In this document: piece by piece, positions 1 through 46,330 of the stretch | How the letters are laid out: each line of letters opens with the position of its first letter | How positions within the stretch are numbered: the first letter of the stretch is position 1 | Origin: a virus | Lineage: Duplodnaviria; Heunggongvirae; Uroviricota; Caudoviricetes | IMG/VR virus record: IMGVR_UViG_2541047733_000004 | DNA length: 46,330 nt | Direction: 5' to 3' (one strand) | Notes under the pieces: generated by a model | Seen by the model: the letters and a program-made list of their open reading frames with translations, nothing else | Told to the model about the DNA's origin: nothing | The model's database searches: none | Program-made: the position numbers and the translations under genes

Positions 1-1143
1 CTATGCTGTTTTGATATCTACGATAATCCAGTCTTTACCACGATCATCATTGTATCGGTCGGTCATTTTTCTGGATTTATGACCTAACAACTTTTGCGTA
101 TCCAGACCCTGTTCCCGATATAACCGTTCTGACAGAGATCGCTGCTCATGAAATGTGGGCGCAGTTCCTGGCTCCCATTTTATGCCACATTTTTCCCTGG
201 CCTTTTTAAAAGCCGTTGTAAGAGTATTTGCAGACACCTGGTCTCCTCTGTTTGCTTGAGAGGTAGTGTGACGGTAATGGACCAGATATTTACTAACAAC
301 AGCATCCCTGCACTGAGATATAACTTCACGAAGGGTAATATTCAGAGCATCGCATTTCAGGTTAAGCGGAATAGCAAGTTTTGAACCGGTTTTTTCCTGA
401 GTAATGTGCAACATGTCGTCCCAGATATCAGAGAATTTCAAATTGCAGATATCGCCTAAACGTTGTCCAGTGACAAGAGCAAGTAGCATCCCGCATTTTA
501 AATAGGGCTGCCGTCTGCTTACGCTGTCAAATATTGCCTGCCATTCGGGCAGTGATAATCTTTGGCGGTTTACTCGATTTCGCGGTTGTTTTGTTGCCTG
601 CGCTGGGTTAAATCCTGGCGGAACATGTCCTGCGTGTTGTGCTTCTTTGAAGACGTCGATCAACACCATTCTCACGACTTGCGCCATCCTGTTATGACCT
701 TCAGCCTTTACAGCATCAATTATTTCGGCAATATCAAGTGCGGTAATATCCTTGAGGTGTTGCATTCCACAATGCTCACGGAAAAGACGAATGGGTTTGC
801 CTTTTTGCCGATAGGAGTTGGGTCTTAGTTCATTATGTTGCAGCCTGTCCTCCTGGATAGAAATATATTTATCAAGCCATTCTGTCACCGTAATGTCTGA
901 GCGCCTGCCTTTCATTCTTTCTAGACGCTCATTGACGCTTAATATTTGTCGGGTACGTTGTTCAGCAATAATGGTATTTGCTTCAGTAGCAACTTGTTTT
1001 GCTTCATTCTCATCAGTTCCTAAGCTATGAAAACGACCGGATAGTGGATGTTTGTATTGCCAATATACCTTTCCGGTTCGCTTATCTAATTTGCAATATA
1101 AATTGGGTATAGAGATTTTGTGAGATCGGGGTCTAGCAGCCAT
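1..1143 (-). CDS. int: Phage integrase, tyrosine recombinase (lambda Int family, not lambda Int itself)
   Basis: 380-aa ORF; C-terminal region with tyrosine-recombinase-like motifs (FHEQRSLSERLY, LGHKSRKMTDRYNDDRG); overlapping xis immediately upstream, as in lambda. Confidence 0.9.
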   Translation of the reverse strand: MAARPRSHKISIPNLYCKLDKRTGKVYWQYKHPLSGRFHSLGTDENEAKQVATEANTIIAEQRTRQILSVNERLERMKGRRSDITVTEWLDKYISIQEDRLQHNELRPNSYRQKGKPIRLFREHCGMQHLKDITALDIAEIIDAVKAEGHNRMAQVVRMVLIDVFKEAQHAGHVPPGFNPAQATKQPRNRVNRQRLSLPEWQAIFDSVSRRQPYLKCGMLLALVTGQRLGDICNLKFSDIWDDMLHITQEKTGSKLAIPLNLKCDALNITLREVISQCRDAVVSKYLVHYRHTTSQANRGDQVSANTLTTAFKKAREKCGIKWEPGTAPTFHEQRSLSERLYREQGLDTQKLLGHKSRKMTDRYNDDRGKDWIIVDIKTA

Positions 1144-1369
1144 CAGCGATTATCCGTTGGAGTTTTGGGTTTGCGTTTATTGGGAGTTGCGGTTCTGCAA
1201 GCGTTCCTACAAAACGGGAATTTCGGTCAATCATCCAGTAGCGACCAACTTTTATAGCGGGTGGGGCCATCATTTTCCCTTGCGCGTATTTTTTCAGAAC
1301 TCGCTCACTTGGTGCTAAGTCCCCAAATTCTTCTTTAGCCCAGTCCTGTAAAGTGATTAGTCGAGACAT
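1133..1369 (-). CDS. xis: Excisionase
   Basis: 78-aa ORF overlapping int start; strong RBS (AGGAGGA) before the ATG; small basic protein in the canonical xis position. Confidence 0.7.
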   Translation of the reverse strand: MSRLITLQDWAKEEFGDLAPSERVLKKYAQGKMMAPPAIKVGRYWMIDRNSRFVGTLAEPQLPINANPKLQRIIADGC

Positions 1370-1508
1370 TTGTCCTCCTCTTAGCTGCTGAGGGAGTTTG
1401 TGACCGATATATCTGACATGATATTAAGCTCATGGCAGGTACATCTCTTGACTGGTCATAGAGATAAATTTAATGCTGAGAAATGCAGTATTGAATTTAT
1501 CAATTTTT

Positions 1509-1748
1509 CTATTTCCTGCGTATGGCACGTAACTTCTTAATGTGTTCTGCTGTTTCGATCTCTTCAGCTATCCGATCTGCGTCAGCTTTATTCACAGGTT
1601 CAAAGTCATGATTAAAGCGGAACATGCTGGCGATACATGTTCTGCCTTTTCGGATGTAGTGAACTTTGTTGTGAGTGGAACGCAGGATTTTGCAGGGAGT
1701 GCCGTGGTGGTCGACGTACCAGGTGTTAGGGTAAATCACTCTGAACAT
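1509..1748 (-). CDS. Hypothetical early-left (ea/b-region) protein
   Basis: 79-aa ORF on the pL-operon strand between xis and exo. Confidence 0.45.
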   Translation of the reverse strand: MFRVIYPNTWYVDHHGTPCKILRSTHNKVHYIRKGRTCIASMFRFNHDFEPVNKADADRIAEEIETAEHIKKLRAIRRK

Positions 1749-1773
1749 TCTTGACCTTGTGTTGTGCGGATTG

Positions 1774-2142
1774 TTATTCAGTGCCGATATTTACCTTTAT
1801 CGCGTATACCTTTACCGGTTTATCACCGAAGTGCGGATGTGTGATTGTCTTCACTTCATATCCGTCATACGGAACATCAACTCTGCGGCTGGAATCGTCG
1901 CGCTTCGGATATCCCTTTGTGATAATCAGGCGGTCATGCTTACGGTTAACGAGGCGCTTTTTCCAGTAGTCATTACACAGGCGATACTCTTCCGTTTTCT
2001 CTCCGCGAATCATGGCATCGAAGTATTCACCTTTAACGGCAAGTTGCAGGTTAGCCACGGTTAACTCCTTGCTGTGTGGCGTCGAGTAATAAATCCCACA
2101 ACCGCTGAGAGCAATTTCCGCATGTACAGCGTTGACCCACAA
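1774..2142 (-). CDS. Hypothetical protein; true start may be an internal GTG near 2058
   Basis: 122-aa ORF; a 92-nt overlap with the upstream gene suggests a later start (GGAG then GTG at about 2058). Confidence 0.4.
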   Translation of the reverse strand: MWVNAVHAEIALSGCGIYYSTPHSKELTVANLQLAVKGEYFDAMIRGEKTEEYRLCNDYWKKRLVNRKHDRLIITKGYPKRDDSSRRVDVPYDGYEVKTITHPHFGDKPVKVYAIKVNIGTE

Positions 2143-2791
2143 CGTTTATCGCGTTGCTGATTTCCGGCGTTACCTGTTTAGGAACCATAACCCAACCATC
2201 CGGAGTTACCGGAAGCGAGAACGGCAGCACATCTCTGTGAACAAGTTTTTGCTGTGACAGGTTATCCAGAACTTTCTGTACTGCTGCATCACCGAATACA
2301 CCAAGCGCATCTGCCATAACTCCTACAACCTGATAAGCCTCAGCGCATACCGTGGATAAACCATCCGGAATTACCGGAGAGTTGCCGGGTTCTTTAATGT
2401 GCAAGCGAGGCTCACCATCTTTTGGCTCAGGCCACTGGCGCTCCATGTTGATCTTCAATTTATCTTCCATAGCAACGGTAATTTCAGCATCGCTGATGCC
2501 AGCACGGCGCTGTGCATCCCACAACAGAAACTGCATATCAGCCCACTCGCTAAGATCGTCTGGTTCGGCTGCGGCTTCCAGTGCCTCTTTTGAGAGGTGT
2601 TTCAGTGGACCAATGGGGCCAACGCAGCCAAATGTGGAGTCAGACCATTTGGCATGCTCGTGGCGAATCTGTTCGCGTTCCAGTGATGCCAGTGCAATTC
2701 GTGCTAGTTCCATTTGTTCGCCACGAGTAAGCCCGTTTTCAAGCGGATTTTTAATGAACAATTCAATACGTTCTTTGGTAATAGTGGTCAT
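2051..2791 (-). CDS. Hypothetical protein, 246 aa
   Basis: Long ORF on the early-left strand, Cys-containing C-terminus (CTCGNC); function not recognisable from sequence. Confidence 0.55.
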   Translation of the reverse strand: MTTITKERIELFIKNPLENGLTRGEQMELARIALASLEREQIRHEHAKWSDSTFGCVGPIGPLKHLSKEALEAAAEPDDLSEWADMQFLLWDAQRRAGISDAEITVAMEDKLKINMERQWPEPKDGEPRLHIKEPGNSPVIPDGLSTVCAEAYQVVGVMADALGVFGDAAVQKVLDNLSQQKLVHRDVLPFSLPVTPDGWVMVPKQVTPEISNAINVVGQRCTCGNCSQRLWDLLLDATQQGVNRG

Positions 2792-2997
2792 GTGTTAATC
2801 CTCAAAACTTTATGCCCGGGCGCAAAAGTACGTGTTTTGTCTTTGCTTATTCGCCACCCGTCTTTACGGGCCTCTTTTGCACAACCAGACCATGACGTAC
2901 CGATATACTCACCGAAGTCTGGCACTGGATATACACCTTCCGTACACTGGCGACAATCACAATAGAGATGCATGGTGTAACTTGCGGCAATAGCCAT
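2788..2997 (-). CDS. Hypothetical small Cys-rich protein
   Basis: ORF 2788..3039; likely start at ATG 2997, arranged TGA-T-ATG with the stop of the upstream gene; CDCRQC motif. Confidence 0.4.
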   Translation of the reverse strand: MAIAASYTMHLYCDCRQCTEGVYPVPDFGEYIGTSWSGCAKEARKDGWRISKDKTRTFAPGHKVLRINT

Positions 2998-2998
2998 A

Positions 2999-3607
2999 TC
3001 ACTCTCTTTTTCCCTGAAGCATGGCAGCGTGGCAGGCATCCTCTACGCCCTTAACTGCATCTGCGCAGTAGTTATAGCGATTGCATTCCACTAACTTCTG
3101 CCTGAGATTTTCAATTGCTTGCGCGACATCAGCCTGTATTACAGGAACTGGCGGAACGGCTGTCTGCTGCTCTCGAACGTCATTAGTCGCTATCGGTTCT
3201 GCTGCCAACTGACTGGCATATTTGTTAATGGTAACGATAAGCTCTTGCTCAGCCTCATCCAGACAATCACCGATACCTCGCCTGTCGCCGTCAAAATCAT
3301 CGAAATCAGCACGAACTCTGGCAAATTTCAGGATTGCGGACAACACCTCACCAGGAATTACCGGAGAGTTGGTTGACGTTTCCGAAATTTCCCGAAAATT
3401 ATTGGTTGACGAATTCGCGTTTTCCCGAAAGTTTCCGGCATGAAGCATAGCCGCGCGGCAGGCGTTCCAGCCTCTCACCTCTGCAATAGCGGCAACAGCA
3501 TCGACCGCGTACATGCTAAGAGGGTTAGGCATTGGTTTTTCTTCAGGTACTACTGGCACTGGCTTGGCATATATAGCGGCTGAACATACCAACCCTTTGA
3601 TAACCAA
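2999..3607 (-). CDS. Hypothetical protein, 202 aa
   Basis: ORF on the early-left strand; start uncertain because it overlaps the upstream gene. Confidence 0.45.
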   Translation of the reverse strand: MVIKGLVCSAAIYAKPVPVVPEEKPMPNPLSMYAVDAVAAIAEVRGWNACRAAMLHAGNFRENANSSTNNFREISETSTNSPVIPGEVLSAILKFARVRADFDDFDGDRRGIGDCLDEAEQELIVTINKYASQLAAEPIATNDVREQQTAVPPVPVIQADVAQAIENLRQKLVECNRYNYCADAVKGVEDACHAAMLQGKRE

Positions 3608-3804
3608 CTGTCAGCAATGTTTTTACTCCTCGTTATTGCCGGAATACCTAAGCCATTGTCTGAATGCAGCCATGCCACCGGATTCTCTTCCAGCGATGCC
3701 AGAGCAATTTCATAAGCCCGGCGCTCAACATTGTCTCGCACATCCAAACTGCTGATACGCTCTTTGATTTCTTTAATCAGTTCTTTGTCGGTAAAAGTGC
3801 TCAT
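3550..3804 (-). CDS. Hypothetical protein, about 84 aa
   Basis: ORF 3550..3825; ATG at 3804 sits in a TGA-T-ATG arrangement with the Ea22-like gene stop. Confidence 0.4.
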   Translation of the reverse strand: MSTFTDKELIKEIKERISSLDVRDNVERRAYEIALASLEENPVAWLHSDNGLGIPAITRSKNIADSWLSKGWYVQPLYMPSQCQ

Positions 3805-3805
3805 A

Positions 3806-4570
3806 TCAATCTCCATTGGTATCAATGTTTACAGCCTGACAAGACTCTTTGAGCACCCAGTCAATAGCGTCTTTCCATGCCTCTGTTTCGACTGGTGGAT
3901 TTTCACGCTTAACCTGTTCATAGAAGCGCACTGCTTTAACCAGTCCTTCCGGTACTACTGGTGATGGCTGTTTAGCTTCTAAATCAGCAATTCTGTCAAC
4001 CACGGCATCGACAGCATCTGAAAAGCCGAACCAGTTGCTCCACTCCGGCTCATCCCCGGTTGCTGCAAAGTACATATCTGCTAAAGCAGATTCAGCATGG
4101 TCACGCTCGTTAATGAGTTGCTCTTCGCTTTTCTCCAGTTCAGCAATACGCTTACCCCCATCCGAGATAACACCTTCGTAATACTCACGCTGCTCGTTGA
4201 GTTTTGATTTTGTCTCCTCAAGCTCAACTCTCAGCTTCCCAACAGTAAGAGCAATATCCTCGTTCTCCTGGTCGCGGCGTTTTATGTATTGCTGGTTTCT
4301 TTCCCGTTCATCCAGCAGTGCCAGCACAGTAGCCGGATTGGCTGCGGCGATGAATTCAGCATTGGCCTGCTGTTCCATTTGGAAATCTTCATCGAAACCG
4401 CTTTCTGGATGCGCTCCTTCAATTCTGCAAATGGGAATATATCCAGCAACTTCACGATGAATTAGCGCATAATCACCATCAAATCGGCTCTCTCCATATT
4501 CGAGCGACCACTCACCACACGTTGCTTTTTCTGCCGCTTCACGCAGTGCCTGATAGTTAATTTCGCTCAC
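3806..4570 (-). CDS. Ead/Ea22-like protein
   Basis: 254-aa ORF with an acidic coiled-coil middle and conserved C-terminal region, resembling lambdoid Ea22-family proteins; position between exo and xis. Confidence 0.6.
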   Translation of the reverse strand: MSEINYQALREAAEKATCGEWSLEYGESRFDGDYALIHREVAGYIPICRIEGAHPESGFDEDFQMEQQANAEFIAAANPATVLALLDERERNQQYIKRRDQENEDIALTVGKLRVELEETKSKLNEQREYYEGVISDGGKRIAELEKSEEQLINERDHAESALADMYFAATGDEPEWSNWFGFSDAVDAVVDRIADLEAKQPSPVVPEGLVKAVRFYEQVKRENPPVETEAWKDAIDWVLKESCQAVNIDTNGD

Positions 4571-4788
4571 TTCGAACCTCTCTGTTTACTGATAAGCTCC
4601 AGATCCTCCTGGCAACTTGCACAAGTCCGACAACCCTGAACGACCAGGCGTCTTCGTTCATCTATGGGATCGCCACACTCACAACAATGAGTGGCGGATA
4701 TAGTCTGGTAGTTCAGACGACGCATTTTTATTGCTGTATTGCGCTGTAATTCTTCAATTTCTGATGCTGAATCAATGATGTCCGCCAT
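4567..4788 (-). CDS. TraR/DksA-family C4 zinc-finger protein
   Basis: 73 aa with CxxC-(17)-CxxC (CCECGDPIDERRRLVVQGCRTCASC), typical of phage TraR/DksA-like zinc-finger proteins. Confidence 0.7.
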   Translation of the reverse strand: MADIIDSASEIEELQRNTAIKMRRLNYQTISATHCCECGDPIDERRRLVVQGCRTCASCQEDLELISKQRGSK

Positions 4789-4886
4789 CTTTCATTAATC
4801 CCTGAATTGTTGGTTAATACGCTTGAGGGTGAATGCGAATAATAAAAAAGGAGCCTGTAGCTCCCTGATGATTTTGCTTTTCATGT

Positions 4887-5168
4887 TCACCGTTCCTTAA
4901 AGACGCCGTTTAACATGCCGATCGCCAGGCTTAAATGAGTCGGTGTGAATCCCATCAGCGTTACCGTTTCGCGGTGCTTCTTTAGTACGCTACGGCAAAT
5001 GTCATCGACGTTTTTATCCGGAAACTGCTGTCTGGCTTTTTTGATTTCAGAATTAGCCTGACGGGCAATGCTGCGAAGGGCGTTTTCTTGCTGAGGTGTC
5101 ACTGAACAAGCCCCATGTCGGCAAGCATAAGCACACAGAATATGAAGCCCGCTGCCAGAAAAATGCAT
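4887..5168 (-). CDS. Hypothetical protein
   Basis: 93-aa ORF on the early-left strand; start not verified. Confidence 0.35.
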   Translation of the reverse strand: MHFSGSGLHILCAYACRHGACSVTPQQENALRSIARQANSEIKKARQQFPDKNVDDICRSVLKKHRETVTLMGFTPTHLSLAIGMLNGVFKER

Positions 5169-5178
5169 TCAGTGGTTG

Positions 5179-5370
5179 TCATACCTGGTCTCTCTCATCT
5201 GCTTCTGCTTTCGCCACCATCATTTCCAGCTTTTGTGAAAGGGATGTGGCTAACGTATGAAATTCTTCGTCTGTTTCTACTGGTATTGGCACAAACCTGA
5301 CTCCAATTTGAGCAAGGCTATGTGCCATCTCAATACTCGTTCTTAACTCAACAGGAGATGCTTTGTGCAT
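5179..5370 (-). CDS. Lambda orf63-like protein
   Basis: 63-aa ORF (MHKASPVELRTSIEMAHSLAQIG...) resembling the small lambda protein just upstream of exo, as recalled. Confidence 0.6.
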   Translation of the reverse strand: MHKASPVELRTSIEMAHSLAQIGVRFVPIPVETDEEFHTLATSLSQKLEMMVAKAEADERDQV

Positions 5371-5521
5371 ACCGCCTCCCGTTTATTATTTATCTTCTCA
5401 GCCAGCCGCTGTGCTTTCAGTGGATTTCTGATAACAGAAAGGCCGGGAAATACCCAGCCTCGCTTTGTAACGGAGTAGACGAAAGTGATCGCGCCTACCC
5501 GGATATTATCGTGAGGATGCG

Positions 5522-6202
5522 TCATCGCCATTGCTCCCCAAATACAAAACTAATTTCAGCCAGTGCCTCGTCCATTTTTTCGATGAACTCCGGCACCATC
5601 TCGTCAAAACTCGCCATGTACTTTTCATCCCGCTCAACCACGACATAATGCAGTCCTTCACGCTTCATACGCGGGTCATAGTTGGCAAAGTACCAGGCAT
5701 CTTTTCGCGTCACCCACATGCTGTACTGCACCTGGGCCATGTAAGCCGATTTTATGGCCTCGAAACCACCGAGCCGGAACTTCATGAAATCCCGGGAGGT
5801 AAACGGGCATTTCAGCTCAAGGCCGTTGCCGTCACTGCATAAACCATCGGGAGAGCAGGCGGTGCGCATACTTTCGTCGCGATAGATGATCGGGGATTCA
5901 GTAACATTCACGCCGGAAGTAAACTCAAACAGGGCTCTGGCGTCGTTCTCGTACTGTTTTCCCCAAGCCAGCGCCTTAGCGTTAACTTCCGGAGCCACAC
6001 CGGTGCAAACCTCAGCAAGCAGGGTGTGGAAGTAGGACATTTTCATGTCAGGCCATTTCTTTCCGGAGCGGGGTTTTGCTATCACGTTGTGAACTTCTGA
6101 AGCGGTGATGACGCCGAGCCGTAATTTGTGCCATGCATCATCCCCCTGTTCGACAGCTCTCACGTCGATCCCGGTACGCTGCAGGATAATGTCCGGTGTC
6201 AT
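5522..6202 (-). CDS. exo: Lambda exonuclease (Red alpha)
   Basis: 226 aa, essentially identical to lambda Exo as recalled ([40 protein letters not shown]...). Confidence 0.95.
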
Positions 6203-6396
6203 GCTGCCACCTTCTGCTCAGTGGCTTTCTGTTTCAGGAATCCAAGAGCTTTCACTGCTTCGGCCTGTGTCAGTTCTGACGATGCGCGAATGTCGCGGCG
6301 AAATATCTGGGAACAGAGCGGCAATAAGTCGTCATCCCATGTTTTATCCAGGGCGATCAGCAGAGTGTTAATCTCCTGCATGGTTTCATCGTTAAC
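6199..6396 (-). pseudogene. bet: bet (Red beta), 3' fragment, separated from the 5' part by an IS21 insertion
   Basis: Encodes the Bet C-terminal 64 aa (VNDETMQEINTLLIALDKTWDDDLL...KVAA); reading frame upstream runs into IS sequence. Confidence 0.9.
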
Positions 6397-6497
6397 TGTC
6401 AGCGCCAATGATATAAGACAGTAATTCACCATTTGGATTGTCCGCTCCACCCAACATGTTGTTTCCTTAAGGTTCCTACACCACAAAGGGAACACTC

Positions 6498-8464
<1,967 letters not shown>

Positions 8465-8521
8465 TGACCAATAGCGGACATTAAAAATGGCGAAAAACGG
8501 CCAATAATCTTGGCGTTGACA

Positions 8522-9113
8522 TAACCGGAGTGATGTCGCGTTCCGGCTGACGTTCTGCAGTGTATGCGGTATTTTCGACAATGCGCTCGGCTTCATCCTT
8601 GTCATAGATACCAGCAAATCCGAAGGCGAGACGGGCACACTGAATCATGGCTTTATGCCGTAACATCCGTTTGGGATGCGACTGCCACGGCCCCGTGATT
8701 TCTCTGCCTTCGCGGGTTTTGAATGGTTCGCGGCGGCATTCATCCATCCACTCGGTAACGCAGATCGGATGATTGCGGTCTTTGCGGTAAATCCGGCATG
8801 TACATGATTCATTGTCCTGCTCAAAGTCCATACCATCAAACTGCTGGTTTTCATTGATGATGCGGGACCAGCCATCAACGCCCACCACCGGAACAATGCC
8901 GTTCTGCTTATCAGGGAAGGCGTAAATTTCTTTCGTCCACGGATTAAGGCCGTACTGGTTGGCGACGATCAACAATGCGATGAACTGCGCATCGCTGGCA
9001 TCACCTTTAAATGCCGTCTGGCGAAGAGTGGTGATCAGTTCCTGTGGGTCGACAGAATCCATGCCGACACGTTCAGCCAGCTTCCCTGCCAGCGTTGCGA
9101 GTGCTGTACTCAT
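8522..9113 (-). pseudogene. bet: bet (Red beta), 5' fragment (N-terminal about 197 aa)
   Basis: MSTALATLAGKLAERVGMDSVDPQELITTLRQTAFKG... matches lambda Bet up to ...ERDITPV, then enters the IS. Confidence 0.9.
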
Positions 9114-9118
9114 CCGTT

Positions 9119-9415
9119 TTATACCTCTGAATCAATATCAGCCTGATGGTGAGCAATGGTTTCAACTATGTACCGGATGTGTTCTGCCATGCGCTCCTGA
9201 AACTCAACATCGTCATCAAACGCACGGGTAATGGCTTTTTTGCTGGCCCCGTGGCGTTGTAAATGATCGATGCATAGCGATTCAAACAGGTGCTGGGGCA
9301 GGCCTTTTTCCATGTCGTCTGCCAGTTCTGCCTCTTTCTCTTCACGGGCGATCTGCTGGTAGTGACGCGCCCAGCTCTGAGCCTCAAGACGATCCTGAAT
9401 GTAATAAGCGTTCAT
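9119..9415 (-). CDS. gam: Gam, host RecBCD inhibitor (98-aa short form)
   Basis: [38 protein letters not shown]... matches lambda GamS. Confidence 0.9.
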
Positions 9416-9490
9416 GGCTGAACTCCTGAAAATGGCTGTGAAAATATCGCCCGCGAAATGCCAGGCTGATTAGGAAAACAGGAAAGGGGG

Positions 9491-9634
9491 TTAGTGAATG
9501 CTTTTGCTTGATCTCAGTTTCAGTATTAATATCCATTTTTTATAAGCGTCGACGGCCTCACGAAACATCTTTTCATCGCCAATAAAAGTGGCGATAGTGA
9601 ATTTAGTCTGGATAGCCATAATTGTTTGATCCAT
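9491..9634 (-). CDS. kil: Kil, host killing / FtsZ inhibitor
   Basis: 47-aa reading frame [47 protein letters not shown], as in lambda Kil; lies inside the longer track ORF 9491..9760. Confidence 0.8.
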
Positions 9635-9767
9635 TTTTTGGGACTCCTGGCTGATTAAGTATGTCGATAAGGCGTTTCCATCCGTCACGTAATTTACGGG
9701 TGATTCGTTCAAGTAAAGATTCGGAAGGGCAGCCAGCAACAGGCCACCCTGCAATGGCATATTGCAT
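9603..9767 (-). CDS. cIII: CIII, FtsH inhibitor that stabilises CII
   Basis: 54-aa frame MQYAIAGWPVAGCPSESLLERITRKLRDGWKRLIDILNQPG..., read by hand from the reverse strand; overlaps kil as in lambda. Confidence 0.85.
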   Translation of the reverse strand: MQYAIAGWPVAGCPSESLLERITRKLRDGWKRLIDILNQPGVPKNGSNNYGYPD

Positions 9768-9839
9768 GGTGTGCTCCTTATTTATACATAACGAAAAACG
9801 CCTCGAGTGAAGCGTAATTGGTATGCGGTAACGCCGCGC

Positions 9840-10208
9840 TCAGGCGGCCTTGATAGTCATATCATCTGAATCAAATATTCCTGATGTATCGATATCGGTA
9901 ATTCTTATTCCTTCACTACCATCCATTGGAGGCCATCCTTCCTGACCATTTCCATCATTCCAGTCGAACTCACACACAACACCATATGCATTTAAGTCGC
10001 TTGAAATTGCTATAAGCAGAGCATGTTGCGCCAGCATGATTAATACAGCATTTAATACAGAGCCGTGTTTATTGAGTCGGTATTCAGAGTCTGACCAGAA
10101 ATTATTAATCTGGTGAAGTTTTTCCTCTGTCATTACGTCATGGTCAATTTCAATTTCTATTGATGCTTTCCAGTCGTAATCAATGATGTATTTTTTGATG
10201 TTTGACAT
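9840..10208 (-). CDS. ea10: Ea10-like protein
   Basis: 122 aa, matches lambda Ea10 as recalled (MSNIKKYIIDYDWKASIEIEIDHDVMTEEK...). Confidence 0.85.
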   Translation of the reverse strand: MSNIKKYIIDYDWKASIEIEIDHDVMTEEKLHQINNFWSDSEYRLNKHGSVLNAVLIMLAQHALLIAISSDLNAYGVVCEFDWNDGNGQEGWPPMDGSEGIRITDIDTSGIFDSDDMTIKAA

Positions 10209-10390
10209 CTATTCATATCCTCATAGATAAAAAATCGCCCTCACACTGGAGGGCAAAGAAGATTTCCAATAATCAGAACAAGTCGGCTCCTGTTTAGTTA
10301 CGAGCGACATTGCTCCGTGTATTCACTCGTTGGAATGAATACACAGTGCAGTGTTTATTCTGTTATTTATGCCAAAAATAAAGGCCACTA

Positions 10391-10591
10391 TCAGGCAGCT
10401 TTGTTGTTCTGTTTACCAAGTTCTCTGGCAATCATTGCCGTCGTTCGTATTGCCCATTTATCGACATATTTCCCATCTTCCATTACAGGAAACATTTCTT
10501 CAGGCTTAACCATGCATTCCGATTGCAGCTTGCATCCATTGCATCGTTTGAATTGTCCACACCATTGATTTGTATCAATAGTCGTAGTCAT
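10391..10591 (-). CDS. ral: Ral, restriction alleviation protein
   Basis: 66 aa, MTTTIDTNQWCGQFKRCNGCKLQSECMVKPEEMF..., near-identical to lambda Ral. Confidence 0.9.
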   Translation of the reverse strand: MTTTIDTNQWCGQFKRCNGCKLQSECMVKPEEMFPVMEDGKYVDKWAIRTTAMIARELGKQNNKAA

Positions 10592-10650
10592 ACGGATAGT
10601 CCTGGTATTGTTCCATCACATCTTGAGGATGCTCTTCGAACTCTTCAAAT
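10575..10650 (-). CDS. Possible small acidic peptide (lambda orf28-like)
   Basis: Hand-translated MEEEFEEFEEHPQDVMEQYQDYPYDYDY upstream of ral; below the track length cutoff. Confidence 0.3.
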
Positions 10651-10804
10651 TCTTCTTCCATATATCACCTTAAATAGTGGATTGCGGTAGTAAAGATTGT
10701 GCCTGTCTTTTAACCACATCAGGCTCGGTGGTTCTCGTGTACCCCTACAACGAGAAATCGGATAAACTCTATTCACCCCTACAGAGAGCAAAAGAGAAAC
10801 GCCG

Positions 10805-11386
10805 ATGAACAACTCATGGTGGCAGGAACTAATGCATTTTTTCCTGCAAGGAATGACACTTAAACAGTTGATTCATATGCTAATCATCCTGATCATATTG
10901 ATTATTGTTATGCCGGTAAGCGTAAAAGAATGGATAAACCTGCATAGTCCAGAAATCCTTCCTCATTACTGGATGTATTACATCCTGTTGTTTTGCGTTA
11001 GCTATGTGCTTAACGGCGTTGTTAATTCCGCTTATCACGCTGTGACTGAAAGAATTGAGGTATTCGCTGCTCAGAAGCGCAAATCTAAAGAAGAAAAATA
11101 TGTGCAAGATTTGTTTGATTCGTTAACTCTTGGAGAAAGAGCGTATTTGGCATTCGCTGTAGCCGCTAATAACCAGCTACAAACGGAAAAGGGCGCTCAT
11201 GAATCAATTTCATTGCTCAAAAAAGGACTCCTCGTTCGAAGGCCTCCTGCTGTTGGATATCCTGATACCGACCGTTTCGTTATCCCTGAAAGCTATAGAC
11301 ATGAGTGCTACATTAGGTTTGCCGGGAAGGCAGACAGCCTTATGGATGAACTTATCGCTCAGGATAAGCATGGCAAAAACAAGTAA
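10805..11386 (+). CDS. sieB: SieB, superinfection exclusion protein B
   Basis: 193 aa, N-terminus MNNSWWQELMHFFLQGMTLKQLIHMLIILIILIIVMPV with a TM segment as in lambda SieB; opposite strand to the pL operon as in lambda. Confidence 0.8.
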   Translation: MNNSWWQELMHFFLQGMTLKQLIHMLIILIILIIVMPVSVKEWINLHSPEILPHYWMYYILLFCVSYVLNGVVNSAYHAVTERIEVFAAQKRKSKEEKYVQDLFDSLTLGERAYLAFAVAANNQLQTEKGAHESISLLKKGLLVRRPPAVGYPDTDRFVIPESYRHECYIRFAGKADSLMDELIAQDKHGKNK

Positions 11387-11402
11387 TTAGCAAATGAATT
11401 TA

Positions 11403-11675
11403 TCATCTCGCCGTCAGTTGTTTTGATTTCCGGTAGCCTGCCGCGTAAAGAGCTACGTTCGGAAGACAAGTTGAACCTTCATATTTTCTGGTCAACGTTG
11501 TCAGAGTTATCACTTCTGCTCTCATTGCTGGTTTGAGCTTGCATTGCAAGACCACTCGTGAAGGGGTTGGCCTGTGTAGCTTGTCGGAGCTGATCGCCTC
11601 CTGACTTTGCAGATTTGCGCGACGAGCTCTACGGCGAGAAGCTGCGGTGCCTTTAAATTCTGTTTTTCTGGACAT
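11403..11675 (-). CDS. N: N-type transcription antiterminator (P22 gp24-like)
   Basis: C-terminus ...VALYAAGYRKSKQLTAR resembles P22 gene 24 protein; arginine-rich N-terminal motif (GTAASRRRARRA); GGGAGG RBS before ATG at 11675; first gene downstream of nutL. Confidence 0.75.
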   Translation of the reverse strand: MSRKTEFKGTAASRRRARRANLQSQEAISSDKLHRPTPSRVVLQCKLKPAMRAEVITLTTLTRKYEGSTCLPNVALYAAGYRKSKQLTAR

Positions 11676-11773
11676 GGATTCCTCCCGAATAAACTTTGGC
11701 GATGCAATCTCGAAGCTCCTCCTGAGACGGTTGCTTCGGCATTGCATCCCACAGCTTATGTGGTTGGGTGATC

Positions 11774-11819
11774 TGGCTTTTCAGCCACGTAGTCGAGAGT
11801 CGACGTTGTTTAAAGAGCC
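11774..11819 (-). promoter_or_regulatory. nutL (boxA GCTCTTTAAACAA, boxB hairpin TGGCTGAAAAGCCA)
   Basis: boxA-like sequence and a GAAAA-loop boxB hairpin read on the minus strand; same architecture and same CTACG spacer end as the nutR candidate. Confidence 0.6.
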
Positions 11820-12078
11820 TGCCAGTCTGTTCCATTTGGCTTCCAGCGTCCTGCTGACGGTTAAATAGTACGATATGTACTTTACAAGATCAATACAATT
11901 TGTTGTAAGTTGGCGTGGTTTTTTATAACGCTTTGTATTTAATAGTGTTGTTTTTTAGCGTGGATGTATTGCCTCGGCGATGTAAGGAGAGATCAGAATT
12001 GCGTGGTTTAGTGGGTTGCATCTATTTATTTTTCAATAAATATAATTGGTTATGTGTTTTTAGGTGGGCAAACGTGAG

Positions 12079-12108
12079 GCAAAGAAAACCCGGCGCTGAG
12101 GCCGGGTT
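12079..12108 (-). terminator. Rho-independent terminator ending the cI-cargo transcript
   Basis: Hairpin AACCCGGC-GCTGAG-GCCGGGTT followed on the minus strand by a U-run; directly after the stop of the 250-aa gene. Confidence 0.6.
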
Positions 12109-12111
12109 GTA

Positions 12112-12864
12112 TTATGCTGCAAGTCTCTTAACCCAAGTCTCTCTTTTGGAGAATGGTAGAACTTGGCTTGATTCATGGAAGAGTAAGGAGAGTTGTTGCA
12201 TTTGATCACCAATTGCTTCGCTGTCTATAACAACAAATCTGTTGTTATACTCCTCACTTGAAGCTTTAAGATCAATTAGTTTCCCAAGCAATGAGTAAGC
12301 ACTATTCCAGCTTCCTCCGTGTTTCACGCTTGATGTAAAAACGTATTTAGGTATGTCGGTTTTTATTGTTACAGGGACGGTAATTTGATGTCCACTCAAG
12401 CCATATACGTTTTCACGAAGAGAAAGTGCGTCTCTAAGCTCTGTGTGATATAGATAATCAATAACCATACTTTCAAACTTTTCAGCTTGAACTGGCTGAT
12501 ACCAGTCTAACGACAAAGTTGATGCGAGTATACCAGCTCTAATTATGTTCGATGTAATCGCACCGACATCCTTTTCTGTTGCCCAAGCAATGATTTCTCC
12601 TCGAGCATTGAGTTCTGCGCCTTCTTTAAGCAGTAATTGTCGTATCTCATCAAGTCGTTTTTTGGTAAGCGAGATCCCTCTTGCCTCCATATTCATTAAG
12701 GCATCGCATCTGTCACTAACTAAATACCTACCATTGACTTCACGGATAAAGGCACCGACATGCTCTCCATCATCACAGTAAGTGAATGGACTGATAATTC
12801 TCAAGGTCTTGCCTATTGGATGGCATTCGAAACCTAGTTGTGAGATCACTGTTGAGCACATCAT
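12112..12864 (-). CDS. Unknown protein, 250 aa; second gene of the rex-position cassette
   Basis: ORF whose ATG overlaps the upstream stop (ATGA); visibly AT-rich codon usage; no recognisable catalytic motif. Confidence 0.6.
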   Translation of the reverse strand: MMCSTVISQLGFECHPIGKTLRIISPFTYCDDGEHVGAFIREVNGRYLVSDRCDALMNMEARGISLTKKRLDEIRQLLLKEGAELNARGEIIAWATEKDVGAITSNIIRAGILASTLSLDWYQPVQAEKFESMVIDYLYHTELRDALSLRENVYGLSGHQITVPVTIKTDIPKYVFTSSVKHGGSWNSAYSLLGKLIDLKASSEEYNNRFVVIDSEAIGDQMQQLSLLFHESSQVLPFSKRETWVKRLAA

Positions 12865-13418
12865 ATTCCAAACCCCATTTGCCCCGACTCATCTTCAAGC
12901 GGTAAAGGTATTCTCCCAGAGTAAGTTATGTTCAGATGTTTACAGAAGTAATTCCAATACCCTACCAGGTCATCTGGGTTTATGTCATCTTCGATTGGAA
13001 ACGCTATTCTATCACTATAGTATCCAGCTTCTTCATAGTATACATGGTAGTGAGCACCGTAAATGATATCTTGGTACTTCGGATGATCGACCTTGTAACT
13101 ATTCGTGTGTTTGTCAAAGTGATAGGTATCTACCGCGAAAACCCTCTTGTTATGATAGAAAGCAATAATATTTATTTTAGGGTAAGAAATCGGGTCATCA
13201 GGTTCTGAATCCTGATCTGGTTTCCATTTCAGTTCAAACTTTAGCCCTTGTATAGGTATACAATCCTCATCCAAGGGGATGATATGGGCTTGTAGCCACA
13301 TATCAGAGCGACTTGGTTTCTGTTTCCATTTAACGCCAGAAAAGTTAACTATTTTTTTACAATAAAGTACTTTATCAACTTCTACTTGGCTTGGCTGATA
13401 ATCATCTATTTTTGCCAA
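12861..13418 (-). CDS. Unknown protein, 185 aa; first gene of the rex-position cassette
   Basis: ORF 39 nt downstream of the cI stop, same strand; apparent TTG start preceded by a GGGCGG-like RBS; AT-rich; acidic, Tyr/His-rich. Confidence 0.55.
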   Translation of the reverse strand: MAKIDDYQPSQVEVDKVLYCKKIVNFSGVKWKQKPSRSDMWLQAHIIPLDEDCIPIQGLKFELKWKPDQDSEPDDPISYPKINIIAFYHNKRVFAVDTYHFDKHTNSYKVDHPKYQDIIYGAHYHVYYEEAGYYSDRIAFPIEDDINPDDLVGYWNYFCKHLNITYSGRIPLPLEDESGQMGFGI

Positions 13419-13457
13419 TGTTTACCGCCCTGTAAATTGTAGATAAAAGTGGTTTCA

Positions 13458-14117
13458 TCACCCAAACGTCTCTTCAGGCCATTGGCTGGCGATAACTTTC
13501 CCCACAACGGAACAACTCTCATTGCATGGGATCATTGGGTATTGTGGGTTTAGTGGCTGTAGAAACACCTGACCGCTATCCCTGATCAGTTTCTTGAAGG
13601 TAAATTCATCACCACCAAGTCTGGCTATGCAGAAATCGCCGGGCTCAACAGCTTGCTCAGGGTCAACCAGAATTAACATCCCGTCAGGAAAGCTGGGTTT
13701 GGAACCTGTTGGTGCGGTCATTGAGTTACCTTCAACCTCAAGCCAGAATGCAGAGTCACTGGCTTTTTTGGTTGTGCTTACCAATCTCTCCGCATCGCCT
13801 TTGGTAAAGGTTCTGAGTTCTGGAGAGAACATCCCAGCCTGAACATGAGAAAAAACAGGGTACTCATATTGTTTTTTAACTGGGGCCGATGAGTATTCGC
13901 CAACAGGTGAAAATGTCCCGTCGTGGTTGAATGATATGTTATCAATACCAAGGTATTTAAACACCACACCAATATCACTAAGAGATGGATGACGAGATCC
14001 GCGCAACCAGTGTCCAATCCCACCCTGCGTCATACCTAGCTCTTCGGCTAACTTCTCTTGAGTTATGCCGAGCTCTTTCATTCTGGATCTAGCCAGTTCA
14101 TACCATTTCATTTTCAT
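13458..14117 (-). CDS. cI: CI-type prophage repressor (lambda-like C-terminal domain, different N-terminal HTH)
   Basis: C-terminal 130 aa near-identical to lambda CI ([22 protein letters not shown]...[12 protein letters not shown]...[10 protein letters not shown]); N-terminal HTH domain differs; likely start MKMKW at 14117. Confidence 0.9.
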
Positions 14118-14228
14118 GTCCTTATTATTACGCTCTGTACTGGAACCATCCATGCACAATGTGTATTTTTACTTGTATTCGCAAAGTACATATTGTATTT
14201 TTTTATTCGTGTTTACTATGGAGGGCAT
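14118..14228. promoter_or_regulatory. Right operator region (OR, divergent pRM and pR)
   Basis: Divergent cI/cro intergenic region with imperfect dyads (e.g. TGTATTCGCAAAGTACA); individual operators not resolved. Confidence 0.6.
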
Positions 14229-14444
14229 ATGAGCAACCTACGAAAATATCGAGAGTCACTGAATATCTCTCAAACAACACTTGCTAAGGCAGTTGGATGC
14301 ACACAGGGAGCTATCGGACATTGGGAATCTGGTCGTCGCTTCCCAGACCTTAAAACATGCCGTGCTCTTGTTGCGTGCCTAAACAAGTTAGGCGCAAAAG
14401 TCAGTCTTGATGACGTGTTCCCGCCGGAACACAAAGCCGCTTAA
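14229..14444 (+). CDS. cro: Cro-like HTH repressor
   Basis: 71 aa, MSNLRKYRESLNISQTTLAKAVGCTQGAIGHWESG..., HTH_XRE motif; first gene rightward of OR. Confidence 0.8.
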   Translation: MSNLRKYRESLNISQTTLAKAVGCTQGAIGHWESGRRFPDLKTCRALVACLNKLGAKVSLDDVFPPEHKAA

Positions 14445-14454
14445 TAAGCGGATC

Positions 14455-14500
14455 CGCTCTTTGTAACAACGGACATTCGTCCTACGTCGCTGAAAAGCGA
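14455..14500 (+). promoter_or_regulatory. nutR (boxA CGCTCTTTGTAACAA, boxB hairpin TCGCTGAAAAGCGA)
   Basis: boxA consensus match and a GAAAA-loop hairpin immediately downstream of cro; paired with the nutL candidate. Confidence 0.65.
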
Positions 14501-14585
14501 GTTCCAAGATATCTGACCAACTAAGGCCATATGCGTTTCCACGCATACCTTTCAACTAACTATTCACTATTGGAAATCTTAAGAA

Positions 14586-14882
14586 ATGGAAAGAACAAGT
14601 TACAGCAAACTATCACAGCGTGACGTTGATCGCGCAGAAACAGATTTACTTATCAATCTGTCAGCTATTACCCAGCGCGGTCTGGCAAAGATGATTGGCT
14701 GTCATGAATCGAAGATAAGCAGAACGGACTGGAGATTTATTGCTTCGGTCTTGTGTGCTTTCGGAATGGCATCAGACATCAGTCCGATTAGCAGGGCTTT
14801 TAAGTATGCGCTTGATGGACTCACCAATAAAAAACGCCCGGCGGCAACCGAGCGTTCTGAACAAATCCAGATGGAATTCTGA
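14586..14882 (+). CDS. cII: CII transcriptional activator (hybrid, lambda-like C-terminus)
   Basis: 98 aa; C-terminus ...LTNKKRPAATERSEQIQMEF matches lambda CII; N-terminal HTH region differs. Confidence 0.85.
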   Translation: MERTSYSKLSQRDVDRAETDLLINLSAITQRGLAKMIGCHESKISRTDWRFIASVLCAFGMASDISPISRAFKYALDGLTNKKRPAATERSEQIQMEF

Positions 14883-14914
14883 GGTCATTACTGGATCAAT
14901 CCACAGGAGTCATT

Positions 14915-15814
14915 ATGACAAATACAGCAAAAATACTCAACTTCTGCAGAGGTAACTTTGCCAAACAGGAGCGTAATGTGGCAGATCTCGATGATGGTTA
15001 CGCCAGACTATCAAATATGCTGCTTGAGGCTTATTCAGGCGCAGATCTGACCAAGCGACAGTTTAAAGTGCTGCTTGCCATTCTGCGTAAAACCTATGGA
15101 TGGAATAAACCAATGGACAGAATCACCGATTCTCAACTTAGCGAGATTACAAAGTTACCCGTCAAACGGTGCAATGAAGCCAAGTTAGAACTCGTCAGAA
15201 TGAATATTATCAAGCAGCAAGGCGGCATGTTTGGACCAAATAAAAACATCTCAGAATGGTGTATCCCTCAAAACGAGGGAAAATCCCCTAAAACGAGGGA
15301 TAAAACATCCCTCAAATTGGGGGATTGCTATCCCTCAAAACAGGGGGACACAAAAGACACTATTACAAAAGAAAAAAGAAAAGATTATTCGTCAGAGAAT
15401 TCTGGCGAATCCTCTGACCAGCCAGAAAACGACCTTTCTGTGGTGAAACCGGATGCTGCAATTCAGAGCGGCAGCAAGTGGGGGACAGCAGAAGACCTGA
15501 CCGCCGCAGAATGGATGTTTGACATGGTGAAGACCATCGCGCCATCAGCCAGAAAACCGAATTTTGCAGGGTGGGCTAACGATATCCGCCTGATGCGTGA
15601 ACGTGACGGACGTAACCATCGCGACATGTGTGTACTGTTCCGCTGGGCATGCCAGGACAACTTCTGGTCCGGTAACGTGCTGAGCCCGGCCAAACTCCGC
15701 GACAAGTGGACCCAGCTCGAAATCAACCGTAACAAGCAACAGGCAGGTGTGACAGCCTGCAAACCAAAACTCGACCTGACAAACACTGACTGGATTTACG
15801 GGGTGGATTTATGA
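14915..15814 (+). CDS. O: Replication initiator O
   Basis: 299 aa, near-identical to lambda O (MTNTAKILNF...); contains the origin iterons. Confidence 0.95.
   Translation: MTNTAKILNFCRGNFAKQERNVADLDDGYARLSNMLLEAYSGADLTKRQFKVLLAILRKTYGWNKPMDRITDSQLSEITKLPVKRCNEAKLELVRMNIIKQQGGMFGPNKNISEWCIPQNEGKSPKTRDKTSLKLGDCYPSKQGDTKDTITKEKRKDYSSENSGESSDQPENDLSVVKPDAAIQSGSKWGTAEDLTAAEWMFDMVKTIAPSARKPNFAGWANDIRLMRERDGRNHRDMCVLFRWACQDNFWSGNVLSPAKLRDKWTQLEINRNKQQAGVTACKPKLDLTNTDWIYGVDL
15263..15430 (+). repeat. Lambda-type origin: four about 18-bp iterons plus adjacent AT-rich region, inside O
   Basis: ATCCCTCAAAACGAGGGA, ATCCCCTAAAACGAGGGA, ATCCCTCAAATTGGGGGA, ATCCCTCAAAACAGGGGGA, followed by an A-rich tract. 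Confidence 0.9.
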
Positions 15815-16512
15815 AAAACATCGCCGCACAGATGGTTAATTTTGACCGTGAGCAGATGCGTCGGATCGCCAACAACATGCCGGAACAGTACGACGAAAAG
15901 CCGCAGGTACAGCAGGTAGCGCAGATAATCAACGGTGTATTCAGCCAGTTACTGGCAACTTTCCCGGCGAGCCTGGCTAATCGTGACCAGAACGAACTGA
16001 ACGAAATCCGCCGCCAGTGGGTTCTGGCTTTCCGGGAAAACGGGATCACCACGATGGAACAGGTGAGCGCCGGAATGCGTGTTGCCCGTCGGCAGAATAG
16101 ACCATTTCTGCCATCACCCGGGCAGTTTGTTGCATGGTGCCGGGAAGAAGCATCCGTTACCGCCGGGCTGCCAAACGTCAGCGAGCTGGTTGATATGGTT
16201 TACGAGTATTGCCGGAAGCGTGGTCTGTATCCGGATGCAGAGTCTTATCCGTGGAAATCAAACGCGCACTACTGGCTGGTTACCAACCTGTATCAGAACA
16301 TGCGGGCCAATGCGTTGACTGACGCGGAATTACGGCGCAAGGCTGCCGATGAACTGTCCTGTATGACCGCGCGAATTAACCGTGGTGAGGCGATACCTGA
16401 ACCAGTAAAACAACTTCCTGTCATGGGCGGTAGACCTCTAAATCGTGCACAGGCTCTGGCGAAGATCGCAGAAATCAAAGCTAAGTTTGGGCTGAAAGGA
16501 GCAATTGTATGA
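15811..16512 (+). CDS. P: Replication protein P (DnaB helicase loader)
   Basis: 233 aa, near-identical to lambda P. Confidence 0.95.
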   Translation: MKNIAAQMVNFDREQMRRIANNMPEQYDEKPQVQQVAQIINGVFSQLLATFPASLANRDQNELNEIRRQWVLAFRENGITTMEQVSAGMRVARRQNRPFLPSPGQFVAWCREEASVTAGLPNVSELVDMVYEYCRKRGLYPDAESYPWKSNAHYWLVTNLYQNMRANALTDAELRRKAADELSCMTARINRGEAIPEPVKQLPVMGGRPLNRAQALAKIAEIKAKFGLKGAIV

Positions 16513-16799
16513 CGGGCAAAGAGGCAATTATTCATTACTTGGGGACTCATAAGAACTTCTGTGCGCAGGACGTTGCCGCGGTAACAGGTGCAACCGTAAC
16601 CAGCATAAATCAGGCTGCGGCTAAAATGCCGCGGGCAGGAATCCTGGTCGTTGATGGTAAGGTCTGGCGAACGGTGTATTATCGGTTCGCTACCAGAGAA
16701 GAATGGGAAGGAAAGGTGAGCACGAATTTGATTTTTAAGGAGTGTCGCCAGAGTGCCACGATGAAACGGATATTGGCGGTATATGGAGTTAAAAGATGA
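16509..16799 (+). CDS. ren: Ren
   Basis: 96 aa, matches lambda Ren (MTGKEAIIHYLGTHKNFCAQDVAAVTGATVTSINQAAAKM...). Confidence 0.9.
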   Translation: MTGKEAIIHYLGTHKNFCAQDVAAVTGATVTSINQAAAKMPRAGILVVDGKVWRTVYYRFATREEWEGKVSTNLIFKECRQSATMKRILAVYGVKR

Positions 16800-16872
16800 C
16801 CATCTACATCACTGAGCTAATAACAGGCCTGCAGGTAATCGCAGGCCTTTTTATTTGGGGGAGAGGGAAGTC

Positions 16873-17313
16873 ATGAAAAAACTAACCTTTGAAATTCGAT
16901 CTCCGGCACATCAGCAAAACGCTATTCACGCAGTACAGCAAATCCTTCCAGACCCAACCAAACCAATCGTAGTAACCATTCAGGAACGCAACCGCAGCTT
17001 AGACCAAAACAGGAAGCTATGGGCCTGCTTAGGTGACGTCTCTCGTCAGGTTGAATGGCATGGTCGCTGGCTGGATGCAGAAAGCTGGAAGTGTGTGTTT
17101 ACCGCAGCATTAAAGCAGCAGGATGTTGTTCCTAACCTTGCCGGGAATGGCTTTGTGGTAATAGGCCAGTCAACCAGCAGGATGCGTGTAAGCGAATTTG
17201 CGGAGCTATTAGAGCTTATACAGGCATTCGGTACAGAGCGTGGCGTTAAGTGGTCAGACGAAGCGCGACTGGCTCTCGAATGGAAAGCGCGATGGGGAGA
17301 TCGGGCTGCATGA
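16873..17313 (+). CDS. ninB: NinB (Orf recombination mediator)
   Basis: MKKLTFEIRSPAHQQNAIHAVQQ... matches lambda NinB; ATG at 16873 inside track ORF 16855..17313. Confidence 0.9.
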   Translation: MKKLTFEIRSPAHQQNAIHAVQQILPDPTKPIVVTIQERNRSLDQNRKLWACLGDVSRQVEWHGRWLDAESWKCVFTAALKQQDVVPNLAGNGFVVIGQSTSRMRVSEFAELLELIQAFGTERGVKWSDEARLALEWKARWGDRAA

Positions 17314-17837
17314 CTATCAAATCAAATACGCCAGCACACGACAAGGACTGCTGGCAAACGCCGCTTTGGCTTTTTGATGCACTGGATATTGAGTTTGGAT
17401 TCTGGCTGGATTCGGCAGCGAGCGACAAAAATGCTCTGTGCGCTCACTGGCTAACTGAGGACGACGACGCGCTCAATTCTGAGTGGGTAAGCCACGGTGC
17501 AATCTGGAATAACCCACCGTACAGCAATATCAGGCCGTGGGTGGAAAAAGCCGCTGAGCAGTGTATACAACAGCGACAGACGGTAGTGATGCTTGTGCCA
17601 GAGGATATGTCTGTCGGATGGTTCAGCAAGGCTCTGGAGAGTGTTGACGAAGTTCGTATTATCACTGATGGACGGATTAATTTTATCGAACCATCGACAG
17701 GGCTGGAGAAGAAGGGAAACAGCAAAGGCTCCATGCTGCTGATTTGGCGACCGTTCATCAGTCCTCGACGGATGTTTACTACCGTATCCAAAGCGGCATT
17801 GATGGCGATCGGGCAGGGCGTCAGGAGGGCTGCATGA
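17310..17837 (+). CDS. Phage DNA N6-adenine methyltransferase
   Basis: NPPY catalytic motif ([13 protein letters not shown]); start [11 protein letters not shown] overlaps the ninB stop (ATGA); nin-region position as in several lambdoid and Stx phages. Confidence 0.8.
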
Positions 17838-18010
17838 GACGACAGCGACGAAGCATCACCGACATAATCTGCGAAAACTGCAAATACCTTCCAACGAAAC
17901 GCTCCAGAAATAAACGCAAGCTAATCCCAAAAGAATCTGACGTAAAAACCTTCAATTACACAGCCCACCTGTGGGATATCCGGTGGCTAAGATATCGTGC
18001 GAGGAAATGA
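17834..18010 (+). CDS. ninE: NinE
   Basis: [23 protein letters not shown]...[13 protein letters not shown] matches lambda NinE; ATGA overlap with the methyltransferase. Confidence 0.8.
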
Positions 18011-18354
18011 CAATGGATTATTCACAGTTAAGTGATTTTGAAATTAACAGAATGGTAGGAGACATAATTTTTAAAGGCCTTTGGGCAAGTAAACCGGAAA
18101 CATCAGGGAATAACACCAACAAATGGTATTACGGAAATGCTGATACAACTTTTGAGCCATTAAATCATTTGCCTGACTACTGCAATGATCCGAGCGCTTC
18201 ATGGCCGATTATTGAGAAATACAGGATTTCTATCTTAGACCAGTTAACTGAATGGTGTGTGGATGCAAAAGGCGTAAGCCCAATATTTGATACCAGACCT
18301 CTCCGCGCCGCCATGATTGTCTTTCTCCTGATGCAGGAGGCCAATAATGCTTAG
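18007..18354 (+). CDS. NinX-like nin-region protein
   Basis: About 115-aa ORF whose start overlaps the ninE stop; family assignment from memory, tentative. Confidence 0.5.
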
Positions 18355-18541
18355 CCCATCTCAATCCCTTCAATACCTGAAAGAAAGCATAGAGCGGGCT
18401 TCAATGTGCACAGAGTGGATTCTATCTAGGTTTAGCGCATACAGAAGATTGCCGGTAAAGGGCATGCCAAGCAAGTCGATGCTGCATATGCAAAAGAATG
18501 CGCGCTGGAAGGTATGGCGAGAACACAGGTTATGTGGCTGA
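18347..18541 (+). CDS. ninF: NinF-like protein
   Basis: 64 aa; N-terminus [18 protein letters not shown] resembles lambda NinF, C-terminus diverges. Confidence 0.55.
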
Positions 18542-18560
18542 AAGAGGGGGTTATTAAGGC

Positions 18561-18923
18561 GTGAATACCTACAGCATCACATTACCCTGGCCTCCGAGCA
18601 ATAATCGCTATTACCGCCATAATCGCGGGCGCACGCACGTCAGCGCAGAGGGGCAGGCATACCGCGATAACGTCGCCCGAATCATTAAAAACGCAATGCT
18701 GGATATCGGCCTGGCTATGCCTGTGAAAATCCGCATTGAGTGCCACATGCCGGATCGCCGTCGCCGTGACCTGGATAATCTGCAAAAAGCCGCTTTTGAC
18801 GCACTCACTAAAGCAGGTTTCTGGCTGGATGATGCTCAGGTCGTTGATTACCGCGTTGTGAAGATGCCTGTTACCAAAGGTGGGAGGCTGGAACTGACCA
18901 TCACCGAAATGGGGAATGAATGA
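18561..18923 (+). CDS. rusA: RusA Holliday-junction resolvase
   Basis: 120 aa with RusA-family motifs ([21 protein letters not shown]); usual position upstream of Q. Confidence 0.85.
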
Positions 18924-19060
18924 TGTTTGAGTTTAATATGGCAGAACTTCTTCGCCACCGCTGGGGGCGTCTGCGCTTATATCGTTTCCTCGGTTCTGTT
19001 TTGACCGATTACCGAATACTGAAGAATTACGCCAAAACCCTGACAGGAACAGGAGTATGA
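18920..19060 (+). CDS. Possible small protein (46 aa) between rusA and Q
   Basis: Hand-read [49 protein letters not shown] overlapping the rusA stop; below the track cutoff. Confidence 0.3.
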
Positions 19061-19145
19061 AGTCAGAGATAACAATCAACTAATACTGTTTTGTTGATTT
19101 TTGCTTGTAATTGGCGTTCTGGTCTGATTTTTGTGGAGTAAGTTG

Positions 19146-19529
19146 ATGCGTGATATTCAGATGGTTCTTGAGCGTTGGGGGGCGTGGGCGGCTAATAATC
19201 ATGAAGATGTGACCTGGTCGTCCATTGCCGCCGGTTTTAAGGGATTAATTCCTTCAAAAGTAAAATCTCGCCCGCAATGTTGTGACGATGACGCGATGAT
19301 CATTTGCGGGTGCATGGCCCGTCTGAAAAAGAACAACAGCGATTTACACGATTTATTAGTAGATTATTATGTATGTGGTATGACATTCATGTCACTGGCA
19401 AGTAAGCATTGCTGCTCGGATGGTTATATCGGGAAAAGGTTACAGAAGGCTGAGGGCATAATTGAAGGGATGTTAATGGCATTAGATATCCGGTTAGATA
19501 TGGATATCGTTGCTAATAATTCTAATTGA
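19146..19529 (+). CDS. Q: Late-gene antiterminator Q (QuuD/DLP12-type)
   Basis: [33 protein letters not shown]...[16 protein letters not shown] closely resembles E. coli QuuD; Cys cluster. Confidence 0.85.
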
Positions 19530-19550
19530 TATGCAATTGTTTACTAAAAG

Positions 19551-19580
19551 TTATTAAAAATGGGGCGTGGAAACGCCCCC
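19551..19580 (-). terminator. Candidate minus-strand intrinsic terminator downstream of the porin gene
   Basis: Hairpin GGGGCG-TGGAAA-CGCCCC followed on the minus strand by a U-run. Confidence 0.45.
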
Positions 19581-19666
19581 AAAATAAAGGGTAATATATA
19601 ACAGAAGGTTTATATAGTAAGAAGCAAGGTAGTGCTTCTAAAGGAAGTGGCTTGAGGGCTCCACTT

Positions 19667-19706
19667 ATATGTTGCGGAGGCAAAGCCTCCCGCAACATAT
19701 CTTTTT
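19667..19706 (+). terminator. Candidate plus-strand intrinsic terminator downstream of Q
   Basis: Long hairpin ATATGTTGCGGAGG-CAAAG-CCTCCCGCAACATAT followed by CTTTTT. Confidence 0.6.
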
Positions 19707-19717
19707 CGTAAGTCAGA

Positions 19718-20800
19718 TTAGAACTGATAAACCAGACCTACAGCGACGATGTCGTCGGTATCAATACCAGCTGTTTTGGTAAACTTACTATCGTCAATTA
19801 AGTTGATTTTGTAATCAACAAAAGTGGACATGTTTTTATTAAAGTAGTAAGTAGCACCGACATCGACATACTTGACTAAGTCTCGGTCACCATGAACACC
19901 AAGGTCTTTACCTTTTGACTGAAGGTAAGCAACAGATGGACGCAGACCGAAGTCAAACTGATATTGTGCTACTGCTTCAAAGTTTTGTGCTTTGTTTGCA
20001 ATATGGTTATTACCAAAAACGGTCATATTCTGAGTTTCAGAATATGTGGTAGCCAGATAGATATTGTTCGCATCATATTTCAGGCCTGCAGCCCATACTT
20101 CCGCATTTTTGCCGGAGGCATTGAATTTGCTCTTACCATAGGCGACCTGACCGTCAGTGCGATCTGATTTAGCATAGGTTGCACCCACGCCGAATCCTTC
20201 ATACTCATAAGTAGTGGAGAAACCGAAACCATCACCATTGGCTTCAGTTACGTCAGTGCGGTCATTTTTACCCTGATACTGAGCAGCAAAGTTCAGGCCA
20301 TCGACCAGACCAAAGAAGTCGTTGTTACGATAAGTTGCAACACCAGTAGTGCGACCAGTCATGAACACATCTGTTTGGGTCCAGGTATCACCACCGAATT
20401 CTGGCAGAACGTCAGTCCACGCACCGATGTCGTATGCTACACCGTAGTTACGGCCGTAATCGATTGAGCCGTAATCACCAAATTTCAGGCCTGCAAATGC
20501 AAGACGGGTTTTGTCTTTGGAAGAACCTTGAGATTCAGCACGGTTGCCTTTGAATTCATATTCCCACTGACCGAAACCAGTCAGTTGATCGTTGATTTGG
20601 GTTTCACCTTTGAAGCCAAGACGGGCATAAGTAGTATCACCATCATCTGCATCATTAGAGGAGAAGTAGTGCTTGGCATTAACTTTCCCGTATAGATCCA
20701 GCTTGTTACTGTCTTTATTATAAATTTCAGCTGCCTGAGCAGACATCGCCATCAGTACTGATGCAGCTACAGCAGAAATTGCCACTGTTAATTTTTTCAT
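19718..20800 (-). CDS. nmpC: OmpC-family outer-membrane porin (NmpC/Lc-type), apparently intact
   Basis: About 360 aa from [23 protein letters not shown] (signal peptide) to the terminal ...VGLVYQF aromatic residue; porin motifs; AT-rich promoter region upstream; same Q-to-lysis position as nmpC in DLP12. Confidence 0.9.
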
Positions 20801-21226
20801 TGTACGCCCTTTTTTTGAACTATTATTAAAAAATGATGTCACTGCGCGATAAATATTCATCTAATCAATGTGATTATTTCAAGATGTAAGTTTTAGTTTC
20901 TCATTTAATTTGTGAAGTAGATCTCTATTTTTATCTGAACCTTTTCTATCTAATCCTATTCATGGCTCTTGTCTGAACAAAAATAAATCTATTAGCTAAT
21001 TTATATTAATGGCACTTATTTATAAGTGCTCTATAATTCTTTAGCTTAATTTAAACAAACTAAAAATAACATCGGAAATTATTAACTGGTTATTTGTTGA
21101 AGTTTTCTTATGCATTTGTGGTGGTGTTTTGAACACTCGGTGGCATTCTCACAAATATCATTTAGTAGTTTACGTACGTAAAAAATTGGTTATGCTGTTA
21201 AGAGTGGTTACTTCGTCACACAGCTT

Positions 21227-21256
21227 AAACCCGCCGTCGAGCGGGTTTTTCCATTT
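21227..21256 (+). terminator. Candidate intrinsic terminator upstream of the lysis genes
   Basis: Hairpin CCCGC-CGTCGA-GCGGG followed by TTTTTCCATTTTTT. Confidence 0.55.
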
Positions 21257-21388
21257 TTTGAGTCTCGATATTAGCTGATAACCCAATACCTGAGTTATTC
21301 ACTGACTCCGAATCTGTTACGTTTCTGCCTTTATTGCGATACGTAGTATCCCCTTAATTTACACCCGCTTTGTCTGCGAGGTGGGGTT

Positions 21389-21604
21389 ATGAAATCCATG
21401 GATAAGTTAACAACGGGTGTCGCCTATGGTACCTCAGCAGGTAGTGCCGGGTACTGGTTTTTACAGTTGCTCGATAAAGTCACGCCCTCACAGTGGGCGG
21501 CAATAGGTGTGCTGGGTAGCCTGGTATTTGGCCTGCTGACGTACCTGACAAACCTTTATTTCAAGATTAAAGAAGATAAGCGCAAGGCTGCGAGAGGTGA
21601 ATAA
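21389..21604 (+). CDS. S: Class II holin (phage 21 S-type pinholin)
   Basis: 71 aa, two TM segments; [20 protein letters not shown]...[13 protein letters not shown] closely resembles S21. Confidence 0.9.
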
Positions 21605-22101
21605 TGCCTCCATCATTACGAAAAGCCGTTGCTGCTGCTATTGGTGGCGGAGCAATTGCTATAGCATCAGTGTTAATCACTGGCCCAAGTGGTAACGATG
21701 GTCTGGAAGGTGTCAGCTACATACCATACAAAGATATTGTTGGTGTATGGACTGTATGTCACGGGCATACAGGAAAAGACATCATGCTCGGTAAAACGTA
21801 TACCAAAGCAGAATGCAAAGCCCTCCTGAATAAAGACCTTGCCACGGTCGCCAGACAAATTAACCCGTACATCAAAGTCGATATACCGGAAACAATGCGC
21901 GGCGCTCTTTACTCATTCGTTTACAACGTGGGTGCTGGCAATTTCAGAACATCGACGCTTCTTCGCAAAATAAACCAGGGCGATATCAAAGGCGCATGTG
22001 ATCAGCTACGTCGCTGGACATATGCTGGCGGTAAGCAATGGAAAGGTCTCATGACTCGTCGTGAGATTGAGCGTGAAATCTGTTTGTGGGGTCAGCAATG
22101 A
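21604..22101 (+). CDS. R: SAR endolysin (T4-lysozyme-like, phage 21 R type)
   Basis: 165 aa; N-terminal Gly/Ala-rich signal-anchor-release segment then lysozyme domain; overlaps holin stop. Confidence 0.9.
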
Positions 22102-22559
22102 ACAGAGTAACCGCGATTATCTCCGCTCTGGTTATCTGCATCATCGTCTGCCTGTCATGGGCTGTTAATCATTACCGTGATAACGCCATTACCTACAAAG
22201 CCCAGCGCGACAAAAATGCCAGAGAACTGACGCTGGCGAACGCGGCAATTACTGACATACAGATGCGTCAGCGTGATGTTGCTGCGCTCGATGCAAAATA
22301 CACGAAGGAGTTAGCTGATGCGAAAGCTGAAAATGATGCTCTGCGTGATGATGTTGCCGCTGGTCGTCGTCGGTTGCACATCAAAGCAGTCTGTCAGTCA
22401 GTGCGTGAAGCCACCACCGCCTCCGGCGTGGATAATGCAGCCTCCCCCCGACTGGCAGACACCGCTGAACGGGATTATTTCACCCTCAGAGAGAGGCTGA
22501 TCACTATGCAAAAACAACTGGAAGGAACCCAGAAGTATATTAATGAGCAGTGCAGATAG
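22098..22559 (+). CDS. Rz: Rz i-spanin
   Basis: N-terminal TM segment and coiled-coil periplasmic domain; contains the Rz1 frame. Confidence 0.85.
22318..22500 (+). CDS. Rz1: Rz1 o-spanin lipoprotein, embedded in Rz in the +1 frame
   Basis: 60 aa with lipobox (VVVGCTS) and proline-rich C-terminus ([15 protein letters not shown]). Confidence 0.85.
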
Positions 22560-22590
22560 AGCTGCCCATATCGATGGGCAACTCATGCAA

Positions 22591-22884
22591 TTATTGTGAG
22601 CAATACACACGCGCTTCCAGCGGAGTATAAATGCCTAAAGTAATAAAACCGAGCAATCCATTTACGAATGTTTGCTGGGTTTCTGTTTTAACAACATTTT
22701 CTGCACCACCACAAATTTTTGCTGCATCGACAGTTTTCTTCTGCCCAATTCCCGAAACGAAGAAATGATGGGTGATGGTTTCCTTTGGTGTTACTGCTGT
22801 AGGTTTGTTTCCAACAGTAAACGTCTGTTGAGCACATCCTGTAATAAGCATTGCCAGAGCGGCAGAAAACAACATTTTTTTCAT
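22591..22884 (-). CDS. bor: Bor outer-membrane lipoprotein (Iss-like serum resistance)
   Basis: About 97 aa from MKKMLFSAALAMLITGC (lipobox); matches lambda Bor. Confidence 0.85.
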   Translation of the reverse strand: MKKMLFSAALAMLITGCAQQTFTVGNKPTAVTPKETITHHFFVSGIGQKKTVDAAKICGGAENVVKTETQQTFVNGLLGFITLGIYTPLEARVYCSQ

Positions 22885-23364
22885 CTTATTATCCTGCATT
22901 GTTAAAAACGGCAGAATCCTATGTGACAACAATTAAACGATAGTTAAATGGATTGATGAAAATTAAAACTACACAGGTGGGCTCAGACTATTGGAGGAAG
23001 TTGGGGACACTCAGAATCCTGTGGAATGAAATAAACCGGTCTATCCGTCCATTACCCTTTTAGCTGCGCTGTATCGTCGCCGTATTCCCGCATTAACCAT
23101 GACCGTAGCCCGACGGGGAATTCCTTCTGCGTGAGTGTGCGGGAATAATTAAAAACGATGCACACCGGGTTTTTACCGCGTTAATGATTCGCGGGTTTAT
23201 CCCGGTGCGATGGTGGAAGAAACAGGAAGCTGTATTACAGAAAGTGCTACTACTGTATCCCGATGCGATGTATGTAATGTGAGTCAGATAATGGCACAGG
23301 ATGTGGTGATGTGGCAGTCTGGAACACAGGATATATTGTCAGAATAAGACCCGTAGGAATAAAA

Positions 23365-23691
23365 ATGAAAAGACGCCTTTTACTACTTTTTCTGTTATCT
23401 GTCCTGGCAGTGGGATGCTCGCAGCAAAAAGCTGATGAGCCCCGGCAATTAGTGACGGTGTATCCACGATATCCGGAATATGCTGCAGCAAATTATATCA
23501 AGGGGCTGGTTGAGGTTAAGTTCGATATTGGTGCTGATGGGACTGTGACACGGATCGTTTTTCTCCGCTCAGAGCCTCATAATTTGTTTCGTGATGAAGT
23601 GGTGAAGGCCATGGCGAAATGGCGATTTGAAAAGAATCGCCCCTGTCAGGGAGTGAAGAGACAATTTATCTTTACGCCGTCACGTCCTTGA
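23365..23691 (+). CDS. Lipoprotein consisting essentially of a TonB C-terminal domain
   Basis: Signal peptide plus lipobox MKRRLLLLFLLSVLAVGC; the rest (VYPRYPEYAAANYIKGLVEVKFDIGADGTVTRIVFLRSEPHNLFRDEVVKAMAKWRF) aligns by eye with the TonB C-terminal domain. Confidence 0.7.
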   Translation: MKRRLLLLFLLSVLAVGCSQQKADEPRQLVTVYPRYPEYAAANYIKGLVEVKFDIGADGTVTRIVFLRSEPHNLFRDEVVKAMAKWRFEKNRPCQGVKRQFIFTPSRP

Positions 23692-24054
23692 TGCTTCCAG
23701 GTAGAGAGGGGCTGGAAGCAGGAGAAAAATGAAAGAGCCAGCGGTTATATTTTTGTCATGGCTGACGAGGAATGATGGAAGAAGGCGTTGTATGCCACAC
23801 AACGCCTCACTGTTCATTTCTTCTTTTTCTCTGGTGGAACCCGATGAATAAGAGTTGCACTGGTTTCCGATGAGATGGCGATATACTCGGGCAAAGTATG
23901 CTGGCAGTTTTCCAACTGGTCAAAAATACCTGCTCTCGTCTGTTGCAATGCCTGCAGCATGCGGCGGCAATGCGCCTTGCTTTTACTAACCATCTTTCCT
24001 TCCTCTATCAGTCGCTGCGTGAACTCATCATGGAATACCAGGTAAATGCGGATG

Positions 24055-24306
24055 TTATCGGTTTTGGCTACGCAGCATAGTACAAAACGGACAGGTGCAT
24101 CCCGGGACGGGGGAGGCGTCACATGTCCCTGTGATGGTTGTTCCGGGTAATGTACTGTGTGGGGCATAAAAATGTCCGATAATTTTACTTTCTACCGCAG
24201 TTAGTTGATTCGTTGGTCCTGGTAGCACATTGGGCGAGGATTTAAATGCCAGGCAACTGAAGGATGATGTCGCAAGGGAGATAGCGAGAATATTTCTGAT
24301 TTTCAT
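24055..24306 (-). CDS. Possible small secreted Cys-containing protein
   Basis: MKIRNILAISLATSSFSCLA signal-peptide-like start with GAGG upstream; overlaps the alternative ORF 23814..24167, so coding status is uncertain. Confidence 0.3.
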   Translation of the reverse strand: MKIRNILAISLATSSFSCLAFKSSPNVLPGPTNQLTAVESKIIGHFYAPHSTLPGTTITGTCDASPVPGCTCPFCTMLRSQNR

Positions 24307-24452
24307 TTGATGATGCCTCTGTGTGAAATGACGGTAAACGACGCACTTGTGCCGGCACATAATAGCAAGCACCATAATAGATCAGATTCGATTCTTGCTG
24401 TAAGTGATAATTATTCTCGTTTTCGGGTCCTTTCCGTCGATCCAACAGGTTA

Positions 24453-24640
24453 CGGGGCGGCGACCTCGCGGTTTTTCACTATTTATGAAAATTTTTCAGG
24501 GAAAATCGTGTCGGTACTTCTCGAATATAACTTTTTGTTTTTTTTAATATTGCATCCGTAAAGGTCCGACATGAAAGTGTCCGAAAATGCCTTTTTCTGG
24601 CGTTTTCATGTCGGGCCTTGTATTTGATAATGGGTTGTTT
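24453..24640 (+). other. cos site: cosN 12-nt cohesive end GGGCGGCGACCT plus cosB with candidate terminase-binding inverted repeats
   Basis: GGGCGGCGACCTCGCGG...TTTATGAAAATTTT as at lambda cosN; inverted repeat TCCGACATGAAA / TTTCATGTCGG and a third GTCCGAAAATG element just upstream of Nu1. Confidence 0.85.
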
Positions 24641-24642
24641 TC

Positions 24643-25191
24643 ATGAAGGTTAATAAAAAGAGGCTTGCCGAAATTTTCAACGTGGACCCGCGGACGATTG
24701 AACGCTGGCAGTCTCAGGGACTCCCTTGCGCCTCCAAAGGTAGTAAGGGCATTGAATCTGTATTTGATACTGCCATGGCAATTCAGTGGTATGCGCAGAG
24801 GGAAACTGATATCGAAAACGAAAAGCTCCGCAAAGAACTGGACGATTTGCGTGCGGCAGCGGAGTCAGATTTACAACCCGGCACCATTGACTATGAACGC
24901 TACCGGCTCACAAAAGCGCAGGCAGATGCGCAGGAACTGAAAAATGCCCGTGAAGACGGAGTAGTGCTGGAAACTGAACTGTTTACCTTCATTCTGCAAC
25001 GTGTGGCACAGGAGATTTCGGGGATACTTGTGCGTGTGCCGTTGACATTACAGCGTAAATATCCGGACATTTCACCATCACACCTTGATGTGGTGAAAAC
25101 TGAAATCGCGAAAGCCTCCAATGTTGCAGCTAAGGCCGGTGAAAACGTGGGCGGGTGGATCGATGATTTCAGACGCGCAGAAGGCAGCTAA
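24643..25191 (+). CDS. nu1: Terminase small subunit Nu1
   Basis: 182 aa; collinear with lambda Nu1 ([12 protein letters not shown]...AEIENEKLR...[27 protein letters not shown]), N-terminal DNA-binding region divergent. Confidence 0.9.
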
Positions 25192-27091
25192 TGCAGCCGG
25201 TGCGATAGCTACAGGGCTTTTATCTCTCATTATTCCTGTTCCACTGACGACAGTTCAGTGGGCCAATAAACATTATTACCTTCCTAAAGAGTCGTCTTAT
25301 ACCCCGGGGCGATGGGAAACACTGCCGTTTCAGGTTGGCATCATGAACTGTATGGGCAACGATCTGATTCGCACGGTTAACCTGATTAAATCTGCCCGTG
25401 TTGGTTATACAAAGATGTTGCTGGGAGTGGAGGCTTATTTTATTGAGCATAAATCACGCAACAGCCTTCTTTTTCAGCCCACGGACTCAGCTGCTGAAGA
25501 TTTTATGAAATCTCATGTTGAGCCAACGATAAGGGATGTTCCTGCATTGCTGGAGCTGGCTCCATGGTTCGGAAGAAAACACCGCGATAATACGCTCACC
25601 CTGAAGCGTTTTTCCTCCGGTGTGGGGTTCTGGTGTCTGGGTGGTGCGGCAGCAAAAAACTACCGTGAAAAATCCGTGGATGTGGTCTGTTATGACGAGC
25701 TTTCCTCGTTCGAACCGGATGTTGAAAAAGAGGGTTCGCCAACCCTGCTGGGGGATAAACGTATTGAGGGCTCTGTATGGCCAAAATCCATTCGCGGCTC
25801 GACGCCTAAAATCAAAGGCTCCTGCCAGATCGAAAAAGCCGCTAACGAGTCGGCACACTTCATGCGTTTTTATGTGCCCTGTCCGCACTGTGGGGAGGAG
25901 CAGTATCTGAAATTTGGCGATGATGCCTCGCCTTTCGGTCTTAAGTGGGAGAAGAATAAGCCAGAAAGTGTTTTCTACCTTTGTGAGCATCATGGCTGTG
26001 TGATCCATCAGTCTGAGCTTGACCAGAGTAACGGGCGGTGGATCTGTGAAAACACGGGCATGTGGACCCGTGACGGCCTGATGTTTTTCAGCGCCCGGGG
26101 TGATGAAATTCCGCCGCCGCGCTCCATCACTTTCCATATCTGGACGGCGTACAGTCCGTTCACCACCTGGGTACAGATTGTCTATGACTGGCTGGATGCA
26201 CTGAAAGATCCCAACGGCCTGAAAACCTTTGTGAACACCACGCTGGGCGAGACCTGGGAAGAGGCTGTGGGCGAAAAACTCGATCACCAGGTGCTGATGG
26301 ATAAGGTTGTGCGTTACACGGCGGCGGTGCCTGCCCGGGTGGTTTATCTGACGGCGGGCATTGACTCGCAGCGAAACCGTTTTGAGATGTATGTCTGGGG
26401 ATGGGCTCCGGGAGAGGAAGCCTTTCTGGTGGATAAAATCATCATTATGGGGCGTCCCGATGAGGAAGAGACGCTGTTACGTGTGGATGCGGCGATCAAC
26501 AAAAAATACCGCCATGCAGACGGAACCGAAATGACCATTTCCCGTGTCTGCTGGGACATCGGGGGGATCGATGGCGAAATCGTTTATCAGAGGTCAAAAA
26601 AACACGGTGTTTTCCGGGTGCTGCCGGTAAAAGGCGCATCTGTCTATGGCAAGCCGGTGATCACCATGCCAAAAACCCGCAATCAGCGGGGCGTGTATCT
26701 GTGTGAAGTGGGGACGGACACCGCAAAAGAAATTCTCTATGCCCGTATGAAAGCCGATCCCACGCCTGTGGATGAAGCCACGTCGTATGCTATCCGTTTT
26801 CCTGATGATCCGGAGATTTTTTCGCAGACAGAGGCGCAGCAACTGGTCGCGGAAGAGCTTGTGGAGAAGTGGGAAAAAGGAAAGATGCGTCTGCTGTGGG
26901 ATAACAAAAAGCGGCGTAACGAAGCGCTGGACTGCCTGGTGTATGCCTACGCGGCATTACGTGTGTCCGTGCAACGCTGGCAGCTTGATCTGGCTGTACT
27001 GGCAAAATCCCGGGAAGAAGAGACGACCCGGCCAACCCTTAAAGAACTGGCAGCGAAGCTGTCCGGAGGAGTGAATGGTTACAGTCGCTGA
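25163..27091 (+). CDS. A: Terminase large subunit A
   Basis: 642 aa from the ATG at 25163; long collinear identity with lambda gpA; overlaps nu1 end as in lambda. Confidence 0.95.
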
Positions 27092-27281
27092 ACTGCAGGC
27101 GCTGCGTCAGGCGCGCCTTGATTTATTAACCGGTAAACGGGTGGTGTCTGTCCAGAAAGATGGTCGCAGAATTGAATATACGGCGGCTTCTCTGGATGAG
27201 CTTAACCGGGCGATCAATGATGCGGAGTCGGTACTGGGGACAACCCGGTGTCGCCGTCGTCCGCTGGGAGTGAGGTTATGA
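27075..27281 (+). CDS. W: Head-tail joining protein W
   Basis: 68 aa, lambda gpW-like (...TGKRVVSVQKDGRRIEYTAASLDEL...). Confidence 0.9.
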   Translation: MVTVAELQALRQARLDLLTGKRVVSVQKDGRRIEYTAASLDELNRAINDAESVLGTTRCRRRPLGVRL

Positions 27282-28870
27282 AACGAACGCCTGTCCTGAT
27301 TGATGTGAACGGCGTTCCGCTTCGTGAGAGTCTCAGCTACAACGGGGGCGGTGCAGGATTTGGCGGGCAAATGGCTGAGTGGTTGCCACCGGCGCAGAGT
27401 GCCGATGCGGCCCTGCTGCCCGCGTTGCGTCTGGGGAATGCCCGGGCAGATGATCTGGTGCGCAATAACGGAATAGCGGCTAATGCGGTGGCTCTGCATA
27501 AGGATCACATTGTCGGGCATATGTTTCTGATCAGCTACCGTCCGAACTGGCGCTGGCTGGGGATGCGGGAGACCGCAGCAAAAAGCTTTGTCGATGAGGT
27601 GGAGGCGGCCTGGTCGGAATACGCCGAAGGGATGTTTGGCGAGATCGACGTGGAAGGAAAACGCACGTTCACGGAATTTATCCGTGAAGGTGTGGGCGTT
27701 CATGCGTTTAACGGCGAAATCTTTGTGCAGCCGGTCTGGGATACGGAAACCACGCAGTTATTCCGTACGCGTTTTAAAGCCGTGAGTCCGAAACGGGTGG
27801 ACACGCCTGGACACGGTATGGGGAACCGTTTTCTGCGGGCCGGTGTGGAGGTCGATCGATATGGCCGTGCCGTCGCGTACCATATCTGTGAGGATGATTT
27901 TCCGTTCTCTGGTAGTGGACGATGGGAACGGATCCCGCGTGAACTTCCCACCGGGCGTCCGGCCATGCTGCATATTTTCGAGCCGGTGGAGGACGGGCAG
28001 ACCCGTGGGGCTAATCAGTTTTACAGCGTCATGGAACGGCTGAAGATGCTCGATTCCCTGCAGGCAACACAGCTTCAGTCGGCCATAGTGAAGGCGATGT
28101 ATGCAGCGACGATTGAAAGTGAACTTGATACCGAAAAGGCCTTTGAATATATCGCCGGCGCGCCACAGGAGCAGAAGGATAATCCGCTTATTAATATTCT
28201 GGAGAAGTTTTCCAGCTGGTATGACACGAATAACGTGACACTGGGCGGTGTCAAAATTCCGCACCTTTTCCCTGGTGATGATCTGAAACTACAGACTGCG
28301 CAGGATTCAGACAATGGATTTTCTGCGCTTGAACAGGCGCTGCTGCGGTATATCGCCGCCGGTCTTGGCGTTTCCTACGAACAGTTGTCCCGTGATTACT
28401 CGAAGGTCAGTTACTCAAGTGCCCGCGCCTCCGCCAATGAGTCGTGGCGCTATTTTATGGGGCGGCGAAAATTTATTGCGGCCCGGCTGGCCACGCAGAT
28501 GTTTTCCTGCTGGCTGGAAGAGGCACTTCTTCGGGGGATTATTCGTCCGCCACGGGCACGTTTTGATTTTTATCAGGCGCGATCAGCCTGGTCACGGGCA
28601 GAGTGGATTGGTGCCGGAAGAATGGCCATTGACGGGCTCAAGGAAGTCCAGGAATCAGTGATGCGCATTGAGGCCGGACTGAGCACGTATGAGAAAGAGC
28701 TGGCGCTGATGGGCGAGGATTATCAGGACATTTTCCGCCAGCAGGTCAGGGAATCTGCTGAGCGGCAAAAAGCCGGACTCTCACGTCCGGTGTGGATAGA
28801 GCAGGCGTATCAGCAGCAGATAGCGGAGAGTCGTAGGCCGGAAGAGGAGACAACACCACGTGAGACGTAA
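27278..28870 (+). CDS. B: Portal protein B
   Basis: About 530 aa; start ATG overlaps W stop with GAGG RBS; lambda gpB-like. Confidence 0.9.
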   Translation: MKRTPVLIDVNGVPLRESLSYNGGGAGFGGQMAEWLPPAQSADAALLPALRLGNARADDLVRNNGIAANAVALHKDHIVGHMFLISYRPNWRWLGMRETAAKSFVDEVEAAWSEYAEGMFGEIDVEGKRTFTEFIREGVGVHAFNGEIFVQPVWDTETTQLFRTRFKAVSPKRVDTPGHGMGNRFLRAGVEVDRYGRAVAYHICEDDFPFSGSGRWERIPRELPTGRPAMLHIFEPVEDGQTRGANQFYSVMERLKMLDSLQATQLQSAIVKAMYAATIESELDTEKAFEYIAGAPQEQKDNPLINILEKFSSWYDTNNVTLGGVKIPHLFPGDDLKLQTAQDSDNGFSALEQALLRYIAAGLGVSYEQLSRDYSKVSYSSARASANESWRYFMGRRKFIAARLATQMFSCWLEEALLRGIIRPPRARFDFYQARSAWSRAEWIGAGRMAIDGLKEVQESVMRIEAGLSTYEKELALMGEDYQDIFRQQVRESAERQKAGLSRPVWIEQAYQQQIAESRRPEEETTPRET

Positions 28871-30365
28871 TCTTTCACACATTATTGCCGCAGCATTCAA
28901 TGAACCGCTGCTTCTGGAGCCCGCCTATGCGCGGGTTTTCTTTTGCGCGCTCGGGCGCGAGATGGGGGCAGCAAGTCTTTCGGTACCACAACAGCAGGTA
29001 CAGTTTGATGCTCCCGGAATGCTGGCTGAAACGGACGAGTACATGGCCGGAGGTAAACGACCGGCCCGTGTTTACCGGGTGGTGAACGGTATTGCTGTAC
29101 TGCCGGTGACCGGCACGCTGGTGCACCGGCTGGGTGGTATGCGGCCATTTTCCGGAATGACAGGCTATGACGGCATTGTCGCCTGTCTTCAGCAGGCAAT
29201 GGCGGATAGCCAGGTGCGGGGCGTACTGCTGGACATTGACAGTCCGGGCGGGCAGGCCGCCGGCGCGTTTGACTGCGCTGACATGATTTACCGCCTCCGT
29301 CAGCAGAAGCCGGTCTGGGCACTGTGCAATGACACGGCCTGTTCTGCAGCCATGCTGCTGGCGTCGGCCTGCTCCCGACGGCTGGTTACCCAGACATCCC
29401 GTATCGGCTCCATTGGCGTGATGATGAGCCATGTCAGCTATGCCGGTCATCTGGCGCAGGCCGGTGTGGATATCACGCTGATTTACTCAGGGGCGCACAA
29501 GGTGGATGGCAATCAGTTTGAAGCGTTGCCGGCAGAGGTTCGCCAGGACATGCAGCAGCGGATTGATGCGGCGCGCCGGATGTTTGCCGAAAAAGTGGCG
29601 ATGTATACCGGTCTGTCTGTTGATGCCGTCACGGGAACAGAGGCTGCCGTTTTTGAAGGTCAGTCCGGCATTGAGGCCGGGCTGGCGGATGAATTAATCA
29701 ATGCGTCGGATGCCATCAGTGTGATGGCCACGGCGCTGAACAGTAATGTCAGAGGAGGCACTATGCCGCAATTAACTGCAACGGAAGCCGCCGCGCAGGA
29801 GAACCAGCGAGTGATGGGGATCCTGACATGCCAGGAAGCGAAAGGACGTGAACAGCTTGCCACGATGCTGGCAGGACAACAGGGCATGAGCGTTGAACAG
29901 GCCCGGGCGATTCTGGCCGCGGCGGCACCGCAGCAGCCGGTGGCATCCACGCAGAGTGAAGCCGATCGCATTATGGCGTGTGAAGAAGCGAACGGTCGTG
30001 AACAACTGGCGGCAACGCTGGCGGCGATGCCGGAGATGACGGTGGAAAAAGCCCGCCCGATCCTGGCTGCTTCACCGCAGGCGGATGCCGGACCATCACT
30101 CCGTGATCAGATCATGGCACTGGATGAGGCAAAAGGGGCTGAGGCGCAGGCTGAACAGCTGGCTGCCTGCCCGGGAATGACAGTGGAGAGCGCCCGGGCT
30201 GTGCTGGCTGCGGGATCAGGTAAGGCAGAACCGGTCTCTGCATCCACAACCGCCATGTTTGAACATTTCATGGCGAACCATTCACCGGCAGCGGTACAGG
30301 GTGGCGTGGCACAGACGTCAGCAGACGGTGATGCGGACGTGAAAATGCTCATGGCCATGCCATGA
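28860..30365 (+). CDS. C: Head protease / scaffold C (S49 family) with in-frame Nu3-type C-terminal scaffold
   Basis: GTG start; N-terminus ...NEPLLLEPAYARVFF... matches lambda gpC; C-terminal part has three about 35-aa tandem repeats. Confidence 0.85.
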   Translation: MRRNLSHIIAAAFNEPLLLEPAYARVFFCALGREMGAASLSVPQQQVQFDAPGMLAETDEYMAGGKRPARVYRVVNGIAVLPVTGTLVHRLGGMRPFSGMTGYDGIVACLQQAMADSQVRGVLLDIDSPGGQAAGAFDCADMIYRLRQQKPVWALCNDTACSAAMLLASACSRRLVTQTSRIGSIGVMMSHVSYAGHLAQAGVDITLIYSGAHKVDGNQFEALPAEVRQDMQQRIDAARRMFAEKVAMYTGLSVDAVTGTEAAVFEGQSGIEAGLADELINASDAISVMATALNSNVRGGTMPQLTATEAAAQENQRVMGILTCQEAKGREQLATMLAGQQGMSVEQARAILAAAAPQQPVASTQSEADRIMACEEANGREQLAATLAAMPEMTVEKARPILAASPQADAGPSLRDQIMALDEAKGAEAQAEQLAACPGMTVESARAVLAAGSGKAEPVSASTTAMFEHFMANHSPAAVQGGVAQTSADGDADVKMLMAMP

Positions 30366-30401
30366 AGTCAGTGCTGACCATCAATAGGAGGTTTTTACAA
30401 T

Positions 30402-30749
30402 ATGGTGACGAAAACCATCACTGAACAGCGTGCGGAAGTACGTATTTTTGCCGGTAATGATCCGGCTCATACCGCCACAGGCAGCAGCGGGATTTCCTCG
30501 CCAACACCGGCACTGACGCCCCTGATGCTGGATGAAGCCACCGGGAAACTGGTGGTCTGGGACGGACAGAAAGCCGGTAGTGCGGTTGGCATACTGGTAC
30601 TGCCGCTTGAAGGCACAGAGACGGCGCTGACGTATTACAAGTCGGGAACCTTTGCGACGGAGGCAATCCACTGGCCTGAAAGTGTGGATGAACACAAAAA
30701 GGCCAACGCCTTTGCTGGCAGTGCCCTGAGTCACGCGGCGCTGCCGTAA
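30402..30749 (+). CDS. D: Head decoration protein D
   Basis: 115 aa, lambda gpD-like (DPAHTATG...TPLMLD...VGIL...YKSGTF). Confidence 0.9.
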   Translation: MVTKTITEQRAEVRIFAGNDPAHTATGSSGISSPTPALTPLMLDEATGKLVVWDGQKAGSAVGILVLPLEGTETALTYYKSGTFATEAIHWPESVDEHKKANAFAGSALSHAALP

Positions 30750-30806
30750 CACGTTATCAGGCCACCGCGGTGGCCTGACTGATTTCTGAATGAAAGGAAC
30801 TGATTT

Positions 30807-31835
30807 ATGGGATTGTTTACGACCCGCCAGTTACTCGGTTATACCGAACAAAAAGTTAAATTTCGTGCGCTGTTTCTGGAGCTGTTTTTCCGCCGTACGG
30901 TGAATTTCCATACCGAAGAGGTGATGCTGGACAAAATTACCGGAAAAACGCCGGTGGCGGCCTATGTCTCCCCGGTTGTTGAAGGAAAAGTGCTGCGTCA
31001 TCGTGGTGGTGAAACCCGCGTGTTGCGTCCGGGCTACGTCAAGCCGAAACACGAATTTAATTACCAGCAGGCGGTTGAGCGCCTTCCTGGTGAAGATCCA
31101 TCTCAACTGAATGATCCGGCTTACCGCCGTCTGCGTATCATTACCGATAACCTCAAACAGGAAGAGCACGCGATTGTCCAGGTGGAAGAAATGCAGGCGG
31201 TAAATGCTGTGTTGTATGGCAAATACACCATGGAAGGAGACCAGTTCGAGAAAATTGAGGTCGATTTTGGCAGGTCGACGAAGAATAACATCACTCAGGG
31301 TAGTGGTAAGGAGTGGTCAAAACAGGATCGTGACACGTTCGATCCTACACATGATATTGACCTCTACTGCGACCTGGCCAGCGGTCTTGTGAATATTGCC
31401 ATTATGGACGGTACCGTCTGGCGTCTTCTGAATGGTTTTAAGCTGTTCCGCGAAAAACTGGATACCCGTCGCGGTTCAAATTCTCAACTCGAAACGGCAG
31501 TGAAAGATCTGGGCGCAGTGGTGTCCTTCAAGGGGTATTACGGCGATCTGGCCATTGTGGTGGCGAAAACGTCTTATATAGCAGAAGACGGTATCGAAAA
31601 ACGTTATCTTCCAGATGGCATGCTGGTTCTGGGGAATACTGCTGCAGATGGGATCCGTTGTTACGGTGCCATTCAGGATGCTCAGGCGTTGTCCGAAGGT
31701 GTGGTGGCCTCTTCCCGTTATCCGAAACACTGGCTGACGGTAGGGGATCCCGCCCGTGAATTTACCATGACGCAGTCCGCGCCGCTGATGGTGTTGCCGG
31801 ACCCGGATGAGTTTGTGGTGGTACAGGTGAAATAA
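30807..31835 (+). CDS. E: Major capsid protein E
   Basis: 342 aa, collinear with lambda gpE (...KPKHE.N...EEMQAV.AVL.GKYTM.G...RGSNS.LETAVKDLG...TGDPAREFTM.QSAPLM). Confidence 0.95.
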   Translation: MGLFTTRQLLGYTEQKVKFRALFLELFFRRTVNFHTEEVMLDKITGKTPVAAYVSPVVEGKVLRHRGGETRVLRPGYVKPKHEFNYQQAVERLPGEDPSQLNDPAYRRLRIITDNLKQEEHAIVQVEEMQAVNAVLYGKYTMEGDQFEKIEVDFGRSTKNNITQGSGKEWSKQDRDTFDPTHDIDLYCDLASGLVNIAIMDGTVWRLLNGFKLFREKLDTRRGSNSQLETAVKDLGAVVSFKGYYGDLAIVVAKTSYIAEDGIEKRYLPDGMLVLGNTAADGIRCYGAIQDAQALSEGVVASSRYPKHWLTVGDPAREFTMTQSAPLMVLPDPDEFVVVQVK

Positions 31836-31842
31836 TCCGTGA

Positions 31843-31872
31843 GCGGGGGCGAAATGCCCCCGTGTCTTTTTT
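31843..31872 (+). terminator. Terminator-like hairpin plus T-run between E and FI (possible attenuator)
   Basis: GCGGGGGC-GAAAT-GCCCCCGT followed by TCTTTTTT, immediately after the E stop. Confidence 0.4.
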
Positions 31873-31886
31873 CACAGGGGGCTGAT

Positions 31887-32261
31887 ATGGCAACGAAAGA
31901 GCAAAATCTGAAACGGCTTGATGAACTGGCCCTGATTCTGGGGCGTGAGCCGGATATATCCGGGAGTGCCGCAGAGATAGCGCAGCGGGTGGCAGAATGG
32001 GAAGAGGAAATGCAGTCATCCGGCGATGATGTACAGGTTATGAATATGGATATCCGGGAGCGGGAAACCGCGGCTCATGATGTTCGTGAGGAAACATCCG
32101 GCGCGTTAACGCGCATCAGAGTTCTGACCTGCCTCCATCTCTGTGGCGTTGATGGTGAAACGGGGGAATCCGTTGAGCTTGCGGATGTTGGTCGGGTGAT
32201 TCTGATTATGTCCTCAGATGCAAAAACACACGTTGATGGTGGAATGGCTGTTTATGCGTGA
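31887..32261 (+). CDS. FI: DNA-packaging protein FI
   Basis: About 125 aa from MATKEQNLKRLDELA; position between E and FII. Confidence 0.75.
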   Translation: MATKEQNLKRLDELALILGREPDISGSAAEIAQRVAEWEEEMQSSGDDVQVMNMDIRERETAAHDVREETSGALTRIRVLTCLHLCGVDGETGESVELADVGRVILIMSSDAKTHVDGGMAVYA

Positions 32262-32607
32262 TTTTCAGAATGCCTTTGATGCCGCCCTTGCCGGGGTGGA
32301 CAGTACGATTGTTGAAGTGATGGGCATCAGTGCGCAGTTCACCTCCGGTGCACAGCGTGGCGGCGAGGTTCATGGCGTTTTTGACGATCCGGAGTCGCTG
32401 GGTTTTGCCAGTAGTGGGATCCGTATTGAAGGAAGTAACCCGTCATTATTTGTGCTTACGGATACGGTTTGTGCTGTACGGCGTGGTGACACGCTGACCA
32501 TTAACGGCGAGATGTTCTGGGTGGACCGTGTTTCTCCGGATGACGGAGGGAGTTGTTATCTCTGGCTCAACCGGGGGCAACCACCTGCCGCCAGCCGTCG
32601 CCGCTGA
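32254..32607 (+). CDS. FII: Head-tail connector FII
   Basis: 117 aa; matches lambda gpFII (...GVFDDPE...SSPSLFV.TD.V...RRGDTLTI....FWVDRVSPDDGGSC.LWL.RG.PPA..RRR). Confidence 0.85.
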   Translation: MRDFQNAFDAALAGVDSTIVEVMGISAQFTSGAQRGGEVHGVFDDPESLGFASSGIRIEGSNPSLFVLTDTVCAVRRGDTLTINGEMFWVDRVSPDDGGSCYLWLNRGQPPAASRRR

Positions 32608-32618
32608 AAGGGGGATGT

Positions 32619-33197
32619 ATGGCCATAAAAGGTCTTGAGCAGGCCGTTGAAAACCTCAGCCGTATCAGCAAAACGGCAGTGCCTGGTGCCGCCGCAATGG
32701 CCATTAACCGCGTTGCTTCATCCGCGATATCGCAGTCGGCGTCACTGGTTGCCCGTGAGACAAAGGTACGCCGGAAACTGGTAAAGGAAAGGGCCAGGCT
32801 GAAAAGGGCCACGGTCAAAAATCCGCAGGCCAGAATCAAAGTTAACCGGGGGGATTTGCCCGTAATCAGGCTGGGTAATGCGCGGGTTGTCCTTTCGCGC
32901 CGCAGGCGTCGTAAAAAGGGGCAGCGTTCATCCCTGAAAGGTGGCGGCAGCGTGCTTGTGGTGGGTAACCGTCGTATTCCCGGCGCGTTTATTCAGCAAC
33001 TGAAAAATGGCCGCTGGCATGTCATGCAGCGTGTGGCCGGGAAAAACCGTTACCCCATTGATGTGGTGAAAATTCCGATGGCGGTGCCGCTGACCACGGC
33101 GTTTAAACAGAATATTGAGCGGATACGGCGTGAGCGTCTTCCGAAAGAGCTGGGCTATGCGCTGCAGCATCAACTGAGGATGGTAATAAAGCGATGA
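32619..33197 (+). CDS. Z: Tail completion protein Z
   Basis: 192 aa from MAIKGLEQAVENLSRISK...; lambda gpZ. Confidence 0.9.
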   Translation: MAIKGLEQAVENLSRISKTAVPGAAAMAINRVASSAISQSASLVARETKVRRKLVKERARLKRATVKNPQARIKVNRGDLPVIRLGNARVVLSRRRRRKKGQRSSLKGGGSVLVVGNRRIPGAFIQQLKNGRWHVMQRVAGKNRYPIDVVKIPMAVPLTTAFKQNIERIRRERLPKELGYALQHQLRMVIKR

Positions 33198-33589
33198 AAC
33201 ATACTGAATTCCGTGCAGCCGTACTGGATGCACTGGAAAAACATGACACCGGGGCGACGCTTTTTGATGGTCGCCCCGCTGTTTTTGATGAGGCGGATTT
33301 TCCGGCAATTGCCGTTTATCTCACCGGCGCTGAATACACGGGCGAAGAGCTGGACAGCGATACCTGGCAGGCGGAGCTGCATATTGAAGTTTTCCTGCCT
33401 GCTCAGGTGCCGGATTCAGAGCTGGATTCGTGGATGGAAAGCCGGATTTATCCGGCGATGAGCGATATCCCGGCACTGTCAGATTTGATCACCAGTATGG
33501 TGGCCAGTGGCTATGACTACCGGCGCGACGATGATGCGGGCCTGTGGAGTTCAGCCGATCTGACTTATGTCATTACCTATGAAATGTGA
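33194..33589 (+). CDS. U: Tail terminator U
   Basis: 131 aa, [43 protein letters not shown]...; lambda gpU. Confidence 0.9.
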
Positions 33590-33596
33590 GGACGAT

Positions 33597-34337
33597 ATGC
33601 CAACACCAAATCCTCTGGCACCGGTGAAAGGGGCCGGAACCACACTGTGGGTTTATAACGGGAGCGGCGACCCTTATGCAAACCCGCTTTCAGACAATGA
33701 CTGGTCGCGTCTGGCAAAAATTAAAGACCTGACGCCCGGCGAACTGACCGCTGAGTCCTATGACGACAGTTATCTCGATGATGAAGATGCGGACTGGACC
33801 GCGACCGGGCAGGGGCAGAAATCCGCCGGAGATACCAGCTTCACGCTGGCGTGGATGCCCGGAGAGCAGGGGCAGCAGGCGCTGCTGGCGTGGTTTAATG
33901 AAGGTGATACCCGTGCCTATAAAATCCGCTTCCCGAACGGCACGGTCGATGTGTTCCGTGGCTGGGTCAGCAGTATCGGTAAGGCGGTGACGGCGAAGGA
34001 AGTGATCACCCGTACGGTGAAGGTCACCAATGTGGGCCGTCCGTCAATGGCAGAAGATCGCAGTACGGTGACGGCGGCAACCGGTATGACCGTGACGCCT
34101 GCCAGCTCCTCGGTGGTGAAAGGGCAGAGCACCACGCTGACCGTGGCCTTCCAGCCGGAGGGCGCAACTGACAAGAGCTTCCGTGCGGTGTCAGCGGATA
34201 AAACAAAAGCCACCGTGTCGGTCAGTGGTATGACCATCACCGTGAACGGCGTTGCTGCAGGCAAGGTCAACATTCCGGTTGTATCCGGTAATGGTGAACT
34301 TGCTGCGGTTGCAGAAATCACTGTCACCGACAGTTAA
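33597..34337 (+). CDS. V: Major tail tube protein V
   Basis: 246 aa from [20 protein letters not shown]...; lambda gpV with C-terminal Ig-like domain. Confidence 0.9.
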
Positions 34338-34352
34338 TCCGGAGAGTCAGCG

Positions 34353-34775
34353 ATGTTCCTGAAAACCGAATCATTTGAACATAACGGCGTGACCGTCACG
34401 CTTTCTGAACTGTCAGCCCTGCAGCGTATTGAGCATCTCGCCCTGATGAAACAGCAGGCAGAACAGGCGGAGTCAGACAGCAACCGGCAGGTTACTGTGG
34501 AAGACGCCATCAGAACCGGTGCTTTTGTGGTGGCGATGTCCCTGTGGCATAACCATCCGCAGAAGACAAAGCAGCCTTCCATGAATGAAGCCGTTAAACA
34601 GATTGAGCAGGAAGTGCTTACCACCTGGCCCGCGGAGGCAATTTCTCATGCTGAAAACGTGGTGTACCGGCTGTCCGGTATGTATGGGTTTGTGGTGAAT
34701 GATGCCCCTGACCAGGCAGAGGACTCCGGGCCTGCAGAGCCTGTTTCTGCGGGAAAGTGTTCGACGGTGAGCTGA
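34353..34775 (+). CDS. G: Tail assembly chaperone G
   Basis: 140 aa, lambda gpG; ends just after the slippery heptamer GGGAAAG at 34751-34757. Confidence 0.9.
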   Translation: MFLKTESFEHNGVTVTLSELSALQRIEHLALMKQQAEQAESDSNRQVTVEDAIRTGAFVVAMSLWHNHPQKTKQPSMNEAVKQIEQEVLTTWPAEAISHAENVVYRLSGMYGFVVNDAPDQAEDSGPAEPVSAGKCSTVS

Positions 34776-35191
34776 GTTTTGCCCTGAAACTGGCGCGAGA
34801 GATGGGGCGACCTGACTGGCGCGCCATGCTTGCCGGGATGTCATCCACGGAGTATGCCGACTGGCACCGCTTTTACAGTACCCATTATTTTCATGATGTT
34901 CTGCTGGATATGCACTTTTCCGGGCTGACGTACACTGTGCTCAGCCTGTTTTTCAGCGATCCGGATATGCATCCGCTGGATTTCAGTTTGCTGAACCGGC
35001 GTGAGGATGACGAAGAGCCTGAAGATGATGTGCTGATGCAGAAAGCGGCAGGGCTTACCGGAGGCGTCCGCTTTGACCCGGACGGAAATGAAGTTATCCC
35101 CGCTTCCCCGGATATGGCGGGCATGACGGAGGATGACGTAATGCTGATGACAGTATCAGAAGGGATCGCAGGAGGAGTCCGGTATGGCTGA
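34757..35191 (+). CDS. T: T-frame segment of the G-T tail assembly chaperone (made by -1 frameshift from G)
   Basis: -1 frame ORF starting inside the end of G; the G / G-T arrangement is conserved in lambda-like tails. Confidence 0.85.
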   Translation: MFDGELSFALKLAREMGRPDWRAMLAGMSSTEYADWHRFYSTHYFHDVLLDMHFSGLTYTVLSLFFSDPDMHPLDFSLLNRREDDEEPEDDVLMQKAAGLTGGVRFDPDGNEVIPASPDMAGMTEDDVMLMTVSEGIAGGVRYG

Positions 35192-37745
35192 ACCGGTAGG
35201 CGATCTGGTCGTTGATTTAAGTCTGGATGCGGCCAGATTTGACGAGCAGATGGCCAGAGTCAGGCGTCATTTTTCCGGTACGGAAAGTGATGCGAAAAAA
35301 ACAGCGGCAGTCGTTGAACAGTCGCTGAGCCGACAGGCGCTGGCTGCACAGAAAGCGGGGATTTCCGTCGGGCAGTATAAAGCCGCCATGCGTATGCTGC
35401 CTGCACAGTTCACCGACGTGGCCACGCAGCTTGCAGGCGGGCAAAGCCCGTGGCTGATCCTGCTGCAACAGGGTGGTCAGGTTAAGGACTCCTTCGGCGG
35501 GATGATCCCCATGTTCCGGGGGCTTGCCGGTGCGATCACCCTGCCGATGGTCGGGGCCACCTCGCTGGCGGTGGCGACCGGTGCGCTGGCGTATGCCTGG
35601 TATCAGGGTAACTCAACCCTGTCCGATTTCAACAAAACGCTGGTCCTTTCCGGCAATCAGTCGGGTCTGACGGCAGATCGTATGCTGGTCCTGTCCAGAG
35701 CCGGGCAGGCGGCAGGGCTGACGTTTAACCAGACCAGCGAGTCACTCAGCGCACTGGTTAAGGCGGGAGTAAGCGGTGAGGCTCAGATTGCATCCATCAG
35801 CCAGAGTGTGGCGCGTTTCTCCTCTGCATCCGGCGTGGAGGTGGACAAGGTCGCTGAAGCCTTCGGGAAGCTGACCACTGACCCGACGTCGGGGCTGACG
35901 GCGATGGCGCGCCAGTTCCATAACGTAACGGCGGAGCAGATTGCGTATGTTGCTCAGTTGCAGCGTTCCGGCGATGAATCCGGGGCATTGCAGGCGGCGA
36001 ACGAGGCCGCAACGAAAGGGTTTGATGACCAGACCCGACGCCTGAAAGAGAACATGGGCACGCTGGAAACCTGGGCAGACAGGACAGCACGGGCATTCAA
36101 ATCCATGTGGGATGCGGTGCTGGATATTGGTCGTCCTGATACCGCTCAGGAGATGCTGATTAAGGCAGAGGCTGCGTTTAAGAAAGCGGACGACATCTGG
36201 AATCTGCGCAAGGATGATTATTTTGTTAACGATGAAGCGCGGGCGCGTTACTGGGATGATCGTGAAAAGGCCCGTCTTGCGCTTGAAGCCGCCCGAAAGA
36301 AGGCTGAACAGCAGAGTCAACAGGACAAAAATGCGCAGCAGCAGAGCGATACCGAAGCATCACGGCTGAAATATACCGAAGAGGCGCAGAAGGCTTACGA
36401 ACGGCTGCAGACACCGCTGGAGAAATATACCGCCCGTCAGGAAGAACTGAACAAGGCACTGAAAGACGGGAAAATCCTGCAGGCAGATTACAACACGCTG
36501 ATGGCGGCGGCGAAAAAGGATTATGAAGCGACGCTGAAAAAGCCGAAACAGTCCGGCGTGAAGGTGTCTGCGGGCGATCGTCAGGAAGACAGTGCTCATG
36601 CTGCCCTGCTGACGCTTCAGGCTGAACTCCGGACGCTGGAGAAGCATGCCGGAGCAAATGAGAAAATCAGCCAGCAGCGCCGGGATTTGTGGAAGGCGGA
36701 GAGTCAGTTCGCGGTACTGGAGGAGGCGGCGCAACGTCGCCAGCTGTCTGCACAGGAGAAATCCCTGCTGGCGCATAAAGATGAGACGCTGGAGTACAAA
36801 CGCCAGCTGGCTGCACTTGGCGACAAGGTTACGTATCAGGAGCGCCTGAACGCGCTGGCGCAGCAGGCGGATAAATTCGCACAGCAGCAACGGGCAAAAC
36901 GGGCCGCTATTGATGCGAAAAGCCGGGGGCTGACTGACCGGCAGGCAGAACGGGAAGCCACGGAACAGCGCCTGAAGGAACAGTATGGCGATAATCCTCT
37001 GGCGCTGAATAACGTCATGTCAGAGCAGAAAAAGACCTGGGCGGCTGAAGACCTGCTTCGCGGGAACTGGATGGCAGGCCTGAAGTCCGGCTGGAGTGAG
37101 TGGGAAGAGAGTGCCACGGACAGTATGTCGCAGGTTAAAAGTGCTGCCACGCAGACCTTTGATGGTATTGCGCAGAATATGGCGGCGATGCTGACCGGCA
37201 GTGAACAGAACTGGCGCAGCTTCACCCGTTCCGTGCTGTCCATGATGACAGAAATTCTGCTTAAGCAGGCAATGGTGGGGATTGTCGGGAGTATCGGCAG
37301 CGCTATTGGCGGGGCTGTTGGTGGCGGCGCATCCGCGTCAGGCGGTACAGCCATTCAGGCCGCTGCGGCGAAACTCCATTTTGCAACCGGAGGATTTACG
37401 GGAACCGGCGGCAAATATGAGCCAGCGGGGATTGTTCACCGTGGTGAATTTGTCTTCACGAAGGAGGCAACCAGCCGGATTGGCGTGGGAAATCTCTACC
37501 GGCTGATGCGCGGCTATGCCACCGGCGGTTATGTCGGTGGCACCGGAAGTCCGGCGCAAATGCGGCGTTCAGAGGGTATCAGGTTTGAGCAGAACAACAA
37601 CGTGGTGATTCAGAACGACGGTACGAATGGTCTGCCAGGTCCACAGATGATGAAGGCGGTGTATGACATGGCCCGCAAGGGTGCCCGTGATGAAATCCAG
37701 GCACAGATGCGCGATGGTGGTCTGTTCTCCGGAGGTGGACGATGA
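35184..37745 (+). CDS. H: Tape measure protein H
   Basis: 853 aa, the lambda gpH length; coiled-coil-rich with a Gly-rich C-terminal region. Confidence 0.95.
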   Translation: MAEPVGDLVVDLSLDAARFDEQMARVRRHFSGTESDAKKTAAVVEQSLSRQALAAQKAGISVGQYKAAMRMLPAQFTDVATQLAGGQSPWLILLQQGGQVKDSFGGMIPMFRGLAGAITLPMVGATSLAVATGALAYAWYQGNSTLSDFNKTLVLSGNQSGLTADRMLVLSRAGQAAGLTFNQTSESLSALVKAGVSGEAQIASISQSVARFSSASGVEVDKVAEAFGKLTTDPTSGLTAMARQFHNVTAEQIAYVAQLQRSGDESGALQAANEAATKGFDDQTRRLKENMGTLETWADRTARAFKSMWDAVLDIGRPDTAQEMLIKAEAAFKKADDIWNLRKDDYFVNDEARARYWDDREKARLALEAARKKAEQQSQQDKNAQQQSDTEASRLKYTEEAQKAYERLQTPLEKYTARQEELNKALKDGKILQADYNTLMAAAKKDYEATLKKPKQSGVKVSAGDRQEDSAHAALLTLQAELRTLEKHAGANEKISQQRRDLWKAESQFAVLEEAAQRRQLSAQEKSLLAHKDETLEYKRQLAALGDKVTYQERLNALAQQADKFAQQQRAKRAAIDAKSRGLTDRQAEREATEQRLKEQYGDNPLALNNVMSEQKKTWAAEDLLRGNWMAGLKSGWSEWEESATDSMSQVKSAATQTFDGIAQNMAAMLTGSEQNWRSFTRSVLSMMTEILLKQAMVGIVGSIGSAIGGAVGGGASASGGTAIQAAAAKLHFATGGFTGTGGKYEPAGIVHRGEFVFTKEATSRIGVGNLYRLMRGYATGGYVGGTGSPAQMRRSEGIRFEQNNNVVIQNDGTNGLPGPQMMKAVYDMARKGARDEIQAQMRDGGLFSGGGR

Positions 37746-38071
37746 AAACCTTCCGCTGGAAAGTGAAACCCGGGATGGATGTGACATCGGCTCCTTCCGT
37801 CAGGGAGGTGCGCTTTGGTGATGGCTATTCCCAGCGTGCGCCTGCCGGGCTGAACGCTGACCTGAAAACGTACAGCGTGACGCTGTCTGTCTCCCGTGAG
37901 GAGGCCACGGCGCTGGAGTCGTTTCTGGCTGAGCACGGGGGCTGGAAGGCCTTTCTGTGGACGCCGCCTTATGGTTACAGGCAGATAAAGGTGACCTGCG
38001 CAAAATGGTCGTCGCGGGTCAGTATGCTGCGTGTTGAGTTCAGCGCAGAGTTTGAACAGGTGGTGAACTGA
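37742..38071 (+). CDS. M: Minor tail protein M
   Basis: 109 aa; position and size as lambda gpM. Confidence 0.9.
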   Translation: MKTFRWKVKPGMDVTSAPSVREVRFGDGYSQRAPAGLNADLKTYSVTLSVSREEATALESFLAEHGGWKAFLWTPPYGYRQIKVTCAKWSSRVSMLRVEFSAEFEQVVN

Positions 38072-38769
38072 TGCAGGATATCCGGCAGGAAACATTGAAT
38101 GAATGCACCCGTGCGGAGCAGTCGGCCAGCGTGGTGCTCTGGGAAATCGATCTGACAGAGGTCGGTGGAGAACGTTATTTTTTCTGTAATGAGCAGAACG
38201 AAAAAGGTGAGCCGGTCACCTGGCAGGGGCGACAGTATCAGCCGTATCCCATTCAGGGGAGTAGTTTTGAACTGAATGGCAAAGGCACCAGTACGCGCCC
38301 CACGCTGACGGTTTCTAACCTGTACGGTATGGTCACCGGGATGGTGGAAGATCTGCAGAGTCTGGTCGGCGGAACGGTGGTCAGGCGTAAGGTTTACGCC
38401 CGTTTTCTGGATGCGGTGAACTTCGTCAACGGAAACAGCGACGCCGATCCGGAGCAGGAGGTGATCAGCCGCTGGCGCATCGAGCAGTGCAGCGAACTGA
38501 GTGCGGTCAGTGCCTCCTTTGTACTGTCCACACCGACGGAAACGGATGGTGCCGTTTTTCCGGGGCGCATCATGCTGGCTAATACCTGCACCTGGACCTA
38601 TCGCGGTGATGAGTGCGGTTATCACGGTCCGGCGGTCGCGGATGAATATGATCAGCCGACTTCCGATATCACGAAGGATAAATGCAGCAAATGCCTGAGC
38701 GGCTGTAAGTTTCGCAATAACGTCGGCAACTTTGGCGGCTTCCTTTCCATTAACAAACTTTCGCAGTAA
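38071..38769 (+). CDS. L: Minor tail protein L
   Basis: 232 aa with C-terminal Cys cluster (CSKCLSGC); lambda gpL. Confidence 0.9.
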   Translation: MQDIRQETLNECTRAEQSASVVLWEIDLTEVGGERYFFCNEQNEKGEPVTWQGRQYQPYPIQGSSFELNGKGTSTRPTLTVSNLYGMVTGMVEDLQSLVGGTVVRRKVYARFLDAVNFVNGNSDADPEQEVISRWRIEQCSELSAVSASFVLSTPTETDGAVFPGRIMLANTCTWTYRGDECGYHGPAVADEYDQPTSDITKDKCSKCLSGCKFRNNVGNFGGFLSINKLSQ

Positions 38770-38774
38770 ATCCC

Positions 38775-39518
38775 ATGACAGAGACAGAATCAGCGATTCT
38801 GGCGCATGCCCGGCGATGTGCGCCAGCGGAGTCGTGCGGCTTCGTGGTGAGAGCGCCGGAGGGGGAAAGATATTTTCCCTGCGTGAATATCTCCGGTGAG
38901 CCGGAGGCGTATTTCCGGATGGCTCCGGAGGACTGGCTGCAGGCAGAGATGCAGGGTGAGATTGTGGCGCTGGTCCACAGTCATCCCGGTGGTCTGCCCT
39001 GGCTGAGTGAGGCCGACCGGCGGCTGCAGGTGCAGAGTGATTTGCCGTGGTGGCTGGTCTGCCGGGGGGCGATTCATAAGTTCCGCTGTGTGCCGCATCT
39101 CACCGGGCGGCGCTTTGAGCACGGGGTGACGGACTGTTACACGCTGTTCCGGGACGCTTACCATCTGGCGGGGATTGAGATGCCGGACTTTCATCGTGAG
39201 GATGACTGGTGGCGTAACGGCCAGAATCTCTATCTTGATAATCTGGAGGCCACAGGGCTGTATCAGGTGCCGTTGTCAGCGGCGCAGCCGGGCGATGTGC
39301 TGCTGTGCTGCTTTGGTTCATCGGTGCCGAATCATGCCGCTATTTACTGTGGTGACGGCGAGCTGCTGCACCATATTCCTGAACAACTGAGTAAACGAGA
39401 GAGGTATACCGACAAATGGCAGCGACGCACACACTCCCTCTGGCGTCACCGGGCATGGCGCGCATCTGCCTTTACGGGGATTTACAACGATTTGGCCGCC
39501 GCATCGACCTTCGTGTGA
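38775..39518 (+). CDS. K: Tail assembly protein K (JAB/MPN plus NlpC/P60-like)
   Basis: MTETESAILAHARRCAPAESCGFVV...HSHPGG...; lambda gpK. Confidence 0.9.
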   Translation: MTETESAILAHARRCAPAESCGFVVRAPEGERYFPCVNISGEPEAYFRMAPEDWLQAEMQGEIVALVHSHPGGLPWLSEADRRLQVQSDLPWWLVCRGAIHKFRCVPHLTGRRFEHGVTDCYTLFRDAYHLAGIEMPDFHREDDWWRNGQNLYLDNLEATGLYQVPLSAAQPGDVLLCCFGSSVPNHAAIYCGDGELLHHIPEQLSKRERYTDKWQRRTHSLWRHRAWRASAFTGIYNDLAAASTFV

Positions 39519-40087
39519 AAACGGGGGCTGAAGCCATCCGCGCACTGGCCACACAGCTCCCGGTGTTTCGTCAGAAACTGAGCGACGGCTGGTATCAGGT
39601 ACGGATTGCCGGGCGGGACGTCAGCACGTCCGGGTTAACGGCGCAGTTACATGAGACTCTGCCTGATGGCGCTGTGATTCATATTGTTCCCAGAGTCGCC
39701 GGGGCCAAGTCAGGTGGCGTATTCCAGATTGTCCTGGGGGCTGCCGCCATTGCCGGATCATTCTTTACCGCCGGAGCCACCCTTGCAGCATGGGGGGCAG
39801 CCATTGGGGCCGGTGGTATGACCGGCATCCTGTTTTCTCTCGGTGCCAGTATGGTGCTCGGTGGTGTGGCGCAGATGCTGGCACCGAAAGCCAGAACTCC
39901 CCGTACACAGACAACGGATAACGGCAAACAGAACACCTATTTCTCCTCACTGGATAACATGGTTGCCCAGGGCAATGTTCTGCCGGTTCTGTACGGTGAA
40001 ATGCGCGTGGGGTCACGCGTGGTTTCTCAGGAGATCAGCACGGCAGACGAAGGGGATGGTGGTCAGGTTGTGGTGATTGGTCGCTGA
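39416..40087 (+). CDS. I: Tail assembly protein I
   Basis: 223 aa with Gly/Ala-rich hydrophobic C-terminal half; overlaps K as in lambda. Confidence 0.9.
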   Translation: MAATHTLPLASPGMARICLYGDLQRFGRRIDLRVKTGAEAIRALATQLPVFRQKLSDGWYQVRIAGRDVSTSGLTAQLHETLPDGAVIHIVPRVAGAKSGGVFQIVLGAAAIAGSFFTAGATLAAWGAAIGAGGMTGILFSLGASMVLGGVAQMLAPKARTPRTQTTDNGKQNTYFSSLDNMVAQGNVLPVLYGEMRVGSRVVSQEISTADEGDGGQVVVIGR

Positions 40088-40147
40088 TGCAAAATGTTTT
40101 ATGTGAAACCGCCTCCGGGCGGTTTTATCGTTTATGGAGCATGAGGA

Positions 40148-43100
40148 ATGGGTAAAGGCAGCAGTAAGGGGCATACCCCGCGCGAAGCGAAGGACAACCT
40201 GAAATCATCCCAGATGCTGAGCGTGATAGACGCCATCAGCGAAGGGCCGGTTGAAGGTCCGGTGGATGGATTAAAAAGCGTGCTGCTGAACAGTACGCCG
40301 GTGCTGGACAGTGAGGGGAATACCAATATATTCGGCGTCACGGTGGTGTTCCGGGCCGGTGAGCAGGAGCAGACACCGCCGGAGGGATTTGAATCCTCCG
40401 GCTCCGAGACGGTGCTCGGTACAGAAGTGAAATATGACACGCCGATCACCCGGACCATCACGTCGGCAAACATTGACCGTCTGCGTTTTACTTTCGGCGT
40501 GCAGGCACTGGTGGAAACCACCTCAAAGGGGGACAGGAATCCATCGGAAGTCCGCCTGCTGGTTCAGATTCAACGTAACGGTGGCTGGGTGACGGAAAAA
40601 GACATCACCATTAAGGGCAAAACCACGTCGCAGTATCTGGCCTCGGTGGTGGTGGATAACCTGCCGCCGCGCCCGTTTAATATCCGGATGCGCAGGATGA
40701 CGCCGGACAGCACCACAGACCAGTTGCAGAACAAAACGCTCTGGTCGTCATACACCGAAATCATCGATGTGAAACAGTGCTACCCGAACACGGCACTGGT
40801 CGGCGTACAGGTGGACTCGGAGCAGTTCGGCAGCCAGCAGGTGAGCCGTAATTATCATCTTCGCGGGCGCATTCTGCAGGTGCCGTCGAACTATAACCCG
40901 CAGACGCGGCAATACAGCGGTATCTGGGACGGAACGTTTAAGCCAGCATACAGCAACAACATGGCCTGGTGTCTGTGGGATATGCTGACCCATCCGCGCT
41001 ACGGCATGGGGAAACGTCTTGGTGCGGCAGATGTGGATAAATGGGCGCTGTATGTCATCGGCCAGAATTGCGACCAGTCAGTGCCGGACGGCTTTGGCGG
41101 CACGGAGCCGCGCATCACCTGTAATGCGTACCTGACCACACAGCGCAAGGCGTGGGATGTGCTCAGTGATTTTTGCTCGGCGATGCGCTGTATGCCGGTA
41201 TGGAACGGGCAGACGCTGACATTCGTGCAGGACCGACCGTCGGATAAGGTGTGGACCTATAACCGCAGTAATGTGGTGATGCCGGATGATGGCGCGCCGT
41301 TCCGCTACAGCTTCAGCGCCCTGAAAGACCGCCATAATGCCGTTGAGGTGAACTGGATTGACCCGGATAACGGCTGGGAGACGGCGACAGAGCTTGTGGA
41401 GGACACGCAGGCCATTGCCCGTTACGGTCGTAACGTCACGAAGATGGATGCCTTTGGCTGTACCAGCCGGGGGCAGGCACACCGCGCCGGGCTGTGGCTG
41501 ATTAAAACGGAGCTGCTGGAAACGCAGACCGTGGACTTCAGCGTGGGTGCAGAAGGGCTTCGCCATGTACCGGGCGATGTCATTGAAATCTGTGATGATG
41601 ACTATGCGGGGATCAGCATCGGCGGGCGCGTGCTGGCGGTGAACAACCAGACGCGGACACTGACGCTCGACCGTGAAATCACGCTGCCATCCTCCGGCAC
41701 CACGCTGATAAGCCTGGCTGACGGACAGGGGAATCCGGTCAGCGTGGAGGTCCAGTCCGTCACCGACGGCGTGAAGGTAAAAGTGAGCCGTGTTCCTGAC
41801 GGCGTTGCAGAATACAGCGTGTGGGGGCTGAAGTTGCCAACGTTGCGCCAGCGCCTGTTCCGCTGTGTGAGTATCCGTGAGAACGATGACGGCACGTATG
41901 CCATCACTGCCGTGCAGCATGTACCGGAAAAAGAGGCCATCGTGGATAACGGGGCGCACTTTGACGGCGACCAGAGCGGCACGGTGAATGGTGTCACGCC
42001 GCCAGCGGTGCAGCACCTGACTGCCGAAGTCACCGCAGACAGCGGGGAATATCAGGTGCTGGCGCGCTGGGACACGCCGAAGGTGGTGAAGGGGGTGAGC
42101 TTTATGCTTCGCCTGACCGTGGCAGCGGATGACGGCAGTGAGCGGCTGGTCAGCACGGCCCGGACGACGGAAACCACATACCGCTTCAGGCAACTGGCGC
42201 TGGGGAACTACAGGCTGACAGTCCGGGCGGTAAATGCGTGGGGGCAGCAGGGCGATCCGGCATCGGTATCGTTCCGGATTGCCGCACCGGCAGCGCCGTC
42301 GCAGATTGAGCTGACACCGGGGTATTTTCAGATAACCGCCACGCCGCATCTTGCGGTTTATGATCCGACGGTACAGTTTGAGTTCTGGTTCTCGGAAAAG
42401 CGGATTGCGGATATCAGGCAGGTTGAAACCACAGCACGCTATCTTGGCACGGCGCTGTACTGGATAGCCGCCAGTATCAATATCAAACCGGGCCATGATT
42501 ATTATTTTTACATCCGCAGTGTGAACACCGTTGGCAAATCGGCATTTGTGGAGGCTGTTGGCCAGCCGAGTGATGATGCATCCGGCTATCTGAATTTTTT
42601 CAAAGGAGAGATAGGGAAAACCCATCTGGCTCAGGAGTTGTGGACGCAGATTGATAACGGTCAGCTTGCGCCTGACCTGGCTGAAATCAGGACGTCCATT
42701 ACGGGTGTCAGCAATGAAATCACGCAGACCGTCAATAAGAAACTGGAAGACCAGAGTGCAGCGATCCAGCAGATACAGAAGGTTCAGGTTGATACAAATA
42801 ATAACCTGAACAGCATGTGGGCTGTGAAGCTGCAGCAGATGCAGGACGGACGCCTTTATATCGCGGGTATTGGTGCCGGTGTTGAGAATACTCCTGACGG
42901 TATGCAGAGTCAGGTGCTGCTGGCGGCGGACAGGATTGCGATGATTAATCCTGCGAATGGCAACACAAAGCCGATGTTTGTTGGGCAGGGCGATCAGATA
43001 TTCATGAACGAAGTGTTCCTGAAATATCTGACGGCTCCCACCATTACCAGCGGTGGCAATCCCCCAACGTTTTCACTGACACCTGATGGTCGACTTTCTG

Positions 43101-43630
43101 CGAAAAATGCGGATATCAGCGGTAACGTGAACGCGAACTCCGGGACGCTCAACAACGTCACGATTAATCAGAACTGTCGGATTCTGGGAAAACTGTCAGC
43201 TAACCAGATTGAAGGTGATATTGTCAAAACGGTGGGAAAAGCCTTTCCGAGAAATGGCAGTTATGCCAGCGGTACAATAACGGTCACTGTGTACGATGAC
43301 CAGGCTTTTGACCGTCAGATAGTAGTCCCCCCCGTTCTGTTTCGTGGGGGTAAGCATGAAAACTTCAACAGCAACAACCAACAGTCATACTGGTATTCAA
43401 CCTGTAAGCTGCAGGTACTGAAGAACGGACAGGAAATCTTTCAGCAACCCGCGACGGATGTCAGCAGGGTATTTTCATCAGTCATTGATATGCCTGCCGG
43501 ACACGGCCATGTCACCCTGACTTTCAATGTTTCTTCATATGGTGCTAATAACTGGACGCCAACGACCAGTATCAGCGACCTTCTTGTTGTTGTGATGAAG
43601 AAATCTACAGCCGGTATCAGTATCAGTTGA
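40148..43630 (+). CDS. J: Central tail fibre / host specificity protein J
   Basis: 1160 aa, [34 protein letters not shown]...; lambda gpJ family. Confidence 0.95.
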
Positions 43631-43649
43631 ATTTTATAACCCAGATACG

Positions 43650-43673
43650 GGCGCCAGAAATGGCGCCTTTTTT
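43650..43673 (+). terminator. Intrinsic terminator after J
   Basis: GGCGCC-AGAAAT-GGCGCC hairpin followed by TTTTTT. Confidence 0.6.
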
Positions 43674-43688
43674 ATTTGTGGAGTGAAT

Positions 43689-45749
43689 ATGGCAGTACAG
43701 ATTTCAGGCGTGCTGAAAGACGGTGCAGGAAAACCGATACAGAACTGCACCATTCAGCTCAAAGCAAAACGTAACAGCACCACGGTTGTGGTGAACACGG
43801 TGGCCTCAGAAAATCCGGATGAAGCCGGACGTTACAGCATGGATGTCGAGTATGGCCAGTACAGCGTTATCCTGCTGGTTGAAGGTTTTCCGCCTTCACA
43901 TGCCGGGGCCATCACCGTGTATGAGGATTCTAAGCCGGGGACATTGAATGATTTTCTGGGCGCTGCAACAGAAGATGATGTTCGTCCGGAGGCACTGTAT
44001 CGTTTTGAAAAGATGGTGGAAGAGGTGGCACGCAACGCTGAAGCCGCCTCTCAGAGCGCAGCGGCAGCAAAGAAATCAGAAACAGCAGCGGCATCGTCCA
44101 GGAATGCGGCGAAAACATCAGAGACGAATGCAGGTAACAGCGCGAAAGCGGCAGCTTCTTCAAAAACAGCCGCACAAAACGCAGCAACAGCGGCAGAACG
44201 TTCAGAGACAAATGCCCGTGCGTCAGAAGAAGCCTCCGCAGACAGTGAAGAGGCTTCCCGCCGTAATGCAGAGTCAGCCGCTGAAAATGCCGGAGTCGCC
44301 ACCACAAAAGCGCGGGAGGCCGCAGCAGACGCAACAAAGGCCGGGCAGAAAAAGGATGAGGCTCTGTCGGCAGCGACACGGGCTGAAAAGGCGGCAGACC
44401 GCGCAGAAGTCGCAGCGGAAGTGACTGCAGAGCCCTATGCGAATATAGTGCCGCCGCTGCCTGATGTGTGGATACCGTTTAACGATTCACTGGATATGAT
44501 TGCGGGTTTTTCTCCGGGCTATAAAAAAATAGCTATTGGTGACGATGTGGTTCAGGTCGCCAGTGATAAACAGGTTAATTTCAGTCGCGCATCAACGGCA
44601 ACATATATCAACAAATCTGGCGAACTGAAAACGGCGGAAATTAATGAGCCGCGATTTGAGTGTGATGGCCTGCTTATTGAGGGACAAAGAACGAACTACA
44701 TGCTCAATTCGGAAAGTCCAGCCAGCTGGGGGAAGTCATCAAACATGGATGTGCCCGAAACCGGGACAGATAGTTTTGGTTTTACTTATGGAAAGTTTGT
44801 CTGCAACGATTCTCTGGTTGGGCAAACTTCGGCTATTAATATGGCATCAATTGCTGCAACAAAGTCAGTTGATGTCTCAGGCGATAACAAGTACGTGACA
44901 ACCTCATGCCGTTTTAAAACAGAACGACAGGTAAGGTTACGTATACGGTTTGATAAGTATGATGGTAGTGCAACAACTTTTCTTGGCGATGCGTACATTG
45001 ATACGCAAACGCTTGAAATTAATATGACAGGTGGGGCTGCCGGCAGAATTACGGCACGAGTCAGGAAGGATAAGACCACAGGCTGGATTTTTGCAGAGGC
45101 AACGATTCAGGCAATTGATGGTGAGTTAAAAATAGGCTCTCAGATACAGTATTCTCCTGAGCGGGGTGGGGCAACAGTATCTGGTGACTATATTTATCTT
45201 GCCACCCCACAAGTAGAGAATGGGCCGTGTGTATCATCATTTATTATTTCAGGAGGCAGCGCAACGACAAGAGCCAGTGATTTGGTTAGTATCCCCACCA
45301 GAAATAATCTTTATAAGTTACCATTTACTTTTTTACTTGAGATTCATAAAAACTGGGATATTGCACCAAACGCCGCACCCCGCGTGTGGGATATAGCAGC
45401 AGCCAATACCGGGCAATCAGCAATTGCAGCAATCAACAGAGGTAGTGGTAAGTTATATATGAGTCTGTCAAACCCTTCAGGCTTGTATGTTAATAGCGCA
45501 GCGACAGATGTATTTGCAGAGAAAACCACATTTGGATGTATTGCAAAAGCTGATGGTCACTTTCATGTGGTGACAAATGGTAAAGCGGTTAATGAAGTTT
45601 ATTGTGAATATAATGGTGTGACCGCTGATAAAAATATCCGATTTGGAGGGCAGACGAATACTGGAGAACGACATCTGTTTGGCCATATTCGCAATTTCCG
45701 CATATGGCATAAAGAATTAAATGACAGGCAATTAAAAGAGGTCGTATGA
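43689..45749 (+). CDS. stf: Side tail fibre protein: lambda Stf-like N-terminus, divergent C-terminal distal domain
   Basis: N-terminal about 120 aa near-identical to lambda Stf (MAVQISGVLKDGAGKPIQNCTIQLKAKRNSTTVVVNTV...), then Ala/Ser/Glu-rich repeats, then an AT-rich distal part unrelated to lambda Stf. Confidence 0.85.
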   Translation: MAVQISGVLKDGAGKPIQNCTIQLKAKRNSTTVVVNTVASENPDEAGRYSMDVEYGQYSVILLVEGFPPSHAGAITVYEDSKPGTLNDFLGAATEDDVRPEALYRFEKMVEEVARNAEAASQSAAAAKKSETAAASSRNAAKTSETNAGNSAKAAASSKTAAQNAATAAERSETNARASEEASADSEEASRRNAESAAENAGVATTKAREAAADATKAGQKKDEALSAATRAEKAADRAEVAAEVTAEPYANIVPPLPDVWIPFNDSLDMIAGFSPGYKKIAIGDDVVQVASDKQVNFSRASTATYINKSGELKTAEINEPRFECDGLLIEGQRTNYMLNSESPASWGKSSNMDVPETGTDSFGFTYGKFVCNDSLVGQTSAINMASIAATKSVDVSGDNKYVTTSCRFKTERQVRLRIRFDKYDGSATTFLGDAYIDTQTLEINMTGGAAGRITARVRKDKTTGWIFAEATIQAIDGELKIGSQIQYSPERGGATVSGDYIYLATPQVENGPCVSSFIISGGSATTRASDLVSIPTRNNLYKLPFTFLLEIHKNWDIAPNAAPRVWDIAAANTGQSAIAAINRGSGKLYMSLSNPSGLYVNSAATDVFAEKTTFGCIAKADGHFHVVTNGKAVNEVYCEYNGVTADKNIRFGGQTNTGERHLFGHIRNFRIWHKELNDRQLKEVV

Positions 45750-46024
45750 AAGATTTAACTTTGAAGTTTCATGACAAACTGCAGTTTAAGGCCTTCCTGT
45801 CATCTCTTGACTGGGAGGAGGATGAAGACCTCCAGAATAAACTGTTAGTCGATGAAATTGGTTTCACCTACACAGAAACAGGGGTAACAGAAGAGGGAGA
45901 ACCTGTCTGTGTCCGGAATGACGGTTATTTTGTCAACATTCGCATTCTTGATGACTTGTTTGATGTTTCTGTATTCTCTGATTATGTCGTGGAGCTGGAA
46001 ACACCGCTTCGGGAATGGAGCTGA
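45746..46024 (+). CDS. Hypothetical acidic protein translationally coupled to stf
   Basis: 92-aa ORF whose ATG overlaps the stf stop (ATGA); acidic (DWEEDEDLQNK); unlike known Tfa chaperones. Confidence 0.45.
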   Translation: MKDLTLKFHDKLQFKAFLSSLDWEEDEDLQNKLLVDEIGFTYTETGVTEEGEPVCVRNDGYFVNIRILDDLFDVSVFSDYVVELETPLREWS

Positions 46025-46036
46025 AAGGAGGAAATA

Positions 46037-46330
46037 ATGGATATAAGCCCCTTACTTCATGCGCTTTGTGCTGTGGCTGCGCAGATACTGGTTGGTCTTT
46101 TTACCGGAAACTGGGCTTACGGAGCGATAGCCGGTTGTACGTTCTTCATTGCGCGTGAACATACCCAGGCAGAATATCGCTGGATTGAAATGTTCGGGCA
46201 TGGCAAGCGAATGAATATGCCGTGGTGGGGCGGTTTTGATCCGCGAGCTTGGGATGTGGCAAGCCTGATGGATTTTGCTGTGCCGGTGGTGGCGTGTCTG
46301 CTGGTCTGGCTGTTGGTTAATCGTGGGTGA
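46037..46330 (+). CDS. Hypothetical small membrane protein (two predicted TM segments)
   Basis: 97-aa ORF with AGGAGG RBS; hydrophobic stretches at both ends; terminal stop is the last codon of the window. Confidence 0.45.
   Translation: MDISPLLHALCAVAAQILVGLFTGNWAYGAIAGCTFFIAREHTQAEYRWIEMFGHGKRMNMPWWGGFDPRAWDVASLMDFAVPVVACLLVWLLVNRG

Follow-up and report, generated by a model that had tools for sequence, protein, structure and literature searches.

A VT2-Sakai-type immunity module very probably joined to a lambda-type replication module in a common Escherichia coli lambdoid prophage

Positions 11403 to 14882 of the window (the whole 46,330-nucleotide stretch of viral DNA that was analysed) very probably make up the region of early regulation and immunity in a lambdoid prophage of the type seen in ev207, PhiR57_1 and 'prophage 3' of E. 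coli Nissle. Judged from sequence comparison, an immunity module of the VT2-Sakai / Nil2 / Stx2-phage-II type appears to be joined on the right to a lambda-type replication module. The patchwork of lambda-like and non-lambda gene parts that was noticed in the original prediction is real, and the repressor, operators and antiterminator had already been described in Stx phages more than 20 years ago. The immunity type, the lambda-like C-terminal domain of CI, the operators and the N gene are found in public records and papers from about 2000 on and are already known. The lambda-like C-terminal and non-lambda N-terminal halves of CI are credited to Fattah et al. (2000) in PMC10742460, and PMC8951638 classes the repressor as a 'Clade I' CI. 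The features of the region are listed in Table 1.

Table 1. Features of the immunity region, with positions in the window.
Feature	Position	Strand	Remarks
N antiterminator	11403-11675	-	90 aa; Pfam N_peptide 1.5e-32
nutL	11774-11818	-	boxA GCTCTTTAAACAA 11806-11818; spacer hairpin GTCGA-CTC-TCGAC 11792-11804; CTACG; boxB UGGCU-GAAA-AGCCA 11774-11787
putative pL	11865-11893	-	TTGATC, 17 bp, TACTAT; from direct reading of the sequence
OL1	11866-11882		exact match to VT2-Sakai operator
OL2	11891-11907		VT2-Sakai operator, 1 mismatch
OL3	11924-11940		VT2-Sakai operator, 1 mismatch
terminator ending cI operon	12087-12108	-	lambda-like, in the position of lambda t_imm; terminator scan
ORF250	12112-12864	-	DUF1828 protein; second cassette gene
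ORF185	12861-13418	-	first cassette gene; TTG start; 4-nt overlap with ORF250
cI repressor	13458-14117	-	likely start ATG 14111, giving 217 aa as in Nil2; HTH_3 N-terminal domain, lambda-type S24 C-terminal domain
OR3	14126-14142		exact match to published VT2-Sakai operator
OR2	14152-14168		exact match to published VT2-Sakai operator
OR1	14184-14200		exact match to published VT2-Sakai operator
putative pR	14173-14178 and 14196-14201		TTGTAT, 17 bp, TATTTT; a pR is annotated in AP005153
cro	14229-14444	+	71 aa; HTH_3 (Pfam 4.2e-12)
nutR	14456-14500	+	boxA CGCTCTTTGTAACAA; spacer hairpin GGAC-AUUC-GUCC; CTACG; boxB UCGCU-GAAA-AGCGA 14487-14500
cII	14586-14882	+	98 aa; codons 1-77 of Nil2/VT2-Sakai type, lambda-type DNA from 14820
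oop antisense RNA gene	14826-14940	-	pO TTGAGT, 17 bp, CATAAT (14912-14940); transcript ~14904 to 14826; terminator stem 14831-14858, then T-run; promoter/terminator scan

The 3,480-bp stretch was found with 100% identity in phages ev207, ev017, PhiR57_1 and PhiR63_2, and 236 of 5,426 complete E. coli genomes carried all of it (>80% coverage); among the genome matches listed, which include Nissle 1917 and ATCC 11775, identity was 100%. A prophage with this immunity region is common in E. coli. The segments from N to OL and from cI through cro to cII (61% of the region, i.e., without the cassette in the rexAB position) showed 95-99% identity to Nil2, 1717, 2851, YYZ-2008, the Stx1 converting phage and Stx2 II; over 11403-12109 and 13460-14922, DNA identity to the group of these phages and VT2-Sakai was 93-97%. 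These phages (Nil2, AJ413274; Stx1 converting phage and Stx2 II, AP005153/AP005154) and VT2-Sakai share with the present region the same CI and Cro, an N that differs by one residue, the same six operators, nutL, nutR and the body of cII. The two groups differ between cI and N, where VT2-Sakai-type phages carry orf22-type genes and the present phage carries ORF185 and the DUF1828 gene. They also differ on the right, where the cII tail, oop and the replication genes are of lambda type here, whereas in VT2-Sakai O is annotated as similar to HK022 O and P is DnaB-like. No stx gene was carried by this phage in the region examined.

The original prediction had proposed a new immunity specificity and novel HTH domains. 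This was not borne out. The CI protein was identical to that of phage Nil2 (217/217 aa), its N-terminal domain occurred with 100% identity in 56 phage records including AP000422 (VT2-Sakai), and Cro was identical to VT2-Sakai and Nil2 Cro (71/71 aa); the match to a known immunity type thus extended over the full length. The first 83 residues of CI form an HTH_3 domain (Pfam 1.9e-10, residues 11-58) with 52-55% identity to the repressors of Salmonella phages g341c, epsilon34 and L, and CII was covered over its full length by Pfam Phage_CII (7e-34; residues 1-92, 91-position profile), with a match to PDB 1xwr (9e-10).

The operator sequences of VT2-Sakai (PMC10742460, Table S1) were mapped onto the region by script. 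All six were located, four exactly and two with one mismatch; the assignments rest on published predictions for VT2-Sakai. Their positions agreed with the annotation of AP005153, in which the same OR sites and a pR are annotated, and their core is TAC(A/G)-N3-TGTA. In OR the operator centres lie 32 and 26 bp apart, and in OL the distances are 25 and 33 bp, unlike the 23-24 bp of lambda, and some of the predicted sites may therefore be mis-assigned. Four substitutions relative to VT2-Sakai lie between OR2 and OR1 (14180-14183, 14212) and could change the strength of pR. The leader TCAGCAGGACGCTGG of the putative pL is conserved with P22 pL. At the equivalent place AP005153 carries an annotated promoter (-10, -35) overlapping the operators, labelled there 'putative maintenance promoter for CI'. 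A strict consensus promoter scan picked up neither pL nor pR.

The prediction that CI combines a lambda C-terminal domain with a different N-terminal domain was confirmed. The C-terminal portion was identical to lambda CI in 135 of 136 residues through to the C-terminus, whereas the N-terminal 83 residues could barely be aligned with it. The C-terminal half was identified as Peptidase_S24 (Pfam 1.1e-28), the segments VQAGMF, GNSMT and FKKLI (Ala-Gly cleavage site and Ser/Lys dyad) were the same as in lambda, and the protein matched PDB 3bdn (2.6e-96). This near-identity suggests that CI would undergo RecA-stimulated self-cleavage and bind its operators cooperatively. At the DNA level, 13457-13868 was 93.4% identical to lambda 37227-37638, with 26 synonymous differences and one non-synonymous difference. 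The BLAST map and per-base mismatch lists showed that the similarity ends abruptly at 13868/13869. This joint, which the whole repressor group has in common, is located in the linker between the two domains, ~8 codons ahead of the Ala-Gly cleavage site.

A second joint lies within cII, as had been predicted. The last 20 residues of CII (LTNKKRPAATERSEQIQMEF) are those of lambda CII, the remainder is ~26% identical to lambda (18 of 68 aligned residues, counted from the alignment), and CII differs from that of VT2-Sakai and Nil2 by two residues and the tail. The BLAST map and mismatch lists placed the switch from Nil2-like to lambda-like sequence at 14818-14820, from where the DNA is 96% identical to lambda. 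According to PMC3349717, oop overlaps the 3' end of cII (its last 17 codons), and CII does not need its last 17 residues to be active. The last 20 codons are lambda-identical, presumably because the same DNA forms the 3' end and terminator of oop, which travels with the O-P replication module. The joint, a few bases past the oop terminator, lies where immunity and replication modules classically meet, and at this edge it would have no effect on specificity. Of the proposed junctions at domain boundaries, the one in cI was upheld, while the one in cII sits by the oop terminator and is not a domain boundary that alters specificity. In Salmonella phage g341c this lambda-like tail is attached to still another CII body. 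A TTGC-N6-TTGC-like repeat was not seen by eye at the start of cII. The 'phage repressor pr' of Nissle 1917 (Bury et al., 2018) was found to be this cII. In that study a ~200-fold drop in the plating of lambda and Stx phages was put down to a 'phage repressor', and the lambda-type cII tail and oop of the prophage might contribute to the drop.

Gene order is as in the lambda immunity region (cI, rexAB, cro, cII, oop). Apart from the C-terminal domain of CI, the parts shared with lambda are the t_imm region (11987-12108 against lambda 35709-35827, 89% identity) and the block of cII tail, oop, O, P and ren (96%), whereas the N-terminal domain of CI, the operators, Cro, N and nut, the CII body and the rexAB slot are unrelated or distant. 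In the lambda imm21 and imm434 hybrids the immunity core is likewise swapped between conserved flanks, and the right-hand crossover of imm21, as described in PMC3349717, lies within cII to the left of oop, at the same place as the joint found here. Those hybrids were made in the laboratory and have the specificity of 21 or 434, whereas the present one is a natural combination with VT2-Sakai-type specificity.

Two other accounts of the joints were weighed. The idea that recombination within cI and cII, at domain boundaries, has recently given this phage a new immunity specificity would fit the abrupt breaks in identity to lambda at both joints and the poor alignment of the HTH parts of CI and CII with lambda. 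It is nevertheless extremely improbable. Long-deposited phages have the same or almost the same CI, Cro and operators, which also occur in hundreds of genomes, the 26 synonymous differences in the cI C-terminal domain indicate that the exchange is old and was not with lambda itself, and the cII joint alters only the tail and the oop overlap, which are not immunity determinants (the dispensable residues reported in PMC3349717). Alternatively, cI may have descended vertically, with a C-terminal domain under very strong constraint and a fast-diverging DNA-binding domain. The repressor of g341c, 70% identical to CI overall, shows slower evolution of the C-terminal domain across the repressor group (~82% against ~52% in the N-terminal domain), and all but one of the 27 differences from lambda are synonymous. 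However, at 13868/13869 DNA that is 93% identical to lambda gives way within a few bases to DNA that cannot be aligned with it, identity drops again directly downstream of the cI stop codon, and synonymous sites in the C-terminal part are far more alike than anything in the N-terminal domain. A difference in rate alone would give no such step, which makes descent without recombination very unlikely.

It was also considered whether the immunity type overlaps functionally with that of lambda, with cross-immunity through shared contacts of recognition helices and operators. Cross-immunity between VT2-Sakai and lambda is attributed to Fattah et al. (2000) in PMC10742460, where binding of lambda CI to the six VT2-Sakai operators in gel shifts is reported as well. 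The apparent Kd given there is, however, 3.7-6.4 uM for the VT2-Sakai sites against 0.2-3.1 uM for the sites of lambda itself, and the unrelated Stx2-I sites gave similar values (3.7-7.7 uM), so that the binding looks nearly non-specific. As the operator cores also differ (TAC(A/G)N3TGTA against TATCACCGC in lambda) and the N-terminal domains of CI barely align, such an overlap is unlikely. The preferred reading is that of a VT2-Sakai-type specificity, and in all likelihood none of the joints in N, cI and cII would define a new one.

The N protein had been described as P22-like, which held only for the family and for the C-terminus, where VALYAAGYRKSKQLTAR matched the end of P22 gp24 (VALYAAGHRKSKQITAR) in 15 of 17 residues. 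The actual match was VT2-Sakai N (89/90 aa, 98.9%), with Nil2 N also one residue away, whereas identity was 40% overall to P22 gp24 (43% in the multiple alignment) and 56% to Min27 N. The final ~22 codons (11403 to ~11470) form a block common to 933W-type N and P22 gene 24; identity there, estimated by eye from the alignment, is ~95% with Min27 and ~80% with P22, and beyond it the sequences diverge. The start MSRK is preceded by a strong Shine-Dalgarno sequence (GGGAGGA), and a 114-aa open reading frame is therefore not likely to be the product of N. Near the N-terminus lies the arginine-rich motif GTAASRRRARRANLQ; SRRRARRA occupies residues 13-20.

The predicted nut candidates with matched boxB hairpins and CTACG were recovered, and they are unique in the window. 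The motif CTACGT[G/C]GCTGAAAAGC[C/G]A was present in exactly two copies in the 46 kb at up to three mismatches (11774-11792, minus strand; 14482-14500, plus strand; 0.02 expected by chance), both on the right strand and in the right place, between pL and N and between cro and cII. Folded alone, each boxB gave a stem of 5 bp and a loop of 4 nt (-7.1 and -6.5 kcal/mol), and a GAAA tetraloop closed by U-A describes the loop better than the 6-nt TGAAAA loop first proposed. The two boxB stems differ by one compensatory G-C/C-G pair, and the spacer hairpin co-varies (GUCGA/UCGAC against GGAC/GUCC). The proposal of one N specificity is supported by this pattern, in which the two sites match each other and would suit one N. 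In the minimum-free-energy fold of the full-length nut RNAs boxA pairs with boxB, so that boxB formation in vivo is an assumption. The P22 gp24 and H-19B/933W-type N systems share with the present one the Pfam N family, the C-terminal ~20 residues, the N-terminal arginine-rich motif and the boxA-spacer-boxB layout, and nutL of the 933W-type phage Min27 likewise has a dyad-symmetric spacer ending in CTACG just before boxB. The boxB itself differs, with a 4-nt GNRA loop here (U(G/C)GCU-GAAA-AGC(C/G)A) and a 5-nt loop in P22 and Min27 (GCGCU-GACAA-AGCGC). Phage 75/02 Stx, with 84% identity in N and different cI and cro, keeps the nut design; its nutL has a GCAA loop and its nutR boxB is identical to the one found here.

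The region also spans two genes (12112-13418) that went unmentioned in the original prediction. Compared with the PADLOC candidate system PDC-M24, this cassette matched the B model over its full length (4.7e-10) and the A model weakly (4.8e-4 over ~60 residues); no literature on protection against phage by PDC-M24 was found. The cassette of ORF185 and ORF250 is uncharacterised and the least-known item, the only part of the interval without known function. It could on that account be an exclusion or abortive-infection system, expressed in lysogens together with the repressor, an assignment that we regard as tentative.

From homology, the region would work as follows. The HTH_3 domain of CI would bind 17-bp operators, three each at OR and OL. 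Its C-terminal domain, which is that of lambda but for one residue, would serve for pairing and, once SOS is induced, for self-cleavage. Cro would act at the same operators. The arginine-rich N-terminus of N would bind boxB of nutL and nutR and, with host Nus factors on boxA, let transcription from pL and pR read through terminators, and CII would activate establishment promoters. The intragenic joints at ~11470 in N, 13868/13869 in cI and 14818-14820 in cII would correspond to the usual module boundaries of lambdoid phages.

In this region, joints between lambdoid modules that lie within genes (N, cI and cII) can be seen at base resolution, and the one in cII is explained by the overlapping oop RNA gene and not by protein domains. 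The analysis also corrects a misnomer: what was called 'phage repressor pr' in Nissle 1917, and protects K-12 against lambda and Stx phages, is a homologue of CII. Finally, the conserved and unstudied two-gene cassette in the repressor operon is a candidate for prophage defence.

The interval has a standard lambdoid early layout, as read from the ORF list and the sequence (see table). Pfam searches with the products of the region returned N_peptide, DUF1828, a weak DUF6978, HTH_3 together with Peptidase_S24, HTH_3, Phage_CII and SieB. Neither pL nor pR was called by a strict sigma-70 scan; their positions come from visual inspection, from the P22 sequence as a reference and from the annotation of AP005153. 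An Rfam search at E ≤ 1 over 10500-16000 gave chance matches only, with no nut or oop family.

Features of the immunity region and blocks of identity to lambda, in window coordinates.
Feature	Position	Strand	Remark
Lambda block	8522-10784		98% to lambda; recombination genes to ral
No lambda identity	10785-11986		
Lambda block	11987-12108		89% to lambda; t_imm (cI-operon terminator) region
Lambda block	13457-13868		93.4% to lambda; cI C-terminal domain
No lambda identity	13869-14819		
Lambda block	14820-17313		96% to lambda; cII tail, oop, O, P, ren
sieB	10805-11386	plus	Pfam 9e-22
N	11403-11675	minus	
nutL, pL, OL, intergenic stretch			between N and cassette
nutL motif	11774-11792	minus	
OL1	11866-11882		
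OL2	11891-11907		
OL3	11924-11940		
Terminator	12087-12108		lambda-like
ORF250	12112-12864		rexB/rexA position; orientation as ORF185
ORF185	12861-13418		rexB/rexA position; orientation as ORF250
cI	13458-14111/14117	minus	followed by OR
OR3	14126-14142		
OR2	14152-14168		
OR1	14184-14200		
cro	14229-14444		after OR
nutR motif	14482-14500	plus	nutR between cro and cII
cII	14586-14882		
oop terminator stem	14831-14858	minus	with T-run
oop promoter	14912-14940	minus	
O	14915-15814		lambda-type; then P

The repressor was 71% identical to lambda CI overall: the C-terminal stretch to the end of the protein retained 135 of 136 residues, as had been predicted, and the first ~80 residues barely aligned. 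The N-terminal part does differ from that of lambda. The original prediction had further held that the HTH domains are novel and that recombination inside cI and cII created a new immunity specificity. The domains are not novel. All 217 residues of CI were identical to Nil2 CI, Cro was identical to that of VT2-Sakai and Nil2, N was off by one residue, and the cI-OR-cro DNA was 99% identical to both phages. A motif search with the six 17-bp VT2-Sakai operators (PMC10742460, Table S1) recovered all six sites, OR1, OR2, OR3 and OL1 exactly and OL2 and OL3 with one mismatch each; their spacing is unusual. GenBank AP005153 annotates these same operators together with a pR and a maintenance promoter, and names CI "similar to phage lambda CI". 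In a megablast search of 50,697 phage records, Escherichia phages ev207, ev017, PhiR57_1 and PhiR63_2 carried the full 3,480 bp at 100% identity. The N-OL and cI-cro-cII segments, which make up 61% of the query, were matched at 95-99% by Nil2, 1717, 2851, YYZ-2008, the Stx1 converting phage, Stx2 II and numerous further Stx phages; VT2-Sakai was compared afterwards by direct matching. The whole stretch occurred in 236 of 5,426 complete E. coli genomes and was 100% identical in those listed, which include Nissle 1917 and the type strain ATCC 11775. The immunity specificity of the region is therefore not new, and the region itself is already known. According to PMC10742460, Fattah et al. (2000) had earlier noted that the CI proteins of VT2-Sakai and lambda are highly homologous at the C-terminus and poorly so at the N-terminus, and PMC8951638 assigns the repressor to "Clade I", the clade nearest lambda CI. 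The literature searched on ev207, ev017 and the PhiR phages yielded nothing usable on immunity.

Outside this group, the closest CI N-terminal domains were those of the Salmonella phage g341c, epsilon34 and L repressors (52-55%). The g341c repressor was 70% identical to the window CI overall and ∼82% in the C-terminal domain, and the lambda-type C-terminal domain is therefore the widely shared, slowly evolving half. Two further observations concern the VT2-Sakai comparison. In the RefSeq record NC_000902 (comparison locus L007), a G-to-A change at the position equivalent to window 14027 turns a Gln codon of the CI HTH (MTQGG) into TAG, and cI is annotated there in two pieces; the CI N-terminal domain translated from the other VT2-Sakai record, AP000422, was 100% identical to that of the window. 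Substitutions relative to VT2-Sakai and Nil2 clustered between OR2 and OR1 (14180, 14182 and 14183), in the putative -35/spacer region of pR, with another at 14212. These substitutions could change promoter strength, the operators being unchanged.

The mosaicism itself is real, and its joints were located by mapping the 6-20 kb part of the window by BLAST onto lambda, VT2-Sakai, Nil2 and P22 and by listing mismatches base by base. Identity to VT2-Sakai was 93% over 11403-12109 and 96% over 13460-14922. The cI joint lies in the linker, ∼8 codons ahead of the Ala-Gly cleavage site. The lambda-like cI block, which is common to every member of the immunity group, showed 26 synonymous differences and one non-synonymous difference from lambda, and the exchange is therefore old and the domain under strong constraint. 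At the cII joint, the mismatch lists showed the window following Nil2 to 14817 and lambda from 14820. A third joint falls in N, where the last ∼22 codons (11403 to ∼11470, minus strand) shared, as estimated from the alignment, ∼95% identity with N of Min27, which is of the 933W type, and ∼80% with P22 gene 24, the genes diverging beyond. In the BLAST map, a P22 match at 85% spanned the sieB region into the N 3' end. The superinfection-exclusion gene sieB adjoins N and converges on it; the surrounding DNA (10411-11466) was 85% identical to the P22 sieB region, lambda similarity ended just ahead of the gene, and PADLOC returned only noise for SieB.

The predicted lambda tail of CII was also found: the last 20 residues were those of lambda and the remainder was ∼26% identical (our own count from the alignment). 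BLASTP of CII against P22 C1 gave no alignment. The minus-strand promoter and terminator detected by scanning represent the oop gene, whose transcript is predicted to end at ∼14826, and the crossover lies a few bases beyond the oop 3' end. In lambda, oop overlaps the final 55 nt of cII, the last 17 CII residues are dispensable for activity but needed for regulation by OOP, and in the imm21 hybrids of lambda the difference falls "within cII left of oop" (PMC3349717). Phage g341c provides an independent example, with a third type of CII body joined to the same lambda-like tail. The CII tail marks where the oop/replication module begins and is not a domain swap that affects specificity.

N was 40% identical to P22 gp24 and shared 15 of the last 17 residues with it, in line with the prediction that it ends like that protein; a PDB sequence search with N gave no match. 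A 114-aa ORF (11403-11747), annotated as N in Nil2 and VT2-Sakai, was set aside in favor of the 90-aa product because of its Shine-Dalgarno sequence and the Pfam alignment. The motif CTACGT[G/C]GCTGAAAAGC[C/G]A, with up to three mismatches, occurred at just two sites in the window (chance expectation 0.02), and the matched boxB and CTACG elements were thereby borne out. The nutL site consisted of boxA GCTCTTTAAACAA, a spacer hairpin (GTCGA-CTC-TCGAC), CTACG and boxB UGGCU-GAAA-AGCCA, and nutR of boxA CGCTCTTTGTAACAA, a spacer hairpin (GGAC-AUUC-GUCC), CTACG and boxB UCGCU-GAAA-AGCGA. The boxB stems are one compensatory pair apart and the spacer hairpins co-vary. Each boxB alone folded into a 5-bp stem with a 4-nt loop; the minimum free energy fold of the full nut RNAs was an alternative structure that pairs boxA with boxB. 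We infer that the two sites function as nut sites. Phage 75/02 Stx (comparison locus L016; 4350-4400 and 2975-3000) is heteroimmune, with an N that is 84% identical and a different cI and cro; its nutR boxB is identical to that of the window, whereas its nutL boxB reads UGGCU-GCAA-AGCCA. This loop variation stays within the GNRA pattern and supports reading the loop as a GNRA tetraloop, and by this comparison it is N, not the repressor, with which the nut sites move. The nutL of Min27 (933W-type) likewise has a spacer with dyad symmetry that ends in CTACG; its boxB, however, is of the P22 type, GCGCUGACAAAGCGC.

The slot between cI and N accounts for the 39% of the region that varies between phages of otherwise the same immunity. 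Here it holds ORF185 and ORF250, which overlap by 4 nt, have a G+C content of 39.6% against 50.4% in the window, and end at the lambda-like terminator. In PADLOC, ORF250 matched PDC-M24B, a model of a candidate defence system, over its full length (4.7e-10), and ORF185 matched PDC-M24A weakly. Homologues occurred at 47-84% identity across Enterobacterales and Aeromonas, and in prophages of Aeromonas caviae and Pectobacterium the same pair directly follows unrelated S24 repressor genes. The AF2 model of ORF250 had a pLDDT of 84.5; the first class appears to match the N-terminal DUF1828 half and the second the C-terminal half. Invariant residues are H159 and K173 in the C-terminal half and D31, D32, E34 and H35 in the N-terminal half. 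ORF250 showed no evident canonical D...(D/E)xK motif, and the literature on DUF1828, DUF6978 and PDC-M24 held nothing relevant. The cassette is a reasonable candidate for an exclusion system expressed in the lysogen.

E. coli Nissle 1917 carries the same region in the defective prophage adjoining icd. For its "phage repressor pr" gene EcN_1294, the primers used by Bury et al. (2018; PMC5987069) map to 14783-14841 (qPCR) and 14540-14907 (cloning). From these positions, the cloned fragment therefore comprises cII and the transcribed part of oop, without the oop promoter pO. Given the pUC19 polylinker order and the primer tails, the lac promoter transcribes cII in the sense orientation. The plating of lambda and Stx phages, reported to fall 215- and 243-fold with cloned "pr" (PMC5987069), would therefore be reduced by this CII and not by a repressor, and EcN_1294 is a CII homologue.

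The head and tail genes (20000-44000) shared 99.9% identity with PhiR57_1 and 99.6% with phage 21. The window is thus a typical mosaic, which combines phage-21-like virion genes and lambda-like recombination and replication genes with VT2-Sakai-type immunity.

What the first reader, a model, noticed from the sequence alone, without database searches (positions are those of the whole stretch)
12079..13457. Unknown two-gene cassette at the rexAB-equivalent position of the immunity region
Two translationally coupled genes (185 aa, apparent TTG start, then 250 aa, ATGA overlap) lie directly downstream of cI on the same strand and end at an intrinsic terminator just before OL/pL. This is the slot lambda uses for rexA-rexB, expressed with cI in lysogens, and a recurring site for exclusion or abortive-infection cargo. 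Neither protein resembles RexA/RexB, has predicted TM segments, or shows a nuclease, ATPase or TIR motif I can recognise. The DNA is visibly more AT-rich than the flanking lambda-like genes, suggesting horizontal acquisition. I consider this the strongest candidate for an undescribed lysogen-expressed defence module.
Basis: partly seen in the sequence, partly recalled or inferred. Interest (0 to 1): 0.85.

Follow-up and report, generated by a model that had tools for sequence, protein, structure and literature searches.

The report
Uncharacterised defence-candidate gene pair behind cI
Two overlapping genes of unknown function sit in the prophage slot where related phages with the same repressor carry known anti-phage systems (RexAB, BstA and others), which makes them a well-supported but untested candidate for a new defence module carried by familiar E. 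coli strains.

Summary
Gene A (12861-13418, minus strand, 185 aa, TTG start) and gene B (12112-12864, 250 aa) overlap by ATGA. They lie 39 bp downstream of cI and end at an intrinsic terminator (12087-12108) ahead of OL/pL. Both are under strong purifying selection.

A and B were adjacent in all 88 B-seeded and all 80 A-seeded related loci. In about 97% of these loci they follow a prophage repressor gene.

Among 80 phage contigs with the same cI (97-100% identical), the interval from the cI stop to the terminator holds at least 16 different cargos or is empty. These include RexA with a RexB-like membrane protein, BstA, a PD-T4-9-like system and HicAB. Phage 933W carries the Stk kinase there.

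B is predicted to combine a YbjN/T3SS-chaperone-like domain (DUF1828) with a restriction-endonuclease-like fold that lacks the canonical catalytic motif. A is confidently modelled, has no solved structural relative, and carries an invariant Asp/His/Asn/His/His cluster. Both proteins match PADLOC's unpublished candidate system PDC-M24, B over its full length but weakly and A only marginally. I found no experimental study.

Best reading: a lysogen-expressed, toxin-antitoxin-like abortive-infection or exclusion module. This is a new variant of a known kind. The cassette occurs in 250 of 5,426 complete E. coli genomes, including Nissle 1917, ATCC 25922 and the type strain; the surrounding prophage backbone is also found in CFT073.

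The parts
14183..14203 (.). OR-side operator-like sequence in the cI-cro divergent promoter region (pRM/pR)
   Evidence: 21-nt inverted match to 11863-11883 at 86% complementarity. The core AAAGTACATAT occurs 4 times in the window against 0.46 expected. It lies between cI and cro (annotation of the identical phage PhiR57_1).
13458..14153 (-). cI repressor (LexA/S24 type), first gene of the operon
   Evidence: Peptidase_S24 E 1.3e-28 and HTH_3 E 2.1e-10. Annotated as cI, 696 bp, in the identical phage PhiR57_1. The longest ORF extends to 14159.
13419..13457 (-). 39-bp cI-A spacer with no terminator
   Evidence: Sequence. No terminator-like site was found here. Promoter-like matches in the region are no more frequent than in shuffled sequence (5 found against 6.2 expected).
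12861..13418 (-). Gene A: 185 aa, TTG start, DUF6978-like, with a predicted fold that has no solved relative and an invariant D97/H104/N106/H123/H125 cluster plus a conserved C-terminal tail
12112..12864 (-). Gene B: 250 aa, with a DUF1828 (YbjN/T3SS-chaperone-like) N-domain (about 1-121) and a restriction-endonuclease-like-fold C-domain (about 129-250); C-terminus ...RLAA
12861..12864 (-). ATGA overlap of the A stop and B start (translational coupling)
   Evidence: Sequence. A 4-nt overlap is conserved in 86/86 related loci.
12087..12108 (-). tM intrinsic terminator ending the cI-A-B transcript; also the right-hand boundary of the cargo hotspot
   Evidence: Terminator scan. About 96% identical to the annotated tM of 933W. 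It is the conserved flank of every alternative cargo.
11863..11883 (.). OL-side operator-like sequence next to a pL-like promoter, upstream of N
   Evidence: Inverted match to the OR side. An 11-mer is shared with the OR side. N lies at 11403-11747.

Best explanation
The cassette is an accessory ('moron') operon sitting in the cI-to-tM cargo hotspot of lambdoid prophages. I propose it is transcribed with cI in lysogens and acts as a two-protein anti-phage module of the toxin-antitoxin / abortive-infection type.

Shown here:
- A and B are real, selected genes.
- They are always adjacent and translationally coupled.
- They diverge together.
- They nearly always follow a prophage repressor gene.
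- They occupy the exact slot that, behind the same cI, holds RexAB, BstA, a PD-T4-9-like system, HicAB or nothing.

Predicted here:
- B combines a protein-binding YbjN/T3SS-chaperone-like domain with a restriction-endonuclease-like fold that lacks the canonical D...(D/E)xK residues.
- A is a soluble protein with a fold that has no solved relative. It carries an invariant Asp/His/Asn/His/His cluster on two neighbouring beta-strands that looks like a metal or active site. It also has a conserved but disordered C-terminal tail (GQxxLL-like).

Inferred mechanism (about 0.35 for this specific form):
1. A is the catalytic effector.
2. A is made in low amounts because of its GTG/TTG start, and is held inactive in a complex with B. 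B's chaperone-like domain possibly grips A's C-terminal tail.
3. B is made from an ATG by coupling, and its frequent ssrA-like ...LAA end suggests it may be proteolytically labile.
4. Infection tips the balance, either through a phage protein binding the faster-evolving A or through loss of B after host shut-off.
5. The released activity stops phage development. B's nuclease-fold domain either tethers the complex to DNA or contributes cleavage.

A sub-variant in which B is the nuclease effector and A the sensor gets about 0.25.
For: Hotspot:
- Among 80 loci with the same cI there are at least 16 cargo classes plus an empty site, all with exact junctions at the cI stop codon and the tM hairpin.
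- The cargos include RexA, BstA, PD-T4-9_C, HicA, a NYN protein and an SDH protease.
- 933W carries Stk, which matches PD-T4-6.
- The cI-N interval is a published mosaic hotspot that harbours rexAB and bstA (PMC8585504).

Obligate pair:
- B-seeded loci: 88/88 have A immediately upstream.
- A-seeded loci: 80/80 have B downstream.
- A 4-nt overlap is present in 86/86 loci.
- A and B distances correlate at r = 0.94. A diverges faster in 98.7% of comparisons.

Repressor linkage:
- 79 of 87 loci have an S24-type repressor directly upstream on the same strand, and 6 more have a short HTH repressor.
- The linkage persists where B is only 20-40% identical.

Defence-candidate homology:
- PDC-M24B E 4.7e-10 over the full length and PDC-M24A E 4.8e-4.
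- 37 of 42 distant B relatives hit PDC-M24B.
- 3 of 9 A relatives hit PDC-M24A.
- PDC-x systems are unpublished PADLOC candidates (PMC11811056).

Structure and motifs:
- Structure and fold searches.
- Conserved motifs.
- Start codons and C-termini.

Selection: dN well below dS.

Prevalence: 250 of 5,426 complete E. coli genomes.
Against: - No phenotype exists. Nothing here shows protection, toxicity, A-B binding or expression.
- B lacks the canonical nuclease triad. H159 sits where the Asp would be. The beta3 position is Phe in this subfamily but Gln/Glu in most relatives. Conserved K195 and D198 lie on a helix.
- In classical TA pairs the toxin is usually the better-conserved partner, yet here A evolves faster.
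- B's LAA end sits at the tip of a predicted helix, and 23 of 108 family representatives end in His instead. The degron idea is therefore weak.
- Matches to PDC-M24A and DUF6978 are marginal and partial.
- Deletion of a related lambdoid prophage (NC-SV in NC101) did not change plating efficiency of four virulent phages (PMC12803456). I could not establish whether NC-SV carries this cassette.
Confidence: 0.65

Rival explanations
1. Pure addiction / toxin-antitoxin module. A is a toxin and B a labile antitoxin. The pair stabilises the prophage or immunity region in the host lineage and has no primary anti-phage role.
For: - Two small, overlapping, co-diverging genes.
- The upstream gene has a weak start codon, which would favour an excess of B.
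- B has a chaperone-like protein-binding domain.
- B ends in an ssrA-like LAA in 34 of 41 close relatives.
- Bona fide TA pairs (HicAB, and a HigB-like toxin in the PD-T4-9-like cargo) occupy the same slot.
Against: - B has no DNA-binding autoregulatory antitoxin domain, and the cassette has no promoter of its own.
- The presumed toxin A evolves faster than B.
- A chromosomally integrated prophage gains little from post-segregational killing.
- TA modules in this slot (PD-T4-9 type) are themselves defence systems, so this rival overlaps with the main explanation.
Confidence: 0.15
2. Lysogeny-switch accessory. The pair acts on the repressor circuit, induction or excision, for example by modulating RecA-dependent cI cleavage or controlling excision in the way XisH/XisI-type factors do. 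It would not act against other phages.
For: - Synteny with repressor genes is unusually deep, holding down to 20% identity in B.
- lambda RexAB itself has been linked to the lysis-lysogeny balance (my own knowledge).
Against: - Phages with the same cI (97-100% identical) carry unrelated cargo or an empty slot, so the switch works without A-B.
- The cassette follows repressors that range from 25% to 100% identity to this cI, and also follows short HTH repressors lacking the S24 domain.
- A distant A-B pair lies outside any repressor context.
- BstA shows the same conserved linkage to the repressor locus. That linkage is attributed to sharing the strong lysogenic promoter (PMC8585504).
Confidence: 0.1
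3. Host-directed lysogenic-conversion factor affecting fitness, stress or virulence, unrelated to phages or to prophage maintenance.
For: - The cassette is enriched in extra-intestinal and commensal B2-type strains such as Nissle 1917, ATCC 25922 and NU14; the surrounding prophage backbone is also found in CFT073 and ABU 83972.
- cI-operon morons can be virulence-associated. bstA was first linked to virulence phenotypes (PMC8585504).
Against: - Both proteins are cytoplasmic, with no signal peptide or TM segment.
- The alternative cargos that could be identified are defence or TA systems.
- Homology, though weak, points to a defence-island candidate family.
Confidence: 0.07

Closest known systems
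lambda RexA-RexB
   Same: - Two genes immediately downstream of cI on the same strand, ahead of OL/pL, and expressed in lysogens.
- A true rexA homologue followed by a multi-TM ORF occupies this exact slot behind the same cI in a sibling phage (L162).
   Different: - No sequence similarity. A and B gave no RexA hit in PADLOC, whereas L162 scored E 3.5e-116.
- Neither A nor B has TM segments, so there is no RexB-like membrane effector.
BstA (prophage BTP1 and relatives)
   Same: - Abortive-infection cargo with a conserved position downstream of the prophage repressor, presumably sharing its promoter (PMC8585504).
- A BstA homologue fills the same slot behind the same cI (L163, E 4.1e-106).
   Different: - BstA is a single protein of about 300 aa with a KilA-N-like domain and a DNA-based self-immunity element (aba).
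- A-B is a two-protein system with unrelated folds. No self-immunity element was looked for here.
PADLOC candidate system PDC-M24 (two genes, unpublished and unvalidated)
   Same: - Two adjacent genes whose products match the two component models: B over its full length (positions 4-254 of 256, E 4.7e-10) and A in its conserved core (E 4.8e-4).
- Distant relatives of both proteins hit the same models.
   Different: - The matches are weak. A covers only about 38% of the model, so this is a divergent branch.
- The candidate has no published phenotype or mechanism.
Type II toxin-antitoxin abortive-infection modules (HicAB; the PD-T4-9 type)
   Same: - Small overlapping gene pairs.
- They occupy the same cargo slot.
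- A protein-binding partner domain and a possible labile component.
   Different: - No homology to known toxins or antitoxins.
- No HTH/RHH autoregulatory domain and no promoter of its own.
- The toxin candidate comes first in the operon and evolves faster than its partner.
PD-(D/E)xK restriction-endonuclease-fold effectors (NgoMIV/Cfr10I/PspGI class; the Can2 nuclease domain)
   Same: - The predicted alpha-beta-beta-beta-alpha-beta core of B residues 129-250.
   Different: - The canonical D...(D/E)xK residues are absent.
- The conserved residues are instead G155-x-S157-G158-H159, K195, D198 and D/E214.
- No PDB sequence-profile match.
YbjN / DUF2170 / type III secretion chaperone fold
   Different: - Here the domain is fused to a nuclease-like fold and carries a family-invariant Asp (D51, 100% of 116 sequences).
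- No secretion system is involved. The binding partner is unknown; A is inferred.

Membership tests
PADLOC PDC-M24 (candidate two-gene defence system) | Component B model match | tested here: met
   PDLC04540 E 4.7e-10, aligning residues 2-249 to profile positions 4-254 of 256. PDLC04539 E 1.5e-7. 37 of 42 distant B relatives also match.
PADLOC PDC-M24 (candidate two-gene defence system) | Component A model match | tested here: inconclusive
   PDLC04536 E 4.8e-4, covering only residues 104-163 against profile positions 79-134 of 148. 3 of 9 diverse A relatives give similarly weak hits.
PADLOC PDC-M24 (candidate two-gene defence system) | The two components are adjacent | tested here: met
   4-nt overlap in the window and in 86/86 related loci.
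PADLOC PDC-M24 (candidate two-gene defence system) | Demonstrated anti-phage activity | not testable with these tools
   PDC-x systems are unpublished candidates (PMC11811056). No paper in the library mentions PDC-M24.
Pfam DUF1828 (PF08861) | Score above the gathering threshold | tested here: met
   B residues 26-110 score 33.5 bits against a cut-off of 22.
Pfam DUF6978 (PF22398) | Score above the gathering threshold | tested here: not met
   A scores 22 bits against a cut-off of 29.6, matching only profile positions 81-133. 4 of 9 relatives hit, all below the cut-off (best E 7.1e-5).
PD-(D/E)xK nuclease superfamily | alpha-beta-beta-beta-alpha-beta core fold | tested here: met
PD-(D/E)xK nuclease superfamily | Catalytic Asp at the start of beta2 and (D/E)xK in beta3 | tested here: not met
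   The start of beta2 is H159, which is His in 60% of 116 family members. Beta3 reads K173-Y-V-F176-T in this subfamily and x-I-(Q/E)-x-V in most relatives. There is no ExK.
RexAB | RexA homology | tested here: not met
   Neither A nor B hits RexA in PADLOC or Pfam. The positive control L162 scored E 3.5e-116.
RexAB | Membrane-spanning RexB-type partner | tested here: not met
   Maximum hydropathy is 0.45 (A) and 1.19 (B) against 3.03 for SieB.
RexAB | Position downstream of cI in the pRM operon | tested here: met
   The same slot holds rexA in L162.
Type II toxin-antitoxin | Two small co-transcribed, translationally coupled genes | tested here: met
Type II toxin-antitoxin | DNA-binding antitoxin that autoregulates its own promoter | tested here: not met
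   No HTH/RHH/AbrB domain in A or B. No excess of promoter-like sites in the region.
Type II toxin-antitoxin | Toxicity of one partner, neutralised by a labile partner | not testable with these tools
   Only hints exist: a non-ATG start for A in 85/86 loci and a ...LAA end on B.

The most novel reading that the evidence does not exclude
A-B defines a new, widely distributed family of repressor-linked, two-protein abortive-infection systems. Its catalytic subunit (A) would have a protein fold with no solved relative, built around a three-His/Asp/Asn metal site. It would be controlled by a partner (B) that fuses a type III-chaperone-like binding domain to a degenerate restriction-endonuclease fold. 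This effector/regulator architecture has not been described for any characterised defence system.
Probability: 0.35. Interest if true: 0.72.

Novelty: new variant of a known kind. Interest (0 to 1): 0.6.

Why it matters
If it is a working defence system, it adds a mechanistically new two-protein module to the cI-operon hotspot. That hotspot already gave RexAB, BstA and Stk.

The cassette is present, essentially invariant, in about 4.6% of complete E. coli genomes. These include strains used as probiotics, reference strains and infection models: Nissle 1917, ATCC 25922 and the type strain ATCC 11775; the surrounding prophage backbone is also found in CFT073 and ABU 83972. It could therefore affect phage-therapy host range and phage work in those strains. 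It could also help explain the unexplained part of Nissle's resistance to lambdoid phages.

The analysis also yields a clean, bounded hotspot (cI stop codon to tM hairpin). At least seven further cargo types in it have no match in any library. This gives a ready list of additional candidates.

Tried and rejected
- **PDB sequence searches.** Single proteins and profiles of A, of B and of the B C-domain gave no meaningful hit. The apparent hit of A to designed SAKe propellers (E 4e-6 and 1e-9, with zero qualifying stretches) is a short Kelch-blade-like motif matched in six identical repeats, not homology.
- **NCBIfam.** Nothing.
- **Rfam on 10500-15000.** Nothing credible. I therefore could not confirm an svsR- or co293-like sRNA at the 3' end of cI.
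- **Literature.**
  - DUF1828, DUF6978 and PF accession numbers appear only incidentally.
  - PDC-M24 has zero papers.
  - The supplements of the Millman et al. preprint do not mention DUF1828.
  - Brenes & Laub 2025, the likely source of the PhiR phages that carry the cassette, is not held. I cannot exclude that it tested this cassette.
- **Distant-locus retrieval.** A 42-sequence alignment was too divergent to build search patterns. Two of three single distant B proteins found nothing in viral contigs.
- **'The ORFs are chance ORFs in AT-rich DNA'.** Rejected by purifying selection and conservation across genera.
- **NC-SV prophage deletion data as a negative result.** Not used this way, because I could not show that NC-SV carries the cassette.
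Full report
**1. What is in the sequence**

The finding's coordinates (12079-13457) span exactly the interval from the base after the cI stop codon to the end of a terminator.

On the minus strand the order is as follows:
- cI, ending at 13458
- a 39-bp spacer
- gene A (13418 to 12861, 185 aa, TTG start)
- gene B (12864 to 12112, 250 aa), overlapping A by ATGA
- a GC-rich hairpin with a T-run (12108 to 12087)

cI is a LexA/S24-type repressor. N follows at 11403-11747, and sieB lies beyond it.

Operator-like sequences at 11863-11883 and 14183-14203 are inverted copies of each other. They bracket the cI-A-B unit as OL and OR.

No terminator-like site lies between cI and A. Promoter-like matches in the region are no more frequent than in shuffled sequence. 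The anatomy is therefore that of one transcript, cI-A-B-tM. In 933W the homologous hairpin is annotated as the terminator of the pM transcript.

The cassette is AT-rich: 39.6% GC against 46.3% for cI, 49.9% for N and 50.4% for the window. Neither protein has a membrane segment.

**2. The genes are real and form an obligate pair**

Homologues occur across Enterobacterales and in Aeromonas and Thorsellia.

Comparisons with divergent alleles give dN of 0.1-0.5 with saturated dS.

Pairing is reciprocal:
- 88 loci recovered with B all have A immediately upstream.
- 80 loci recovered with A all have B immediately downstream.
- The 4-nt overlap is present in 86/86 loci.
- Pairwise A and B distances correlate at r = 0.94.
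- A is the faster-evolving partner in 98.7% of comparisons, with a mean ratio of 1.38.

A begins with GTG or TTG in 85 of 86 loci. This supports the TTG start here. It also suggests that low translation of A relative to B is selected.

**3. Context: a bounded cargo hotspot filled with defence systems**

The upstream neighbour on the same strand is an S24-type repressor in 79 of 87 loci. It is a short HTH repressor in 6 more. Those repressors range from 25% to 100% identity to this cI.

The arrangement persists where B is only 20-40% identical (L091, L092, L098). One very distant pair lies in a non-phage context (L256).

The reverse test is the most informative. I collected 80 viral contigs whose cI is 97-100% identical to this one. 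In them, the interval between the cI stop codon and the tM hairpin holds at least 16 unrelated cargo classes, or is empty (36 bp, three contigs). The junctions are exact on both sides.

Identified cargos:
- RexA (E 3.5e-116) followed by a multi-TM ORF
- BstA (E 4.1e-106)
- a three-gene PD-T4-9-like system
- HicAB
- a NYN-domain protein
- a ClpP-like SDH protease

Phage 933W has the Stk kinase in this slot, and Stk matches the PD-T4-6 models.

Two divergent A-B alleles sit behind the same cI: the window type, and L104 with a 180-aa A and a 258-aa B.

This agrees with the literature. The cI-N interval is a known mosaic hotspot that harbours rexAB and bstA. BstA shows the same conserved linkage to the repressor locus, which is explained by use of the strong lysogenic promoter (PMC8585504).

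**4. What the proteins look like**

*Protein B (AF2 pLDDT 84).* It has two domains.

The canonical D...(D/E)xK residues are missing from B's C-domain. A 116-sequence family alignment instead conserves these positions:
- D51 (100%) in the N-domain
- G155-x-S157-G158-H159
- K195
- D198 (96%)
- an acidic residue at 214

B ends in ...LAA in 34 of 41 close relatives and in ...AA in 44 of 108 family representatives. 23 of 108 end in His.

The family is small and architecturally uniform. It has 229 representatives at the 50% clustering level, nearly all about 250 aa.

*Protein A (AF2 pLDDT 85.5, pTM 0.84).*
- It has one uncharacterised viral match.
- It has no credible PDB sequence match.

Across relatives down to about 16% identity, including the non-phage pair, these motifs persist: R92-x-x-A-x-D97, H104-x-N106, G121-x-H123-x-H125, W155/F158-C159, and a C-terminal G-Q-x-x-L-L-like tail. 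The tail is disordered in the model.

The His/Asn/His/His residues lie on neighbouring strands (103-105 and 123-126). I read this as a probable metal or active site. That is an inference.

**5. Relation to known families**

PADLOC's only hits are to the two components of its candidate PDC-M24:
- B over its full length at E 4.7e-10
- A partially at E 4.8e-4

Distant relatives repeat this pattern.

PDC-x systems are unpublished candidates (PMC11811056). A's match to DUF6978 is below threshold. PHROGs place both proteins in unknown-function families.

I found no experimental work on either protein. I could not read Brenes & Laub 2025, which probably deposited the PhiR57_1 and PhiR63_2 phages that carry an identical cassette.

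**6. Mechanism**

The conclusion that this is lysogen-expressed anti-phage cargo rests on three lines:
- position
- allelic replacement by validated systems
- weak homology to a defence candidate

I give it about 0.65.

For how it works, I commit to a toxin-antitoxin-like model:
1. A is the catalytic effector, made sparingly.
2. B holds A inactive through its chaperone-like domain, possibly by gripping A's conserved tail.
3. B may be labile because of its LAA end.
4. Infection disturbs the balance and the released activity aborts phage development.
5. B's nuclease-fold domain tethers the complex to DNA or contributes cleavage.

Only the gene-level facts are shown. The folds are predictions. 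Binding, lability, trigger and target are inferred.

The alternative sub-model, with B as a divergent nuclease effector and A as the fast-evolving sensor, is nearly as likely.

Rivals:
- a plain addiction module
- a lysogeny-switch accessory, which is disfavoured because same-cI phages do without the cassette
- a host-directed conversion factor

**7. Distribution**

The cassette occurs at 99% identity or more in 250 of 5,426 complete E. coli genomes. All copies are chromosomal. Carriers include the type strain ATCC 11775, NU14, PMV-1, Nissle 1917 and ATCC 25922.

The window's prophage backbone lies next to ompC in CFT073, ABU 83972 and ATCC 25922. In Nissle the same immunity region sits in an IS-disrupted remnant next to icd.

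**8. Verdict**

- The module is not a member of any characterised family. It is a divergent relative of an unvalidated PADLOC candidate.
- I rate it a new variant of a known kind (cI-operon defence cargo), with interest about 0.6.

Noticed in passing
Related loci L116, L164, L155, L101, L140, L148, L102, L109 (interval from cI stop to tM): Behind the same cI, at least seven cargo types have no PADLOC or Pfam match. Examples are a 173-aa protein, 348-aa and 332-aa proteins, a 126-aa protein, a 285-aa protein paired with a 163-aa multi-TM protein (also in phage PhiR11_1), a 135-aa plus 216-aa pair, and a 177-aa membrane protein. These are further untested defence candidates.
   Followed up: partly
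window 13458 and 12087-12108; loci L101-L175: Every alternative cargo is joined exactly at the cI stop codon on one side and at the tM hairpin (CCCGGCCTCAGCGCCGGG) on the other. Three contigs have an empty 36-bp site. The two conserved flanks look like the recombination anchors for cargo exchange.
   Followed up: partly
window 14586-14882 (cII homologue); primer sites 14783-14800 and 14889-14909: The 'phage repressor (pr, EcN_1294)' that Bury et al. 2018 (PMC5987069) cloned from Nissle 1917 and reported to protect K-12 against lambda and stx phages maps by its published primers to the cII homologue of this immunity region, not to cI. The authors noted that another factor must contribute to Nissle's resistance. 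A-B and sieB are untested candidates for that factor.
   Followed up: partly
window 10805-11386 (+): A SieB superinfection-exclusion homologue (Pfam SieB E 9e-22; PHROG 1301 E 1e-121) lies just beyond N. The immunity region therefore carries a second exclusion gene. It is as AT-rich (41% GC) as the cassette.
   Followed up: no
window 13458-13550 (3' end of cI): A 2026 paper (PMC12803456) places a co293-like sRNA, svsR, at the 3' end of cI in the related prophage NC-SV. Rfam gave no match in 10500-15000. I could not test whether the window has svsR or whether NC-SV carries A-B.
   Followed up: partly
L092 5896-6228: In a distant relative (B 35% identical), an extra 110-aa ORF with a signal-peptide-like N-terminus sits between the S24 repressor gene and the A-like gene.
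   Followed up: no
L256 4920-6351: A very distant A-like/B pair (B about 23% identical) lies next to TonB_C and EF-G-like genes, not next to a repressor. A 62-aa ORF overlaps the end of B. The pair, rather than the repressor linkage, is the invariant unit.
   Followed up: partly
window 1-25000: The best genome matches cover 92% of the first 25 kb in two pieces and include ompC and an integrase. The window therefore seems to contain a host flank (ompC side), and one segment is variable between otherwise identical prophages.
   Followed up: no
window 12545-12781, 12782-13066, 12936-13208 (+): Three 78-94-aa ORFs run antisense to A and B. They are most likely by-products of the AT-rich coding strand and were not examined for conservation.
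   Followed up: no

Follow-up and report, generated by a model that had tools for sequence, protein, structure and literature searches.

Where does the late promoter pR' lie when a porin gene separates the antiterminator gene Q from the lysis genes, and does Q-modified RNA polymerase then read antisense through that porin gene? The question is raised by a stretch of viral DNA of 46,330 nucleotides (IMG/VR record IMGVR_UViG_2541047733_000004; referred to as the window), which holds a full-length, lambda-like prophage spanning int to the tail fibres. A previous sequence-only reading had described the porin as a cargo gene placed between Q and the lysis cassette and antisense to the late genes, and our gene map agrees: Q (19146-19529) is followed by the porin gene on the minus strand, an S21-type holin gene (21389-21604), and the genes for lysozyme and Rz/Rz1. 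That reading had placed pR' either directly after Q or near the holin gene. As detailed below, the sequence favours a position just upstream of the holin gene and not one directly after Q. Elsewhere in the prophage, the tip of J has the same sequence as in phage 21.

The two plus-strand genes that border the porin were readily assigned. Q encodes a QuuD-type late antiterminator of 127 aa that matched PF06530 over its full length (E = 6.7e-54), with amino acid identities of 96% to K-12 QuuD, 84% to Lambda_2E9 Q and 76% to Q933W, and a distant match to the Q21 structures 6p18 and 6jnx (E = 4e-8); Q21 and Q933W were placed in one family by Yin et al. The holin, of the S21/EssD type (PF04971, E = 2e-35), is the product of the first late gene and is annotated as essD in E. 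coli genomes; a search of the DLP12 literature found no mapped essD promoter.

The porin ORF extends at most from 19718 to 20860 on the minus strand. Judged from the sequence, the start that makes biological sense is an ATG at 20800 (MKKLTV...), which would give a protein of 360 aa (19718-20800). Pfam Porin_1 (PF00267), the profile of 16-strand porins, covers this protein end to end (E = 1.9e-151, profile positions 1-337 of 337), and residues 24-360 align with mature OmpC crystal chains from residue 1 to the last (E about 1e-137). Since the alignment pairs residue 24 (AEIYNK) with the first residue of mature OmpC, the first 23 residues (20732-20800) constitute a signal peptide. The C-terminus (...GLVYQF) has the aromatic last residue that is usual for the family. 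No frameshift, stop or IS element was found in any of the 360 codons, which substantiates the previous description of an intact OmpC-family porin with a signal peptide. The assignment to the NmpC/Lc class of general porins was likewise upheld: identity to K-12 NmpC with IS5 removed was 91.9% at the amino acid level, the locus is collinear with that of DLP12, the gene lies on the opposite strand between quuD and essD, and its database relatives bear the names NmpC or LC. Another ORF of 380 aa at 1-1143, equal in length to the long form of the porin ORF, proved to encode the integrase and is no second porin.

Upstream of the porin gene, an AT-rich region (20801-20999, minus strand; 25-33% GC) represents the 5'UTR and promoter region, of which 20801-20960 is 94.4% identical to K-12. 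The homologous 199 bp upstream of nmpC in K-12 hold an active promoter, PnmpC, which was mapped by 5' RACE, is described as CRP-activated and OmpR/IHF/MprA-repressed, and drives the IS5 transposase (PMC11677980). A CRP-like half-site, TGTGA-N6-TCTCT, can be read from the sequence at 20911-20926. A strong sigma-70 consensus for the porin promoter was not found by either a consensus promoter scan or a position-weight scan. The sequence-only reading had regarded both flanks of the porin as AT-rich; this holds mainly for the 5' side (25-28% GC over 20800-21200), the 3' side having 37-42% GC.

The 3' side is occupied by a 3'UTR (19551-19717, minus strand; about 167 nt) that is structured and equivalent to ipeX in DLP12 and PA-2. 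On the minus strand, the RNA has a folding energy of −53.6 kcal/mol, compared with −31.3 in shuffled sequences (z = −7.1). The 3'UTR is 91-100% identical among six cassettes, in which the 3' two-thirds of the porin gene is only 77-80% identical, and identity to K-12 over 19530-19706 amounts to 91-95%. This spacer is present solely together with the porin gene, being absent from relatives that have a similar Q and no porin. Castillo-Keller et al. (2006) reportedly placed ipeX between the nmpC stop codon and its terminator, and by this placement we take 19551-19717 to be ipeX. According to secondary sources, IpeX of DLP12 and PA-2 is a repressor of ompC and ompF. An Rfam scan of 18900-21700 at E-values up to 1 returned no IpeX or StxS family, and two chance-level matches only (sau-19 at the 19667 hairpin and Trp_leader at the 21227 hairpin). 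The porin/ipeX transcript would end in an intrinsic terminator that was called by the terminator scan (19552-19579, minus strand): a hairpin, GGGGCGTTTCCACGCCCC, at 19562-19579 (−13.8 kcal/mol), followed by ATTTTTAATA. This minus-strand terminator and the structured 3'UTR had both escaped the sequence-only reading. Two other candidates in this context were set aside, namely a minus-strand ORF of 58 aa (19522-19698), which has no family match, lies inside the 3'UTR and was treated as spurious, and the prophage small RNA svsR, which is unrelated.

The 3'UTR also contains one of the two hairpins that had been proposed as plus-strand terminators. Both hairpins exist, and the one at 21227 was called by the terminator scan; the one at 19667-19706, however, lies within the porin 3'UTR and is not tR'. 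On the plus strand it consists of a strong stem at 19667-19700 (−21.9 kcal/mol; z = −7.1) followed by CUUUUUCG (to 19708), and it was not called by the consensus terminator scan. On the minus strand the same stem (−22.5 kcal/mol) has the tail AAGUGGAG, lacks a U tract and forms part of the 3'UTR. The hairpin region is 95-97.5% conserved among the compared cassettes. As a candidate terminator on the plus strand, it would double as the end of the early-right operon after Q. The post-Q spacer as a whole is, as far as its sequence tells, a regulatory 3'UTR of the porin gene rather than a late leader.

The late promoter pR' was located at 21169-21211 on the plus strand by homology to the mapped pR' of Stx phages. 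It comprises a −35 element (TTTACG, 21169-21174), a 16-nt spacer, a −10 element (TATGCT, 21191-21196), a predicted +1 at the A at 21203, and the conserved initial transcribed block TAAGAGTGGTTAC (21199-21211), which occurs once in the window. The pR' segment shares about 78% identity with the pR' annotated in 933W and VT1-Sakai, and 21166-21250 matches the Stx-phage region that overlaps the 3' end of Q and is annotated as promoter, qut and terminator. In Sakai, a 258-nt RNA starting 7 nt past the homologous −10 element has its 3' end precisely on the final U of the second terminator; this span agrees with the published dRNA-seq/Term-seq distance, and the published pR' transcription start site fits to the nucleotide. 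The consensus promoter scan did not call pR', and the position-weight scan, which is only mildly informative, ranked it as the best promoter in 21080-21215 (score 7.0). Conservation of the pR' region is 97-99% in all but one of the six compared cassettes, the exception being that of E. coli AF10 (91.8%), and in five of the six no noncoding stretch is better conserved than pR'-tR'. In canonical cassettes of the Q21/Q933W family, pR' directly follows Q. Here, the porin cassette separates the Q stop codon from pR' by 1.64 kb, and 186 nt lie between pR' and the holin gene. The same lack of adjacency was seen in all loci with a QuuD-type Q that is at least 96% identical, as well as in many other subtypes. 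What this locus has in common with the family is a promoter and terminator immediately before the late genes that are homologous to the mapped pR' region.

The terminator tR' downstream of pR' (21227-21260) consists of a hairpin at 21227-21248 with an 8-bp stem, including five GC pairs, and the tail TTCCATTTTT, the U tract extending to about 21258. It was called as a plus-strand terminator, its hairpin is nearly invariant across Q subtypes, and no further plus-strand terminator was called between it and the holin gene. From its position, tR' would be predicted to yield a transcript of about 50 nt. Its efficiency is uncertain because some polymerase evidently passes the homologous first hairpin of Sakai, where the 258-nt RNA ends at the second terminator, and the window has no second terminator.

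The identity and intactness of the porin gene, the synteny of the locus, the homology between pR' and a mapped promoter, and the association of Q subtype with a palindrome (see below) were observed directly. Building on these observations, we consider it highly probable that the classical NmpC/Lc porin cassette of DLP12/PA-2-type lambdoid phages (about 19507-21163) was inserted between Q and Q's own late promoter at 21169-21211, and that the porin gene lies outside the Q-dependent unit. The cassette would be a self-contained minus-strand unit with a promoter region (20801 to about 21000), the porin gene (19718-20800), and a 3'UTR with terminator (19551-19717). In a lysogen, it would be expected to supply the outer membrane with a further general porin, while the 3'UTR RNA should lower OmpC and OmpF by the mechanism reported for PA-2; the combined effect may change the susceptibility to porin-dependent phages. 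The phenotype that the sequence-only reading proposed, a remodelled outer membrane with phage exclusion, agrees with literature reports on PA-2/DLP12. Q, made 1.6 kb away, would act at pR' with its Q-loading site, and ordinary transcription leaving Q would be stopped on the plus strand by the 19667-19700 hairpin. Because pR' is located downstream of the porin 5' end, Q-modified polymerase should not run through the porin gene, and antisense crossing of this gene would be limited to N-antiterminated pR transcripts during lytic growth.

Canonical cassettes have pR' immediately after Q, and 138 nt past the Q stop codon the plus strand has a strong hairpin followed by a U tract, as would be expected if pR'/qut were located at 19530-19666 with 19667-19706 as tR', and if Q-modified polymerase ran antisense through the porin gene and 21227-21256 to the holin gene. 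We nevertheless regard this arrangement as very improbable. The plus strand of the post-Q spacer contains no promoter-like site according to the consensus scan (best position-weight score 5.3), and the spacer is missing where a similar Q occurs without a porin and travels with the porin gene as its 3'UTR. Moreover, the conserved pR' signature is found at 21199 alone, with the Q-subtype-specific palindrome at 21169. It is also conceivable that pR' is correctly placed at 21169-21203, but that 21227-21260 is not an effective late terminator and the late genes are held off by a weak promoter or by other means. The long, 258-nt form of StxS spans the hairpin homologous to 21227-21260, and the DLP12 lysis genes show low-level expression in K-12 that affects vesicle production. 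This alternative is nonetheless quite unlikely, since the 21227-21260 hairpin with its U tract is a textbook intrinsic terminator that is almost invariant across Q subtypes, and the scan called no other terminator ahead of the holin gene; very short terminated RNAs may in addition escape standard RNA-seq.

A further alternative concerns the porin itself, which could be intact but effectively silent cargo in lysogens, as nmpC is in some laboratory strains, so that under ordinary conditions neither the outer membrane nor phage resistance would be affected. DNA with a GC content of 25-28%, as found upstream of the porin gene, is prone to H-NS silencing, and no strong consensus promoter was detected there. 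To judge from its title, the study by Prilipov (1998) described the nmpC porin gene of E. coli B as quiescent. On the other hand, the homologous K-12 promoter is active, as it gave a 5' RACE product and drives the IS5 transposase, and PA-2 lysogens are cited as making Lc and losing OmpC. In addition, the ORF is intact in many isolated phages although its loop-coding parts diverge, a pattern that points to selection on a surface protein that is expressed. Silence of the porin thus seems unlikely, and we favour an expressed, self-contained porin cassette that is separate from the Q-dependent unit.

The −35 element of pR' overlaps the palindrome TTTACGTACGTAAA (21169-21182), a candidate Q-binding element (qut). 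Its centre lies 20.5 nt upstream of TGWTAAGAGTGGTTAC in a fixed register, corresponding to positions −34 to −21. As regards a sigma-dependent pause element, the initial transcribed block is invariant. In 100 viral loci, for which the conserved transcribed block had served as the bait, the palindrome was constant within Q clusters and differed between them, reading ACGTACGT here, ACGATCGT in 933W and GCGTACGC in WGPS2. After deduplication, the adjusted mutual information (AMI) of the palindrome type was 0.61 with the Q cluster versus 0.11 with the downstream type, an association that is confounded by shared ancestry and that holds across Q-to-promoter distances of 14-2959 nt. The Q-element junction contains the porin and ipeX in the window, whereas in cdtI, SfIV and Stx2a_WGPS2 it holds unrelated gene pairs, the genes of which gave a match to DUF6731 only and no defence-system match in searches with Pfam and PADLOC. 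These patterns suggest a proposal to which we assign an even chance: in the QuuD/Q933W branch, the Q-binding element may be a subtype-specific palindrome of 10-14 bp at the −35 element, and the junction between Q and this element may recurrently take up minus-strand cargo. Q21, the sole structurally studied relative, binds a direct repeat and not a palindrome (Yin et al.). If the proposal is true, Q would routinely act up to about 3 kb from its own gene, and junction cargo would be shielded from Q-dependent late transcription. It offers a testable prediction of the way in which this widespread family of Q proteins recognises its promoter, the palindrome tracking the Q subtype, and could help to predict late-gene regulation from sequence, including that of Shiga toxin.

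The porin locus is already known, as nmpC/lc have been described since the 1980s and the exact sequence is present in RefSeq genomes and isolated phages. The porin itself therefore adds nothing new, and the useful outcome is a clean locus map for annotation. At a coverage of at least 80%, the locus was matched by 36 phage records and found in 2355 of 5426 complete E. coli genomes (about 40%). The isolated phages ev017 and PhiR57_1 are 99.9% identical to it, which, together with the 36 records, indicates that the arrangement works in live phages. In NZ_CP095086.1 the porin DNA is 100% identical and the gene, between quuD and essD, is annotated as porin OmpC. E. coli AF10 shares exactly the block from the start of Q to the end of the hairpin (19146-21250) in an otherwise unrelated phage backbone.

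The closest known system is DLP12 (qsr') of K-12, which has the same gene order, rusA-ylcG-quuD-nmpC(−)-essD-rrrD-rzpD/rzoD-borD(−). DNA identity is 96.5% over ylcG-quuD and the spacer, 89.1% from the porin gene to essD, and 99% in the pR'-tR' segment. Whereas DLP12 is defective and its nmpC is split by IS5B near the 3' end, the window represents a full-length lambda-like prophage with an intact porin gene. About 8% of the porin residues differ from K-12 NmpC, with small indels, in short patches after residue ~165 that are probably surface loops. E. coli DH1, from which nmpC was removed by an IS5-associated deletion, is uninformative for this gene. Phage PA-2, the receptor of which is OmpC, carries the same kind of cargo, lc, reportedly with an identical ipeX sequence downstream (Castillo-Keller et al., 2006; Blasband, 1986). 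Proteins listed in databases as 'outer membrane porin protein LC' share 90-92% identity with the window porin. Salmonella OmpD has about 80% identity and belongs to the same fold family; OmpD and OmpC-OmpF-PhoE are encoded by chromosomal core genes, whereas the window porin is phage-borne and located in the Q-pR' junction. The Stx phages 933W, Sakai Sp5 and VT1-Sakai share the −35 palindrome, the −10 position, TAAGAGTGGTTAC and the first hairpin at ~78% identity, and the window Q lacks the last 17 residues of their Q. Their pR'-tR' region is the source of the StxS small RNA; pR' there lies across the 3' end of Q, and the transcript has been mapped to finish at the second terminator, 258 nt downstream. 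Homology to the Stx phages ends after the first hairpin, so that the window has no StxS counterpart, and its porin cassette of 1.6 kb stands between Q and pR', where in the Stx phages the two overlap.

In the window, the porin gene is encoded on the minus strand between the genes for the late antiterminator Q and the holin. The plus strand carries rusA (18561-18923), ylcG (18920-19060) and the gene for a Q protein of 127 amino acids (19146-19529; PF06530, E=6.7e-54), and beyond the porin an S21-type holin gene (21389-21604) followed by lysozyme and Rz/Rz1; bor is localized on the minus strand near the lysis genes. The porin of 360 amino acids starts at the ATG at 20800 (MKKLTV...), and the DNA 5' of its gene has a GC content of 25-28%. 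It matches the general porin profile from end to end (Porin_1, E=1.9e-151) and aligns from residue 24 to its last residue with complete mature OmpC chains (E about 1e-137), which indicates a signal peptide of 23 residues. The C-terminus is ...YQF, and the reading frame is uninterrupted over the 360 amino acids, with no frameshift or premature stop. The sequence-only reading of a complete OmpC-family porin with signal peptide, placed opposite to the late genes, is thus confirmed. A 380-residue version of the ORF from 20860 merely uses an in-frame ATG farther upstream; RefSeq annotates a 1083-nt (360-aa) gene at this locus, for example in E. coli AF10. The window as a whole looks like a complete lambda-like prophage, given a tyrosine-integrase-like ORF of 380 amino acids at its start (1-1143, minus strand) and tail genes at its other end. 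Over its C-terminal 249 residues (42881-43627, plus strand), a J-like tail tip protein (ORF 40148-43630) shows 100% identity to J of phage 21 (OL657228.1) and 55-57% identity to J of Lambda h434 imm21 and HK629. Downstream of bor, a small plus-strand ORF (23311-23691) with a lipoprotein-like signal (..LAVGC..), annotated as 'TonB family protein' in phage ev017, may be a further piece of cargo.

The same early reading had left the late promoter pR' and the Q-loading site qut either directly after Q or just upstream of the holin. Of these two positions, the holin-proximal one was supported when the 560 nt upstream of the holin were searched against phage records: positions 21166-21250 match, at about 78%, Stx-phage DNA overlapping the 3' end of Q, labelled 'promoter, homologous to pR'' and 'terminator' in the 933W record, and late promoter, qut and terminator in that of VT1-Sakai. 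The alignment places a -35 element TTTACG at 21169-74 and, after a spacer of 16 nt, a -10 element TATGCT at 21191-96 (TATCAT in 933W), followed on the same plus strand by the identical block TAAGAGTGGTTAC (21199-21211) and a GC-rich hairpin that is the same in the window and the Stx phages. The Q protein of the window is 76% identical to Q933W over their shared length, and according to Yin et al. a single family, PF06530, holds both Q21 and Q933W. Sy et al. (PMC7547250) used dRNA-seq to locate where transcription from pR' begins in Sakai, and Term-seq to place a 3' end 258 nt further on. At both Sakai loci, if a 258-nt RNA is counted from the A that follows the homologous -10 element by 7 nt, its 3' end coincides with the final U of the second terminator, which ties the mapped start to the promoter homologous to that of the window. 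By homology, the +1 in the window is predicted at A21203, and the holin ATG follows 186 nt downstream. The block TAAGAGTGGTTAC occurs once in the window and once in 19 of 20 related loci, always ahead of late genes. A Q-proximal position, on the other hand, lacks a credible promoter, as promoter scans revealed none on the plus strand in 19530-19717. We therefore conclude with good confidence that pR'/qut is the holin-proximal site and that the late transcription unit does not include the porin. The best sigma-70-like site of the region (ATGGCA-17-TATAAT, score 9.4; 21009-21037, plus strand), which points toward pR' and its terminator tR' from the AT-rich DNA upstream of the porin, may be a chance occurrence in such DNA.

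Both plus-strand hairpins noted earlier exist, that at 19667-19700 by folding (-21.9 kcal/mol, z = -7.1; followed by CUUUUUCG) and that at 21227-21248, with TTCCATTTTT, by a terminator scan. A third terminator (19579..19562, then ATTTTTAATA) is on the minus strand. The hairpin at 19667-19700 belongs to the porin 3'UTR and the end of the early operon. A U tract follows it on the plus strand, where ordinary transcription leaving Q is expected to end; the minus strand has none, so that transcription of the porin is expected to continue through the hairpin as far as 19552-19579. Every record with the spacer 19530-19717 has the porin as well; in porin-less relatives whose Q is similar, different sequence occupies this position. 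On the minus strand, the spacer constitutes a porin 3'UTR of about 167 nt from stop codon to terminator (19552-19579), with a fold of -53.6 kcal/mol compared to -31.3 for shuffles (z = -7.1) and a conservation of 91-100% among the compared porin cassettes. Castillo-Keller et al. reportedly defined ipeX in 2006 as precisely the untranslated stretch from the nmpC/lc stop codon to its terminator; on this definition, 19551-19717 is presumably the ipeX equivalent. In DLP12 and PA-2, IpeX is reported to be a regulatory RNA repressing ompC and ompF.

The -35 element of pR' overlaps a palindrome of 10-14 bp. Viral contigs scanned for TGWTAAGAGTGGTTAC yielded 120 loci, 100 of which have a same-strand PF06530 Q upstream, and in these 100 the palindrome has a fixed register (-34 to -21 in the window, 21169-21182). 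It is constant within Q clusters and different between them (TTTACGTACGTAAA for QuuD-type Q, as in the window, TTTACGATCGTAAA for Q933W-type, GCGTACGC for WGPS2-type, GCGGTCCGC for cdtI/SfIV/14040 types, and TGTTATAACA, TGTCATGACA, TGGAATTCCA and TCGTTACGA for rarer types), whereas the initial transcribed block and hairpin are nearly invariant. After deduplication, the adjusted mutual information of palindrome type was 0.61 with Q cluster and 0.11 with downstream sequence type, an association confounded by shared descent and retrieval bait. Judged from these sequences, the palindrome is a likely candidate for the Q-binding element of the QuuD/Q933W branch. It differs in this from the site of Q21, which binds a direct repeat. 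Between the Q stop and the block lie 14 to 2959 nt, and all loci with a QuuD-type Q (at least 96% identity) have the porin in between, at a distance of 1665-1684 nt. Other phages carry other minus-strand cargo in this slot: cdtI (L011 2555-3943), SfIV (L012 2433-3855) and Stx2a_WGPS2 (L013 2584-4147) each have a hypothetical gene pair (among these genes one is DUF6731, and PADLOC gave no match), and Lambda_2E9 (L003 3050-3574) has a Blc lipocalin after Q. In 933W, Sakai and Stx2_14040, Q adjoins pR'.

In a lysogen, the cassette would be transcribed from its own promoter. Positions 20801-20960 are 94.4% identical to K-12. In that strain the homologous 199 bp show promoter activity by 5' RACE, with activation by CRP and repression by OmpR, IHF and MprA described (PMC11677980). 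The product of the cassette would be a new general porin, and judging from the PA-2/DLP12 literature, the 3'UTR may lower OmpC/OmpF and so change the phage adsorption range. pR' would fire constitutively, with transcripts ending at the predicted terminator at 21227-21260, until Q loads at the candidate site 21169-21211 and transcription extends into the holin and later genes. As pR' lies beyond the porin 5' end, Q-modified polymerase would never cross the porin gene. The first hairpin after pR' in Sakai resembles a strong intrinsic terminator (L002 764-786; L006 about 872-895), and the 258-nt RNA, the StxS long form, spans it to end at the second terminator (L002 967-995; L006 1075-1103), so this hairpin is not a complete block there. 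The scan called no second terminator before the holin in the window. An ORF of 114 amino acids (11403-11747, minus strand) encodes an N-antiterminator-like protein with the arginine-rich motif GTAASRRRARRA; at this place, ev017 has only a 40-aa protein annotated as 'N'. N-modified pR transcripts could thus pass the 19667 terminator and might run antisense through the porin in lytic growth.

The isolated phages ev017, PhiR57_1 and PhiR63_2 match the 2.7-kb block from Q through porin to holin at 99.9% identity. At least 80% of this block is covered in 36 phage records and in 2355 of 5426 complete E. coli genomes (one at 100% identity), which indicates a very common arrangement that is functional in live phages. 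In E. coli AF10 (L016 2501-4605), the shared segment (98.7% identity) corresponds precisely to 19146-21250, starting at the first base of Q and stopping where the tR' hairpin ends, while the phage backbone otherwise differs on both sides (helicase/toprim genes upstream; IS1, a methyltransferase fragment and tRNAs downstream). Q, the porin cassette, pR' and the hairpin thus move as a single module. In five of six compared porin cassettes pR'-tR' is 97-99% identical, and in four of those the 3' two-thirds of the porin drop to 77-83%; the AF10 cassette shows the reverse (pR'-tR' 91.8%, porin about 99%). In E. coli DH1 (L004 3452-4510), the DLP12 integrase-to-nmpC region is deleted beside IS5, and similarity to the window restarts 7 bp short of the pR' -35 element, at 21162, so that IS5 abuts the late promoter.

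The proposed NmpC/Lc-type assignment was borne out by DLP12 of K-12, whose ylcG-quuD-nmpC-essD region is collinear with the window (96.5% identity over 18900-19759, 89.1% over 19793-21690). Unlike the window gene, nmpC of K-12 is interrupted by IS5B; once IS5 is taken out, it encodes a 365-aa protein with 91.9% identity to the window porin. The two proteins are identical over roughly the first 165 residues, and their differences are confined to a few brief stretches that include small indels, a sequence pattern as expected of surface loops. Database relatives at 90-94% identity are named porin OmpC, NmpC precursor, 'DLP12 prophage' porin and 'outer membrane porin protein LC', and Salmonella OmpD is about 80% identical. 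The porin assignment is therefore right, yet the feature is already known and very common.

What the first reader, a model, noticed from the sequence alone, without database searches (positions are those of the whole stretch)
23365..23691. Prophage lipoprotein that is essentially a stand-alone TonB C-terminal domain
A 109-aa ORF between bor and cos has a lipoprotein signal (MKRRLLLLFLLSVLAVGC) followed almost only by a segment that aligns by eye with the TonB C-terminal domain (YP..P..A....I.G.V.V.F.I..DG.V........S.P...F...V..A...WRF). TonB's C-terminal domain contacts the TonB box of outer-membrane transporters such as FhuA, BtuB and FepA. A lipid-anchored periplasmic copy could act as a decoy that blocks TonB-dependent uptake. 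That would be a superinfection-exclusion or colicin-immunity mechanism against TonB-dependent phages (T1, phi80) and group B colicins. It sits in a moron slot next to another envelope lipoprotein, bor. I do not know of a described phage function of this kind.
Basis: partly seen in the sequence, partly recalled or inferred. Interest (0 to 1): 0.8.

Follow-up and report, generated by a model that had tools for sequence, protein, structure and literature searches.

The report
Phage lipoprotein mimicking TonB's C-terminal domain
A phage 21-type prophage encodes a small outer-membrane lipoprotein that is essentially just the receptor-docking domain of the bacterial TonB protein; it could jam TonB-dependent uptake, and so block other phages and colicins, but nobody has tested this.

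Summary
ORF 23365-23691 (+) encodes 108 aa: a lipoprotein signal (…LAVG|C18, Ser at +2), a tether of about 8 residues, and one TonB C-terminal domain. That domain aligns without gaps to E. coli TonB 151-230 at 40% identity. An AlphaFold model (pLDDT 86) superposes on TonB as bound to BtuB and FhuA at about 1 Å.

The gene is real and under constraint (dN/dS 0.12). It is identical in classical phage 21 and present in 1225 of 5426 complete E. coli genomes. It travels in a 1.2-kb cassette between the lysis genes and cos. Lipoprotein homologues at 32-72% identity occupy the same slot in Stx1a-type, Klebsiella and Rahnella prophages.

It is not a TonB: there is no membrane anchor and no proline-rich spacer. 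It is not a spanin either, because Rz and Rz1 are already present.

The decoy idea is plausible but untested. Engineered periplasmic TonB fragments do inhibit the TonB system. The carrier phage uses LamB, and the lineage also carries SitABCD and a porin.

Against it, I found no promoter of its own, and it lies in the late operon. Its carriers include strains generally held to depend on siderophore uptake. Soluble chromosomal homologues also exist.

Databases label it only "TonB family protein", and I found no functional study.

The parts
23365..23691 (+). Gene for the 108-aa TonB_C lipoprotein (stop codon included)
   Evidence: ORF. Pfam TonB_C E=7e-13. Identical to phage 21 CPT_21_73. dN/dS is 0.12 against the 72%-identical allele.
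23355..23358 (+). Shine-Dalgarno AGGA, 6 nt upstream of the ATG
   Evidence: Read from the sequence. Phage 21's annotation places a ribosome-binding site at the matching position.
23365..23418 (+). Lipoprotein signal peptide and lipobox (MKRR-LLLLFLLSVLAVG-C18); Ser19 at +2 predicts outer-membrane sorting
   Evidence: Read from the sequence. Cys18 is invariant in 9 aligned homologues. Canonical lipoboxes (LLGC, LSAC, LVGC and others) occur in distant members. Sorting is inferred from the +2 rule and not tested.
23419..23439 (+). Short tether (residues 19-25, SQQKADE) between the lipid anchor and the domain
   Evidence: Low pLDDT at residues 14-25 of the model. The ordered domain starts at about residue 26.
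23440..23673 (+). TonB C-terminal domain (residues 26-103; helix, strand, strand, helix, strand)
   Evidence: Gapless alignment to TonB 151-230. AlphaFold2 secondary structure H38-42, E47-55, E61-70, H76-83, E94-103. Foldseek hits on 2gsk_B and 2grx_C at rmsd about 1 A.
23174..24398 (.). 1.2-kb mosaic cassette carrying the gene, with 190 bp upstream and about 700 bp downstream
   Evidence: Homology with phage ev207 and other relatives stops at 23173 and resumes at 24399. In 73 of 80 IMG/VR loci the four cassette segments are 97-100% identical (one locus ends inside the cassette; six carry the 72% allele), while the Rz, bor, cos, nu1 and A flanks differ. GC is 46.7% against 52-57% in the structural genes.
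22591..22884 (-). bor/iss lipoprotein gene, the upstream neighbour on the opposite strand
   Evidence: PF06291 E=1e-30. Annotated as iss in Nissle 1917.
22086..22559 (+). Rz (i-spanin), with Rz1 (o-spanin) embedded at 22318-22500. The spanin pair is already complete.
   Evidence: PF03245 E=8e-54 and PF06085 E=3e-20.
24643..25191 (+). Terminase small subunit Nu1, the downstream neighbour; cosN lies at about 24454
   Evidence: PF07471 E=2e-81. The cos position comes from register with the end of phage 21.
19718..20860 (-). Porin (OmpD/NmpC-like) accessory gene in the same prophage
   Evidence: Porin_1 E=2e-151.
40148..43630 (+). Tail-tip protein J. Its C-terminal 250 aa are identical to those of phage 21, whose native receptor is LamB.
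   Evidence: for the identity; bioRxiv 10.1101/2024.04.15.589635 for the receptor.

Best explanation
The gene encodes a TonB mimic tethered to the outer membrane. After export, lipidation at Cys18 and Lol sorting (Ser at +2), a 10.5-kDa basic TonB C-terminal domain would hang about 8 residues below the inner leaflet of the outer membrane. That is the place where TonB-dependent transporters expose their TonB boxes. The domain cannot transduce energy, because it has no inner-membrane anchor, no ExbB/ExbD coupling and no proline-rich spacer. Docking to TonB boxes by strand pairing through its third beta-strand would therefore compete with the real TonB. That would dampen TonB-dependent uptake, and with it entry of TonB-dependent phages, group B colicins and microcins. 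The carrier phage uses LamB, so the effect would be exclusion of other agents, not masking of its own receptor. The gene is transcribed at least with the Q-dependent late operon; any expression in the lysogen must be low or conditional.

Shown here: the fold, the lipobox, the selection on the gene, its location and its distribution. Inferred: outer-membrane localisation, TonB-box binding, inhibition and timing of expression.
For: The sequence and fold are those of TonB's docking domain, in its transporter-bound shape. All five aromatic positions of TonB (F180, F202, W213, Y215, F230) and the YP motif are kept. The importance of those five positions is from my knowledge of TonB mutagenesis.

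The lipobox Cys is invariant, and all four phage-borne lineages examined carry lipoboxes with S, T or A at +2.

Purifying selection is strong: dN/dS 0.12 at dS 1.5.

The same slot, between the lysis cassette and terminase on the late strand, is occupied in four unrelated prophage backgrounds at 32-72% identity.

There is experimental precedent. Periplasmic TonB fragments block ferrichrome transport and cause iron-deficient growth.

A known analogue class exists. Llp and Cor are small lipoproteins of the outer membrane's inner leaflet that bind the periplasmic face of FhuA.

The carrier phage's receptor is LamB. The same prophage lineage carries a porin and SitABCD, a TonB-independent route for Fe/Mn.
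Against: No binding or phenotype data exist.

No sigma-70-like promoter of at least 9/12 matches lies between bor and the ATG. The best candidates score 8/12, and there is no Fur box. Expression in lysogens is therefore unsupported.

The gene is carried by 23% of complete E. coli genomes, including Nissle 1917. Many carriers are generally held to depend on TonB-dependent siderophores (my knowledge, not tested here), so strong constitutive inhibition is unlikely.

TonB R158, Q160 and R166 are T31, Y33 and Y39 here, and these positions vary across the family.

Soluble or lipidated homologues are ordinary chromosomal genes in Erwinia, Serratia and a cellulose-synthesis (bcs) locus. That hints at a more general periplasmic role.

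A benefit from blocking TonB late in a lytic cycle is not obvious.
Confidence: 0.4

Rival explanations
1. It is a periplasmic adaptor with a target other than TonB boxes. The TonB_C fold is a general strand-pairing module, and the lipoprotein may bind native TonB's C-terminal domain, ExbD, another outer-membrane protein or an unknown ligand. Its effect might or might not run through the TonB system.
For: [quoted passage not shown] The C-terminal domain of the TonB homologue FusB, crystallised in complex with its ferredoxin substrate (PDB 9hi3), is among the top structural hits. Chromosomal soluble homologues occur in varied non-phage contexts. The TonB-box-linked residues R158, Q160 and R166 are not conserved.
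Against: A tether of about 8 residues to the outer membrane keeps the domain far from ExbD, which is anchored in the inner membrane. The closest structural matches are the transporter-bound TonB conformations. No alternative partner is suggested by conserved gene neighbours.
Confidence: 0.22
2. It is a late-expressed accessory to lysis or envelope remodelling. An outer-membrane lipoprotein whose TonB-like domain binds peptidoglycan or envelope proteins could tune lysis timing or envelope integrity. This would fit its constant position right after the lysis cassette.
For: It sits directly downstream of holin, endolysin and spanin genes on the late strand in four phage lineages. No + strand terminator was found between the site at 21227 and the gene, and no promoter of its own. 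PHROG 1267 is labelled 'Rz-like spanin'. Peptidoglycan affinity of the TonB C-terminal domain has been reported (my knowledge, not checked here).
Against: Rz and Rz1 are both present and intact, so it is not the spanin. The lysis cassettes it follows are unrelated to one another (pinholin with SAR endolysin in one case, holin_8/3_7 with a GH19 endolysin in another), which argues against a specific lysis partner. Many close relatives such as ev207, 2G7b and 434 lyse without it. That slot is a general accessory-gene site; bor lies there too.
Confidence: 0.13
3. It masks the phage's own receptor, as Cor and Llp do, to prevent superinfection and loss of progeny on cell debris.
For: Llp and Cor set the precedent of small phage outer-membrane lipoproteins acting on a TonB-dependent receptor from the periplasmic side.
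Against: The J C-terminal 250 aa are 100% identical to phage 21's, and phage 21's native receptor is LamB. Phages with the same J (1H12, Lambda_ev110, mEp460_4F5) lack the gene. The cassette recombines independently of the tail genes.
Confidence: 0.04
4. It is a decaying fragment of a captured tonB gene with no function, as the old annotation 'partial tonB-like' implies.
For: Old annotations call it 'partial', 'truncated' or 'TonB fragment'.
Against: dN/dS is 0.12 with near-saturated synonymous divergence. It has a dedicated lipoprotein signal with an invariant Cys, and full-length 107-133-aa homologues down to 30% identity. The exact sequence was seen on at least 1000 contigs. The model is a complete, confidently folded domain.
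Confidence: 0.02

Closest known systems
E. coli TonB C-terminal domain (residues about 150-239; PDB 1U07, 1XX3, 2GSK, 2GRX)
   Same: It is homologous: 40% identity over 80 residues with no gaps. It has the same helix-strand-strand-helix-strand fold at about 1 A rmsd, and keeps the YP motif and the five aromatic positions.
   Different: It lacks the N-terminal transmembrane anchor, the proline-rich spacer and the last residues beyond the position equivalent to T235. It is attached to the opposite membrane by a lipid. R158, Q160 and R166 are replaced. It cannot transduce energy.
Engineered periplasmic TonB fragments (signal sequence fused to TonB 33-239, 103-239 or 122-239)
   Same: Both are a TonB periplasmic or C-terminal domain exported without its energy-coupling anchor. 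The fragments are dominant-negative for TonB-dependent transport. This is the direct functional precedent.
   Different: The fragments are artificial, soluble and overexpressed. The phage protein is natural, lipid-anchored and only 40% identical, and its inhibitory activity is untested.
T5 Llp and the Cor proteins of phi80, N15 and HK022
   Same: These are small phage-encoded lipoproteins of the outer membrane's inner leaflet. They act on a TonB-dependent transporter from the periplasmic side to exclude phages.
   Different: The fold is unrelated; there were no Pfam or PHROG hits to them. They are specific for FhuA and block the phage's own receptor allosterically. The TonB mimic would be generic for TonB boxes, and its carrier phage uses LamB.
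Bor/Iss and Lom accessory genes of lambdoid prophages
   Same: They are small envelope proteins encoded in accessory slots of the late region. Bor is the immediate neighbour.
   Different: Bor is on the opposite strand. It is known (my knowledge) to have its own promoter, to be expressed in lysogens, and to confer serum resistance. There is no homology.
FusB and other TonB paralogues (HasB, TonB2)
   Same: They have TonB_C domains that have diverged in partner specificity. The FusB C-terminal domain is a top structural hit, and PDB 9hi3 shows it in complex with its ferredoxin substrate.
   Different: They are full-length energy transducers anchored in the inner membrane.

Membership tests
TonB_C domain family (Pfam PF03544 / TIGR01352) | Profile match above the curated cut-off | tested here: met
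   PF03544 scores 49.2 bits against 24.6. TIGR01352 scores 47.4 against 27.1.
TonB_C domain family (Pfam PF03544 / TIGR01352) | Helix-strand-strand-helix-strand fold that superposes on solved TonB C-terminal domains | tested here: met
   The AlphaFold2 model has pLDDT 86. Foldseek against 1u07, 2gsk_B and 2grx_C gives TM 0.90-0.92 at rmsd 0.9-1.5 A. TolA domain III scores only E>0.1.
TonB energy transducer (NCBIfam equivalogs NF008080-NF008084) | Full-length equivalog score above the cut-off | tested here: not met
   The best score is 69 bits against a cut-off of 315, and only the C-terminal 80 profile positions match.
TonB energy transducer (NCBIfam equivalogs NF008080-NF008084) | Uncleaved N-terminal transmembrane anchor that couples to ExbB/ExbD, followed by a proline-rich spacer | tested here: not met
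   The N-terminus is an 18-residue lipoprotein signal ending in a lipobox Cys. Only about 8 residues separate the Cys from the domain, and there is no Pro-rich stretch.
TonB energy transducer (NCBIfam equivalogs NF008080-NF008084) | Binding of transporter TonB boxes through the third beta-strand | not testable with these tools
   The third strand (residues 94-103) is predicted and has a free C-terminal edge. No complex prediction or binding assay was available.
Bacterial lipoproteins (Lgt/LspA/Lnt pathway) | Positively charged start, hydrophobic stretch and a lipobox [LVI..][ASTV..][GAS]C | tested here: met
   The sequence is MKRR-LLLLFLLSVL-AVG-C18. The Cys is invariant, and distant members have canonical LLGC, LSAC and LVGC lipoboxes. 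Lipidation itself was not tested.
Bacterial lipoproteins (Lgt/LspA/Lnt pathway) | No Asp at +2, which predicts outer-membrane sorting | tested here: met
   The +2 residue is S, A or T in all phage-borne members. Localisation is inferred from the rule.
o-spanin / 'Rz-like spanin' (the label of PHROG 1267) | Short proline-rich lipoprotein with no globular domain, encoded within or next to the i-spanin gene, one per phage | tested here: not met
   Rz (PF03245) and the embedded Rz1 (PF06085, 22318-22500) are already present. This protein is a globular TonB_C domain, separated from Rz by bor on the other strand.
Llp/Cor superinfection-exclusion lipoproteins | Sequence or fold homology to Llp or Cor | tested here: not met
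   Only TonB_C was found in Pfam, and there were no Cor or Llp PHROGs. All structural hits are TonB or TolA. The resemblance is functional at most.
Llp/Cor superinfection-exclusion lipoproteins | Blocks the carrier phage's own TonB-dependent receptor | tested here: not met
   The carrier's J is identical to phage 21's, and phage 21's native receptor is LamB.
Known anti-phage defence systems (PADLOC-DB 2.0) | Match to any model | tested here: not met
   No hits at E<=1.

The most novel reading that the evidence does not exclude
The prophage rewires metal uptake to make its host broadly immune. A lipid-anchored TonB mimic would lock all TonB-dependent gates from inside the outer membrane. That would exclude TonB-dependent phages, group B colicins and siderophore-microcins in one stroke. 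The phage's own porin and SitABCD importer would supply iron and manganese by a TonB-independent route.
Probability: 0.15. Interest if true: 0.85.

Novelty: new variant of a known kind. Interest (0 to 1): 0.6.

Why it matters
If the decoy function is real, it would be exclusion by molecular mimicry of a host energy transducer. One small protein would act on every TonB-dependent transporter, whereas Llp and Cor each block a single receptor.

The gene sits in about a quarter of complete E. coli genomes, including Nissle 1917 and Stx1a-converting phages. It could therefore affect susceptibility to phage therapy and colicins, uptake of siderophore-antibiotic conjugates, and iron physiology in many strains.

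It would also be a natural tool for probing TonB-box recognition. It is cheap to test, because classical phage 21 carries the identical gene.

Tried and rejected
- **Spanin label.** PHROG 1267 is labelled 'Rz-like spanin'. I rejected this because Rz and Rz1 are both present.
- **Self-receptor masking.** Rejected, because J is identical to phage 21's and phage 21 uses LamB.
- **Pseudogene or fragment.** Rejected on dN/dS 0.12 and the conserved architecture.
- **Own promoter or Fur box upstream.** The scan found nothing at 9/12 or better on the + strand. A relaxed scan gave only 8/12 candidates. The best Fur-box match upstream is 11/19, which is background level.
- **Intrinsic terminator after the gene.** None found.
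- **Rfam, 22500-24800.** Only chance-level hits.
- **PADLOC.** No hit.
- **Other ORFs in the cassette.** Only PHROGs of unknown function.
- **BFVD viral structure library.** No significant match.
- **afdb50 library.** Not available.
- **The search for related loci on genome contigs.** I used the look-up of encoding contigs for context instead.
- **First AlphaFold2 run.** With 6 close sequences it gave only pLDDT 61. A 25-sequence alignment fixed this.
- **Literature.** Ten full-text searches found no functional study. Papers mention prophage 'tonB' only as a presumed iron-transport gene, and the phage 21 genome announcement does not discuss it.
- **Link to sitABCD.** All 7 phage records with this allele carry sit, but 20 records with sit lack the allele and JLK-2012 has the other allele without sit. 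It is an association within one lineage, not a rule.

Full report
**1. What is there**

The window is a lambdoid prophage in prophage gene order. It runs from integrase (1-1143, - strand) through SieB, NinB and Q to a porin accessory gene (19718-20860, - strand). Then come holin, endolysin (21604-22101), Rz (22086-22559) with embedded Rz1 (22318-22500), and bor (22591-22884, - strand). After those lie the ORF in question, cos, Nu1 (24643-25191), terminase A, the head and tail genes, J (40148-43630) and the side tail fibre.

The ORF is at 23365-23691 on the + strand. It is 327 nt, or 108 codons plus a stop, and AGGA lies 6 nt before the ATG. Everything else in the description is accurate.

**2. 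The protein**

Residues 1-18 are MKRRLLLLFLLSVLAVGC: a charged start, a hydrophobic core and a lipobox Cys, with Ser at +2. The rest is one TonB C-terminal domain.

- Pfam TonB_C scores E=7.3e-13, at 49 bits against a cut-off of 24.6.
- TIGR01352 is also above its cut-off. The full-length TonB equivalog models are far below theirs, at 69 against 315 bits, and match only their C-terminal 80 positions.
- Against PDB sequences, the best hits are E. coli TonB C-terminal domain chains at E about 1e-14. Residues 24-103 align to TonB 151-230 without a gap, with 32/80 identities (40%).
- A first AlphaFold2 run on six close sequences was weak, at pLDDT 61. With 25 diverse family members the model reached pLDDT 86.4, above 95 across the domain.
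- Foldseek against the PDB puts E. coli TonB first. 1u07 gives TM 0.90. 2gsk_B, the BtuB-bound form, gives rmsd 1.1 A over 79 columns. 2grx_C, the FhuA-bound form, gives 0.9 A over 75.
- FusB and Pseudomonas TonB follow. TolA domain III is only marginal, at E>0.1.

The mature protein has 90 residues, a mass of about 10.5 kDa and a pI of 9.8. Only about 8 residues separate the lipidated Cys from the ordered domain.

By the gapless register, the YP motif is kept, and so are the aromatic positions F180, F202, W213, Y215 and F230. R158, Q160 and R166 are T31, Y33 and Y39. Those three are the residues classically tied to TonB-box contacts, which is my knowledge of the TonB literature rather than something tested here.

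**3. It is a real, selected and widespread gene**

- The identical DNA is in classical phage 21, annotated as CPT_21_73, 'TonB C-terminal domain protein'. It is also identical in ev017 and PhiR47_2/57_1/63_2, and 99.7% identical (one base different) in Perceval.
- It is present in 1225 of 5426 complete E. coli genomes, including Nissle 1917, where it is annotated 'TonB family protein'.
- The exact protein was seen on at least 1000 contigs, and 176 IMG/VR viral contigs encode it or a close relative.
- A second allele at 72% amino-acid identity occurs in four Stx1a-converting phage records, Lys8385Vzw and JLK-2012. Between the two alleles dN/dS is 0.12 with dS about 1.5. This excludes a decaying fragment.

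**4. The family**

An exhaustive HMMER search found 5311 TonB_C proteins. Apart from fragments of the same E. coli gene and two multi-domain proteins, the best hits are small proteins of 107-133 aa. Each has a signal sequence followed by a single TonB_C domain.

Many have canonical lipoboxes (LLGC, LSAC, LVGC). Others have ordinary signal peptides.

Genomic context splits them into two groups.

*Prophage-borne lipoproteins* lie between the lysis cassette and terminase, on the late strand:
- E. coli phage 21-type prophages;
- JLK-2012;
- Klebsiella phage ST13-OXA48phi12.4, 41% identity, lipobox LLGC;
- a Rahnella inusitata prophage, 32% identity, with unrelated holins and a GH19 endolysin.

*Chromosomal genes in non-phage contexts:*
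- Erwinia rhapontici, soluble form;
- Serratia, soluble form, in one case beside a pore-forming colicin and its immunity gene, and in a sister genome beside a SIR2 gene;
- a lipoprotein inside a bcs cellulose locus.

**5. The cassette**

Relatives such as ev207, 2G7b and 434 are collinear with the window up to 23173. They then differ until about 24399, just before cos.

Across 80 IMG/VR loci, 73 carry the segment 23174-24398 at 97-100% identity. One further locus ends inside the cassette, and six carry the 72% allele. The flanks change around it: the Rz allele varies, bor is present or absent, and cos, nu1 and terminase A range from 73% to 100% identity.

The gene therefore rides on a 1.2-kb mosaic module. 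Its GC content is 46.7%, against 52-57% for the structural genes. That is typical of accessory genes.

**6. Expression**

The gene is on the late-operon strand. The consensus scan found no promoter-like site on the + strand between 21037 and 24603. It found no terminator-like site on that strand between 21227 and 24162. A relaxed scan gives only 8/12 promoter candidates, and there is no Fur box.

The safest inference is transcription with the Q-dependent late operon. Expression in the lysogen is neither shown nor excluded.

**7. Mechanism**

The protein cannot be an energy transducer, because it has no anchor and no spacer. It is not the o-spanin that its PHROG label suggests, because Rz and Rz1 are already present.

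It is not a Cor/Llp-style mask of the phage's own receptor. The J C-terminus is identical to phage 21's, and phage 21's native receptor is LamB (bioRxiv 10.1101/2024.04.15.589635). Phages with the same J also lack the gene.

There is direct precedent. Periplasmic TonB 33-239, 103-239 and 122-239 fragments inhibit the TonB system and abolish ferrichrome transport (bioRxiv 10.1101/2020.01.05.895219, citing earlier work).

The geometry fits as well. A short tether would hold the domain at the inner leaflet of the outer membrane, which is where Llp acts on FhuA. TonB and Llp compete for that same surface (bioRxiv 10.64898/2026.03.26.714494).

The lineage also carries a porin and SitABCD. SitABCD lies just beyond the window's right end in phage 21, PhiR63_2 and Nissle 1917. 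Together they could offset reduced TonB-dependent iron uptake. All seven phage records with this allele carry sit. This is a lineage association, because 20 sit-positive records lack the allele.

**8. Reasons for caution**

- There are no functional data in ten literature searches.
- The phage 21 genome announcement does not discuss the gene.
- Other papers list prophage 'tonB' only as a presumed iron-transport gene.
- The gene has no promoter of its own that I could find, and it is in a late position.
- Carriers such as Nissle 1917 are generally held to rely on TonB-dependent siderophores. This is my knowledge and was not tested here.
- The residues linked to TonB-box contact are not conserved.
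- Chromosomal soluble homologues suggest a broader role for this small-protein family.
- The same precedent paper shows that periplasmic TonB can also act through the ExbD-TonB interaction. The short outer-membrane tether makes that route less likely here.

I put the decoy explanation at about 0.4. A different binding target gets about 0.2, and a lysis or envelope accessory role about 0.13. Self-receptor masking and a dead remnant are each below 0.05, and the remainder is unassigned.

**9. Novelty**

The gene and its TonB_C homology are already in the databases. 'Partial tonB-like membrane protein, prophage CP-933N' is the older label. The identification itself is therefore not new.

What is not described, as far as the searchable literature shows, is its architecture as an outer-membrane lipoprotein. 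Also undescribed are its conserved late-region slot across genera, its cassette mobility and any function.

If it is inhibitory, it would be a new structural solution within a known kind: phage lipoproteins that disable TonB-dependent transporters from the periplasm. It would work by mimicking TonB and would be generic rather than receptor-specific. Phage 21 makes it directly testable.

Noticed in passing
just beyond window end (46330); L016 42620-46069; L015 11968-14001; L101 5461-8910: The same prophage lineage carries sitABCD, a TonB-independent Fe2+/Mn2+ ABC importer, right after the tail-fibre genes. It is present in phage 21, PhiR63_2 and the Nissle 1917 prophage next to a truncated icd (isocitrate dehydrogenase) gene. 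All 7 phage records with this TonB_C allele have sit, but 20 other sit-positive records lack the allele.
   Followed up: partly
window 19718-20860 (-): A full-length general porin (Porin_1, E=2e-151; OmpD/NmpC-like) is encoded as an accessory gene between Q and the holin.
   Followed up: partly
L009/L010 7001-9510: In Serratia ureilytica, a soluble (non-lipoprotein) homologue lies 68 bp upstream of a colicin-immunity-type gene (PF03526) that faces a pore-forming colicin (ColA_N plus Colicin). A sister genome has the homologue at the same site next to a SIR2 gene instead. This may be coincidence at a variable hotspot.
   Followed up: partly
window 23365-23691: PHROG 1267 matches this protein end to end (E=5e-43) and carries the functional label 'Rz-like spanin'. 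The label looks like a mis-annotation, because the phage has its own Rz and Rz1 and this protein is a globular TonB_C domain.
   Followed up: yes
window 23692-24398: About 700 bp downstream of the gene travels with it at 98-100% identity, yet has no convincing gene. It holds a 60-aa ORF on the + strand (PHROG 3744, unknown function), an overlapping - strand ORF (PHROG 4843) and a 7-bp inverted repeat at 23695-23719 with no T-run.
   Followed up: partly
window 24400-24424: A Fur-box-like sequence (15/19 match to GATAATGATAATCATTATC) sits at the cassette/cos boundary. Only two sites in the window score this high.
   Followed up: no
proteins P0038, P0041, P0052, P0064 and others: The strongest non-family hits of the profile include proteins of 460-800 aa with 3-6 tandem TonB_C domains. 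I did not look into this architecture.
   Followed up: no
window 10805-11386 (+): The prophage also encodes SieB (PF14163, E=9e-22), a classical superinfection-exclusion protein, so it already invests in exclusion functions.
   Followed up: no

What the first reader, a model, noticed from the sequence alone, without database searches (positions are those of the whole stretch)
43689..46330. Tail fibre with a swapped distal domain plus two unknown coupled genes at the tail-fibre locus
The fibre N-terminus is near-identical to lambda Stf, but from roughly the midpoint the sequence becomes AT-rich and unrelated to lambda Stf, suggesting a horizontally exchanged receptor-binding module. It is followed, with ATGA coupling, by a 92-aa acidic protein and then a 97-aa protein with two predicted TM segments, neither resembling the usual Tfa chaperone. 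The downstream pair could be a novel fibre chaperone or a receptor-masking or exclusion function that travels with the receptor-binding domain.
Basis: partly seen in the sequence, partly recalled or inferred. Interest (0 to 1): 0.5.

Follow-up and report, generated by a model that had tools for sequence, protein, structure and literature searches.

The report
Lectin-tipped side fibre with two partner genes
A lambda-type side tail fibre carries an exchanged sugar-binding tip, followed by a small protein that accompanies this tip type in many unrelated phages and by a small membrane protein found after receptor-binding genes of many kinds; both are real, conserved and unstudied.

Summary
The three ORFs are at the stated coordinates and are 100% identical to phage 21 genes 22-24, annotated side tail fiber, hypothetical protein and putative membrane protein.

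**Fibre.** It has a lambda-Stf-type anchor and an Ala-rich stalk. From aa 253, where GC drops, it has a head made of a domain homologous to the capsule-binding RcGTA head-spike fibre plus a LamG-like domain. Lambda has no counterpart of this head.

**orf92.** It is not Tfa-like and has no structural relative. It always sits directly after, and overlapping the stop of, fibres with this head type. This holds in lambdoid, T1-like, T5-like, Nonagvirus and rV5-like phages and in an Aeromonas P2-like phage. Its allele class follows whether a second short fibre with a conserved N-terminus comes next, not the variable parts of the head. I read it as a dedicated fibre-end accessory subunit (assembly factor or joint). 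Here no second fibre is present.

**orf97.** It does not travel with this tip. Its family follows tailspikes and fibres of many kinds in all three tailed-phage morphotypes. It is also an ordinary chromosomal gene in Aeromonas and alphaproteobacteria. Its function is unknown; an envelope-acting role is my guess.

Interest is moderate. The exchanged tip is ordinary mosaicism; the two uncharacterised partner families are the part worth following.

The parts
43649..43678 (+). terminator-like GC hairpin plus T-run between J and the fibre gene
   Evidence: annotated as a terminator in phage 21. A consensus match only.
43689..45749 (+). side tail fibre gene (686 aa), identical to phage 21 CPT_21_22
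43689..44081 (+). aa 1-131: lambda-Stf-type tail-attachment domain
   Evidence: PF08400, 230 bits; 'Tail fiber protein' chain of 9e7m, E 1e-49; 74% identical to lambda orf-401 over aa 1-158
44082..44444 (+). aa 132-252: Ala-rich stalk (34% Ala), presumed coiled coil
   Evidence: composition; strong AT skew; weak similarity to the lambda stalk. The coiled coil is inferred.
44445..45338 (+). aa 253-550: domain D1, homologous to the RcGTA head-spike fibre
   Evidence: NF048003, 55.3 bits against a cutoff of 36; Rcc01080 chain 6tb9_F3, E 1.4e-9; the GC drop begins here
45339..45749 (+). aa 551-686: domain D2, LamG/ConA-like C-terminal domain with conserved end ...GGQT..G.RHLFGH[IV]RNFRIWHK.L.D.Q
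   Evidence: Laminin_G_3, 23.9-27.3 bits against a cutoff of 27.6; conserved C-terminus in 9 phage groups
45746..46024 (+). orf92: acidic 92-aa alpha/beta protein (phrog_1361); start overlaps the fibre stop (ATGA)
46026..46031 (+). AGGAGG Shine-Dalgarno sequence for orf97
46037..46330 (+). orf97: 97-aa inner-membrane protein (phrog_1443) with invariant loop AREHTQAEYRWI..FG.GKR.NMPWWGGFD

Best explanation
The locus is a modular side-fibre cassette.

(1) Shown. The fibre joins a lambda-Stf-type anchor and an Ala-rich stalk to an exchanged head. The head is a domain homologous to the capsule-binding head-spike fibre of the Rhodobacter gene transfer agent, followed by a LamG-like domain. By inference the head binds a surface polysaccharide such as O-antigen, LPS or capsule, and its variable stretches set the specificity.

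(2) orf92 is the dedicated small partner of this head type. It is translated by coupling to the fibre stop codon. I infer that it binds the conserved end of the head rather than the variable loops. There it would act as an assembly or stabilising subunit that stays at the fibre end. In many relatives this same unit is followed by a second short fibre with a conserved N-terminal peptide, so there it probably also serves as the joint for that fibre. This phage encodes no second fibre, so here only the assembly or cap role would apply.

(3) orf97 is a separate module. It belongs to a widespread family of small proteobacterial inner-membrane proteins that phages have repeatedly placed at the 3' end of receptor-binding-protein loci. 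It is expressed from its own strong ribosome-binding site behind the late genes. I infer, weakly, that it acts on a conserved envelope component during infection or lysogeny. It does not mask this fibre's particular receptor.
For: **Fibre architecture.**. Rcc01080 and its partner are needed for GTA adsorption (PMC5026251). Each spike carries a single Rcc01080 subunit (PMC7296036). The head-spike fibre binds the capsule (PMC10218006). IrisVonRoten, which has the same head + orf92 + second fibre, is reported to use O16 O-antigen as primary receptor (PMC8594841; PMC11990801).

**orf92 pairing.**
- In 157 of 160 IMG/VR loci the LamG-like end lies within 6 nt of the orf92 start.
- The same overlapping stop/start (ATGA, TAATG or TGATG) is seen in Tritos, IrisVonRoten (T5-like), PeterMerian (T1-like), JenP2, fp01, Aeromonas 13AhydR10PP and the uncultured phages L006, L105 and L106.
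- It is also seen in rV5-like CarlMeissner (hhalign probability 98.6%).

**orf92 versus head alleles.** orf92 at 91-97% identity is paired with head alleles of only 45%/36-40% identity. So it does not track the variable parts.

**orf92 versus a second fibre.**
- All 76 Tritos-type orf92 loci with enough downstream sequence carry a second fibre directly after.
- The first 40 aa of that fibre are conserved while its middle varies.
- All 77 window-type or b-type loci with downstream sequence have orf97 directly after and no second fibre.

**orf92 as a real protein.** Purifying selection and a confident compact fold.

**orf97.**
- 577 clusters across gamma-, beta-, alpha- and deltaproteobacteria, with an invariant loop.
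- It lies directly after a P22-like tailspike (JEP4), after a P2/HP1-like S74 fibre, between two pectate-lyase tailspikes, after a tail fibre assembly gene in phiHAP-1, and after S74/pectate-lyase and LamG proteins.
- It is a collinear chromosomal gene in five Aeromonas species.
Against: No binding, virion or genetic data exist for either small protein.

**orf92.**
- The link between orf92 class and the second fibre could be plain physical linkage of neighbouring genes.
- A joint-only role is contradicted by intact, selected orf92 in about 80 loci here, and by more than 1,100 E. coli genomes that carry the window-type orf92-orf97 arrangement, which has no second fibre.
- D1-only proteins (Rcc01080, RcapMu58) have no orf92 after them. 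So orf92 is not needed for D1 itself.
- The fibre is dispensable for plaque formation in isolates that carry an IS in it.

**orf97.**
- Chromosomal copies lie next to pnp, ligA or pirin.
- Tritos has a terminator-like hairpin in front of it.
Both points fit a passenger gene as well as they fit a fibre-related role.
Confidence: 0.5

Rival explanations
1. orf92 is a purely transient folding chaperone for the lectin-type head. In function it would resemble Tfa or gp57A. It would be absent from the virion and would not be a joint for anything.
For: It sits immediately downstream of the fibre with translational coupling, as known fibre chaperones do. It is kept under purifying selection where no second fibre exists. 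It is small and acidic. It is not allele-specific.
Against: There is no similarity to any chaperone family or fold. The head is built of globular lectin-like domains rather than the beta-helical fibre tips that known chaperones serve. D1-only proteins (Rcc01080, RcapMu58) have no orf92 gene after them. The orf92 class co-segregates with a conserved docking-like N-terminus of the next fibre.
Confidence: 0.25
2. orf97 is a superinfection-exclusion or surface-conversion factor. As an inner-membrane protein it would block entry of incoming phage DNA or alter export of surface polysaccharide, and so protect the lysogen or the infected cell.
For: It occupies the position where conversion or exclusion genes lie. 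In P22-like phages that is between the tailspike and int, and next to an O-acetylase in 611R6. In lambdoid phages it is after the fibre genes and next to cargo (sitABCD). Most upstream receptor-binding proteins are polysaccharide-directed. Its strong conservation suggests a conserved host target.
Against: PADLOC gives no match. It has no lipobox and does not co-vary with receptor-binding-protein type. It is often start-overlapped with late structural genes. Housekeeping-like chromosomal copies exist in Aeromonas and alphaproteobacteria. No promoter-like site lies in front of it.
Confidence: 0.25
3. orf97 is a passenger gene of cellular origin with a function unrelated to adsorption. It accumulates at the 3' end of receptor-binding-protein loci because that is a permissive, recombination-prone operon end. 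Its conserved DNA also serves as the right-hand homology arm for cassette exchange.
For: Chromosomal homologues have conserved synteny and lie next to pnp and ligA. Fragmentary, unannotated copies sit behind receptor-binding genes in Kuttervirus and HC6-like phages. It is 76-100% conserved while the cassette to its left is swapped. Tritos has a terminator-like hairpin before it.
Against: Strong purifying selection also holds in phage copies. It has been independently placed inside late operons with overlapping starts in very different phages.
Confidence: 0.3
4. The two small ORFs are non-functional leftovers of recombination at the fibre locus.
For: The locus is highly mosaic, and IS insertions occur in it.
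Against: dN/dS is well below 1. Homologues exist down to about 30% identity with conserved motifs. AlphaFold models are confident. Translational coupling and Shine-Dalgarno sequences are conserved.
Confidence: 0.02

Closest known systems
Lambda side tail fibre Stf with its assembly protein Tfa (orf-401/orf-314/orf-194)
   Same: Same N-terminal tail-attachment domain (PF08400). Same position after J. An accessory gene lies immediately downstream of the fibre.
   Different: From aa ~160 the proteins diverge, and the head (aa 253-686) has no lambda counterpart. orf92 is unrelated to Tfa in sequence and fold. There is no lom gene between J and the fibre.
RcGTA head-spike fibre Rcc01080 (GhsB), NCBIfam NF048003
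   Same: Domain D1 is homologous. In the GTA this protein binds capsular polysaccharide (PMC10218006, PMC7296036).
   Different: In the GTA it is a single subunit on a capsid-vertex spike. It has no LamG-like domain, and the phage copy RcapMu58 has no orf92-like gene after it. Here the domain is mounted on a tail-fibre stalk. Only residues 2-10 of Rcc01080 are resolved in the PDB entries, so the fold itself is not experimentally known.
Two-protein lateral tail fibres of T5-like phages (LtfA/LtfB of DT57C) and the BASEL lateral-fibre loci
   Same: A primary fibre carries a second fibre that ends in a Peptidase_S74 autochaperone. IrisVonRoten and PeterMerian have exactly the head + orf92 + second-fibre module.
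   Different: The published DT57C model has LtfB attached to LtfA and describes no small intervening protein. LtfC is the collar protein, which is unrelated. The window has no second fibre.
T4 gp35/gp36 hinge proteins and gp38 tip protein (recalled from general knowledge, not tested)
   Same: Small or medium proteins encoded next to fibre genes that join fibre segments or sit at the tip.
   Different: No sequence or fold similarity was detected. This is an analogy of role only.
Cor (phi80/N15/T1) and Llp (T5) receptor-masking lipoproteins; conversion genes after P22-like tailspikes
   Same: Small envelope proteins encoded beside receptor-binding genes.
   Different: orf97 has no lipobox, is predicted to be in the inner membrane, does not co-vary with receptor-binding-protein type and has chromosomal housekeeping-like homologues.

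Membership tests
Prophage tail fibre N-terminal domain (Pfam PF08400; lambda Stf anchor) | HMM match above the gathering score over the N-terminus | tested here: met
   230 bits against 26.6, aa 1-131; E 1.4e-49 to the 94-residue 'Tail fiber protein' chain of 9e7m
GTA head-spike fibre domain (NCBIfam NF048003) | HMM match above the curated cutoff | tested here: met
   55.3 bits against 36, aa 329-529. All 7 fibres upstream of orf92 homologues that were tested also match.
GTA head-spike fibre domain (NCBIfam NF048003) | Binding of capsular or surface polysaccharide | not testable with these tools
   Known only for Rcc01080 (PMC10218006)
Laminin_G_3 / ConA-like lectin (Pfam PF13385) | HMM match above the gathering score (27.6 bits) | tested here: inconclusive
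   23.9 bits in the whole protein and 27.3 bits on the isolated domain. It is the only Pfam hit in 10 of 10 D2 segments, at 13-27 bits.
Tail fibre assembly proteins (Tfa / Caudo_TAP, Pfam PF02413) - for orf92 | Sequence match to the family | tested here: not met
   No Pfam, NCBIfam or PDB match at E <= 0.1-10
Tail fibre assembly proteins (Tfa / Caudo_TAP) - for orf92 | Fold similar to a solved fibre chaperone | tested here: not met
Tail fibre assembly proteins (functional class) - for orf92 | Gene immediately downstream of its fibre, co-expressed with it | tested here: met
   ATGA overlap here, and equivalent overlaps in 9 other phage groups
PHROG 1361 (+18574), unknown function - orf92 | HMM match | tested here: met
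   E 8e-42 and 3e-6. Distant members hit both families.
PHROG 1443, unknown function - orf97 | HMM match | tested here: met
   E 2.4e-58
Cor/Llp-type receptor-masking lipoproteins - for orf97 | Lipoprotein signal peptide with a conserved lipobox cysteine | tested here: not met
   There is no basic n-region. Cys11 is not conserved in the 30-sequence alignment.
Cor/Llp-type receptor-masking lipoproteins - for orf97 | Co-variation with the receptor-binding protein it protects against | tested here: not met
   orf97 is 76-100% identical across all head alleles and follows unrelated receptor-binding proteins
Known anti-phage defence proteins (PADLOC-DB) | HMM match | tested here: not met
   No hit for any of the three proteins
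Holins - for orf97 | Match to a holin family, or location in a lysis cassette | tested here: not met
   No Pfam or PHROG holin hit. It is located in the fibre locus.

The most novel reading that the evidence does not exclude
orf92 would define an unrecognised, widespread class of tail-fibre end or joint proteins specific for lectin-type (GTA-spike-like + LamG-like) fibre heads. Its allele would decide whether a second receptor-binding fibre can be plugged on through a conserved N-terminal peptide. That would make a plug-and-socket system shared by lambdoid, T1-, T5- and rV5-like and other phages. Independently, orf97 would be a cellular small membrane protein captured by phages of all three morphotypes as a general envelope-acting factor encoded with receptor-binding genes.
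Probability: 0.3. Interest if true: 0.65.

Novelty: new variant of a known kind. Interest (0 to 1): 0.45.

Why it matters
Lateral and side fibres with this lectin-type head are common. They occur in 228 phage records. The window-type orf92-orf97 arrangement is present in at least 1,126 of 5,426 complete E. coli genomes, and 1,903 match at least part of it. The same head is found in model collections such as BASEL, where such fibres are linked to O-antigen recognition.

If orf92 is required for assembly of the head, or is the socket for a second fibre, it must be carried along whenever these receptor-binding modules are swapped in engineered phages or delivery particles. It would also explain how branched fibres are built in several phage families.

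orf97 marks a conserved, unstudied small membrane protein family at receptor-binding loci. It has cellular homologues and can be tested cheaply by expression and phage-panel plating.

Tried and rejected
- **Database searches for the small ORFs.** Pfam, NCBIfam and PADLOC gave no hit, and PHROGs gave only unknown-function families. PDB sequence and profile searches gave nothing.
- **Hypothesis that orf92 co-evolves with the head allele.** Rejected, because near-identical orf92 is paired with 36-45%-identical heads.
- **A second fibre elsewhere in the window.** None found.
- **DT57C LtfC as a possible equivalent.** It is the collar protein, unrelated.
- **rV5 virion proteomics.** rV5 carries a different fibre allele without orf92, so it is uninformative.
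- **rV5 gp29 membrane protein as an orf97 relative.** Not homologous.
- **Large PKD/TPR proteins hit by the orf92 profile.** These are repeat or compositional matches, not fusions. No Rosetta-stone fusion was found.
- **Literature searches** on phage 21 Stf, FIG/PHROG identifiers, ECOR prophages and Gifsy-1 Stf found nothing on either ORF.
Full report
**What is there.** The fibre stop and the orf92 start overlap as ATGA. orf97 follows after 12 nt that carry AAGGAGG. The 2.7-kb stretch is 100% identical to Escherichia phage 21 (genes CPT_21_22/23/24: side tail fiber, hypothetical protein, putative membrane protein) and to phage ev017. The window ends on the orf97 stop codon, as do many IMG/VR prophage predictions. 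That end is a prediction boundary: in complete relatives sitABCD follows on the other strand.

**The fibre.**
- Residues 1-131 are the lambda-Stf-type attachment domain (PF08400, 230 bits). By my count from the alignment, 83 of 94 aligned residues (about 88%) are identical to the 'Tail fiber protein' chain of PDB 9e7m.
- Against lambda itself, aa 1-158 are 74% identical and DNA is 85% identical over 367 nt. Nothing beyond the Ala-rich stalk matches. 'Near-identical' is therefore too strong.
- Residues 132-252 are 34% alanine.
- At aa 253 the GC content drops from about 0.56 to about 0.44 and a different module starts.
- Domain D1 (aa 253-550) matches the NCBIfam GTA head-spike-fibre domain (55 bits against a cutoff of 36) and Rcc01080 of the Rhodobacter capsulatus gene transfer agent (E 1.4e-9).
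- Domain D2 (aa 551-686) is LamG-like but sits just under the Pfam threshold (23.9-27.3 against 27.6 bits).
- Rcc01080 is needed for GTA adsorption, and the head-spike fibre binds the capsule polysaccharide. A glycan-binding head is the natural inference.
- IrisVonRoten carries the same module and uses O16 O-antigen as primary receptor.
- The head is an exchangeable cassette. In relatives the anchor/stalk and orf92-orf97 stay at 91-100% identity while D1/D2 drop to 45%/36-40%. The same head sits on unrelated N-termini in other phage groups. It occurs in 228 phage records.

**orf92: what it is.**
- It is acidic (pI 4.1) and folds confidently (pLDDT 90) into a small alpha/beta domain.
- It is under purifying selection (dN/dS 0.13-0.41).
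- It is not a Tfa.
- The family (phrog_1361 plus phrog_18574) is small: 80 clusters among 1.8 billion representatives.

**orf92: where it sits.** Its genomic behaviour is very regular. In 157 of 160 IMG/VR loci the LamG-like end lies within 6 nt of the orf92 start. The same overlapping stop/start is found in:
- lambdoid Tritos;
- T5-like IrisVonRoten and fp01;
- T1-like PeterMerian;
- Nonagvirus JenP2;
- a P2-like Aeromonas myovirus;
- three uncultured phage types;
- rV5-like CarlMeissner.

D1-only proteins (Rcc01080, RcapMu58) lack such a neighbour. The partnership is therefore with the D1 + LamG-like head.

**orf92: what it tracks.**
- Its allele does not follow the variable parts of the head. 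orf92 at 91-97% identity is paired with heads of 45%/36-40% identity.
- It follows what comes next. All 76 Tritos-type orf92 loci with enough downstream sequence are followed by a second short fibre.
- The first ~40 residues of that fibre (M[AV]T.T[VI]IP.DI..LK) are conserved from lambdoid to T5-, T1- and Nonagvirus phages. Its middle varies and its end is a Peptidase_S74 autochaperone.
- All 77 window-type or b-type loci with downstream sequence go straight to orf97.
- The window encodes no second fibre anywhere.

**orf92: my reading (inferred).** orf92 binds the conserved end of the head and acts as an assembly or stabilising end subunit. In the longer versions it also forms the joint for the second fibre. 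A purely transient chaperone is the main rival. A joint-only role is excluded by its maintenance without a second fibre.

**orf97.**
- It has two strong hydrophobic segments and one weak one, and three predicted helices.
- It has an almost invariant loop, AREHTQAEYRWI..FG.GKR.NMPWWGGFD, and dN/dS of 0-0.2.
- It has no family or fold match.
- It is not tied to this head. It stays 76-100% identical across all head alleles in the lambdoid set.
- In Tritos it follows the second fibre behind a terminator-like hairpin.
- Homologues lie directly after a P22-like tailspike, after a P2/HP1-like S74 fibre, between two pectate-lyase tailspikes and after a tail fibre assembly gene in Halomonas phiHAP-1. 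They also follow gpJ in Comamonas and S74 and LamG proteins in Desulfovibrio and Chelativorans.
- The family spans gamma-, beta-, alpha- and deltaproteobacteria.
- It is a collinear chromosomal gene in five Aeromonas species and sits next to pnp or ligA in alphaproteobacterial MAGs.
- It is therefore a cellular small-membrane-protein family repeatedly captured at the 3' end of receptor-binding loci. It has no lipobox and cannot be a Cor/Llp-type receptor mask.
- Whether it is an exclusion or conversion factor or a passenger gene cannot be decided here.

**Verdict.** The swapped receptor-binding module is ordinary phage mosaicism of a module already named by NCBI. The idea of a novel fibre accessory protein is supported for orf92 by comparative genomics only. 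The idea that the membrane protein travels with, or masks the receptor of, this domain is not supported. I found no publication on either small ORF. Both are conserved, uncharacterised and testable.

Noticed in passing
window 46330 (end of window); L018, L019, L021, L023 and others: The window ends exactly on the orf97 stop codon, and more than 20 IMG/VR prophage predictions end at the same base. This is a prediction boundary. In complete relatives the Fe/Mn transporter genes sitABCD follow on the minus strand.
   Followed up: yes
window 43649-43678: A strong terminator-like hairpin (GGGCGCC-AGAAA-TGGCGCC plus a T-run) lies between J and the fibre gene. There is no lom gene here, unlike lambda.
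   Followed up: partly
L181 (phage 4A7) 5876-8292; also 4C10, 1W, 3W: A three-ORF transposable element, apparently IS66-like, is inserted in the 3' end of the same fibre gene in isolated, plaque-forming phages. orf92 and orf97 are intact behind it. The side fibre is therefore dispensable in the laboratory.
   Followed up: partly
L097 5387-5644 (Aeromonas phage 13AhydR10PP): An 85-aa predicted lipoprotein (MKKMMLCAFAVIALSAC...) lies directly after the orf92 homologue. It could be a Cor/Llp-like exclusion protein.
   Followed up: no
L013 about 6790-6815 (Tritos): A terminator-like hairpin (GGGGCC-GAGC-GCCCC plus TTTTATT) lies between the second fibre and orf97. Homology to the window starts 9 nt before the orf97 ATG.
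   Followed up: partly
L005-L007 (E. coli prophages): The head + orf92 + S74 second-fibre module sits between the head genes (portal, protease-capsid fusion) and the tail tube gene of a different siphovirus type. That is an unusual place for a fibre locus.
   Followed up: partly
phage records MG065692 (Campylobacter phage C13), MG065653, MG065676, OR848352 (Listeria phage LM 4-14-1): Records labelled Campylobacter or Listeria phages carry coliphage-type fibre/orf92 modules at 40-71% aa identity. They may be mislabelled or mixed records.
   Followed up: no
L184 4938-5204 (rV5 gp29): An unrelated 88-aa membrane protein lies between two tail fibre genes of rV5. Small membrane proteins inside receptor-binding loci recur in unrelated families.
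   Followed up: partly
window 1-25000: The left part of the window carries an integrase and an OmpD/NmpC-type porin gene, going by the feature names of near-identical phages PhiR57_1 and ev017.
   Followed up: no
window 43930-44379 (minus strand) and other long antisense ORFs: Long ORFs antisense to the Ala-rich stalk region look like artefacts of its biased composition. Lambda's orf206b lies in the equivalent place.
   Followed up: no
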